Below, piece after piece: positions 1 through 37,585 of a stretch of 37,585 nt of DNA (position 1 is the first letter of the stretch; every line of letters begins with the position of its first letter). A program made the position numbers and the translations under genes. Source of the DNA: a virus (taxonomy: Duplodnaviria; Heunggongvirae; Uroviricota; Caudoviricetes); IMG/VR virus record IMGVR_UViG_2541047802_000015. The stretch is one strand, 5' to 3'. The notes under the pieces are model-generated. The model saw only the letters and a list, made by a program, of their open reading frames with translations. It had not been told where the DNA came from and did no database searches.

Positions 1-564
1 TTATCCCCACCGGTCCCATCTCACCAGGTTGTTGATGATAATTTTATTACTAAATTTGCAGGGCGGCCTGGTTTTGTAATCCCGGCTCAGTCCTCTGAAG
101 GCATTGATCTCCCCCCGCTCAAACAGCTCATCCTTATTCTGGTGCAGTTGTTTAAATGTGCTCAGAATGTTCGCTTCGCTGATTTCCGGAAAATTATCAT
201 ATTCCAGTGACCTGAACCCTGTATCACGTGCCTGTGCATCCATTAAGGAAAACATCCCGGAACGCTGCATCAGGTTACGCCAGATTTCGCGCTCAAGATT
301 CCGGGTAATGGCTTTCATTGCTGTTTCTGGTTTCTCCATCATCCAGCAACCACAGCGAAAATTCTGTTTCATCGCCCAGTCCGGGGCGGCTTTACCGCCA
401 ATATTTTCCGTCAGTGCTGAGATTTCTGTCAGTTGCCGGATAAGCGTGTCGATTTGCAGTAGTGTACTCTTTCGTACAGCCAGGATGTGTCTGATACTTG
501 TGGAACAGATAACGGCTGTATGCCCGTTGACCGCGTTCGGGTGGGGGATTGTGATATCTGACAT
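1..564 (-). CDS. hypothetical protein (187 aa), last gene of the island segment
   Basis: Complete ORF with stop at window edge; AAGGA-like RBS upstream of ATG at 564; no family recognised. Confidence 0.45.
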   Translation of the reverse strand: MSDITIPHPNAVNGHTAVICSTSIRHILAVRKSTLLQIDTLIRQLTEISALTENIGGKAAPDWAMKQNFRCGCWMMEKPETAMKAITRNLEREIWRNLMQRSGMFSLMDAQARDTGFRSLEYDNFPEISEANILSTFKQLHQNKDELFERGEINAFRGLSRDYKTRPPCKFSNKIIINNLVRWDRWG

Positions 565-584
565 TATGAGGTTTCCTTTCTGTT

Positions 585-619
585 TATAAACGAAAACGCC
601 AGCCCTGTTCAGGCTGGCG
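585..619 (-). terminator. putative intrinsic terminator after the cbtA-cluster operon
   Basis: 8-bp GC-rich stem (597-604 pairs with 612-619), 7-nt loop, followed on the minus-strand RNA by UUUUCGUUUAUA; lies just downstream of the ORF ending at 649. Confidence 0.55.
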
Positions 620-648
620 TCAGGAGAATGGAGTCTGGTGAGTGAGAT

Positions 649-1071
649 TCACCGGTTCTGGTGCATAAGTTGCAGTTGGTGCAGGGTACGGATATCCTCC
701 CTGGCCTGTTCAATACAGGGCAGCAGTGCTGCCGAATCCGTTTTATCCTCATCGTTGTCGAAAATAATTCCGGACCCGCAGTCGATATTGTCCTGCAGCC
801 ACGCAATGAGGATATCCAGCGCTGTTTCAGTGGTTAATGGCATCACGCTCTGTATCACTGTATTGTCTTCCGGCAACTGATGAGGGCTGGCATAAGTTGC
901 CGGTGTTTCGGTAGAGTCACGGTCATCCACCACGCGGAGTGAATCACCGTTTTCAGCGGCCTTATTAATCAGTTCAGCGAGATTAACACCATCAATGTCA
1001 ACGACAATTCGCCCCATATTCAGTGCCTGTACGTTAACGCTGTCGGCTTCCGGCGTCAGGGAAAGTTTCAT
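649..1071 (-). CDS. hypothetical protein downstream of cbtA (YeeW-position, acidic)
   Basis: 140-aa ORF; ATGA overlap with the cbtA-like stop suggests translational coupling; family not recognised. Confidence 0.5.
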   Translation of the reverse strand: MKLSLTPEADSVNVQALNMGRIVVDIDGVNLAELINKAAENGDSLRVVDDRDSTETPATYASPHQLPEDNTVIQSVMPLTTETALDILIAWLQDNIDCGSGIIFDNDEDKTDSAALLPCIEQAREDIRTLHQLQLMHQNR

Positions 1072-1445
1072 TGTTTCACCTCCGGGTGCTTACCCAGGAT
1101 AATATTATTTACCGTTCTGTAATTGTCGCGGGTCATCAGGCCGGTCGCCCTGCGAGCCCGGAGGATATCAATACTGTTTATTAACTGAGAACGGGTACAG
1201 GCGCTGAATCCCGGCTGGTCGGTACGTACCAGTGCGTATTTTTCAACGAGAAAGTTCACCGCATCGCACAGTGAAATGCCTGCCTCAATATGCTGCTCAA
1301 TCACACGTTCATCAGCGAACGGTGTGTCATTCAGCGTAAGGCCGTAGTGCTGATCCAGCAGTCGGGTGAGCAGTGTCTGCCAGATTTCAACCGGAGACGG
1401 GCGTGAACTGGCCGCCTGCCCGGGTAATACAGGTAATGTTTTCAT
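1068..1445 (-). CDS. cbtA: CbtA/YeeV-family type IV toxin (cytoskeleton-targeting)
   Basis: 125-aa protein beginning MKTLPVLPGQAASSRPSPVEIWQ, matching my memory of E. coli YeeV/YkfI/YpjF; sits directly downstream of its antitoxin. Confidence 0.8.
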   Translation of the reverse strand: MKTLPVLPGQAASSRPSPVEIWQTLLTRLLDQHYGLTLNDTPFADERVIEQHIEAGISLCDAVNFLVEKYALVRTDQPGFSACTRSQLINSIDILRARRATGLMTRDNYRTVNNIILGKHPEVKQ

Positions 1446-1533
1446 ACTGAAGATTTTCCTGATATGCAGAGATGAAAAATGGAAAAGTGGCGTGGTGAAA
1501 GCACCAGGCCGAGCAGAAGGTTATTCTGGAGAG

Positions 1534-1902
1534 TTACTTTTTCGTTTCGGGCGTCGGATAAACAGCCATATAAACGTAGCCACAACTGCCGAGGGTGTCG
1601 GCTTCGCAGGTCAGCCCTTTTGCATACAGCGTGACGGTATGCTGATGGCGGGGATTCAGTTCACCGCTGGTGAGCATGAGTTCCAGTTGTTTCATCAGCA
1701 GCGGAAAGGCCTGGTCCAGGTGGTACGAATCCGCGTCGCTGAACCGCCCTCTGATACCGGCGCGGTCGGCAAGGTAATGCAACCGGTTGCCTTCCTGTAC
1801 CAGACGGGCACCAAAACAGGGCGTCACGGTGCAGGGCAGTCCCCACCAGGTACGGTCGTTATTGTCGTCGGGAAGCGTTGTCCCGGGGAGTGTGTCTGAC
1901 AC
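1534..1902 (-). CDS. cbeA: CbeA/YeeU-family type IV antitoxin
   Basis: 122-aa protein beginning MSDTLPGTTLPDDN...WWGLPCTVTPCFGARLVQEGNRLHYLADRAG, matching the remembered YeeU/YfjZ family; paired with cbtA. Confidence 0.8.
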   Translation of the reverse strand: MSDTLPGTTLPDDNNDRTWWGLPCTVTPCFGARLVQEGNRLHYLADRAGIRGRFSDADSYHLDQAFPLLMKQLELMLTSGELNPRHQHTVTLYAKGLTCEADTLGSCGYVYMAVYPTPETKK

Positions 1903-1981
1903 GATAAAATCCTCACAGAAAATTGGTTAAGAATGGTCCGGTGGTGGCGATAATTCTGCTCTTCTGAATGCCCTTCCAGAC

Positions 1982-2203
1982 TCAGTTCAGGGTGACGCTC
2001 ATCAGCCGGACATACGGACCAAAACTGTCCTTCCGGCGTTCTGCAAACACGGCCAGCACACAGGGAATATCCTGTACTTCACGGCCGGTATATGTATCCG
2101 TGCTACCGTGCCAGCGGTATTTACCGGTACAGAACGGAAAAAGACGGGATGCAGGATGCTGACGGTGAATACGCATGGCTTCACCACGGGTGATGATTTT
2201 CAT
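1982..2203 (-). CDS. DUF987 (YeeT/YkfH-like) protein
   Basis: 73-aa protein MKIITRGEAMRIHRQHPASRLFPFCTGKYRWHG... typical of the small gene between radC-like and cbeA in CP4-type islands. Confidence 0.75.
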   Translation of the reverse strand: MKIITRGEAMRIHRQHPASRLFPFCTGKYRWHGSTDTYTGREVQDIPCVLAVFAERRKDSFGPYVRLMSVTLN

Positions 2204-2289
2204 GAGAATAGTCCTCCTGAATGTGAAAGTAAGAAACAGCTGAGAAAGAGAAACTGAAGTGATATGAAGGTGATTGTGACGGTGACGGG

Positions 2290-2766
2290 TTAAAGCAGAC
2301 CGTGTTCCGCAAAGGAGAAAACCTGGCTGCCACCGACTATCAGATGGTCCGGCACCCGGATATCCACCAGGCCCAGTGCCTGTACCAGACGTTCCGTGAT
2401 AAGGCGGTCTGCCTTGCTGGGTGTGACTTCACCGGACGGGTGATTGTGTGCCAGCACCACAGCAGCGGCATTGTGATACAGGGCGCGTTTAATCACTTCC
2501 CGGGGATGGACTTCCGTGCGGTTGATGGTGCCGGTGAAGAGGGTTTCACCGGCAATCAGCTGATTCTGGTTGTTCAGATACAGCACCCGGAACTCTTCCC
2601 GCTCCAGTCCCGCCATGTTCAGAATCAGCCATTCTCGTGCCGCACGGGTGGAGGTGAAGGCCACGCCGGGTTCATGAAGATGGCGGTCCAGGGTTTTCAG
2701 GGCCCGTTGAATGAGGCTGCGCTCACCGGGCGTCATTTCTCCGGGCAGAAAGGAAATCTGTTGCAT
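2290..2766 (-). CDS. RadC-like JAB-domain protein (YeeS/YkfG/YfjY family)
   Basis: 158 aa with the JAB metalloprotease motif HNHPSG and a conserved RadC-like C-terminal region. Confidence 0.8.
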   Translation of the reverse strand: MQQISFLPGEMTPGERSLIQRALKTLDRHLHEPGVAFTSTRAAREWLILNMAGLEREEFRVLYLNNQNQLIAGETLFTGTINRTEVHPREVIKRALYHNAAAVVLAHNHPSGEVTPSKADRLITERLVQALGLVDIRVPDHLIVGGSQVFSFAEHGLL

Positions 2767-2780
2767 TGTTCCGGCCCCTT

Positions 2781-3260
2781 TCAGTCAATGATGCGCATAA
2801 TGGCGCTGCATTCCGGATGCTGCAGGGCGTAATCCCGCAGCCGGTAATAATGGACCGTCATGGCATAACATTCCGTACGACAGGCATGATGGCTGTACGT
2901 CATCAGACAGGCGGCAATACCGGCAGCTTCCGGACTCATTTCAGCGCGGTTACCGTTCATGGCATTGAACAGTACCCATGTTTCGTCATCATCGTCATCC
3001 GGTTCAGGTGCCATAAATGCGCCACCGTTGTTCAGGGTGTACAGATTCCAGATGCCCCCGCAGTAGTCTTCGCACAGACGGTCCATCCAGCCGAAGACAC
3101 GGGGCTCCAGGGTCACCCACTGTGGAATGAGGCCAAAATGCTGCGGCCAGAAGCTGATACGTTGTTCATCAGGGACGGGAGTAGCAACCAGTTGGGGCTG
3201 GTTATTCCCTGGTGCTGTGGCTGAAGAAAGAGCAGTTGTGTTCTGAGAAACGATTTTCAT
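2781..3260 (-). CDS. antirestriction protein (KlcA/ArdB family)
   Basis: Acidic DDDDDE stretch and family-like core; start refined to the internal Met at 3260 (MKIVSQ...) preceded by AAGGA; the track ORF runs to 3317. Confidence 0.75.
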   Translation of the reverse strand: MKIVSQNTTALSSATAPGNNQPQLVATPVPDEQRISFWPQHFGLIPQWVTLEPRVFGWMDRLCEDYCGGIWNLYTLNNGGAFMAPEPDDDDDETWVLFNAMNGNRAEMSPEAAGIAACLMTYSHHACRTECYAMTVHYYRLRDYALQHPECSAIMRIID

Positions 3261-3312
3261 GAGTGAAATCCTTACAATGTGTATAAATGAGAGGAAATAA
3301 AGGCCGGGGGCT

Positions 3313-3359
3313 GACATGATCAGACATGAGATAAATGAAGGGGGATCCGTGAGATAAAT
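3313..3359. repeat. short direct repeats upstream of the klcA-like gene
   Basis: GACATGA at 3313 and 3323; TGAGATAAAT at 3327 and 3350; non-coding stretch between island genes and prophage genes. Confidence 0.4.
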
Positions 3360-3512
3360 AACGAATTGGAGTGGGTTAACATGGGTTCTGGTGAACAGAA
3401 CTGAAATTCTTTTCCGCTATACGATAGATAAGTCGGGCATTGAAATCATCCTTCCTGGCAACTTAGAATCGAGTTTGCTGAAACATGACCCGCAACAAAA
3501 AGGATGATTCCA

Positions 3513-3674
3513 ATGACTACTCAAAACAATAAGCATGATAGCCTGGATTACTCAGAAAAGCCCAAAAGCAAGCACATCGTGACGTTCGAGCGCGATTCCG
3601 GTAGAAAAGGAGAATCGTCTTCCTCTGCCAATAAAACCACTATGCCGGCAGCCCCTGCCCCAGGGAAAAAATAA
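3513..3674 (+). CDS. small hydrophilic ORF (53 aa), not in the ORF track
   Basis: ATG at 3513 preceded by AAGGA 8 nt upstream; in-frame to TAA at 3672-3674; below the track length cut-off; low-complexity Ser/Pro/Lys-rich product. Confidence 0.2.
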   Translation: MTTQNNKHDSLDYSEKPKSKHIVTFERDSGRKGESSSSANKTTMPAAPAPGKK

Positions 3675-3677
3675 ACA

Positions 3678-4310
3678 TCATTCATCGTTCGTTGCACGAA
3701 CGCGCCTGATCTCCACTCTGGCAATCTGATCTGCTGGAATATAGGTTGCCAGAGCTCCCCAGTACTTATCAACCACGCCTTTATACTCTTCCCATTCGTT
3801 ACTGCCTGAAGGGCTGCTGTGCGTGACGTAAAGAACCATATCGCCTTTATTCCCCAGGGTAAACGGACCGTTAGGCCACTCTTCAAAGTTCCCTGGCAGC
3901 CGTGACATCATACCGGAACCATCGCGAAGAATCACTCTGACCTCGGTAACGCTGAAGCCTGTTTGATCAAACATTGCCTGCCATGCTGAGCTGGTATCGT
4001 CAGACCATGAAATATCATTATTCCACAGTAATCTGTACATCCATTTGCGACCGTACCTGCGCCACCACGCACCGCATGTAACGGCACACAGAAGTGCTGG
4101 TGGTGTTGCCAGCCAGGCATTCAGACCTGCCCACATAACAGCCTGGTAAGCCATCATTGCTGTCAGGCCAAAAATCAGCGAAGAAAAAGTCACCTCAATG
4201 GGCTTGTGGTGATCCTTCAGTCCCACATTCGCAATAAAATACCCAATATAGCCACTGGTCAGGGTCACCAGTGTTGCCCATGGCAGATTTAACAACGAAA
4301 CGTCAAACAT
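3678..4310 (-). CDS. membrane protein of unknown function (3 predicted N-terminal TM helices plus soluble C-terminal domain)
   Basis: Start refined to the Met at 4310 (MFDVSLLNLPW...) with GGGAG RBS; hydrophobic N-terminal third; terminal gene of the leftward phage arm. Confidence 0.5.
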   Translation of the reverse strand: MFDVSLLNLPWATLVTLTSGYIGYFIANVGLKDHHKPIEVTFSSLIFGLTAMMAYQAVMWAGLNAWLATPPALLCAVTCGAWWRRYGRKWMYRLLWNNDISWSDDTSSAWQAMFDQTGFSVTEVRVILRDGSGMMSRLPGNFEEWPNGPFTLGNKGDMVLYVTHSSPSGSNEWEEYKGVVDKYWGALATYIPADQIARVEIRRVRATNDE

Positions 4311-4424
4311 ATTTTCTCCCTGCATCCTGAATACTAAAGAGAGAGCATAAAAAAAGCACGGTAAGGGGTCTACCGTGCTTTTATACAATAAGGAGATTTT
4401 TGAAAGGACTTTAACAAGCAGGAA

Positions 4425-4823
4425 TTATCTGGATTTGTTAACGTCTTTCGTCTCCTCTGGCAGATCTTCATCAAACAACCTGCCCTGCATCCGATCCAGT
4501 TCTTCTTTTCTGACCCGCTTAACCACGCTGTAGACCCACTGAAGCGAAACACCAAACTTGCGGGCCAGTTCGTGGTGGTTGCGTCCGTTAAACTCCCTGA
4601 AGATTTCCCGGTCGCGCTGACTGACCTTCCATACCATGCCCATCGGGAAATAAACGTTTTGCCCGCCCCAGACCTGCATCATTCGGTTCGCGACGGCCTG
4701 ACCAATCTGGTCGGCAATTGCGGGCTCAATATCAATAATCTCGCGAACGGTCTCAGAGGTATGCTGTGCCAGCTCCACCAGGAGTTCCGGCCCTTTACTT
4801 CGAAACTGATTCAGGTCGCTCAT
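4425..4823 (-). CDS. Mor/C-family transcriptional activator (candidate late-gene activator)
   Basis: 132 aa; C-terminal HTH region with DREIFREFNGRNHHELARKFGVSLQWVYSVV resembling the Mu Mor/C family. Confidence 0.65.
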   Translation of the reverse strand: MSDLNQFRSKGPELLVELAQHTSETVREIIDIEPAIADQIGQAVANRMMQVWGGQNVYFPMGMVWKVSQRDREIFREFNGRNHHELARKFGVSLQWVYSVVKRVRKEELDRMQGRLFDEDLPEETKDVNKSR

Positions 4824-5247
4824 GTTTTACTCCCGCAGCTCTGTGCTGCCACTTCTTCAGTTTCTCAATAACACTGCTTGCCTGTTCAGTATTGAGCCAG
4901 CGCAGGGCGCTGATGCCCGTTTCCCGCTTGATCCACCGCGCTAATGCATTTTCTGAACGGTCACGAACAATGCCGGCAGCAGCCATTTCAAGCCATAGCG
5001 CACGGATTTTCCTGGACTGCGGATGGTTATCCAGCGGTAAACCGGAGCTGGCTTTTCCGGCAGGCTTAACGCGAAAGCCTTTCCTTTTCATGGATTCCAG
5101 CACGCAGTTTAGTTGTGTGGTATCCATTCCTTTGGTTGAGGCTTTACCGGTCAGCCCCTGTAACATCTGGCGATAGGTGTCTTCATCCATACCCAGTTCA
5201 TTACGGGCAATATGAATGAGCTGGATAAGACGTTGTTTAGTCATCAT
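4795..5247 (-). CDS. Mu gp16/GemA-like protein (DUF1018-like)
   Basis: Start refined to 5247 (MMTKQRLIQLIHIARNELGMDEDTYRQ...) with AAGGAG RBS; similarity is from memory of the GemA family. Confidence 0.55.
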   Translation of the reverse strand: MMTKQRLIQLIHIARNELGMDEDTYRQMLQGLTGKASTKGMDTTQLNCVLESMKRKGFRVKPAGKASSGLPLDNHPQSRKIRALWLEMAAAGIVRDRSENALARWIKRETGISALRWLNTEQASSVIEKLKKWQHRAAGVKHERPESVSK

Positions 5248-5452
5248 CGTTGCTCCTTTTACCTGCGCCACCGATATAATCGACATATAAAGGAAGCGCC
5301 ACAGGCCAGCACAGGAACATCACCGACCAGCTAATCCAGTAGCCGGCACCACTGTAACGTGAATAAAACCCTGAACGGCGGTGCAGTTCAGCAGTACACC
5401 AACCGACAAAACAATACCAGAACAGGGCACATACAACAGATTCAGCCGTCAT
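5237..5452 (-). CDS. small membrane protein (about 71 aa, two hydrophobic segments)
   Basis: Internal Met at 5452 in track ORF 5237..5608; hydrophobic composition; weak RBS. Confidence 0.3.
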   Translation of the reverse strand: MTAESVVCALFWYCFVGWCTAELHRRSGFYSRYSGAGYWISWSVMFLCWPVALPLYVDYIGGAGKRSNDDD

Positions 5453-5672
5453 TCTGAATATCCCCCCAACTGATATGAATATTACGGGCAGCAATGACAG
5501 GGTCGTTATTCCACCATGCACCTGACATGTATTTTTCAACCTGTTCGCGTCCGGCAATAACACCAATTGTGATCCCCGGCCTGACGTTCTTAAAAAAGGC
5601 GCGGGCAAAAAGGTATCTGGCAGATATTCGGCAGGCTTTTAATTTCCGGCTGTTACCTGATAGCGTAATCAT
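5442..5672 (-). CDS. hypothetical small protein (76 aa)
   Basis: Start overlaps the stop of the upstream gene (ATGA arrangement at 5669-5672), suggesting coupling. Confidence 0.3.
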   Translation of the reverse strand: MITLSGNSRKLKACRISARYLFARAFFKNVRPGITIGVIAGREQVEKYMSGAWWNNDPVIAARNIHISWGDIQNDG

Positions 5673-6352
5673 CTGGCCTCCAGTTTCTGTTGTTCCTGCC
5701 CACTGACCGGGCGGTGCAGTCTGACGTTCTGCCCTTCACGAAACCCCGCATAGCGCGAGGCGTCGCCATTGCGGCTTCTTCCCGGTTTACGCGCCCTGGT
5801 GGTTTGCGTCTGCGGGTATTTATGTTCCAGCCACTGCTGCATCAGTTCACGCTCATCATCGGTCAGGGCAAAGGACTGTATTTCACTGATAACGGCCAGC
5901 ACCCAGCCTTCGGCAAACTGGTCTCCACGGCTGGTGCGGGTGGCGGTTTTTATTCTTTTGTTCTGTGCACTGATATACTGCTGACGCGCCTTTTTCAGCT
6001 GACGGGCCAGCACTTCCCAGGTGTATGCAGCCAGTGCCGCACGTTCCCGGTTGCCGTAGAACCCCACAGACGGATGCGTGCCGGGGTGAATGATGGAGTT
6101 AACACCAAATACCTCGCGGATGATGTTCATCAGGCCTGGCATGTAGCGCGGTGGACGGAGACTGCCTGTCGGCCAGTAGTGACTGATGGTTTCATCAATA
6201 TCACTCATAGCAATGTCGGAATGTGTGATGCCGTGAACATCCATCAGTTTACGGGCTCGGCGCAGTGCCAGAGCGGCCTCGTGCGGGTTGCCGGATGCGG
6301 CCAGCGCCAGCAACTTTTTCAGTTTCTCAATGTGTTTATTCTGGTCTGTCAT
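5669..6352 (-). CDS. phage protein, DUF2786-like N-terminal domain
   Basis: Start refined to 6352 (MTDQNKHIEKLKKLLALAASGNPHEAALALRRARKLM...); ATGA overlap with the upstream ORF stop. Confidence 0.5.
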   Translation of the reverse strand: MTDQNKHIEKLKKLLALAASGNPHEAALALRRARKLMDVHGITHSDIAMSDIDETISHYWPTGSLRPPRYMPGLMNIIREVFGVNSIIHPGTHPSVGFYGNRERAALAAYTWEVLARQLKKARQQYISAQNKRIKTATRTSRGDQFAEGWVLAVISEIQSFALTDDERELMQQWLEHKYPQTQTTRARKPGRSRNGDASRYAGFREGQNVRLHRPVSGQEQQKLEAR

Positions 6353-6564
6353 TGTTCTGTATCTCCGGTATTTTTCTGCCGTTTCCATGCCCGGACAGCG
6401 TCGGACAGCTCTTTCAGGCTGTATGCTGCTTTAAGCTTTTCCCATAACCACTGTGTTGTTATGTGCATCAGCAGGGCAGCCAGGGCTGCCCCCGCACTGA
6501 GGCATGTCGCCAGGCCAGTAAGAATCAGTATCCATGCGGTGATTTCCCTGAGTATGTCAGCCAT
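6349..6564 (-). CDS. small membrane protein (71 aa)
   Basis: One strongly hydrophobic segment (WILILTGLATCLSAGAALAALLM); translationally coupled to the next gene. Confidence 0.4.
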   Translation of the reverse strand: MADILREITAWILILTGLATCLSAGAALAALLMHITTQWLWEKLKAAYSLKELSDAVRAWKRQKNTGDTEQ

Positions 6565-6578
6565 TGAATGCCTCCCGG

Positions 6579-6875
6579 TTACTCGTTCGTGTAAATCACG
6601 CCCAGTCGTGCAGCCAGACGTTCCAGTTTTTTCTGTTTGTGGAAGTCAATCAGCCGGTCCATCCCCTGAAGGCGCAATTGCTCTGTCATGATTTCCACGT
6701 CTGCCAGCTCTGCCGCGAGGTCGCTTTCGCTGCCCTGTCCGTTCAGATTGCGGGCAGCACTGGCCGCCAGTTCAGCGGCCTCTTCTGTCAGTTTCAGGGC
6801 CTGTGCGTCCGGCCCGAAACGCTGCAGGGCCAGACGGTAGAGGGCGGTGCGGGTGAGTATGGTGTTCCGTGTCAT
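6579..6875 (-). CDS. MazG-like nucleotide pyrophosphohydrolase domain protein
   Basis: 98 aa, all-alpha; KLTEEAAELAAS and ELADVEIMTEQL resemble MazG-family EExxE/D motifs (from memory). Confidence 0.45.
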   Translation of the reverse strand: MTRNTILTRTALYRLALQRFGPDAQALKLTEEAAELAASAARNLNGQGSESDLAAELADVEIMTEQLRLQGMDRLIDFHKQKKLERLAARLGVIYTNE

Positions 6876-6884
6876 GCCGCGCCC

Positions 6885-7157
6885 TCAGTGCTTCCGGCTG
6901 ACGGTGATGTGCAGGCCGCCTTCTGCAGTGGTTTCCATCCGGTACGGCACCTCATGCTCTGCCGTGTGGGTGAGTGTGTTCATCAGTACCTGCAGGGCAG
7001 CCGCCTTTCCGTTGGTTGCCACAATGGCCTGTGTGGTCATGCTGATTAGCGCCGTCAGGACGTGCTTCACATCGGTGAGGTCGCGGCATTCACACTCGTT
7101 GACATAGTGTTCAACAAGGGTTCGGGTGCGCTGTCGTGCTTCCTGTGGGGTAATCAT
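6885..7157 (-). CDS. hypothetical protein (90 aa)
   Basis: ORF in the early operon frame series; overlaps neighbours by 4 nt. Confidence 0.4.
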   Translation of the reverse strand: MITPQEARQRTRTLVEHYVNECECRDLTDVKHVLTALISMTTQAIVATNGKAAALQVLMNTLTHTAEHEVPYRMETTAEGGLHITVSRKH

Positions 7158-7348
7158 TGCGAGTCCTCCCTGTCAGGGCGGGAGAATTCCATGACGGGCA
7201 CGTCTGCCGAAAAATGCTGGCTGCAGTACGGGCAGACCAGGGTGACGCGTACCGCAGGGATGTGGTATTTACCGGACATCACGGCGATGGCGCTGTGAAA
7301 ACGCAGGGCTGTTATATCCCTCTCGCACTGAATACATTTAAATATCAT
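7154..7348 (-). CDS. zinc-ribbon-like small protein (CxxC...CxxC)
   Basis: 64 aa with CIQC and CPYC pairs; GAGGAG RBS upstream. Confidence 0.45.
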   Translation of the reverse strand: MIFKCIQCERDITALRFHSAIAVMSGKYHIPAVRVTLVCPYCSQHFSADVPVMEFSRPDREDSQ

Positions 7349-7445
7349 GATTTAATTCTCCTCTGTTTCCGGCGTGCAGAAGCCCGCGGCGCTGACGCCG
7401 GAATAAAAAAGAAAATGTTTTTATTAAATAATTAACGTGGTGTGT

Positions 7446-7976
7446 TTACTGCACATCCTGCTCAAAAGGAATTATTGAAAAATCCTCAATGTCGCTTTTA
7501 ATGGAAATACCGGGAATATTTTTCACGGCCTCTTTTTCATTCAGGATAGCGTCTTTATTTATTTCCTCTTTTACACGAATAAAGCGCTCAAGCCCCAGAC
7601 GTCTCAGTAATTCAATAACATTATCCGCCCCACGGATACTGACTGATGGCGGACGGTTTCGCCACTGCACCTCGCCGGTGGTAAGGTTAGCGAACTTCAC
7701 CTTCCCGTTGCCGGTCAGTTCATCACGGTGCGCCTCACACCATGTCTGGATACCGGACTGCAGTTCGGCCATGCGTTTTTTCAGGCTCTCGGTGAGCGGG
7801 GCATAACGTGCGGTGATATCGCCAATGGCGTCATTCATTTCTGTTTCAGCCCTGACCAGTTCACGTTGTGCGTCACCGAGTAGTCTGATTCCCTCAATGA
7901 CCTCTTCGCGTGTCCCTGGTACCCAGAGTGCCGCTGCGGCCTTGATACGTTTTGCCCCTTTTGTACTTTTTGCCAT
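7446..7976 (-). CDS. gam: Gam-like host-nuclease inhibitor (Mu Gam family)
   Basis: 176 aa; the ETEMNDAIGDITARYAP and KSDIEDFSIIPFEQ regions closely resemble my memory of Mu Gam. Confidence 0.8.
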   Translation of the reverse strand: MAKSTKGAKRIKAAAALWVPGTREEVIEGIRLLGDAQRELVRAETEMNDAIGDITARYAPLTESLKKRMAELQSGIQTWCEAHRDELTGNGKVKFANLTTGEVQWRNRPPSVSIRGADNVIELLRRLGLERFIRVKEEINKDAILNEKEAVKNIPGISIKSDIEDFSIIPFEQDVQ

Positions 7977-8003
7977 ATTTTATGATTTCTCCGGTTGTGC
8001 TGA

Positions 8004-8273
8004 TTACCACAAAGATTCCGGCCACACGACGCGACAGCCGTGCAGTTCGAAAACGCCCTGACGGAAATATCCCCTGTGGTCATGTCCGGTATACAGATAA
8101 CAGGCCTTTCCCTGCTCAAGCATGCGCATGCAATGCGCACTCCGGGAAACGCGGATGACAGGTTTGTTACCCCTGATGGTGATGCTTTGTACATCCGTGT
8201 TCGTCGCCTTAAGCGCCATAATGGCTGACTGCACTTTGCTGATTTGCTGGTTGATACCTGTGGTGGATTTCAT
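8004..8273 (-). CDS. hypothetical protein between B and gam (Kil-position)
   Basis: 89-aa ORF; position is analogous to kil in Mu, with no sequence-level support. Confidence 0.4.
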   Translation of the reverse strand: MKSTTGINQQISKVQSAIMALKATNTDVQSITIRGNKPVIRVSRSAHCMRMLEQGKACYLYTGHDHRGYFRQGVFELHGCRVVWPESLW

Positions 8274-8275
8274 TA

Positions 8276-9442
8276 TTAAACTCCTTTGACAACGTCAGCG
8301 TTGACCTGTGGAACCCCGATTTCAGCGGCCAGATTCATGGCGGCTATTACCAGGTTACTGACGGCCAGCGGATACAGCAGGCTGACCATATTTTTACGAT
8401 GACTTCCCGGATTGCTCAGGCGGGCACGTATGGCATCCACTGCGCTGGCGTCCATAATGTCCGTCAGTTGTTTACCGGCCCGTTGCAGTTTGAACGTCAG
8501 AAATTCTTCAAGGTTATTGTCCAGAGGCAGAAGTTCGACCACCTCACAGCGCTGAACGACTTCACGGACTTCCATATTGCGTTCAGACAGTTTTGTCGCC
8601 AGTTCCGGCTGGCCAATCAGCACGATGGACAGCAGTTTTTTGAAACCGGACTCCAGCTCAAAAAAGCGTTTGAGGTGTTTCAGTGTCGGAATGGGCAGAC
8701 TGTGGGCCTCCTCAATCACCAGAACGTGGCTGAACCCCGCCTGGCTGCTGTCTTTCAGGACGCGATGCAACTGGCGAAAGCGGGCGTCCTGACTGCGTCT
8801 GATGCTTTCCAGTGGTGCGATGGTACTGATAATGGCTTCGGCAATAGCTGCTGCCTTCAGGGTTTTCCCTTTCACATCGTTGTCTTCCATAGCGATGATG
8901 TATGGCTCGATAACAATTACCGGCGCATTCTCGCGGTTAATACGTTCAGTCAGGTCGCGGCGCAGCGTGGATTTACCCGCACCGGACTCACCGATGACGG
9001 CCATAAACCCACCATGACGGGCTGTCTGGTACAGCGCCTCACGCACGTAGCGAATGTCCGGGGTGGTGAACACATCATCAGAACCCTGCATGGCTTCATC
9101 GGCGAACGGGTCACGGAAAAGACCAAACGCTTTTTTGGTTGCTGGAAATAACACCTGTTTTTTGAGTAACATATTCTCTTCCTCACTGAGGCTCGTTTTA
9201 TCTGTGGTACCCGCTGTACGGGGCGTGGCCGCGCCCTGTACAGCATCAAAACTCTTCGTTGTATCAATCCCCTGACTTTCCAGCCAGGACGCAAGACGCC
9301 GGCGCACTTCTCCGGGGCTGGTGCGGGGCCACGCGTTATGATTCACAATCTGGGCCAGCGTGGCCTCAGAAACATCGACAGCTCTCGCCGCCACCGCCTG
9401 TGGAATACGGGCCTCTTTCAGTTGCTGCTTCAGTACCAGCAT
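8276..9442 (-). CDS. transposition ATPase B-like protein (HTH plus P-loop)
   Basis: Walker A GESGAGKST and Walker B-like HVLVIEEAH; start refined to ATG at 9442 with GGAGG RBS; directly downstream of the transposase. Confidence 0.75.
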   Translation of the reverse strand: MLVLKQQLKEARIPQAVAARAVDVSEATLAQIVNHNAWPRTSPGEVRRRLASWLESQGIDTTKSFDAVQGAATPRTAGTTDKTSLSEEENMLLKKQVLFPATKKAFGLFRDPFADEAMQGSDDVFTTPDIRYVREALYQTARHGGFMAVIGESGAGKSTLRRDLTERINRENAPVIVIEPYIIAMEDNDVKGKTLKAAAIAEAIISTIAPLESIRRSQDARFRQLHRVLKDSSQAGFSHVLVIEEAHSLPIPTLKHLKRFFELESGFKKLLSIVLIGQPELATKLSERNMEVREVVQRCEVVELLPLDNNLEEFLTFKLQRAGKQLTDIMDASAVDAIRARLSNPGSHRKNMVSLLYPLAVSNLVIAAMNLAAEIGVPQVNADVVKGV

Positions 9443-9452
9443 GTTTCCCTCC

Positions 9453-11222
9453 TCAGTTGCCGTTAACAATGCTGATAACGCTGCTGCGGGCCGGCGTGGT
9501 CAGCGTGGCCATGACTTCATCCAGTGCGGCTTCCGGTACGCCGTCCGGGTACTGTGCTGTTAACTGGCGGTAATGTTCCGGCGTCCAGGTCAGGCCGTCG
9601 GCGCTGAACTTATCGCGCAGGGCTTTCGCGGCCTCCACATGAGTCATGGGACGCTGTTCAGTGCGCGGTCCGCGTACGTCAGAGGCCTGACCACGCTTCG
9701 GTATACAGGCCGGAAGTGTGGCGTCATCAATATGTTTATACGGGTCAAGCCGCCCGCCGAACGGCAGCGCCTTCGCCTTGCGTGCGGCAGCTGCATCTGC
9801 GGCGTTGTCTGTACCGGTGACCAGCGCTTCGGTTTCTTTTGCCGCCATCTGCGCCGGGGTTTCCGGCAGGGCTTTGTAACTTTCGCCAAATACCGCCGCG
9901 CCTTCAGCAAAGCCAAACTCGTTCTTTCTGACCTCTTCGACCAGGAAGAACGTCTCGTGGCCGTCCTCACCGGTCAGAACCACCTGTGCCACATCGCTGC
10001 GCCACGGGTTACGGGTAATCATCAGTTTTTCACCGACCAGTACGCCCGGTACCGTTGATACGTCAAATTCAGTGCCCCGGAACGAGACACGAAGTTTTGG
10101 CGTGACTTTGCGGAGTTCTGGTGCCGCCACAGCCAGTTCACGACATACCTCAACGGAAGGCGCTTTTTTCAGCTGCTCAGCAGTAATCTTCAGCCAGATA
10201 TCCGTGCGGGTTTTACCGTGGCGGCTGTGAACAGCCGTGGCGTTAAAGTGGCTGCGCCATTTCGCGGCCAGCGCGTTGAGTTCTTCCAGACTGTGAACCG
10301 GCCGGAACTTCAGACCCGGCTCCAGCTTGCGTTCGATAATGTCACGCGCCTTTTCCACCTGTCCGGTGGCGCGGGCGTTATGCGGCTTGTGCGCTATCAG
10401 GTCGATGCCCAGTGAGCGGCACATGTTTTTCGTCATACCCGCGGTGTTTGCCGAGCCGGGGTCGAGATAGAGTATTTTTGGCACGCCGTGCAGCACGTCT
10501 GCGCCGCCACGCTCCTGCATGGCGTTGATAAGCACAGAACACAGGTTCTCACCGGATTCCGCACCCGTCACATACTCAACGTAAATCCAGCCGCTGGCAT
10601 GGTCGGTAATCTCGTAACTCCACACGCGGTCACTGGCGATACGGGCAAGGTTAGCGGGCTTGTTTTTGTAGAATTTCGCGCTGTCCATCACCTGCAGCCC
10701 TTTATGTCCATTGCTCAGGTAGTAAAGCGTGCAGAGTGAGGCGTCAATCTGCCAGACATGATTGGGGTGCAGACTGGCCACTTCGGTATGCGGTGCAGGG
10801 GCATCCAGTTGTTCCGGGTGCAGGCCATAGTTACGCAGGGCACGACTGATGGCATCTTCGGACAACGGGAAAAACTCACCGGTGGTTTCATCTGTTCTGC
10901 CTGCGGAGATAAAGCCGTTAGCCCGCAGGGTTTCCACTGCATCCGCGATGGAATAGAGACGCTTACCGTTCTTGCGGGTGGCCTCACGTAGTGTGGCAGA
11001 TATCAGCGCGGCTTCGTCGCGGGTCAGGGTGCTGCGTCCGGCATCGGCGCGTTTTTTGCGTTTATCAGTCACAGAGACCTCCTTCAGCCTGCGCAGCAGA
11101 GTGGCGCGGGACATGCCAAGTTCAGCACAGGCAGCGTCGTATATTGCACCGCGTTTACCATGCCCCGCATTACGTGCCGCGCGGGCTGTTTCAACAAGTT
11201 TTTCAGTCAGTGCCGGGGTCAT
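9453..11222 (-). CDS. Mu-type DDE transposase (A protein, integrase catalytic core)
   Basis: 589 aa; N-terminal HTH; candidate DDE residues in VWQIDAS, LYLDPGSANT and ATGQVEKARD. Confidence 0.85.
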   Translation of the reverse strand: MTPALTEKLVETARAARNAGHGKRGAIYDAACAELGMSRATLLRRLKEVSVTDKRKKRADAGRSTLTRDEAALISATLREATRKNGKRLYSIADAVETLRANGFISAGRTDETTGEFFPLSEDAISRALRNYGLHPEQLDAPAPHTEVASLHPNHVWQIDASLCTLYYLSNGHKGLQVMDSAKFYKNKPANLARIASDRVWSYEITDHASGWIYVEYVTGAESGENLCSVLINAMQERGGADVLHGVPKILYLDPGSANTAGMTKNMCRSLGIDLIAHKPHNARATGQVEKARDIIERKLEPGLKFRPVHSLEELNALAAKWRSHFNATAVHSRHGKTRTDIWLKITAEQLKKAPSVEVCRELAVAAPELRKVTPKLRVSFRGTEFDVSTVPGVLVGEKLMITRNPWRSDVAQVVLTGEDGHETFFLVEEVRKNEFGFAEGAAVFGESYKALPETPAQMAAKETEALVTGTDNAADAAAARKAKALPFGGRLDPYKHIDDATLPACIPKRGQASDVRGPRTEQRPMTHVEAAKALRDKFSADGLTWTPEHYRQLTAQYPDGVPEAALDEVMATLTTPARSSVISIVNGN

Positions 11223-11237
11223 AGCTTGTCTTCCCTG

Positions 11238-11555
11238 TTATCCGATTCTGGCGGCAATTTTTCTGGCACGGTCGCGCAGGGTTTCGCCATCGCAGGTTTT
11301 CACCACGTTATTTACCGGTTGCGGCGCAACTGCCGGGCGCAATGCTGACTGATGCTGCAGACGTCTTATCTGCTGCATCAGCATCACTTCCATCGTCAGT
11401 ACAAACGGATGCGCCTCCTGTGCGGGTACGCAGATTTCACCGGAAGGTGTCACCACGCGGAAACCCTGCACCATCTCCGGCAGCAGATTACACAGTGCGT
11501 GCCCCAGTGCCTCCGGGCTGTCCATCAGGATATTTTGTGTGTTATCCGTGTTCAT
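11238..11555 (-). CDS. hypothetical protein (105 aa)
   Basis: ORF immediately upstream of the transposase in the same orientation. Confidence 0.4.
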   Translation of the reverse strand: MNTDNTQNILMDSPEALGHALCNLLPEMVQGFRVVTPSGEICVPAQEAHPFVLTMEVMLMQQIRRLQHQSALRPAVAPQPVNNVVKTCDGETLRDRARKIAARIG

Positions 11556-12472
11556 TACTGCATGCCCTCCGGTCGGTTGATTTCAGGCTCCGGTTCGGTC
11601 AGCCATGCGGGGACATCGTTACCCGATGGTGCGGCATCAAGGTCGAACGTCTCACGCAATGCATGAACACTGCGTTCAATCTGGCAGACCAGACCGGCCA
11701 TGAAATCTCTGGGGGTATCAATCATGTTTTTACTGCAGTATTCACACAGGGTTTCAAAGGCACCGGAGAGCCGGACGGCGATGGCAGATTCCGCCTCAAC
11801 CGCTAATGCGGTCACTTCCGCCCGCAGCTTCTTCACCTCTTCATCAGGCTCAGGCGGTTGAATACGGGATTTCTTCTCCAGTTTTGTGGCCAGTTCGTTG
11901 ATTTTTTCGTCCTTTCCGGCAAGCACCTGTTGCTGAGCTGCGTTAGTTTCGCGCGCTTCACGCAGGGCCTGGCGAAGTTCACGTACTGACATGCGATCAA
12001 CATCATCAAGCGTCAGGCCGGCAACTGTGCCGCCGTCGGCCAGTTCGGCAAGGTCTTCATCGTCTTCAGCAACAAGTTCAAATAATTTTGCCTTACCCAA
12101 AAGCGACAACGTTGTCGCTTTTGGCTCTAGTTTTGGTGAAAGGTATTTCAAAGATGCTTTCATCATTCGTTGTGCTGCGCGCACGTGCAAACCAAGTTGT
12201 TCTTCTACAATTCCAACAAAGTCCCCGTGTGGCTCATTTTCTTTTAAGATGATCAGCCGTTTACCCGCTTCCAGCATAGATTCAGCACTCTGCGCCATAT
12301 AAAAACGTGCTTCGTGAACGATGCGATCACGTTCATAAGGCAGTCCATCACCAAACTGCTGCATGATCTCCATGCGATGCTGTGTCATGGCATTCAGGCT
12401 GACGTTGAGATCATCCGACAGCGGTACCTCGGCGTTCAGTTCAGTGTTAACCGGTGATTTGGTGCGTCCCAT
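11555..12472 (-). CDS. phage early protein with coiled-coil region (possibly DUF3102-like)
   Basis: 305 aa; Glu/Ala-rich central coiled coil; family assignment is tentative. Confidence 0.45.
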   Translation of the reverse strand: MGRTKSPVNTELNAEVPLSDDLNVSLNAMTQHRMEIMQQFGDGLPYERDRIVHEARFYMAQSAESMLEAGKRLIILKENEPHGDFVGIVEEQLGLHVRAAQRMMKASLKYLSPKLEPKATTLSLLGKAKLFELVAEDDEDLAELADGGTVAGLTLDDVDRMSVRELRQALREARETNAAQQQVLAGKDEKINELATKLEKKSRIQPPEPDEEVKKLRAEVTALAVEAESAIAVRLSGAFETLCEYCSKNMIDTPRDFMAGLVCQIERSVHALRETFDLDAAPSGNDVPAWLTEPEPEINRPEGMQ

Positions 12473-12482
12473 TGATTACTCC

Positions 12483-12797
12483 TTACAAACGACTACCTGA
12501 AATGACACGTTGGTTGATTTCGTTAATGCGATCCTGTGCACGTGCCATCTCGTTACTGTGGGCCATGGCGATCTGCAGCAACTGGATGCCCGGTGCGAAA
12601 CGCCCGTTTTCCAGTTTCAGGGCCAGTCCTTCTTCAATGAGGGTGTTGAGTGCCCGGTTGATGTTTGCCGGTGACTCGTGCAGTGCTGCCGCCAGTTCAC
12701 CATTGGAAATACCGTTCAGGGCATGACCGCGCAGCGCTTTGAGTACCCGGAGGATGCGACTGCCGGAGCTTGAAACATTCGTCTTACTCATCTGCAT
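12483..12797 (-). CDS. winged-helix DNA-binding protein
   Basis: 104 aa; ILRVLKALRGHALNGISNGELAAAL...INRALNTLIEEGL resembles a MarR/IclR-type wHTH. Confidence 0.45.
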   Translation of the reverse strand: MQMSKTNVSSSGSRILRVLKALRGHALNGISNGELAAALHESPANINRALNTLIEEGLALKLENGRFAPGIQLLQIAMAHSNEMARAQDRINEINQRVISGSRL

Positions 12798-12843
12798 ACC
12801 TCTTTTGCGATATGTGATAACCTTTTACAAAGAATCAAAATAT

Positions 12844-13032
12844 TCAGGCTGCCTGAGCTGTTGATTTCAGCCCCAGTTTCACGGCGATTTCATGGGATTT
12901 ACCGTAACGTGCTTTGCTCTGCCCATTGAGAACGCGGTATACCTCATTGCGGTTGTAGCCGTTTTCTTCTGCCCAGCGGGTGAAAGTGATCCCGCGCTGG
13001 CGGAAGAGAGCTTTGACTTGTTCTGCAGTCAT
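12844..13032 (-). CDS. Ner-like DNA-binding protein (first gene of the early operon)
   Basis: 62 aa; RYGKSHEIAVKLGLK parallels the Ner/Nlp WPKGE-IIA-ALG motif; strong AAGGAGA RBS; divergent from the repressor gene. Confidence 0.6.
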   Translation of the reverse strand: MTAEQVKALFRQRGITFTRWAEENGYNRNEVYRVLNGQSKARYGKSHEIAVKLGLKSTAQAA

Positions 13033-13132
13033 CGTTGTCTCCTTTGTTGATGCAATGATGTTTGCCTTATGTGTGATAGATTATGGTGCAGATTATCTCA
13101 CCAGTCAACTTAAAGAGTGCAGAAAAACTCAC
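13033..13132. promoter_or_regulatory. divergent early/repressor control region with candidate operator
   Basis: 100-bp gap between divergent Ner-like and HTH genes; imperfect inverted repeat GTGATAGAT...ATCTCAC at 13073-13101 with two AGATTAT copies. Confidence 0.4.
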
Positions 13133-13471
13133 ATGATCGGGTTACGTATTAAAGAAGAAAGAGAGCGTCTATCTCTTACACAGCAAGGGTTGGCTGATGC
13201 TATCGGTGTGGCAAAGAGAACTTTTATTGATTGGGAAAAAGATCGCACTTCTCCTACTGCAGTGCAGTTATCTGCACTATCAGAAATCGGTGTAGATGTT
13301 TTGTATGTAGTTACTGGGGTGCGGAGTCAGCCTGTTGTTGCACCTTATATGTCACAAGAAAAGAAAGAGTTAATGGATGCATTCGACGAGATGAGCCCCG
13401 AACAACGGAGGGCAATTCTTGAGGTCGGCAAAGTCTTCATTCAACCCAAACCAAGCAAACTCGCAGGCTGA
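13133..13471 (+). CDS. XRE/Cro-CI-type HTH repressor
   Basis: Start refined to ATG at 13133; LSLTQQGLADAIGVAKRTFIDWEKDRTSP is a canonical XRE helix-turn-helix; 112 aa with no peptidase domain. Confidence 0.6.
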   Translation: MIGLRIKEERERLSLTQQGLADAIGVAKRTFIDWEKDRTSPTAVQLSALSEIGVDVLYVVTGVRSQPVVAPYMSQEKKELMDAFDEMSPEQRRAILEVGKVFIQPKPSKLAG

Positions 13472-13557
13472 TTCTGACCTGGACAGAAAGGACAGGTGGT
13501 TGATCTGGATGCTTTCAGAAAACGCCGTCAGTAGCATGGCAGAAATCGGCGGGCTTA

Positions 13558-13591
13558 CCGGAAAGCACTGTACTTTCCGGTTATGGCTTTT
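13558..13591 (+). terminator. putative intrinsic terminator between convergent repressor and dam genes
   Basis: CCGGAAAG/CTTTCCGG 8-bp stem with 7-nt loop, followed by TTATGGCTTTT on the plus strand. Confidence 0.45.
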
Positions 13592-14354
13592 AGAAATTGC
13601 AGATCACCAGCTCACGGCGTGGAGTTGATTTGCCTGCCAGACTGTAGTTGATGTTCACTGTCTGTATGTTCAGTCCAGTGAACACCTCGCGCATCTGCGG
13701 GATGTCGTTCACCGAAATTATCATCTTTCCTCTGATGCACCGGGCCAGCTCTGCCAGCCGCGAGTAGTTCCCTTCAGGAAAATCCACACCATAGCCTTCT
13801 GTACCCAGATACGGCGGGTCACAGTAGAACAGCGTGTGCGGACGGTCATAGCGCTCAATGCACTGTTGCCAGTCCATGTGTTCTATCACCGTTCTGGAAA
13901 GCCGCAGGTGTGCCGCTGACAGTTCTTCCTCGATACGCAGCAGGTTGAAGCGTGGCGGGGATGTGGTGGAGGTGCCGAAGCTGTGCTCTGCCACCTTGCC
14001 GCCAAACGCCTGCTTCTGGAGGTAGTAGAACCGTGCTGCACGCTGGATATCCGTCAGTGTTTCTGTCGGGGTGATCTGCAGCCATTTGTAGATCTGCCGG
14101 CTGACCAGCGCCCATTTGAACTGGCGGACAAATTCTTCCAGATGATGTTTTACCACCCGATACAGATTTACCAGTTCACCATTGATATCGTTAATGACTT
14201 CGAGCTTACCAGGTGTCTTAAGAAAATAGAGCGCTGCTGCGCCGCAGAACGGCTCCACGTAACATTCATGCGCCGGAAACAGCGGCAGGATGTGTTTTGC
14301 CAGGCGACGTTTGCCACCAATCCATGGAACGATGGGTAATGTCTGCATTTTCAT
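13590..14354 (-). CDS. dam: DNA adenine methyltransferase (Dam family, N6-adenine, D12 class)
   Basis: 254 aa; catalytic DPPY motif and N-terminal FxGxK-type AdoMet-binding region; no restriction endonuclease partner in the window. Confidence 0.85.
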   Translation of the reverse strand: MKMQTLPIVPWIGGKRRLAKHILPLFPAHECYVEPFCGAAALYFLKTPGKLEVINDINGELVNLYRVVKHHLEEFVRQFKWALVSRQIYKWLQITPTETLTDIQRAARFYYLQKQAFGGKVAEHSFGTSTTSPPRFNLLRIEEELSAAHLRLSRTVIEHMDWQQCIERYDRPHTLFYCDPPYLGTEGYGVDFPEGNYSRLAELARCIRGKMIISVNDIPQMREVFTGLNIQTVNINYSLAGKSTPRRELVICNF

Positions 14355-14459
14355 AATCTGTAAGCCTTTTACAATTATTAAAAATATGGCAGGCTAGTCT
14401 GGTCTCGCGAGACTGACTGAACCCCGGTCGGCTCACAGCGCATTCCTGTGGGACGATGG

Positions 14460-14500
14460 CCAGCCCGGTGGGTCCGAAGCACCGGGCTGGTCGTTCTTTC
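14460..14500 (+). terminator. GC-rich hairpin with downstream T-tract (plus-strand terminator-like) upstream of dam
   Basis: 11-bp stem (14460-14470 pairs with 14480-14490), 9-nt loop, then TCGTTCTTTC; no annotated plus-strand gene ends here. Confidence 0.35.
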
Positions 14501-14546
14501 ATGATGCGGCAGGGATGAAGTGATTTCTGTTAATGTGGTTTAGGGA

Positions 14547-14762
14547 TTATCCGGGGCGATTTTCTGACCTTATCTGGTCCAGGGCATAAGTGATCCCTTC
14601 TGCAAAAACAGAAGTATCAAACTGCTTTTGTATTTCCTGAAAATGAACAGTGGCACGACAGACACTCAGTTCTCCGCGATGTAACCGGATAATATCTTCC
14701 AGAACATTGTTCACTGCTTCGGCACGGCGCTGATGTTCTGTTAACGTTAATCGGGGATTCAT
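14547..14762 (-). CDS. hypothetical protein (71 aa)
   Basis: ATG at 14762 preceded by AAGGAG with 6-nt spacer; no family recognised. Confidence 0.4.
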   Translation of the reverse strand: MNPRLTLTEHQRRAEAVNNVLEDIIRLHRGELSVCRATVHFQEIQKQFDTSVFAEGITYALDQIRSENRPG

Positions 14763-15139
14763 GATGCACTCCTTAAATGATGATTTTTATGTACTCACCG
14801 GCAAAATATTCTGCCGATTACTGAACACGCATCCGGCTCCTCAGGTTTTGATTTATTCTGGTTTTTTCGATATCCCGGACCAGGTTGATCACGACAGAAA
14901 AAGTGCCGGTATTTTATTGATACGCTGATATGGCTTCGGGATAACAGCTATATTCGTTACTCTCAGTTGCTGGCTGTGGGAGCGGCTGATGTCGTCCTCA
15001 CGGAAAAAACGCTCTGTCTGCTCAATGCCATGCCGACCTTTCTGCAGCCCCGGCCCGTACCATTTAAAGAGTCACTTCTGGATGCAGTAAAAACCGGTGA
15101 AAATGCAGTCATCGCTGAATGCGTATCCCGGATTATGCG

Positions 15140-15688
15140 TTACGTGTTTAATGAACGTAAGTGAGGTTTATCCGCTGTCTGCATAATCCCGATAGCCAGT
15201 GCGAGGGGAAGCAATTCCGGGGAAACTCTTTCAAACAGCGATTCCCATTCTCCTCTCGCCATCACTCTGTCCAGCCCGCCCTCCAGCTGCATTTCAGCAA
15301 TCTTCCTGATTTCCCGGAACAACGCCGCTTTGATCTCTTCATGCTCAGCTTTATTTTCCGGTGTCAGAATGTATTCGTCGAAGAACCGGGGAGGCTGGTT
15401 AACGGGGGGCATGTTCACCGGGATGTGTTCCTGTATCCCGTACTCCGGGGCTGAAAAACATTTTGTTGTCTGACCGGTGAGTTTGCGTAACACCTTCATG
15501 AGTTGCTCCTGAAGCAGCTCATTCGTCCGACAGATACGCTCGTCGTCCACAACTGCGGCATCGACAATGACGCTTTTTCCAAATTCCTTTTTCACCATCT
15601 CTTTTATACGCGTCAGAACGTAACTTTTACCGCTGCCTACAGGCCCGGACACTCTGACGGTGATGGTCGGCTTCGGTGTGACTGTCAT
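15140..15688 (-). CDS. small P-loop NTPase/kinase-like protein (182 aa)
   Basis: Start refined to the Met at 15688 with AAGGAG RBS; Walker A GPVGSGKS near the N-terminus and Walker B-like VIVDAAVVDDE. Confidence 0.5.
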   Translation of the reverse strand: MTVTPKPTITVRVSGPVGSGKSYVLTRIKEMVKKEFGKSVIVDAAVVDDERICRTNELLQEQLMKVLRKLTGQTTKCFSAPEYGIQEHIPVNMPPVNQPPRFFDEYILTPENKAEHEEIKAALFREIRKIAEMQLEGGLDRVMARGEWESLFERVSPELLPLALAIGIMQTADKPHLRSLNT

Positions 15689-15747
15689 TCTGTATCTCCT
15701 TTGTGAGTGATCCAGCGTGTATTCTGCATACCCCGAACACGCCTCTC

Positions 15748-15792
15748 TCTTAACGCGCTTTAAAATCCTCCGCGCCACGCTTTTGCCATGCT
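15748..15792 (+). promoter_or_regulatory. putative late promoter upstream of the lysis cassette
   Basis: Conserved block TCTTAACGCGCTTTAAAATC, 19-nt spacer, then CATGCT; same architecture recurs at 23148, 29058 and 35148. Confidence 0.5.
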
Positions 15793-15819
15793 GTCTCCAC
15801 ACAACAAGGAGACATTTTC

Positions 15820-16170
15820 ATGAAACCATTCACTTCCCTTATCGTTGACGTACAAAAAACCCGCCTGCGTGGATGGCTTGTTGCGGCCGTGCTGCTGCTC
15901 CTCATCATCGCGCTGGTCTCACCCCAGCAGTTGCCGGTGGTGGTGTACAAGCTCTCTCTCATCTCCCTCGCCGCCGTGCTCGGCTACTGGCTGGACCGCT
16001 CACTCTTCCCGAAGGCCCGTCCGGGGCAGTACCTGAAGCATGACGAGCGCCTCATGGCTGAGGGGCGCTGGCCCGTACAGACCGGCCTTCACCTGGTGTT
16101 TTCTGCTGCGTTAATCCGCCGTGCACTGATTGTTGCAGCTGTCTGTCTGGCTGTTGCGATGGGGCTTTAA
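15820..16170 (+). CDS. putative holin / lysis membrane protein (first gene of the late arm)
   Basis: 116 aa with 2-3 hydrophobic helices; AAGGAGA RBS; immediately precedes the transglycosylase. Confidence 0.45.
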   Translation: MKPFTSLIVDVQKTRLRGWLVAAVLLLLIIALVSPQQLPVVVYKLSLISLAAVLGYWLDRSLFPKARPGQYLKHDERLMAEGRWPVQTGLHLVFSAALIRRALIVAAVCLAVAMGL

Positions 16171-16172
16171 TC

Positions 16173-16907
16173 ATGAACTGGCCACAGAGCACCTGGATTG
16201 TATGCATGTCCCTGAAACTGGCTTTCGAAGCCTTTCTGGTCTTCATCAGAACCGAACGCCTGTCAGTCCGTGTCGGGACCTTTCTGGTTCATATGGCATG
16301 GGTATTCTTTGTCGCAATGTTGCTCTGGTGTGGCGGCTTCTTCAGTCAGGCCCGCGCAGCGCAGCCTCCGCAGGCTGCGCTGCAGTATCGCGATGATGTG
16401 ATCCGTAATGCCCGGCTTGAATGGGGGCTGTCTGCGCCGGTGGCCGATTTCGCCGCGCAACTGCATCAGGAAAGCGGCTGGCGGACTGATGCGGTCTCGC
16501 CGGTGGGCGCTCAGGGGCTGGCGCAGTTTATGCCCGCCACCGCTGACTGGATAAGCCAGTTGATGCCGGCGTTGAGCAGTCGTGAGCCGTTTAATCCGGC
16601 ATGGGCCATCCGGGCGCTGGTCAGCTATGACCGCTGGCTGTGGCAGCGCATCAGCGCCGCCAGTGACTGCGAGCGTATGGCCATGACACTGTCGGGCTAT
16701 AACGGTGGTCTGGGTTGGGTACAACGGGACAGGCGGCTCGCATCACAGAAAGGTCTGGACAGCACCCGCTGGTTCGGACATGTCGCCACGGTGAATGCCG
16801 GACGCAATGCTGCCAGCTGGCGGGAGAACCGCCATTATCCGCAGCGCATCCTGCACGAACTGGCCCCCCGTTATCTGACATGGGGGGGCGGCAGCTGTGT
16901 GGACTAA
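16173..16907 (+). CDS. lytic transglycosylase endolysin (SLT domain) with N-terminal signal/SAR-like segment
   Basis: SLT motif region ESGWRTDAVSPVGAQGLAQFMP; hydrophobic WVFFVAMLLWCGGFF followed by ARA-AQ; true start may be the internal Met at about 16293. Confidence 0.75.
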   Translation: MNWPQSTWIVCMSLKLAFEAFLVFIRTERLSVRVGTFLVHMAWVFFVAMLLWCGGFFSQARAAQPPQAALQYRDDVIRNARLEWGLSAPVADFAAQLHQESGWRTDAVSPVGAQGLAQFMPATADWISQLMPALSSREPFNPAWAIRALVSYDRWLWQRISAASDCERMAMTLSGYNGGLGWVQRDRRLASQKGLDSTRWFGHVATVNAGRNAASWRENRHYPQRILHELAPRYLTWGGGSCVD

Positions 16908-17550
16908 CCTGCTAAAAAATCTGCCGTGGCGCAGTCTGCTGCTGGCAGTGCTCATAAATGCTTTTCTGATTGGACTTTATTACCTGGGCTACAAAAGCGG
17001 GCATGAAAACGCCACGCGCGACGGCGATAAGGCGATCAGTGAGTTGCAGTCAGCATTCGACACATACAAAACGGAGCAGGCAATGCTTGAGAACGCTGCA
17101 TTGCGAGCATGGGCAAAACGGTATCAGGAGCAGGTGGCCGCTGGGCAGCAGGCTGAGGCCGGTTATCTTGAGCAGATTGCTCAACTGGAGAGTCAGAACA
17201 AACAACTACAGGGGCAAATTAACGATGTCACACAGCGCTGGATTGATGAAAAAGGTAAGAGCCATCCCATTGAGTGCGTGTTTACTCGCGGTTTCGTGCG
17301 CCAGTACAACGCCGCACTCGGGTATGACAACGCATCCGTCGACACCGGTCATTCAGACTCAGTTGCCGCCACTGGCACCCGCTCTGGCACAGCGACCGGG
17401 CAACCTGAAACCACTGACACCCGGTTACGCGATTCGGGTGTCTCCCAGCGTGACGTTCTCGCCAACATCATCGACAACGCAGGACAATGTCGTCGCTGGC
17501 GGAACCAGATAAACGCGTTGCTGGATGAACGGGAAGGATTACAGAAATGA
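16897..17550 (+). CDS. i-spanin (Rz-like)
   Basis: 217 aa; N-terminal TM helix, then coiled-coil periplasmic domain; directly follows the endolysin and contains an embedded lipoprotein ORF. Confidence 0.6.
   Translation: MWTNLLKNLPWRSLLLAVLINAFLIGLYYLGYKSGHENATRDGDKAISELQSAFDTYKTEQAMLENAALRAWAKRYQEQVAAGQQAEAGYLEQIAQLESQNKQLQGQINDVTQRWIDEKGKSHPIECVFTRGFVRQYNAALGYDNASVDTGHSDSVAATGTRSGTATGQPETTDTRLRDSGVSQRDVLANIIDNAGQCRRWRNQINALLDEREGLQK
17246..17512 (+). CDS. o-spanin (Rz1-like lipoprotein) embedded in the +1 frame of the i-spanin gene
   Basis: 88 aa; signal peptide MKKVRAIPLSACLLAVSC with lipobox-like AVSC, then Pro-rich mature region. Confidence 0.6.
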   Translation: MKKVRAIPLSACLLAVSCASTTPHSGMTTHPSTPVIQTQLPPLAPALAQRPGNLKPLTPGYAIRVSPSVTFSPTSSTTQDNVVAGGTR

Positions 17551-17873
17551 CACTGCAGGTTGAATTCTGGACGGTGGTGGGCTTTCTCATCACCTTCATG
17601 AGCTTTGTTGGCGGTATGGCCAAATGGCTGTTCAGTAAAGCGGAGGAACGTCAGGCTGCACGTTTTGCCTCTCTTGAGCAGTCACTGCAGCAGTCCGCCT
17701 CCAGTTGGGGCGAGCTGGAAAAAGAATTGATGCGATTTAAAGCGGATTTACCGCTGAATTATGTCCGTCGCGAGGATTATATCCGTGGCCAGACAGTCAT
17801 CGAGGCCAAACTGGACGCGCTTTACAACAAACTGGAAGTGGTACAGCAGTACCGCAATACCGGAGGTCAATAA
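17547..17873 (+). CDS. membrane-anchored protein (Mu gp25-position)
   Basis: 108 aa with N-terminal TM helix; translationally coupled to the spanin gene. Confidence 0.4.
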   Translation: MTLQVEFWTVVGFLITFMSFVGGMAKWLFSKAEERQAARFASLEQSLQQSASSWGELEKELMRFKADLPLNYVRREDYIRGQTVIEAKLDALYNKLEVVQQYRNTGGQ

Positions 17874-18184
17874 TGGTCGATATTACCCGGGTACGCCGTG
17901 AATCCCTGCGCTGGAGTCTGCTGGTTGCCCTTAACAAAACCCGCCCTTACACCGCCAGCGAGACGCTGCTGCTGGAAGTGTCCCGCGCCATCTACCCGGA
18001 CACCACGCAACTGGAACTGCGCCGTGAGCTTGATTACCTGGCAGATCGCAAAATGGTGGAACTGGAGAGGAGACCGTCCGGTGACTGGTTTGCCGATCTG
18101 AGTCGCCTTGGTGTGGATATTGTGGAATACACCGTGGAATGCGGCCCCGGTATTGCCCGCCCGGAAAAATACTGGAGTGAGTGA
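17873..18184 (+). CDS. hypothetical protein (Mu gp26-position)
   Basis: 103-aa ORF coupled to neighbours. Confidence 0.4.
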   Translation: MVDITRVRRESLRWSLLVALNKTRPYTASETLLLEVSRAIYPDTTQLELRRELDYLADRKMVELERRPSGDWFADLSRLGVDIVEYTVECGPGIARPEKYWSE

Positions 18185-18729
18185 TTATGGGACGTCGCAG
18201 CAGCATTGATTCTCTGCCGAAGGAGGTCCGTCGCTGGCTTGAGCGGGCACTGACGGAGAATAATTTCACCGGCTATGCAGAGCTTGAAAGTCTGTTGAAG
18301 GAAAAGGGGTACAGCATCACCCGCTCTTCCCTGCAGCGGTTTGGCTACAAAATGGAGCAGCAACTGGCCCGTGTGCGGGCGGCAACCGAGGCAGCGCGTC
18401 TGCTTGCCCGGGAGGCCGGAGACGATCCTGATGACCGTTCAGCCGGACTGATAACCCTCGTCCAGACCGAAATGACGGATATCCTGATGCGCCTGCAGGA
18501 GTCGCGGGAAAACGACGATCCCTTCGCCCGGGCAAAACTGCTGGCAACGGCTTCAAAAAATATCGCCACACTGACCCGCGCCTCGGTCAACCTCAAGCGC
18601 TATCAGGCAGAAGTCAGAGAGAGGGTTGAACGTGCTGCCGCTGCCGCCGAGAAAATTGCCCGTAAGGGCGGGCTCTCTGCGGAAGCCGTACAGGCACTGC
18701 GCCGGGAAATTCTGGGGGTGGCGTCATGA
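18181..18729 (+). CDS. putative terminase small subunit (Mu gp27-like)
   Basis: 182 aa, helical and basic, immediately upstream of and overlapping the large terminase gene. Confidence 0.5.
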   Translation: MIMGRRSSIDSLPKEVRRWLERALTENNFTGYAELESLLKEKGYSITRSSLQRFGYKMEQQLARVRAATEAARLLAREAGDDPDDRSAGLITLVQTEMTDILMRLQESRENDDPFARAKLLATASKNIATLTRASVNLKRYQAEVRERVERAAAAAEKIARKGGLSAEAVQALRREILGVAS

Positions 18730-20249
18730 CGGAGCTGCCGCCGCACATTCCTGACACCGCGAGTTATGAGACACCGCCGGTTCTGTTGCCTTACCAGCAG
18801 CGCTGGGTGGCAGATACCTCTCCGCTTAAGGTGATGGAAAAGAGCCGTCGTACCGGTATTACATGGGCTGAGGCATCCGATAACGTACTGACCGCAGCCT
18901 CTTCTGCGCCTGCAGGCGGGATGAATGTGTATTACATCGCCTATAACCAGGATATGACCGTCGAATACATTCAGGCGTGTGCGATGTGGGCGCGGGCATT
19001 CAACTATGCGGCCAGTGAAATTGAAGAAGGATTCTGGGAGGAGGACGACGACGATAAACACATCAGGACTTACACCATCAAATTTCCTGACTCCGGCTTT
19101 CGCATTGTCGCGCTCTCCAGCCGCCCGTCTAACCTGCGTGGCCGTCAGGGTATTATTGTTATCGACGAAGCGGCGTTCCATGAGCAACTGGACGAACTGC
19201 TGAAAGCGGCGCTGGCGATGCTTATCTGGGGGGGCAAGGTACGCGTTATCTCCACCCATGACGGTGACGACAATCCATTCAGTACGCTTATCGGAGATAT
19301 CCGTGCCGGACGTCAGGGAGGCAGCGTACATCGCATCACTTTCCGGGAAGCCGTATCTGAGGGGCTGTTCCAGCGCGTTTGTCTGCGCACCGGGAAGGAA
19401 TGGTCGGAGGCATCCGAGCTGGCCTGGATGGCGTCGGTGTACAAATTCTACGGTGCCGGCGCATCCGAAGAGCTTGACTGTATTCCGGCCAACGGTGGCG
19501 GTGCCTGGCTGTCCCGTGCCCTGATAGAGTCCCGAATGTCCGCTGATACGCCAGTATTGCGTCTGACCTGCAAGGAAGGTTATGAACTGCTGTCTGATGA
19601 GGTTCGCTTCCACGAGACACAGGACTGGCTTGATGAGCATCTGAAACCCTTGCTGGAGGCACTCCCCACTGATGCCCGCTCTTTCCTGGGGCGCGACTTT
19701 GGTCGCAGCGGTGATTTGTCGGTGGACTATCCCCTGCTGCAGGAGAAGAACCTGGTACGACGCGTGCCATTCGTACTGGAGCTGCGTAACGTGCCGTTCA
19801 GACAGCAGGAGCAAATCACCTGGTATCTGATGGATGGCCTGCCCGGTCTGCTGGGTGCAGCATTTGATGCCCGTGGTAATGGTGCCTATCTGGCTGAATA
19901 CGCCATGCAGCGCTACGGCTCCAGCCGGGTTCAGCAGGTGATGCCAACCGAAGGCTGGTACCGGGAGCATATGCCTCCGGTCAAAGCTGCACTGGAAGAC
20001 GGTAACCTGCTGGACTTACCAAAAGATGAAGACACACTGGATGACCTGCGGGCCGTTCAGGTGGTGAACGGTGTCCCCCGCGTGCCGGAACAACGCTCAA
20101 AAGCAAAGGCTGATGGTGGTAAACGCCACGGGGATTCAGCCATCGCACTGGCGCTGGCGTATTTCGCCAGCCGTGAAATTAACAAAGGGCCGGTGAAGGC
20201 AAGCTCACGACGTCGTCGTCAGGCGGCCCGTATGCTGGAGGGATTCTGA
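18726..20249 (+). CDS. terminase large subunit (Mu gp28-like)
   Basis: 507 aa; ATPase-like N-terminus and nuclease-like C-terminus with acidic residues (IVIDEAAFH); position before the portal. Confidence 0.8.
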   Translation: MTELPPHIPDTASYETPPVLLPYQQRWVADTSPLKVMEKSRRTGITWAEASDNVLTAASSAPAGGMNVYYIAYNQDMTVEYIQACAMWARAFNYAASEIEEGFWEEDDDDKHIRTYTIKFPDSGFRIVALSSRPSNLRGRQGIIVIDEAAFHEQLDELLKAALAMLIWGGKVRVISTHDGDDNPFSTLIGDIRAGRQGGSVHRITFREAVSEGLFQRVCLRTGKEWSEASELAWMASVYKFYGAGASEELDCIPANGGGAWLSRALIESRMSADTPVLRLTCKEGYELLSDEVRFHETQDWLDEHLKPLLEALPTDARSFLGRDFGRSGDLSVDYPLLQEKNLVRRVPFVLELRNVPFRQQEQITWYLMDGLPGLLGAAFDARGNGAYLAEYAMQRYGSSRVQQVMPTEGWYREHMPPVKAALEDGNLLDLPKDEDTLDDLRAVQVVNGVPRVPEQRSKAKADGGKRHGDSAIALALAYFASREINKGPVKASSRRRRQAARMLEGF

Positions 20250-21745
20250 TGGCAAAAGGTATCTGGGTTTCACCCGATGAGTTCGTGGCGTTTGCCGAAC
20301 CCAAAAAGTCACTGACCGCGCAGATTGCCTCCCGCAGCCGCGCCATCGACTTTTACGCTCTGGGAATGTACCTGCCCAACCCTGATCCCATTCTCAAGGC
20401 TCAGGGACGGGATATCCGTATCTACCGCGAACTGCGCACCGACCCGCTGGTCGGGGGCTGTATCCGCAGACGTAAAGCAGCGGTCAAATCGCTGGAACGT
20501 GGACTGGAGCGCGGTCACGCTTCTGCCCGGGTCTTCCGTTTCATCCGCGACATGCTCGACGATCTGGATCTGTCCCGCATCATCGGTGAGATGAGCGATG
20601 CCGTGCTCTACGGGTATCAGCCCTGTGAAATCATGTGGGGCCGTTCGGTCAGGGCGTGGGCGGTGACGGATATTGTCGGCAAACCGCCTGAGTGGTTTCA
20701 GTTTGATACGGACAACTGCCTGCGCTTCCGGGCTCGTGATGCGGGTGTGGAGGGTGAGCTGCTGTCACCGTCAAAATTCGTGGTGCCGGCACAGGATGCC
20801 TCGTATGACAATCCTTACGGTTTCCCGGACCTGTCCATGTGCTTCTGGCCGGTCGCCTTCAAGAAAGGCGGGATGAAATTCTGGCTCCGCTTTGCCGAAA
20901 AGTTTGGCTCCCCCTGGGTCATCGGTAAGCACCCGAGGGGTGCAAATGATGCAGAGATTGAAAAACTGCTGGACTCCATGGAGCAGATGGTGGAGGACGC
21001 GGTGGCCGCCATCCCTGATGACAGCAGCATCGAACTCAAAGCAGCGGATGGCAAGGCGGACAGCAGCGAGGTATTCCGCGAGCTGATCACACTGTCACGC
21101 AGTGAGATCTCCATTGCATTACTCGGTCAGAATCAGACCACGGAAGCGAACAGTAACAAGGCCTCTGCACAGGCCGGGCTGGAGGTGACGGCTGATATCC
21201 GCGATGCGGATGCGGACATCATTCAGGCGGCAGTGAATCAGGTCATAAGAACGGTGGTCACCCTGAACTTCGGCGATGTGCCGTGTCCGGTCTGGGCCAT
21301 GTGGGAACAGGAGGCCATTGATGACACCCGTGCCACCCGCGATGAAAAACTCACCCGGGCGGGTCTGCGTCTGACCCCGCAATACTTCAAGCGTGAGTAC
21401 CAGCTGCAGGACGGCGATATTGACGAGACACCACCGTCAGAATGCGAGAAGAACATGCTGCCGCTGTCATTTGCCGAGGCGATTGATGCCGATATTCAGG
21501 CTCAGCAGCAGCTTGACGACGCGCTGGACATTCTGATGAACGGAGGTGTGTTAAATGGCACGCTGGAACCCGTCCTGGCACCTCTGTTCAGACGGGTCGA
21601 AAACGGGGTTAACCCGACTGAGCTGCTGGGCGAACTGGCGGAGCTCTACCCTCAGATGAACACGGACGATCTGCAGGAGCGGCTGGCCCGTATTCTCTTT
21701 GTGGCAAATATCTGGGGGCATCTGCATGAGCGTGACAACGGCTGA
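20249..21745 (+). CDS. portal protein (Mu gp29-like)
   Basis: 498 aa; position and size between terminase and F-like gene; family-like core. Confidence 0.8.
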   Translation: MAKGIWVSPDEFVAFAEPKKSLTAQIASRSRAIDFYALGMYLPNPDPILKAQGRDIRIYRELRTDPLVGGCIRRRKAAVKSLERGLERGHASARVFRFIRDMLDDLDLSRIIGEMSDAVLYGYQPCEIMWGRSVRAWAVTDIVGKPPEWFQFDTDNCLRFRARDAGVEGELLSPSKFVVPAQDASYDNPYGFPDLSMCFWPVAFKKGGMKFWLRFAEKFGSPWVIGKHPRGANDAEIEKLLDSMEQMVEDAVAAIPDDSSIELKAADGKADSSEVFRELITLSRSEISIALLGQNQTTEANSNKASAQAGLEVTADIRDADADIIQAAVNQVIRTVVTLNFGDVPCPVWAMWEQEAIDDTRATRDEKLTRAGLRLTPQYFKREYQLQDGDIDETPPSECEKNMLPLSFAEAIDADIQAQQQLDDALDILMNGGVLNGTLEPVLAPLFRRVENGVNPTELLGELAELYPQMNTDDLQERLARILFVANIWGHLHERDNG

Positions 21746-22547
21746 ACTGGCGTACTGCATGACGCTTCCCCCGAAGCGGGCAGTCAGCTACCTGAAGTCC
21801 AAAGGGTATCAGATTACCTGGGACCAGGAAGAAATGTGGCAGGACGCCCATGCCCGCGCCTTTACCGTCGCTAAAGTGACCCGCCTGGATATTCTGGAAG
21901 ATATTCGCGGGACACTGCAGCAGGCTGTTGATGAAGGAAAAACCGATCGCTGGTTCCGGCAGGAGCTGGAGCCGGCGCTGAAGCGCAGGGGATGGTGGGG
22001 ACCGCGTGACACGACTGACCCGGTAACGGGTGAGCCGGTCACCATTCAGCAGGGCAGTCCGTGGCGGCTCGATACCATCTTTCGCACCAATATGTCCGTA
22101 CTCTACAGCGCCGGTCGTTGGGCGGAGCAGATGGAAAACGTCGACGACAGGCCGTACTGGATGTATACCGGCATCAACGACAGCCATACCCGCAGGAGCC
22201 ATCTGGCGCTGCATGGTCTGGTGCTGCGCTGGGATGACCCGTTCTGGCAGGCATTTTACCCGCCGAACGGCTGGCGCTGCCGCTGTAGTGTGATTGCCCT
22301 GAGTGCGGCGGATGTACGTGCCCGTGGCCTGAAGGTTATCAGCTCCGGCTCTGCCATGGGCCAGGAACTGAAACTGGTCTCAGAGAAAACCGGCGAAATG
22401 TGGAACGTGGCCACCTTTAATACCGGCACCACGAAGGTGACCACCGACGTCGGCTGGTCTTATGCACCGGGGGCAGCATACCGTCCCGACCTGGCCCGCT
22501 ATCAGGGTACGCTTCAGCCACTGGCACAACAGGAACTGAGAGGATAA
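21726..22547 (+). CDS. head morphogenesis protein (Mu F/gp30-like)
   Basis: Resembles the Mu F family; start taken at the internal Met at 21726 (track ORF starts 21699) to limit overlap with the portal. Confidence 0.7.
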   Translation: MSVTTAELAYCMTLPPKRAVSYLKSKGYQITWDQEEMWQDAHARAFTVAKVTRLDILEDIRGTLQQAVDEGKTDRWFRQELEPALKRRGWWGPRDTTDPVTGEPVTIQQGSPWRLDTIFRTNMSVLYSAGRWAEQMENVDDRPYWMYTGINDSHTRRSHLALHGLVLRWDDPFWQAFYPPNGWRCRCSVIALSAADVRARGLKVISSGSAMGQELKLVSEKTGEMWNVATFNTGTTKVTTDVGWSYAPGAAYRPDLARYQGTLQPLAQQELRG

Positions 22548-22549
22548 CA

Positions 22550-23008
22550 ATGGCTTCCGATAACCTGGTCAGTGTCACCATTAATGATAAATCCCTGCGC
22601 CGGAGCCTCCGTGCGCTGGATCTGGCTGCCACAGACATGGAGCCTGCGATGCGCAAAATCGCCGGAACCCTGCTGGCGGAAACACAGTTTAACTTTCTTG
22701 ATGAGGGGCGTCCGGGGTGGATGCCCTCGCTGGCAGCGGAAGAACGTAACGGACAGACACTGCAGGATACCGGGCGTCTGATGGGGTCAGTATCAACCGA
22801 GCATGACGACCGGCAGGCTGTTGTGGGGACCAACGTTGTTTACGGTGCCATTCACCAGTTCGGGGGTAAAACGGGGCGTAATGAGTCTGTTGAACTTCCG
22901 GCCCGCCCGTTCCTGCCGGTGACGGAGGATGGAGAGCTACAGCCTGAAGTGGTAGTCCCCATCCTCGATACCATTGTCCGCCATCTTGAAGCAGCGGCCC
23001 GTCGCTGA
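22550..23008 (+). CDS. virion morphogenesis protein (Mu G-like)
   Basis: 152 aa; position after the F-like gene; resembles the Mu G family. Confidence 0.65.
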   Translation: MASDNLVSVTINDKSLRRSLRALDLAATDMEPAMRKIAGTLLAETQFNFLDEGRPGWMPSLAAEERNGQTLQDTGRLMGSVSTEHDDRQAVVGTNVVYGAIHQFGGKTGRNESVELPARPFLPVTEDGELQPEVVVPILDTIVRHLEAAARR

Positions 23009-23054
23009 GTTTTCTCTCTTCAGGCGGGTGATTTATCATTGCCAGCGAATGAGG

Positions 23055-23097
23055 GGCTGTATTACCTTTATAAAGGCTTTACAGCCTCTGTTTTATA
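23055..23097 (+). terminator. large imperfect palindrome with T-tract after the G-like gene
   Basis: GGCTGTA...TACAGCC arms enclose the perfect palindrome CCTTTATAAAGG (23065-23076), followed by TCTGTTTTATA. Confidence 0.4.
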
Positions 23098-23147
23098 ACT
23101 GCCTCCGGTTCACCACATTGCTTTCCCTGTCCTTCTCCCCTGATGTT

Positions 23148-23192
23148 TTCTAAAGCAGATTAAAATCGCCGGGCCCGCATTTCTCACAAACT
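23148..23192 (+). promoter_or_regulatory. putative late promoter upstream of the I-like gene
   Basis: Block TTCTAAAGCAGATTAAAATC, 19-nt spacer, then CAAACT followed by GTCTCC; matches the element upstream of the lysis cassette. Confidence 0.45.
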
Positions 23193-23222
23193 GTCTCCGA
23201 CAACATAACGCGGGACAGCAAA

Positions 23223-24338
23223 ATGTCAGCCATTCACATTTTTAAAGCCGGTACTCATACCGATATGCACGGCAAAAAACTGCCGTTCACGCCAGACGAT
23301 CTTGCCGCCTGCGTGAAAGCCTATGACCCGTCCGTCCATGAAGCACCACTCGTGATTGGTCATCCCAGAACGGAAGACCCGGCGTGGGGCTGGGTGAAAG
23401 CCCTGTCGCTCAGCGGCGTCGATCTGATGGCAGAGCCTGCCCAGCTGGACCCGCAGTTTGCTGAGATGGTCACCGACGGACGATTCAAAAAAGTGTCTGC
23501 CTCTTTCTACCTCCCGGATTCACCGTCCAATCCGAAGCCCGGCGTGCTCTACCTGCGCCATGTGGGCTTTCTTGGGGCACAGCCACCTTCCGTCAAAGGA
23601 CTGAAACAGGTGTCCTTCAGTGAGCAGGAAGAAGGTGTGGTGGAGTTCGCCGACTGGCAGGCCATCACGAATGCCTCACTGTGGGGAAAGCTGCGCGATT
23701 TTCTGATCGCCCGCTTCAGTCTGGACGAAGCAGAAAAAGTTCTGCCGGAATGGCAGCTCAACAGTCTGCGCGAAGAGGCGTACCGCGACACACCGTCGCA
23801 GGATGCAGCAGGTGCGCAATTCAGTGAGACAGGCCAGGTGCCGTCTTCCGCAAGTAACGAGGAATCATCGATGACAAAAGAAGAGATTGAAGCCCTTCAG
23901 GCGGAGAACCGCCGCCTGAAGCAGCAGGCTGCTGATCGCGATGCGCGTGATGCACAGGTCAGACAGGAGCAACTGCATAAGGACAATGTGGCCTTTGCAG
24001 AAAAACTGGTCGCAGAGGGCCGTCTGGCTCCCCGCGCCTCCTCCGTGGTGGTTGCCCTGCTGGATTCCGTCGCCGGTGGCGACAAGCCGGTGGAGTTTGC
24101 TGAGGGGGAAAGCCGCACACCGCTGGCCACCGCCTTCCGTTCGCTGCTCTCCGACGGGGAGCCGGTGATGAACTTCGCCGAACAGGCCACGAAGGAGCGT
24201 GTCGGCGACACGGTGAAAGTGGATGTGACGGAGTTTGCAGAAGCCGACCCTGACCGTCTGGCACTGCACCAGAAGGCTGTGGAACTGTCGAAAAAAGAAG
24301 GCATCAGCTATGAGGCTGCTGTCACACGCTGCCTGTAA
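23223..24338 (+). CDS. head protease/scaffold protein (Mu I-like)
   Basis: 371 aa; N-terminal region resembling the Mu I family and an acidic/coiled-coil C-terminal scaffold-like region. Confidence 0.75.
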   Translation: MSAIHIFKAGTHTDMHGKKLPFTPDDLAACVKAYDPSVHEAPLVIGHPRTEDPAWGWVKALSLSGVDLMAEPAQLDPQFAEMVTDGRFKKVSASFYLPDSPSNPKPGVLYLRHVGFLGAQPPSVKGLKQVSFSEQEEGVVEFADWQAITNASLWGKLRDFLIARFSLDEAEKVLPEWQLNSLREEAYRDTPSQDAAGAQFSETGQVPSSASNEESSMTKEEIEALQAENRRLKQQAADRDARDAQVRQEQLHKDNVAFAEKLVAEGRLAPRASSVVVALLDSVAGGDKPVEFAEGESRTPLATAFRSLLSDGEPVMNFAEQATKERVGDTVKVDVTEFAEADPDRLALHQKAVELSKKEGISYEAAVTRCL

Positions 24339-24347
24339 GGAGAAAGC

Positions 24348-25301
24348 ATGTCTGATTACTTAAAAAATAAACGCGTTGTTGATCCTGTTATGACCAGCAT
24401 CGCGCGTGGCTACAGGAATGCAGCCTTCATCGGAGAACATATATTTCCGGTTGTGTATACGGACAGAGAAGCGGTAACGGTCCCCGTTTTCGGGAGATCA
24501 GCGTTTGTGGAAGTTGATACCGTCCGTGCTGTGGGGGCAGACAGTAATGTTCTGATCAGGGAAAAGAGCAGTACGCTGGATCTGGTGTTGCATGAGCACG
24601 ATCTTGCTGCACCTGTGGACTACCGTGAACAGACGGAGTCAATGTTCAACGAAGAGGCCAAGGCAATCCGGCGGGTGACAAATGGCATTCATCTTCGCCG
24701 TGAGCTTATTGCTGCCCGTCTTGCGCAGGACAAAAAAGTGTACCCGGCATCTTCGGTAAAGACGATGACGTCTGTTGAACGCTGGGAAGGAGGCCATGGT
24801 GATCCTGTTGAGGTCATTGAGGGAGGCATTGAAGCTGTGCGAAGTAAGATCGGGGTCAGACCCAATCTGATGGTCATGGGAGCCAGTGTGATGCCCCTGC
24901 TGAGATATCATCCAGCCATCACCACTGCTCTGGGACTTAATGAGAGAAAACGGATCACCCCGCAAATCCTCAGGGAGCTTTTTGGTCTGGACAAGGTCAT
25001 TGTGGGTGAGCCTGTTTCCATGGCATCCATGACTGATGCAGGCAACCGGAACAAATATCCGGTGGACATCTGGGGAGATAATCTCATGCTCTTCTATGTC
25101 ACTCCACCGCGAGAAGGTGCCGAAAGTGCCGACGAAAATGAACCATCGTTCGGGTATACCCTGCGACGTAAGGGGATGCCGGTGGCAGATAAATACGATG
25201 GAGTGGGCGGAAAGGTGAAGTACTGCCGTTATACCGACATCTATAAGGTGGCGGTCGTGGGCGGGGATGCCGGTTATCTCGTTACAAATATAGTGAAGTA
25301 A
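24348..25301 (+). CDS. major capsid protein (Mu T-like)
   Basis: 317 aa; strong RBS; position after protease/scaffold. Confidence 0.8.
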   Translation: MSDYLKNKRVVDPVMTSIARGYRNAAFIGEHIFPVVYTDREAVTVPVFGRSAFVEVDTVRAVGADSNVLIREKSSTLDLVLHEHDLAAPVDYREQTESMFNEEAKAIRRVTNGIHLRRELIAARLAQDKKVYPASSVKTMTSVERWEGGHGDPVEVIEGGIEAVRSKIGVRPNLMVMGASVMPLLRYHPAITTALGLNERKRITPQILRELFGLDKVIVGEPVSMASMTDAGNRNKYPVDIWGDNLMLFYVTPPREGAESADENEPSFGYTLRRKGMPVADKYDGVGGKVKYCRYTDIYKVAVVGGDAGYLVTNIVK

Positions 25302-25311
25302 GGAGAAGTCT

Positions 25312-25647
25312 ATGACTACACAGCAGGTCACTCTGACCATGACAGTCACAGCCAGTACTGCACTTACTCAGCAGAGGTTTGTGGGAGCAGATAACGGCGC
25401 ATGTAAGCAGGGTGCCGTTGCCGTCGGTGTCGCCCAGGTGGATGCCCGTGCAGGTGATCTGACCCCGGTGAGTGTGACCGGGATCCTTGCAGTTGAAACG
25501 GGAGCGGCAGTTTCCAGAGGGGCACTGGTACAGTCTGATGCCAAATCAAGGGCTGTTCCTCAGGCTGACAGTGGTAAATCCTGTGGCATTGCACTGGATG
25601 AGGCAAAGGCCGAAGGCGACATCATCCGTATCCTGCGCGGGGTGTGA
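25312..25647 (+). CDS. small head-associated protein (possibly DUF2190-like)
   Basis: 111 aa, Ala/Val/Thr-rich; directly downstream of the major capsid gene. Confidence 0.45.
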   Translation: MTTQQVTLTMTVTASTALTQQRFVGADNGACKQGAVAVGVAQVDARAGDLTPVSVTGILAVETGAAVSRGALVQSDAKSRAVPQADSGKSCGIALDEAKAEGDIIRILRGV

Positions 25648-25648
25648 G

Positions 25649-26095
25649 ATGTACTGCACCCTGGAGGATTTGCTTGCGCAGGTGCCGGAACGAACGCTGA
25701 TCGAGCTCACCAGTGAAGATATGGACTTCGACTCGCCTGCAACAGTGAATACCCGTGTGGTGGACAGCTGTATCCGCTATGCCGACGAGCTGATTGATGC
25801 CCATCTGCGCGGACGCTATATCCTGCCGCTGGCGGAGATACCGACCGTTCTGCGGGACATTGCCATCACGCTGGTCCGTTACCGGCTCTACGCCCGCCGC
25901 CCGGAAGGTGACCTCCCGGATACGGTGAAGGATGACCACAAAGAAGCGCTGCGGCAACTCAGGGAGTTACGTGATAACAGGCTCACGCTGGGGCTGCCGT
26001 CCACTCAGAAAGATGTGCCTGAGCCAGGAGAGTTTCGTGTACGCAGTCGCCCGGCCACTTTCGGCGGTCGTGACGGTTTACTGGAGAAATACTGA
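25649..26095 (+). CDS. head completion protein (Mu gp36-like, DUF1320-like)
   Basis: Start refined to the ATG at 25649, one nt after the upstream stop; the track's longer ORF (25487) overlaps the previous gene out of frame. Confidence 0.55.
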   Translation: MYCTLEDLLAQVPERTLIELTSEDMDFDSPATVNTRVVDSCIRYADELIDAHLRGRYILPLAEIPTVLRDIAITLVRYRLYARRPEGDLPDTVKDDHKEALRQLRELRDNRLTLGLPSTQKDVPEPGEFRVRSRPATFGGRDGLLEKY

Positions 26096-26559
26096 TGAAC
26101 GTTCTGCCCGTCCTTGATGCGGTACTGGCCCGGTTACGCGAGAACCTGCCGCAACTGCAGGTGGAGTACTTCCCGGAGAAACCGGCTGAATATCGCCTGA
26201 ACCATCCGGTTGGCGCGTTGCTGCTGAGCTATGCCGGTTCGCGCTTTGACAGGCCGGATGATACCGGTGCGGTGATCCAGCCTCAGACTATCCAGCTCTG
26301 CGTCACGGTGGTCTTCCGCCAGCTCAACGGTAAAAAAGGGGCGATTAATGTCCTGGATGCTGTCCGCCGCATTCTCGGTGGCTACACCCCGCCCGGCTGC
26401 CGCCGTCGTATCTGGCTGACCCGCGAGGTGTTTATCGGTGAAGTCAGGGGGCTGTGGCAATACGCCCTCGACTTCGCGACTGAAAGCGTCTTTATCGAAG
26501 ACAGCGATTTACCGTCCGGCCCGCTGTTAACCGAAGTGAACTATGAGGAAAGCGAGTGA
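26095..26559 (+). CDS. head-tail joining protein (Mu gp37-like, DUF1834-like)
   Basis: 154 aa; ATGA-coupled to upstream gene. Confidence 0.5.
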   Translation: MNVLPVLDAVLARLRENLPQLQVEYFPEKPAEYRLNHPVGALLLSYAGSRFDRPDDTGAVIQPQTIQLCVTVVFRQLNGKKGAINVLDAVRRILGGYTPPGCRRRIWLTREVFIGEVRGLWQYALDFATESVFIEDSDLPSGPLLTEVNYEESE

Positions 26560-26810
26560 TGAAAGCATACCGCTATTCCGGCCCGGCCAGCGGCGTCACG
26601 CTGTCGGACGGAACCGAAATCCTGCTCTGGCCGGGGAAGACGTTTTCCCTGCCGGAGGAGCATGACTACGTGAAGGTACTGGTGGCGCTGAAACATCTGA
26701 CGCCGGTACCTGAAGAGACTAAACTCGCCGGCACACCGGCTGTGCAGTCACCAAAGCGCAGAAGCAGCAGTGACAGCGAAGTGAAAACGGAGGACACCCA
26801 TGGCAGCTAA
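26556..26810 (+). CDS. hypothetical small protein (84 aa) preceding the sheath gene
   Basis: Coupled ORF in the structural operon. Confidence 0.4.
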   Translation: MMKAYRYSGPASGVTLSDGTEILLWPGKTFSLPEEHDYVKVLVALKHLTPVPEETKLAGTPAVQSPKRRSSSDSEVKTEDTHGS

Positions 26811-28227
26811 CTATCTGCATGGTCCCGAAACCATTGAGGTGGAAAACGGTGCCCGCCCGGTTAAAACGGTGAAATCTGCCGTTATTGGCCTGATTGGTAC
26901 CGCCCCGATGGGGGACGTCAATACGCTGGTACAGTGCCTGTCTGAGAAAGACGCAGCGGCATTTGGCAGCCAGTTCACCGGCTTTACCATTCCGCAGGCG
27001 CTGGATGCGATTTATGACCATGGTGCAGGCACCGTTCTGGTCATTAACGTCCTCGACCCGGCGAAACATAAAACGGCGATCCAGGGTGAAGTGGTTACCT
27101 TTGACAAATCGACAGGGCAGGCCAGACTTGCGCATCCGGTTGTCGCTAATGTGGTGGTGAAAAACAGTGAAGGCAGCACCACCCACACGGCGAACACGGA
27201 CTACCGTGTTGATGCGCAGGCGGGTGTGCTCACGAACCTGGGCAAGGCTATTGAGGCCGGTGGCAGCGTGAAGGTGAGCTATGAGTACGCGGACCCGTCG
27301 AAGGTGACTGCGGCGGACATCATCGGCGGGGTGAACAGCGCCGGAAACCGAACCGGCATGAAGCTGCTTAACGACAGCTTCAACCTGTACGGCTATTTTG
27401 CCAAAATTCTGATTGCGCCGGTGTTCTGCACCCAGAAGAGTGTAGCAGTTGAGCTTATCGCCATGACAGAGAAGCTGGGCGCGGTAACCTACATTGATGC
27501 GCCTGTCGGTACCACCTTTGCACAGGCTCTGGCAGGTCGTGGCCCGGAAGGCACCATTAACTTCAATACCAGCTCCGACCGCGTCCGTCTGTGCTATCCG
27601 CATGTGAAGGTATATGACCCGGTGACAAACACGGAGCGTCTGGAGCCGCTCAGCCAGCGTGCAGCAGGTCTGCGTGCCAGAGTCGATCTGGACAAGGGCT
27701 ACTGGTGGTCATCCTCCAATCAGGAGATTCTGGGGATCACCGGCGTGGAGCGCCAGCTGTCCGCGATGATTGATGACCCGCAGAGTGAGGTGAACCTGCT
27801 TAACGAACAGGGGATCACCACGGTATTCAGCAGTTACGGCAGCGGCCTTCGTCTGTGGGGTAACCGGACGGCAGCATGGCCAACGGTCACCCATATGCGT
27901 AACTTTGAGAACGTTCGCCGCACCGGTGATGTGATCAACGAGTCCATTCGTTATTTCAGCCAGCAGTACATCGACATGCCGATTACTCAGGCGCTGATTG
28001 ATGCACTGACGGAGTCGGTCAACGCCTACGGTCGCAAAATGACTGGTGATGGTGCGGTACTGGGCTTCCGTTGCTGGTTTGATCCGGCCCGCAATCCGGA
28101 GACGGAGCTGGCCGCCGGGCACCTGTTGCTGAGCTACAAATATACGCCACCACCGCCGCTGGAGCGACTGACGTTTGAGACTGAGATCACCTCGGAATAC
28201 CTGTTAACCCTGAAAGGGGGCAACTGA
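26800..28227 (+). CDS. tail sheath protein
   Basis: 475 aa; size and position before the tube gene; family-like N-terminus. Confidence 0.8.
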   Translation: MAANYLHGPETIEVENGARPVKTVKSAVIGLIGTAPMGDVNTLVQCLSEKDAAAFGSQFTGFTIPQALDAIYDHGAGTVLVINVLDPAKHKTAIQGEVVTFDKSTGQARLAHPVVANVVVKNSEGSTTHTANTDYRVDAQAGVLTNLGKAIEAGGSVKVSYEYADPSKVTAADIIGGVNSAGNRTGMKLLNDSFNLYGYFAKILIAPVFCTQKSVAVELIAMTEKLGAVTYIDAPVGTTFAQALAGRGPEGTINFNTSSDRVRLCYPHVKVYDPVTNTERLEPLSQRAAGLRARVDLDKGYWWSSSNQEILGITGVERQLSAMIDDPQSEVNLLNEQGITTVFSSYGSGLRLWGNRTAAWPTVTHMRNFENVRRTGDVINESIRYFSQQYIDMPITQALIDALTESVNAYGRKMTGDGAVLGFRCWFDPARNPETELAAGHLLLSYKYTPPPPLERLTFETEITSEYLLTLKGGN

Positions 28228-28748
28228 TGTCAAAGATTGAGATAAACCGCATCACGAATGCCAACATCTATCTGGATGGTACTAACCTGCTGGGACGGGC
28301 TGAGGAAGTTAAACTCCCCGATGTCTCCATGATTATGCAGGAACACAAGGCGCTGGGGATGGTGGGTAAGGTGGAACTCCCGGCTGGTTTTGACAAACTG
28401 GAAGGCGAAATCAAATGGAACAGCTTTTACCGCGATGCGATGCTGTCTGCCGCGAACCCGTACAGGTCGCTGGCACTGCAGTGTCGTTCCAGCGTCCAGC
28501 GCTACAGCTCGCAGGGGCTGATTGACGAAATCCCGCTGGTCACCTTCCTGACGATTATGTTCAAGAAGAACCCGCTGGGGACGTTCAAACAGCACGAGAA
28601 CGCCGAGTTCTCCAGTAGCTTCACATGCACGTATATCAGACAGGTACTGGATGGTGAAGAGCTGCTGCAACTGGACTATCTGGCCAACATCTTCCGGGTC
28701 GGCGGTGTTGATCAACTGACTGACTACCGTATCAATATCGGGGGCTGA
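28227..28748 (+). CDS. tail tube protein
   Basis: 173 aa; immediately after the sheath gene with overlapping start/stop. Confidence 0.75.
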   Translation: MSKIEINRITNANIYLDGTNLLGRAEEVKLPDVSMIMQEHKALGMVGKVELPAGFDKLEGEIKWNSFYRDAMLSAANPYRSLALQCRSSVQRYSSQGLIDEIPLVTFLTIMFKKNPLGTFKQHENAEFSSSFTCTYIRQVLDGEELLQLDYLANIFRVGGVDQLTDYRINIGG

Positions 28749-28750
28749 CG

Positions 28751-29032
28751 GTGAGTGTTGAACTGACGGATAAAGGAGGACGATGTGCGGCACTGGGCAT
28801 GTCAAATGGTACGTGGTTTACCCTCCTTGATATTCCGGGGGTGGAAACCCTTTTTAATACCCGTAAAACCAATGACCCGATTGACTGCACACGTTCAAAG
28901 GCCCGCAGACTGGCGGATTTGATTGAAGCATGGGAGCCTCCCGACCACTGGTTCTCCGGCACCGGCAAATCTGAGGGAAAGACGCTTCTCATCGCTTTCC
29001 TGCGTAACTGCAAGGGGTTTCGCACTTGCTGA
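28751..29032 (+). CDS. hypothetical small protein between tube and chaperone genes
   Basis: 93-codon ORF with a GTG start, followed by a hairpin; could be non-coding. Confidence 0.3.
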   Translation: MSVELTDKGGRCAALGMSNGTWFTLLDIPGVETLFNTRKTNDPIDCTRSKARRLADLIEAWEPPDHWFSGTGKSEGKTLLIAFLRNCKGFRTC

Positions 29033-29038
29033 CATCAC

Positions 29039-29060
29039 AGGGGCTCCGGCCCCTTCTTCT
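29039..29060 (+). terminator. short GC hairpin with T-rich tail inside the tail operon
   Basis: 6-bp stem (AGGGGC pairs with GCCCCT) with TCCG loop, then TCTTCTT; overlaps the start of a putative late-promoter block. Confidence 0.3.
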
Positions 29061-29102
29061 TAATCTCCTTTAATATCCGTCACGCGCTTCTCCCGACATA
29101 CT
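29058..29102 (+). promoter_or_regulatory. putative internal late promoter upstream of the tail chaperone gene
   Basis: Block TCTTAATCTCCTTTAATATC, 19-nt spacer, then CATACT followed by GCCC; about 27 nt leader to ATG 29130 with AGGAG RBS. Confidence 0.45.
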
Positions 29103-29129
29103 GCCCTGAACTTACACAGGAGCACAATC

Positions 29130-29465
29130 ATGTCACAGACCCCATCCGATACTTTTAAATTGTCTTATCCCTTCACCACTGCTGCAGGCACCAGAATTGA
29201 GCTGGTTGAACTGAAACGCCTGACGGTAAAAGACCTGAAGCAGGTGCGCAAAATCAGCAAAAACCCGGCAGACTGGGACGAACCGCTGATTGCCCGCAGT
29301 ACTGGTCTTCTCCCGGAAGATCTCGACAATATGGATCTGGCTGATTACCTGCAGTTACAGAAACGATTTCAGCTCATCACGGGGATGGGTGAGAGCGACA
29401 AAGGCGCTGACGCAGGCGCAGGGGCTGCTGGCGAGATGGTTCCGGTTTCAGCCGGGGGAGATTGA
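29130..29465 (+). CDS. tail assembly chaperone
   Basis: 111 aa, acidic; position between tube and tape-measure genes; AGGAG RBS; overlapped by a second-frame ORF. Confidence 0.6.
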   Translation: MSQTPSDTFKLSYPFTTAAGTRIELVELKRLTVKDLKQVRKISKNPADWDEPLIARSTGLLPEDLDNMDLADYLQLQKRFQLITGMGESDKGADAGAGAAGEMVPVSAGGD

Positions 29466-29547
29466 TGCCCTCGATACTGACGATCTGGAGATGTGGCTGG
29501 AGCAGGCTGAAGAGCAAATAAAAAGCGAGTACGGCGACAAATCATAG
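29290..29547 (+). CDS. overlapping +1-frame ORF, candidate frameshift extension of the tail chaperone
   Basis: +1 frame is open through the chaperone 3' end and continues 82 nt past its stop; only the distal about 28 codons are likely to be translated as a fusion. Confidence 0.3.
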   Translation: MPAVLVFSRKISTIWIWLITCSYRNDFSSSRGWVRATKALTQAQGLLARWFRFQPGEIDALDTDDLEMWLEQAEEQIKSEYGDKS

Positions 29548-29552
29548 TACAG

Positions 29553-29573
29553 ACAGCCGCCAGTAGCGGCTGT
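29553..29573 (+). other. hairpin between chaperone region and tape-measure gene
   Basis: ACAGCCGC/GCGGCTGT 8-bp stem with 5-nt loop; weak T-tract after it. Confidence 0.3.
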
Positions 29574-29622
29574 TCTGCGTTATCCCCTCACGTCTTTTCA
29601 CCTTCCCCGGAGGTTAACCACT

Positions 29623-32313
29623 ATGTCGGGACAGTTTTCAGTCGGCGTTGTTATCGGCGGGATGATTGGCAGCACATTCCGTTCTGCAATGAGCGGTACC
29701 CGCCGTGCGCTTGATTCCCTGAGCGATACCTCACGCCGCCTGCAGGAACGTCAGAACGCTTTAACCCGTGCAACAGAACGTTATGGTCAACTGGGCTCTT
29801 CCCGGATGCAGCATCTCAACAGCGAGCTGCTGCGGGTAAGCCGCACCATGGAGCAAATTGAGCGCCAGCAGCGCCGTCTGTCAGCGGCATCAGCCACCAG
29901 TGATGCGCTGAAAGCTAACCGCATGGCGCTGTATGGTCAGGGGATTGAAGCGTATGGCATGGCACAGACTGTTTATCATACGGTTTCCCCTGCCGTTCAG
30001 CAGTCCATGTCTTTTCAGGACAAAATGATTGATATGTCGATCACCGCAAAATATGACAATAAAACGCGGGATGCACTTGCCGGACAGATAAAAGGCTGGG
30101 CGCAAAAATACAATCAGTATCAGGATGAACTGCAGGAGGCGGTGGGTTCGCTCATCAGCGACAATATTGATAACTTGTCAGATATCGGTTTTCTGATGCC
30201 GGATATTGCCCGCGCGGCAACGGCAACACGCACGTCATCTCAGGACTGGGCAAAAGTGGCCGCAGTCTGGCAAAACTCCCTGAAAGGTGCGGCCAGAGAT
30301 TTTAGTGCCGTCCAGAATATTATGGCTTATGCCGGTGACCAGGGGTCATTTGAAATCCCGGATCAGGTCAAGTGGATGCAGTCCCTGGCCCCAATGATGG
30401 CGGGTATTGCCAGTGGAAAAGAGGCTGTTGCTGAAATCGGGGCCAGTCTCCAGATAGCAAAAATCGGTGCGGGCTCCACCGACGAAGCAGCCAATAATTT
30501 TAAAAACTTTCTTACCAAAATTTTTGCCCGCGATACTCAGAAACAGTTTGCTGATCTGGGTATTGATTTGCAGGGTTCTGTTGCGAGTTATAAGGCTGCG
30601 GGGATCTCTCCGATTGAAGGGATGTTGAGTGTTATAGAACGTTACCTCAATGCCAAAAGCCCCGAAGCGCTGGCCGGCTTCAAATCCGCCATGAAAATAA
30701 AGAATGATACGGCAAGAGATGAGGCACTTCAGGCTCTGGCGAAAAACTTTGGTCTGGGCGATATGTTCGCGGATATGCAGGTCATGGCATTTATCCGCCC
30801 GATGCTGGCCAACATGGACAGATATCGCGAGATCCGTGCCGGTGCTCTCAGGGCTGCGGATAACGATTTGCTTGCCAGTGCTTACGATCAGCGGCTGAAA
30901 TCTCCCCTTGAAGCCACTAAAGCGCTTATGGTCAGCAGTCGCGATCTGGCTATTACGCTGGGCGATCAGCTCGCCCCCTCTTTTATTTCTCTGACTCAGG
31001 AGCTGATCCCACTCATTCAGGGGGCAAAACACTGGGTGGCGACTCACCCGCAATTTGTCAGTGGGGCTTTTAAGCTCATCAGTGCGCTCCTTGCGATTAA
31101 GATAGCGACTGTTGGTCTCAAACTGGGGCTGAATCTCCTTATTTCCCCCTTTGTGAACGTCTGGAAAACTGCTGTTTTACTCCGGACCAACTGGCATCGA
31201 CTGACTACCGCACTAGGAGAAGGTGGCAAATTACGCTGGCTTGTCACTGGATTTAGCCGACTGACCAGCGGAGGACTGAAACTCAGCAAAGTTCTGGCGG
31301 GCAGCCTCGTTCGCGGTTTTATGAGCGCTGCACGTGCCGTTCTCTGGATTGGGCGAGCGCTGATGATGAATCCCATCGGTCTCGTTATCACCGCTGTCGC
31401 GGCAGCAGCTTACCTTATCTACCGCAACTGGGGGACAGTCAGTGGCTGGTTTAAACAGCGCTGGGCTGACATTCAGGAAGCCTTTAACGGCGGTATCGCG
31501 GGAACTGGTAAGCTGCTGATTAACTGGTCGCCGGCAGGGCTGCTCTATAAAGCCTTTGCGGCTGCGCTGAAATATTTCGGCGTTGCTCTGCCGGCAAAGT
31601 TCACCGACTTCGGTGGCCATCTTGTCGACGGTCTGATTAACGGTATCAAAAACAAATGGGGGTCGCTCAAATCCAGTGTAACCGGAATGGGTGACAGCAT
31701 CAGTGGCTGGTTCAGTGAAAAGCTGGGTATTCATTCGCCGAGCCGCGTGTTTATGGGCTTTGGTGACAATATCGCGCAGGGGGCCGCCATTGGCCTGCAG
31801 CGGAGCACTCCGATTGCAGCTCTGGCCGGGCAGCGAATGGCCAGTGAACTGCTCCCCAGAATGCCCGTGAGCATTCAGGGGCCAGAAATACGGGATAACA
31901 CTTCAGGTGTTCGCTTCAGTATGCCGTTGCCCGATATCAACGGGTTTATGTCGTCTGCTAAAAATGCGATCGGATCCGTAATCAATAGTTTGTCTTCCAT
32001 GCCCGCTATTCCGATCTCCACCCGGGCATCGACTTTACCAGGTCAACGTCTGGCAAATGAGATGACACCGGATGTTCCCCGTATCCCCTCGCCTGAAATC
32101 CTGGCTGCCGGATATTCAGGCCGTGGTGCAGCTGCAACCGGCGGTGGAACGTCTGGTGGTATCCAGGTCAGCTTTAATCCTCAGTTTTTCCTCAATGGCA
32201 GGGAAACCACAGCGCCTGCAGGACTGACTGGTGCCCTGAATATGAGTCTGCATGAGCTGGAAAAAATGCTGGAGCGTCTGCTGGCTCAGAAACAACGTAA
32301 GGAGTACCGCTGA
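29623..32313 (+). CDS. tail tape measure protein
   Basis: 896 aa; Ala/Gly-rich with helical N-terminal half and hydrophobic central segments; canonical position after the chaperone. Confidence 0.85.
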   Translation: MSGQFSVGVVIGGMIGSTFRSAMSGTRRALDSLSDTSRRLQERQNALTRATERYGQLGSSRMQHLNSELLRVSRTMEQIERQQRRLSAASATSDALKANRMALYGQGIEAYGMAQTVYHTVSPAVQQSMSFQDKMIDMSITAKYDNKTRDALAGQIKGWAQKYNQYQDELQEAVGSLISDNIDNLSDIGFLMPDIARAATATRTSSQDWAKVAAVWQNSLKGAARDFSAVQNIMAYAGDQGSFEIPDQVKWMQSLAPMMAGIASGKEAVAEIGASLQIAKIGAGSTDEAANNFKNFLTKIFARDTQKQFADLGIDLQGSVASYKAAGISPIEGMLSVIERYLNAKSPEALAGFKSAMKIKNDTARDEALQALAKNFGLGDMFADMQVMAFIRPMLANMDRYREIRAGALRAADNDLLASAYDQRLKSPLEATKALMVSSRDLAITLGDQLAPSFISLTQELIPLIQGAKHWVATHPQFVSGAFKLISALLAIKIATVGLKLGLNLLISPFVNVWKTAVLLRTNWHRLTTALGEGGKLRWLVTGFSRLTSGGLKLSKVLAGSLVRGFMSAARAVLWIGRALMMNPIGLVITAVAAAAYLIYRNWGTVSGWFKQRWADIQEAFNGGIAGTGKLLINWSPAGLLYKAFAAALKYFGVALPAKFTDFGGHLVDGLINGIKNKWGSLKSSVTGMGDSISGWFSEKLGIHSPSRVFMGFGDNIAQGAAIGLQRSTPIAALAGQRMASELLPRMPVSIQGPEIRDNTSGVRFSMPLPDINGFMSSAKNAIGSVINSLSSMPAIPISTRASTLPGQRLANEMTPDVPRIPSPEILAAGYSGRGAAATGGGTSGGIQVSFNPQFFLNGRETTAPAGLTGALNMSLHELEKMLERLLAQKQRKEYR

Positions 32314-33197
32314 TGTTTGCCGTACTGGGTGATATTGAGTTTGATCTGATTACCTACTGGGACGGCTTCGAGGCCACGTTCGGCGTCGATTATGCGGAGC
32401 ATGCCCGCATCGGGGGTAAGCCTGGCCTGCAGTTCGTCGGCGACAGGCTGGACGAAATCCAGATAAGTCTGGTCTTCCATCAGCATTATTGTGCACCCGA
32501 TGTGGAGCTGGCGAGACTGCGAACAACCATGAAAGCCCATCAGGCACTGGCGCTGGTCTTCGGCAACGGTGACTATCGTGGCTGGTTCGTGATTACCGAT
32601 GTGACCGCAACCAGCGAGCAGACAGACAGCACCGGTAACGTGCTGGCTGTCAGTGCCACCGTGTCTCTCCGGGAATACACCGGTGATCCGAAAAATCCTC
32701 TGCAACCACCGGCAATACGCACGAAGCTCCCGGGTGTCGGGGCGGTCTCCGGTGCCATTCCTTCACCTTCAGGGGTGGCGCAGTTCATCCGCAACGGCGT
32801 CAACTATGCGAAACAGGCGCAGTCTGTACTCCAGACCACTATCAGCGCCGTTCGGGTGACACAGAAAATGAAGGATAACCCCGTTGTCGCACTGACCCGT
32901 GTGCCGGGGCTGATGAGCGGACTGGGTAATATCTCCGGGGCTCTGGGGAAAAGTGTTCCGGCGTTTAACGCACTCTCTGAATCCATGCCCGATGCCATCA
33001 GTCTGGCCAGAACAGCCAGCGAAGCAGCCACGTATGTACAGCAGGCACAGTCTGCGCTGAGTGGTGTGGACAAAAGAAATATTGCAGGTGCTCTGGATAC
33101 CGTTTCCGGGCAGCTTAACGCCGCCAGCACAGCATTCAACCGCATGTCTCCGGGATTAAGTGCAATGGCCGCCAGAATACTGACGAGGAGTGTGTGA
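32313..33197 (+). CDS. tail protein (Mu N / DNA-circularisation N-terminal-domain-like, P2 gpU-like)
   Basis: 294 aa; N-terminus MFAVLGDIEFDL... resembles the gpU/DNA_circ_N family; position after the tape measure. Confidence 0.6.
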   Translation: MFAVLGDIEFDLITYWDGFEATFGVDYAEHARIGGKPGLQFVGDRLDEIQISLVFHQHYCAPDVELARLRTTMKAHQALALVFGNGDYRGWFVITDVTATSEQTDSTGNVLAVSATVSLREYTGDPKNPLQPPAIRTKLPGVGAVSGAIPSPSGVAQFIRNGVNYAKQAQSVLQTTISAVRVTQKMKDNPVVALTRVPGLMSGLGNISGALGKSVPAFNALSESMPDAISLARTASEAATYVQQAQSALSGVDKRNIAGALDTVSGQLNAASTAFNRMSPGLSAMAARILTRSV

Positions 33198-33409
33198 TGT
33201 TTCTTGAACATGTTACCCGTGACGGAGAGCGCTGGGATTCGCTGGCATGGCAGTACTACGGTGACCCGCTGGGCTATCCCCGGATTATTGCCGCCAATCC
33301 GCACGTGGCCATCACGCCGGTGCTGCCCTCCGGGCTGTTGTTACTGATCCCGGTGATTGAGGCTGAAGAAGCCCGTACAGAAGAGGATATTGCCCCATGG
33401 CTGAGATAA
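33194..33409 (+). CDS. tail protein X-like (small LysM-like tail protein)
   Basis: 71 aa; ATGA-coupled; position and size like P2 gpX. Confidence 0.55.
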   Translation: MMFLEHVTRDGERWDSLAWQYYGDPLGYPRIIAANPHVAITPVLPSGLLLLIPVIEAEEARTEEDIAPWLR

Positions 33410-34551
33410 ACAGCACTGCGCAAGTCACATCAGCGTTAACCAGCGTCAGCGATGTGCTGACACCGGTGTTCACTCTGTGGTATCTGCAGAAAAACATCAC
33501 CTCTGATATCGCGCCTTATGTCACCCGTGTGACCTGGAGCGATAACATCAAAAATGAGTCCGATACCATTGAGGTGGAGCTGGACGACACCGATGGCCGC
33601 TGGCTGGATAAGTGGTATCCGGGCAAGGGTGACACGCTGACGCTGAAAATGGGCTATCAGGGCGAGAAGCTGCTGTCCTGCGGTACGTTCTCTATAGACG
33701 AGATCGAAGTGAGTTCGCCCGCTTCCGTTGTTTCTATCCGTGGGGTGGCCACCTCGGTTAACAGTGCTCTGCGGACTAAAACCAGTCGTGGTTTTGAGAA
33801 CACCACGCTGGCAGCTGTTGCGGGGCGGATTGCCAGAAAGCACCGACTGAAACTGGTGGGCAGCATTGAGTCCATCAGAATCGACCGGGTGACCCAGTAT
33901 GCTGAAACCGACGTGGGTTTTCTGCGCCGGCTGGCCAGCGAGTATGGTTATGCAGTGAAAGTGGTCAGTGACCAGCTGATTTTTTCTCATCTGGCCACAC
34001 TGCGCAGTCAGGAGCCGGTCAGGCAGTTAAAACCGCAGGATGTGGCCCGCTTTTCCCTGCGTGACACCATCAACCGGGTCTATAAATCTGCAAAGGTAAA
34101 ACACCAGAAAAGCAGCAGTAAAAAACTGATCGTCTACGAAGCTGATGGTGGTACCCGTGAAAGCGACAAAAAGCTCAAAGGTGGTAAGGTTACCAGCGCT
34201 GACTCACTTAAAGTTAACAGCCGCGTCAGCGACCCGGACAGTGCCCGGATTAAAGCGGATTCAGCACTGGCCAGACATAACGAATACCAGCAGAACGGCT
34301 CCCTGACGCTGACGGGAACACCTCAACTGACAGCAGGCAACAAAATTGAACTGGTGGGTTTTGGGCAGTTATCCGGGCCATGGCTCATAACCACTGCCCG
34401 CCATGCGTTTGACCGTAACAGCGGCTACACCACAGAGCTGGAAGTGGCACGGGGGCCAGTCACAAGAGGGAAAAAACAAAAAACTCAGAAACTCACGGTT
34501 TATCACCCGGATGGCAGTACATCGACGGTGATTAAGGAGAAGAAAAAATGA
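33397..34551 (+). CDS. baseplate hub / late control gene D-like protein (Mu P-like)
   Basis: 384 aa; position and size typical of gpD/Mu P. Confidence 0.75.
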   Translation: MAEINSTAQVTSALTSVSDVLTPVFTLWYLQKNITSDIAPYVTRVTWSDNIKNESDTIEVELDDTDGRWLDKWYPGKGDTLTLKMGYQGEKLLSCGTFSIDEIEVSSPASVVSIRGVATSVNSALRTKTSRGFENTTLAAVAGRIARKHRLKLVGSIESIRIDRVTQYAETDVGFLRRLASEYGYAVKVVSDQLIFSHLATLRSQEPVRQLKPQDVARFSLRDTINRVYKSAKVKHQKSSSKKLIVYEADGGTRESDKKLKGGKVTSADSLKVNSRVSDPDSARIKADSALARHNEYQQNGSLTLTGTPQLTAGNKIELVGFGQLSGPWLITTARHAFDRNSGYTTELEVARGPVTRGKKQKTQKLTVYHPDGSTSTVIKEKKK

Positions 34552-35144
34552 CTGGTGTCACTCGTCAGGTCGGTACGGTCAGTGCCGTTGATGCCGACAG
34601 GGTTCAGGCCCGCGTTCGTCTGCCTGAATGCGATAACCTGCGCACAAACTGGCTTAACGTGCTGCAGCGCAATACCCAGGATAACAAAGATTACTGGCTC
34701 CCTGACGTGGGGGAGCAGGTTGAGGTGCTGCTCGATGCCAACGGCGAGGATGGTGTTATTCTGGGCGCGGTGTATTCAGACGTCGATAAACCACCGTTCA
34801 GTGACAAAAATATCCGGGGAACCCGGTTTGCTGATGGTGCAGAGTACAGCTACAACCGGAAGACGCACACTCTGACCATCCGGGGCGGCATTGAGCATAT
34901 TGTCATTGAGTGTGGTGCTGATGTGGTATTGAAAACACAGAAAGCCACGATTGACGCACCGGAAACCGAACTTACCGGAGATCTGCGTGTCAGGGGAAAG
35001 CTGATTTACGAAGGAGGCATGGCGGGTTCTGGTGGTAAAGGTGTTACCGCGACCATCCATGGCAATATCGAGATTAAAGGGAATGCCCATGCCACGGGCA
35101 GTATGCTGTCTGATGGCGAAAACTCCAGCCACCACTCCCACTGA
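34548..35144 (+). CDS. baseplate spike protein (gpV-like)
   Basis: 198 aa; Gly-rich C-terminus, His-rich end; position before the gpW-like gene. Confidence 0.7.
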   Translation: MTGVTRQVGTVSAVDADRVQARVRLPECDNLRTNWLNVLQRNTQDNKDYWLPDVGEQVEVLLDANGEDGVILGAVYSDVDKPPFSDKNIRGTRFADGAEYSYNRKTHTLTIRGGIEHIVIECGADVVLKTQKATIDAPETELTGDLRVRGKLIYEGGMAGSGGKGVTATIHGNIEIKGNAHATGSMLSDGENSSHHSH

Positions 35145-35147
35145 GCT

Positions 35148-35192
35148 TCTTAAACGCCTTTAATATCAGCGTTCCCGCACGGGGGCAATACT
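35148..35192 (+). promoter_or_regulatory. putative internal late promoter or RNA element upstream of the gpW-like gene
   Basis: Block TCTTAAACGCCTTTAATATC, 19-nt spacer, then AATACT followed by GCCC; only 6 nt before ATG 35199 and inside hairpin 35181-35198. Confidence 0.4.
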
Positions 35193-35198
35193 GCCCCC

Positions 35199-35546
35199 AT
35201 GAAAACGACCTCAGTATTCTGGCAACCAGCCCTGCAGGCTCCCGGCGAAATTGTCCGGGGGCTGGATGATATCCGGCAGGCGATTCAAATTATCCTGCGG
35301 ACTCCCCGCGGCAGCGACCCGCATCGCCCGGAGTTCGGCAGCAATCTGCATCTTTATATCGACTGGCCTGTAGACCGGGCCATTCCGCATGTGGTGCGCG
35401 AATCCGTCGATGCCATCCGGCGCTGGGAGCCCCGCTGCCAGCTTATGTCAGTTAAACCCGCCGTCGACGGCGAACATCTTACGCTCCGGGTGAGCTGGAA
35501 AGGCTCAGACGGACAGACCCGGACTCAGGAGCTGCTATGGCGCTGA
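35199..35546 (+). CDS. baseplate wedge protein (gpW / gp25-like)
   Basis: 115 aa; size and position typical of GPW; start may be leaderless or misplaced. Confidence 0.6.
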   Translation: MKTTSVFWQPALQAPGEIVRGLDDIRQAIQIILRTPRGSDPHRPEFGSNLHLYIDWPVDRAIPHVVRESVDAIRRWEPRCQLMSVKPAVDGEHLTLRVSWKGSDGQTRTQELLWR

Positions 35547-36640
35547 CAGAACCCGATTTTATTGAACGCGATGCCGACAAAATCACGGCAGAAATGATTG
35601 CGAAGTATGAAGCGGATACCGGCAAAACGCTGTACCCGGCACAGGCAGAACGTCTGCTGATTGATCTGTGGGCCTATCGCGAAATGCTGGTCAGGGTTGC
35701 GGTACAGGAGGCAGCAAAGCAGAATCTGGTCGCCTTTGCCCGTGAGCCGATGATTGATTACCTCGGTGAACTGGTCGGTGTATACCGTCTTGCCGCGCAG
35801 CCTGCCACCACCACGCTCCAGTTCTCCGTAGATGAGGCACTGGCCATTGATGTGCTGATCCCGGCAGGCACCCGCGTCAGCGCTTCCGACAGCGTTATTT
35901 TTGCCACCGATACAGATGTGGTACTGAAGCCCGGATTGCTGCTGGTCAATGTCACGTCCACCTGTACCGAACCCGGTACCGCTGGTAACGGCTGGCAACC
36001 TGCGCAGGTCAGTCAGTTACTCGATGAGATTGATAACGTCGACCTGCTGGTGAGCAATCTGACGGCCAGTTCCGGCGGTTCAGAACAGGAAGACGATGAC
36101 AGGCTCCGGGAGCGTATCAGGCTGGCCCCGGAGTCATTCACCAATGCCGGAAGCCGTGGCGCATACCGCTTTCATGCCATGCAGGCCCATCCCAACATTG
36201 TCGATGTTGCTGTGCTTTCCCCGGTTCCCGGGACCGTAGATCTGTATCCGCTGCTCAGTACCGGTCTGCCGGACGGCGGTGTTCTCACGCTGGTAGAGAG
36301 TTTCTGCTCTGATGAGAAAGTCAGGCCACTCACTGATACAGTGCGGGCTAAAACACCAGTGAAGGTGGATTACACCATTGAAGCCAGGATTACGATCTAT
36401 CGTGATCAGGATGCCAGGTCTGTAAAAGATGCCGCTAACAGCGCCATACAGAACTGGGTGGCATCACGTGCCGCCACGCTGGGGCGTGATATTGTCCCCA
36501 GCCAGATTATCAGTGCATTGTCCGTTTCCGGGGTGTACCAGGTTGAACTGGTGACACCGGCACTGCGGGTGGTGGCAGAAAACGAATGGGCAAACTGTAC
36601 GGCAATCACTCTTAACATGAGTGGAGTGTCTGATGACTGA
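35537..36640 (+). CDS. baseplate protein J-like (Mu gp47-like)
   Basis: 367 aa; position and size typical of gpJ. Confidence 0.75.
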   Translation: MALTEPDFIERDADKITAEMIAKYEADTGKTLYPAQAERLLIDLWAYREMLVRVAVQEAAKQNLVAFAREPMIDYLGELVGVYRLAAQPATTTLQFSVDEALAIDVLIPAGTRVSASDSVIFATDTDVVLKPGLLLVNVTSTCTEPGTAGNGWQPAQVSQLLDEIDNVDLLVSNLTASSGGSEQEDDDRLRERIRLAPESFTNAGSRGAYRFHAMQAHPNIVDVAVLSPVPGTVDLYPLLSTGLPDGGVLTLVESFCSDEKVRPLTDTVRAKTPVKVDYTIEARITIYRDQDARSVKDAANSAIQNWVASRAATLGRDIVPSQIISALSVSGVYQVELVTPALRVVAENEWANCTAITLNMSGVSDD

Positions 36641-37211
36641 GCCATTACAACTCCCGCCACCGCTTGAGGGTGATATCAGTCTCAGGACGCTGGGAAGACT
36701 GGCAGGACGGCTGGATAACATCGACCTGAGCGTACTGATGGTCTTTCTCGTCGATATCGTCGACAGTTCCGCGCTGCCATGGCTGGGCGAGCAGTTCTCA
36801 CTGTCTGGCGATGGCTGGGAGCTGGCGGAATCGGACGATGTTCGCCGCATGCTTATAAAAGCAGCCATCGAACTGCACCGGTATAAAGGGACGCCGTGGT
36901 CAATCCGGGAAGTTATCCGCCGTTTTGGCTTTGGTGAAGTGGATCTGATTGAAGGCACAGGTCGTCTCAGTTACGACGGCAATCGCAGCTATAACGGACT
37001 GTTTGTTCATGGAGATGCAGCCGCCTGGGCAGTTTATCGCGTTATTCTGAAACAGCCCATTACTAACGATCAGGCCGCGATGCTGCGTCAGACGCTGGCT
37101 GCATTTGCACCGGCCCGCTGCCATCTGGCCAGCCTGGAGTATCAGTCTGTGGCCATTCGCTATAACAATACCGCCATCCATGATGGCAGTTATAACCACG
37201 GGAGCAGTTGA
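36621..37211 (+). CDS. baseplate/tail protein (P2 gpI-like, Mu gp48-like)
   Basis: 196 aa; follows the J-like gene and precedes the tail fibre. Confidence 0.6.
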   Translation: MECLMTEPLQLPPPLEGDISLRTLGRLAGRLDNIDLSVLMVFLVDIVDSSALPWLGEQFSLSGDGWELAESDDVRRMLIKAAIELHRYKGTPWSIREVIRRFGFGEVDLIEGTGRLSYDGNRSYNGLFVHGDAAAWAVYRVILKQPITNDQAAMLRQTLAAFAPARCHLASLEYQSVAIRYNNTAIHDGSYNHGSS

Positions 37212-37213
37212 TT

Positions 37214-37585
37214 ATGGGAAACCTGAATGAAACAGAAAAGTGGGAAGAAAATATCTATCAACTGGAGACATCAGATCCGGTTCTGGGTGGTGCAGACGGG
37301 ATATCAAATCGAGCCCCCCGGCAACTGGCAAACAGGACGAAATGGCTGAAGAAGAAAACGGAGGAAGCCGCACAGTCACTGGCTGAACACGTACGTTCCC
37401 GTAACCACCCGGACGCGACACTGACAGCTAAGGGGTTCACCCAACTGAGCAGTGCCACCAACAGCACCTCTGAAACGCTGGCCGCCACACCAAAAGCGGT
37501 CAAGGCTGCATACGACCTGGCAGCCGGCAAGGCGCCTGCCAGCCACACTCACCCGTGGAGTCAGATAACGGGAGTGCCTGCGGCT
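37214..37585 (+). CDS. tail fibre protein, N-terminal fragment (truncated by window end)
   Basis: ATG at 37214 open to the window end (124 codons); contains LTAKGFTQLSSATNSTSETLAATPKAVKAAYDLA, the repeat typical of P2 H-type fibres; not in the track because it has no stop. Confidence 0.75.
   Translation, partial: MGNLNETEKWEENIYQLETSDPVLGGADGISNRAPRQLANRTKWLKKKTEEAAQSLAEHVRSRNHPDATLTAKGFTQLSSATNSTSETLAATPKAVKAAYDLAAGKAPASHTHPWSQITGVPAA

Follow-up and report, generated by a model that had tools for sequence, protein, structure and literature searches.

[quoted passage not shown]

The tail assembly chaperone gene E described here is overlapped at its 3' end by a second, conserved reading frame, E', which is probably expressed as an extension of E (E+E') through a +1 slip of tRNA-Phe from UUU to UUC in the ribosomal P site, at the sequence CGA_TTT_C. 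According to the mechanism suggested by the comparisons below, a minority of ribosomes would slip while UUU (Phe80, 29367-29369) occupies the P site, the peptidyl-tRNA-Phe, with its anticodon GAA, moving by one base to UUC (29368-29370), where pairing would be better, and translation would then proceed from AGC (29371), read in the +1 frame, up to the TAG at 29545-29547. Judging from lambda and Mu, the efficiency of such a slip would be a few per cent. The predicted product of 138 aa would consist of the chaperone domain of 80 residues, a gpE'-type domain of approximately 35 residues at its C-terminus and, between them, a linker of approximately 17. By analogy with E/E+E' of P2 and G/GT of lambda, E and E+E' would begin with the same N-terminal part, cooperate on the tape measure and tube proteins while the tail is assembled, and be needed at a fixed ratio. 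Tail-chaperone frameshifting as a phenomenon is textbook knowledge, with tailed phages using -1, -2 or +1 shifts at this gene pair (PMC5009743), and the case described here is a variant of it.

The window, the whole stretch of 37,585 nucleotides that was analysed, is a BcepMu-like prophage whose tail module is of the P2 type. It shares 99.5% identity with Escherichia phage PhiKM (genus Bcepmuvirus); of 5426 complete E. coli genomes, 637 (about 12%) contained the region. The tail genes are ordered sheath, tube, a 93-aa ORF, E, tape measure and gpU, with E between the tube and tape measure genes (Table 1). The original prediction that E is a two-frame tail assembly chaperone is supported. The E ORF runs from an ATG at 29130 to a TGA at 29463-29465. 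Residues 8-81 of E matched PF10109 (Phage_TAC_7; E-value 5.5e-21, 74.8 bits against a cut-off of 25), and E also matched phrog_166, 'tail protein', with an E-value of 4.6e-32; judged by its PF10109 domain, the ORF is a homologue of P2 gpE. A search of NCBIfam returned nothing useful for E or E', and a match to PF23746 was absent from the E of the window. After F80, E continues into a low-complexity tail, and the position of its stop differs among relatives.

Table 1. Coordinates of the gene pair, the proposed shift site and neighbouring features in the window
Feature	Position	Strand	Remarks
Tube gene	28227-28748		Context, upstream of E
Gene E, tail assembly chaperone, frame-0 product	29130-29465	+	ORF, 111 aa; PF10109, phrog_166
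Predicted E+E' fusion	29130-29547	+	138 aa; 29130-29369 joined to 29371-29547, one base skipped
Mechanical +1-frame ORF	29290-29547	+	85 codons from TTG; extent of the open +1 frame in the window
CGA_TTT_C, proposed +1 shift site	29364-29370	+	TTT_C at 29367-29370; Phe80 in the P site; rare Arg codon CGA before
E' segment, +1 frame after the predicted shift	29371-29547	+	58 codons, then stop TAG; sequence SSSRGWVRATKALTQAQGLLARWFRFQPGEIDALDTDDLEMWLEQAEEQIKSEYGDKS
TGG, invariant Trp in the +1 frame	29386-29388	+	Post-shift residue 6; latest point for being in the +1 frame
Core of E', homologous to P2 gpE' by hhalign	29407-29538	+	Post-shift residues 13-56
GGGGG run	29454-29458	+	Slip candidate of the original prediction, the conserved site lying elsewhere; in some lineages, codes for Pro-Gly-Glu of E'
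Tape measure protein gene	29623-32313	+	Context; PF10145, E-value 2e-20

The codons of E lie at positions equal to 0 mod 3 and those of the second frame at 1 mod 3, so entry from E requires a shift of +1 or -2 and not -1. The same direction had been given in the original prediction, and E' was found in the +1 arrangement in 116 of 118 related loci, a count of related sequences and not of independent events. The +1 frame is bounded upstream by a stop at 29287-29289, and the probability of 85 stop-free codons arising by chance is about (61/64)^85 = 0.02. The end of the chaperone ORF at 29465 and the open +1 frame running to 29547, both claimed previously, were reproduced. The peptide PGEIDALDTDDLEMWLEQAEEQIKSEYGDKS, put forward as a fusion tail of about 28 residues, proved to be a correct +1-frame translation, but its length is 31, and the conserved TTT_C site gives a new-frame tail of 58 residues in place of the claimed 28 or so. 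The -1 frame was also considered and rejected; its open stretch is limited to 29411-29521, and the peptide encoded there bears no relation to gpE' and is of a length that relatives do not keep.

The E' segment matched phrog_8286 with an E-value of 8.7e-34, and the stand-alone E' ORF bears the name 'GpE family phage tail protein' at NCBI. An hhalign comparison of the +1-class E' with P2-type E' gave a probability of 97.6% and an E-value of 4.1e-12 over 44 columns, while positions 4-36 of PF06528 matched 29428-29526 weakly (E-value 0.0016; 18.4 bits, below the Pfam cut-off of 23). On the basis of these alignments, the +1-frame peptide is homologous to P2 gpE'. The two Pfam matches fall at residues 8-82 (PF10109) and 100-132 (PF06528) of the predicted fusion.

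Examination of 38 unique relatives from Burkholderia, Ralstonia and Pseudomonas placed E' in the +1 frame in every one of them. Conservation of the peptide extends from Enterobacterales to Burkholderia and Pseudomonas, and its wobble positions, read in its own frame, display a pattern of purifying selection. The original prediction had asked for a comparison with related chaperone loci and was to be given up if only the 111-aa product was detected and the downstream frame was not conserved in them; the frame is conserved, and the prediction therefore survives its own test in this respect. In the alignment of relatives, codon-phase entropy follows the frame-0 pattern up to 29369 and the +1 pattern from about 29400. 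Between these points, each base of the TGG at 29386-29388 is kept in at least 72 of 73 sequences, whereas the frame-0 positions around it are variable (M/L/V, then G/A/V/D), and the tryptophan that it encodes is invariant in an alignment of eight lineages that includes BcepMu and a Pseudomonas phage. Similarly, the +1-frame lysine at 29401-29403 is retained where frame 0 changes among K, E and Q.

When the stop codons of both frames are combined over the relatives, about 29358-29385 is left for the shift. In the Enterobacterales relatives the last +1-frame stop ends at or before 29352, the Ralstonia- and Pseudomonas-type relatives carry a +1-frame TGA three codons upstream of the TTC, and the earliest frame-0 stops in relatives lie at the equivalent of 29400. 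Exactly one in-frame TTT_C is found within the dual-open zone of each of the 78 intact sequences, and it is kept in the Burkholderia, Ralstonia and Pseudomonas relatives. In an alignment of 81 unique sequences, CGATTTC was the only run of at least 6 nt with an entropy of 0.1 bit or less in the gene pair; of its seven columns, that of the A is identical in 72 of 73 sequences and the other six in all 73. In one relative the codon before TTT is CGG. The wobble entropy of TTT is 0, compared with an average of 1.13 bits over 75 degenerate wobble sites upstream, only one of which is as conserved as those of CGA and TTT. CGA accounts for 8 of 109 Arg codons in the tail genes of the window, and TTT for 13 of 99 Phe codons in BcepMu, yet TTT is always kept at the proposed shift site. 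Protein-level constraint on R79 and F80, together with some other constraint on the nucleotides, could account for part of the invariance of CGA and TTT.

A +1 or -2 shift elsewhere in 29358-29385 was weighed against the proposed site, for example on ACG_GGG_A (29379-29385) or on AAA_C (29361-29364). Both lie within the stop-bounded zone, and the former contributes a run of four G at 29381-29384. However, several relatives have GGT, GGC or AGC in place of its GGG, the base before it is variable, and the four-G run is missing from the BcepMu, Ralstonia and Pseudomonas types; the AAA of AAA_C varies as well, and its re-pairing with AAC would be poor. Neither site is conserved, in contrast to TTT_C, which is conserved in every sequence, and a shift at another point of the zone thus appears quite unlikely.

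A second possibility is that E' is a small independent protein started inside E, e.g. at the GTG at 29389, which would give a 52-aa 'GpE family phage tail protein'. PGAP and other pipelines indeed call stand-alone ORFs of 40-52 aa here, and a GGGGA sequence is found just upstream of this GTG, though the spacing between them is just 3 nt. No start codon is conserved in the +1 frame among relatives: the start-like codons vary in position and type, and in 9 of 78 unique sequences there are none before the E' domain. The +1-frame tryptophan that is invariant lies upstream of GTG 29389, and in P2 the only form in which E' is expressed, according to the P2 GenBank record, is the frameshift product E+E' (PMC3091744). 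Internal initiation is therefore regarded as improbable.

The original prediction had named the G-run at about 29451-29459, some 85 bases downstream of the conserved CGA_TTT_C, as the only obvious slippery candidate, which was not unreasonable, since the verified -2 site of phage Mu is likewise a run of five G (CGG_GGG_CGA). The run in the window (GCC GGG GGA GAT TGA) has five G within the overlap, and the frame geometry is suitable, with a shift on GCC_GGG_GGA (29451-29459) occurring either as +1 (GGG to GGG) or as a Mu-like -2 (GGA to GGG); the product would be of 138 or 139 aa, with only some 28 residues in the new frame. The window and 24 of 81 unique relatives have a frame 0 that reaches the run. 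Among the intact unique relatives, on the other hand, 42 of 79 have a frame 0 that ends upstream, at the equivalents of 29400, 29412 or 29442, so that ribosomes there never read the G-run in frame 0. The run itself is often absent, being replaced by CCGAGTGAG in many relatives, and CAG CCG AGT GAG stands at this point in the Brenneria, Pectobacterium, Lonsdalea, Dickeya and Ralstonia-type relatives. Most relatives either lack the run or have it past their frame-0 stop. Homology to gpE' begins at approximately 29407, upstream of the run, and the codon-phase entropy indicates +1-frame selection from about 29400, well upstream of it; a fusion made at the G-run would lose the first third of the gpE' domain and the conserved LLARWFRFQP part, and it shows no PF06528 match at all. 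We thus consider the G-run very improbable as the shift site of this family, while a minor additional slip on it in this particular phage is conceivable. That the downstream frame is a decaying, functionless remnant and only the 111-aa protein matters would agree with the lack of an annotated frameshift in the database records examined for the locus, but has next to no probability in view of the conservation and purifying selection described above and of the homology of the peptide to the E' of P2 E+E', which is marked as an essential tail protein in the P2 GenBank record.

The tetranucleotide TTT_C is not a canonical X_XXY_YYZ heptamer, and a search for stimulatory elements around it gave none. 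In other lineages the site occurs as TCC/GCC_TTT_CGC, TCT_TTT_CGT, CGA_TTT_CTG, GTG_TTT_CGG or ACG_TTT_CAA. A rule by which an Arg codon always flanks UUU was tried and holds in most lineages, but is broken in the one with ACG_TTT_CAA (L177); the flanking codons differ by lineage, and there is thus no common context rule. CGN follows TTT only in the BcepMu, Pseudomonas and Symbiopectobacterium-type relatives, while the window has CAG in the A site, a codon that is not slow, unlike those of classic +1 sites. The downstream RNA folded no better than shuffled sequence (z -0.02 and -0.77), and a small hairpin at 29372-29397 seen in single-sequence folds was missing from the consensus fold of 16 relatives, with no compensatory pairs there. 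An Rfam search over 28900-29700 gave no match, and no Shine-Dalgarno-like sequence was seen by eye just upstream of the site. Transcriptional slippage was considered and discarded, as no more than three T are present at the site and the A-runs in its vicinity are short and not conserved. The slip would probably be ribosomal. A -2 re-pairing at the same site, from UUU to GAU, appears implausible from the bases involved.

The P2 pair gpE/gpE+E' is among the known systems most similar to the one predicted here. Both systems have a homologous PF10109 chaperone domain and an E' domain, and in P2 the E pair is likewise situated between the tube and tape measure genes. The P2 fusion consists of 84 + 58 residues (PF10109 at 7-85, PF06528 at 104-139), compared with a predicted 80 + 58 here, and the shift codon of P2 and the one proposed here are both a UUU for Phe where PF10109 ends on its C-terminal side, at profile position ~77 in P2 and ~74 here. 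Both are also without downstream RNA structure (PMC3091744). The direction is different, however: P2 shifts by -1 on T_TTT_TTG, whereas the locus described here has no T-run and would shift by +1 on the UUU_C tetranucleotide through the slip of a single tRNA. The frame-0 tail after the site is 31 aa here and variable in length among relatives, but 7 aa in P2, and the 93-aa gene (DUF7739) between the tube gene and E is an addition that P2 does not have.

In lambda G/GT the shift is -1 on the heptamer G_GGA_AAG, and sequence similarity to the pair described here is absent. Of the features of the G/GT type, the conserved tail-chaperone frameshift of tailed phages reported by Xu, Hendrix and Duda in 2004, those present here are the tube/tape measure position, an overlapping second frame and a conserved slippery sequence in the dual-open zone. 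The logic is shared as well, namely a common N-terminus, a locus between the major tail and tape measure genes, and a minor product made by recoding (PMC5009743, PMC2628397). The Mu pair gp41/Mu_56 resembles the present one in that its second frame is also +1/-2 and its gene position is equal, and the Mu protein shows a weak PF10109 match. Mu gp41 nevertheless belongs to PF23746, its extension has no obvious similarity to gpE' by eye, and its verified -2 slip uses a five-G run that has no conserved equivalent here, and a -2 re-pairing is implausible at the conserved site here.

BcepMu (AY539836), the type phage of the genus, has the equivalent locus, and its annotators too expected a chaperone pair made by slippage. 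The AY539836 record puts this slippage between gp42 and gp43, whereas the conserved relation is that of gp41 (= E) to gp42 (= E'), with a predicted +1 shift at TCC_TTT_CGC. An equivalent of gp43 is absent from the window, where the stop of E' is followed after just 75 nt by the start of the tape measure gene.

UUU-pyrimidine sites were reportedly described by Schwartz and Curran in 1997 as prone to +1 shifting in E. coli. Moreover, UUU_C is established as a tetranucleotide for +1 P-site slippage in influenza PA-X, where it occurs as UCC_UUU_CGU, and a class of such sites has been predicted (PMC3498833). Influenza A PA-X and the proposed site share UUU_C and the re-pairing of P-site tRNA-Phe to UUC, and the BcepMu sequence TCC_TTT_CGC is the PA-X motif apart from its last base (PMC3498833). 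PA-X is eukaryotic and shows no homology to the chaperones, and the window differs in having CAG instead of CGN after the site and CGA before it.

The chances appear evenly balanced that, within the P2 E/E' family, the direction of the shift has been flipped, with the P2-type -1 on T_TTT_TTG on one side and +1 on a bare UUU_C in a large clade of BcepMu-type tail modules across Beta- and Gammaproteobacteria on the other, the Phe UUU slipping codon being kept in both, no structure or Shine-Dalgarno stimulator apparently being needed for the +1 site and neighbouring codons possibly tuning the event there. Such tuning codons may be CGA before the site in the enterobacterial and Ralstonia types and CGN after it in the Burkholderia and Pseudomonas types. 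If this is true, UUU_C here would be a bacterial counterpart of the influenza PA-X motif and a UUU_C-type +1 site that occurs naturally in bacteria, is widely conserved and has no obvious stimulator, in a family that otherwise uses -1. It would offer a convenient system in which to ask what determines direction and efficiency in low-level frameshifting, as well as whether the preceding CGA, with its inosine-adenine wobble, promotes the slip.

The long chaperone is missing from the records examined, including RefSeq annotations of the prophage, and E' goes unannotated there or is called as a separate protein of 40-52 aa. In-frame fusion proteins of 135-147 aa do occur in databases, with junctions at several places and mostly from short or indel-ridden assemblies; these were considered as a guide to the shift site, but look like sequencing errors and do not locate it. 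For annotation, a simple rule is proposed, i.e. to join the two frames at the single in-frame TTT_C. At the protein level, the peptide FQLITGMGESDK would be diagnostic of the frame-0 product.

The gene order sheath, tube, 93-aa ORF, E, tape measure and gpU is that of a P2-type contractile-tail module. The region shares 99.5% identity with Escherichia phage PhiKM, a member of the genus Bcepmuvirus, and 637 of the 5426 complete E. coli genomes contain it. The chaperone ORF E runs from an ATG at 29130 to a TGA at 29463-29465 (111 aa, codon starts at 0 mod 3), and the frame with codon starts at 1 mod 3, after a stop at 29287-29289, is open from 29290 to a TAG at 29545-29547. The original prediction, in which the chaperone ORF ended at 29465 and a second frame continued to 29547, was confirmed in the sequence on both points, and its geometry of +1 (or -2) was borne out, since these two frames require a shift of that kind. 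The -1 frame was rejected as the source of a second product, being open just from 29411 to 29521 and encoding a peptide that was neither conserved nor recognisable.

Genes of the tail module around the chaperone gene E
Gene	Coordinates	Matches
Sheath	26800-28227	PF04984, PF17482
Tube	28227-28748	PF04985
93-aa ORF	28751-29032	phrog_1239 (E-value 1.3e-47); weak DUF7739
Chaperone E	29130-29465	PF10109 Phage_TAC_7 (E-value 5.5e-21)
Tape measure	29623-32313	PF10145
gpU homologue	32313-33197	PF06995

The +1-frame peptide is, judged by homology, gpE'. Matches to PF06528 (Phage_P2_GpE) were weak, both for the +1 ORF alone (E-value 0.023) and for the fusion (E-value 0.0016; 18.4 bits with a cut-off of 23; profile positions 4-36 at 29428-29526), and phrog_8286 matched the +1 ORF with an E-value of 8.7e-34. 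When an alignment of eight +1-class E' peptides was compared with P2-type E' peptides using hhalign, a match of 44 columns beginning at codon 29407 was obtained (probability 97.6%, E-value 4.1e-12). In P2, E has 91 aa and E+E', which results from a -1 slip on TTTTTTG, has 142 aa (P2 GenBank record; PMC3091744); the same GenBank record flags E+E' as an essential tail protein.

Comparison with orthologous genes, proposed at the outset as a check, showed that the downstream frame is kept. Loci were gathered from bacterial genomes (32, one genome per species) and viral contigs (80), together with further Burkholderia, Ralstonia, Pseudomonas and Pasteurella relatives, and by tblastn E' lay in the +1 frame of E at 116 of 118 loci, the other two being an Apirhabdus copy and a Pasteurella phage with the P2-like -1 arrangement. 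The +1 arrangement was likewise seen in all 38 unique BcepMu-, Ralstonia- and Pseudomonas-type sequences examined. The Apirhabdus apintestini copy (CP138906.1, 1501-1914) has lost one base some five codons before the TTT, which places E and E' in one frame of 137 aa, so that a separate E is impossible; it reflects prophage decay or else an error in sequencing. In the loci of the Pasteurella phage AFS-2018a type (L123, L159-L166) and in L157, PF10109 and gpE' family members occur with E' in the -1 frame, and the shift seems to take place on an A-rich stretch at the extreme end of E (...QKGK*) rather than on a T-run as in P2. Shifts in both directions, at no fewer than three different sites, are therefore used within the PF10109 and gpE' family.

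The position of the shift could be bounded from both sides. In Enterobacterales, the final +1-frame stop ends no later than 29352, and Ralstonia- and Pseudomonas-type genes have a +1-frame TGA just three codons before the TTC. On the 3' side, every lineage keeps a +1-frame Trp codon (TGG, 29386-29388) unchanged, whereas the frame-0 residues that overlap it vary, and the earliest frame-0 stop falls at the equivalent of 29400. Codon-position entropy followed the frame-0 pattern, with the wobble position most variable, until 29369, and the +1-frame pattern from about 29400 to the end. The sole invariant sequence in this zone is CGA_TTT_C at 29364-29370, in which TTT (29367-29369) encodes Phe80; all 73 sequences share six of its bases, and 72 of the 73 share the A. 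Nowhere else in the whole E/E' alignment is there a run of at least 6 nt with an entropy of at most 0.1 bit. The 75 degenerate wobble positions upstream average 1.13 bits, and just one of them matches the wobble bases of CGA and TTT in conservation. CGA is rare among the Arg codons of this phage (8 of 109), and TTT, although the minor Phe codon in BcepMu (13 of 99), is kept in all BcepMu-type genes. An in-frame TTT_C occurred exactly once in the dual-open zone of each of 78 intact unique sequences. By group, the contexts of the TTT_C were CGA_TTT_CAG/CAA/CAT/CGC in Enterobacterales (with one CGG_TTT_CAG), CGA_TTT_CTG/CTT in Ralstonia-type genes, TCC/GCC_TTT_CGC and TCT_TTT_CGT in Burkholderia BcepMu-type genes, and GTG_TTT_CGG and ACG_TTT_CAA in Pseudomonas-type genes. 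ACG_GGG_A and AAA_C, also within the zone, were rejected since neither is conserved.

The G-run previously put forward as the slippery sequence does exist, as five G at 29454-29458 in GCC GGG GGA GAT TGA, but failed as the shift site on three comparative grounds. Firstly, gpE' homology starts approximately 50 nt upstream of it, and P0002, a 138-aa fusion joined at the G-run (...VSAGEIDALD...), gave no PF06528 match. Secondly, the frame-0 stops of 81 unique sequences fall at the equivalents of 29400 (1), 29412 (4), 29442 (36), 29457 (14) and 29463 (24), with early stops in two more, and the G-run is therefore never reached in frame 0 in roughly half of the relatives. Thirdly, Brenneria, Pectobacterium, Lonsdalea, Dickeya and Ralstonia-type genes have CAG CCG AGT GAG at this position. 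A minor extra slip on the G-run may occur in this particular phage; the verified -2 site of Mu is a similar run (CGG_GGG_CGA). Nothing selects for such a slip here. At least six Logan contigs from different sequencing runs (L178-L183) have four G instead of five, so that the end of E' falls in frame with E and the encoded protein is P0002; one of them has a broken tape measure gene, and these contigs are thus probably homopolymer errors rather than real variants. Independent initiation of E' is unlikely, since relatives vary in where the +1 frame has start-like codons and in which codons these are, with none in 9 of 78 sequences, and since the GTG chosen by gene callers lies downstream of the conserved Trp.

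In the BcepMu-type branch, E+E' would thus be made by a +1 frameshift at UUU_C, where peptidyl-tRNA-Phe (anticodon GAA) on UUU would move one base forward onto UUC, a better-matched codon. UUU-pyrimidine sites are prone to +1 shifting in E. coli, as reportedly described by Schwartz and Curran in 1997. Influenza PA-X is an established case of the UUU-to-UUC slip, on UCC_UUU_CGU, and UUU_C sites modulated by their neighbouring codons have been predicted to form a class (PMC3498833). A -2 shift at TTT_C is implausible, as UUU would have to re-pair with GAU, and transcriptional slippage would need more than three T. [quoted passage not shown] This is only a lead, because the data are eukaryotic and the Burkholderia and Pseudomonas relatives lack CGA. 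No stimulator was identified: the downstream RNA folded no better than its shuffled counterparts, folding an alignment of 16 diverse sequences gave no compensatory pairs, Rfam had no match at the locus, and no Shine-Dalgarno-like sequence was seen by eye just upstream of the site. P2 likewise has no downstream structure at its shift site (PMC3091744).

The predicted product consists of M1-F80 followed by 58 aa (SSSRGW...GDKS), 138 aa in total, with PF10109 at residues 8-82 and PF06528 at 100-132. This is close to the 84 + 58 aa of P2 E+E', with domains at 7-85 and 104-139, and the proposed slip falls, as the one in P2 does, on a UUU codon for Phe at the C-terminal boundary of the chaperone domain (profile position ~74 here, ~77 in P2). 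On comparative sequence evidence, the frameshift and its direction stand as originally predicted, whereas the site and the new-frame tail of about 28 residues do not.

Chaperone pairs made by frameshifting and encoded upstream of the tape measure gene are a classic and conserved trait of tailed phages; the known cases generally shift by -1, but Mu shifts by -2 and a few more phages by +1 (PMC5009743, PMC2628397, PMC3498833). Neither +1 use by the BcepMu-type branch of the P2 E/E' family nor UUU_C as its site was found described in the database records and the literature library searched, which is a weak negative; the locus should interest recoding researchers and phage annotators. All database records inspected lacked a frameshift annotation at E/E'. 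In a degraded copy of the region, PGAP annotated the +1 ORF as a 52-aa 'GpE family phage tail protein', a name borne by 40-52-aa ORFs in other genomes. In two E. coli RefSeq records (L004 and L003), locus tags skip one number between chaperone and tape measure genes (RS21890 to RS21880; RS22145 to RS22155), perhaps because a feature called earlier at the E' position was subsequently removed or hidden.

BcepMu was reportedly described by Summer in 2004. Its GenBank record (AY539836, 24602-25363; 4603-5364 in the extracted locus L039) labels gp42 and gp43 as a lambda G/T-like slippage pair. Contrary to this pairing, the comparison points to gp41 as E and gp42 as the carrier of E', which would be joined by a +1 shift at TCC_TTT_CGC, a motif that differs from that of influenza PA-X in the last base alone; no gp43 counterpart was present in the window.

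A perfect inverted repeat of 8 bp (29553-29573, ACAGCCGC-CAGTA-GCGGCTGT), seen by eye, occupies part of the 75-nt gap from the E' stop to the start of the tape measure gene; it has no T-run after it and was unflagged by the terminator scan. The 93-aa ORF between the tube gene and E is conserved, and P2 has no gene at this position. Between this ORF and E, inside the tail operon, lies a terminator-like hairpin (29039-29054, AGGGGC-TCCG-GCCCCT) followed by TCTTCTT.
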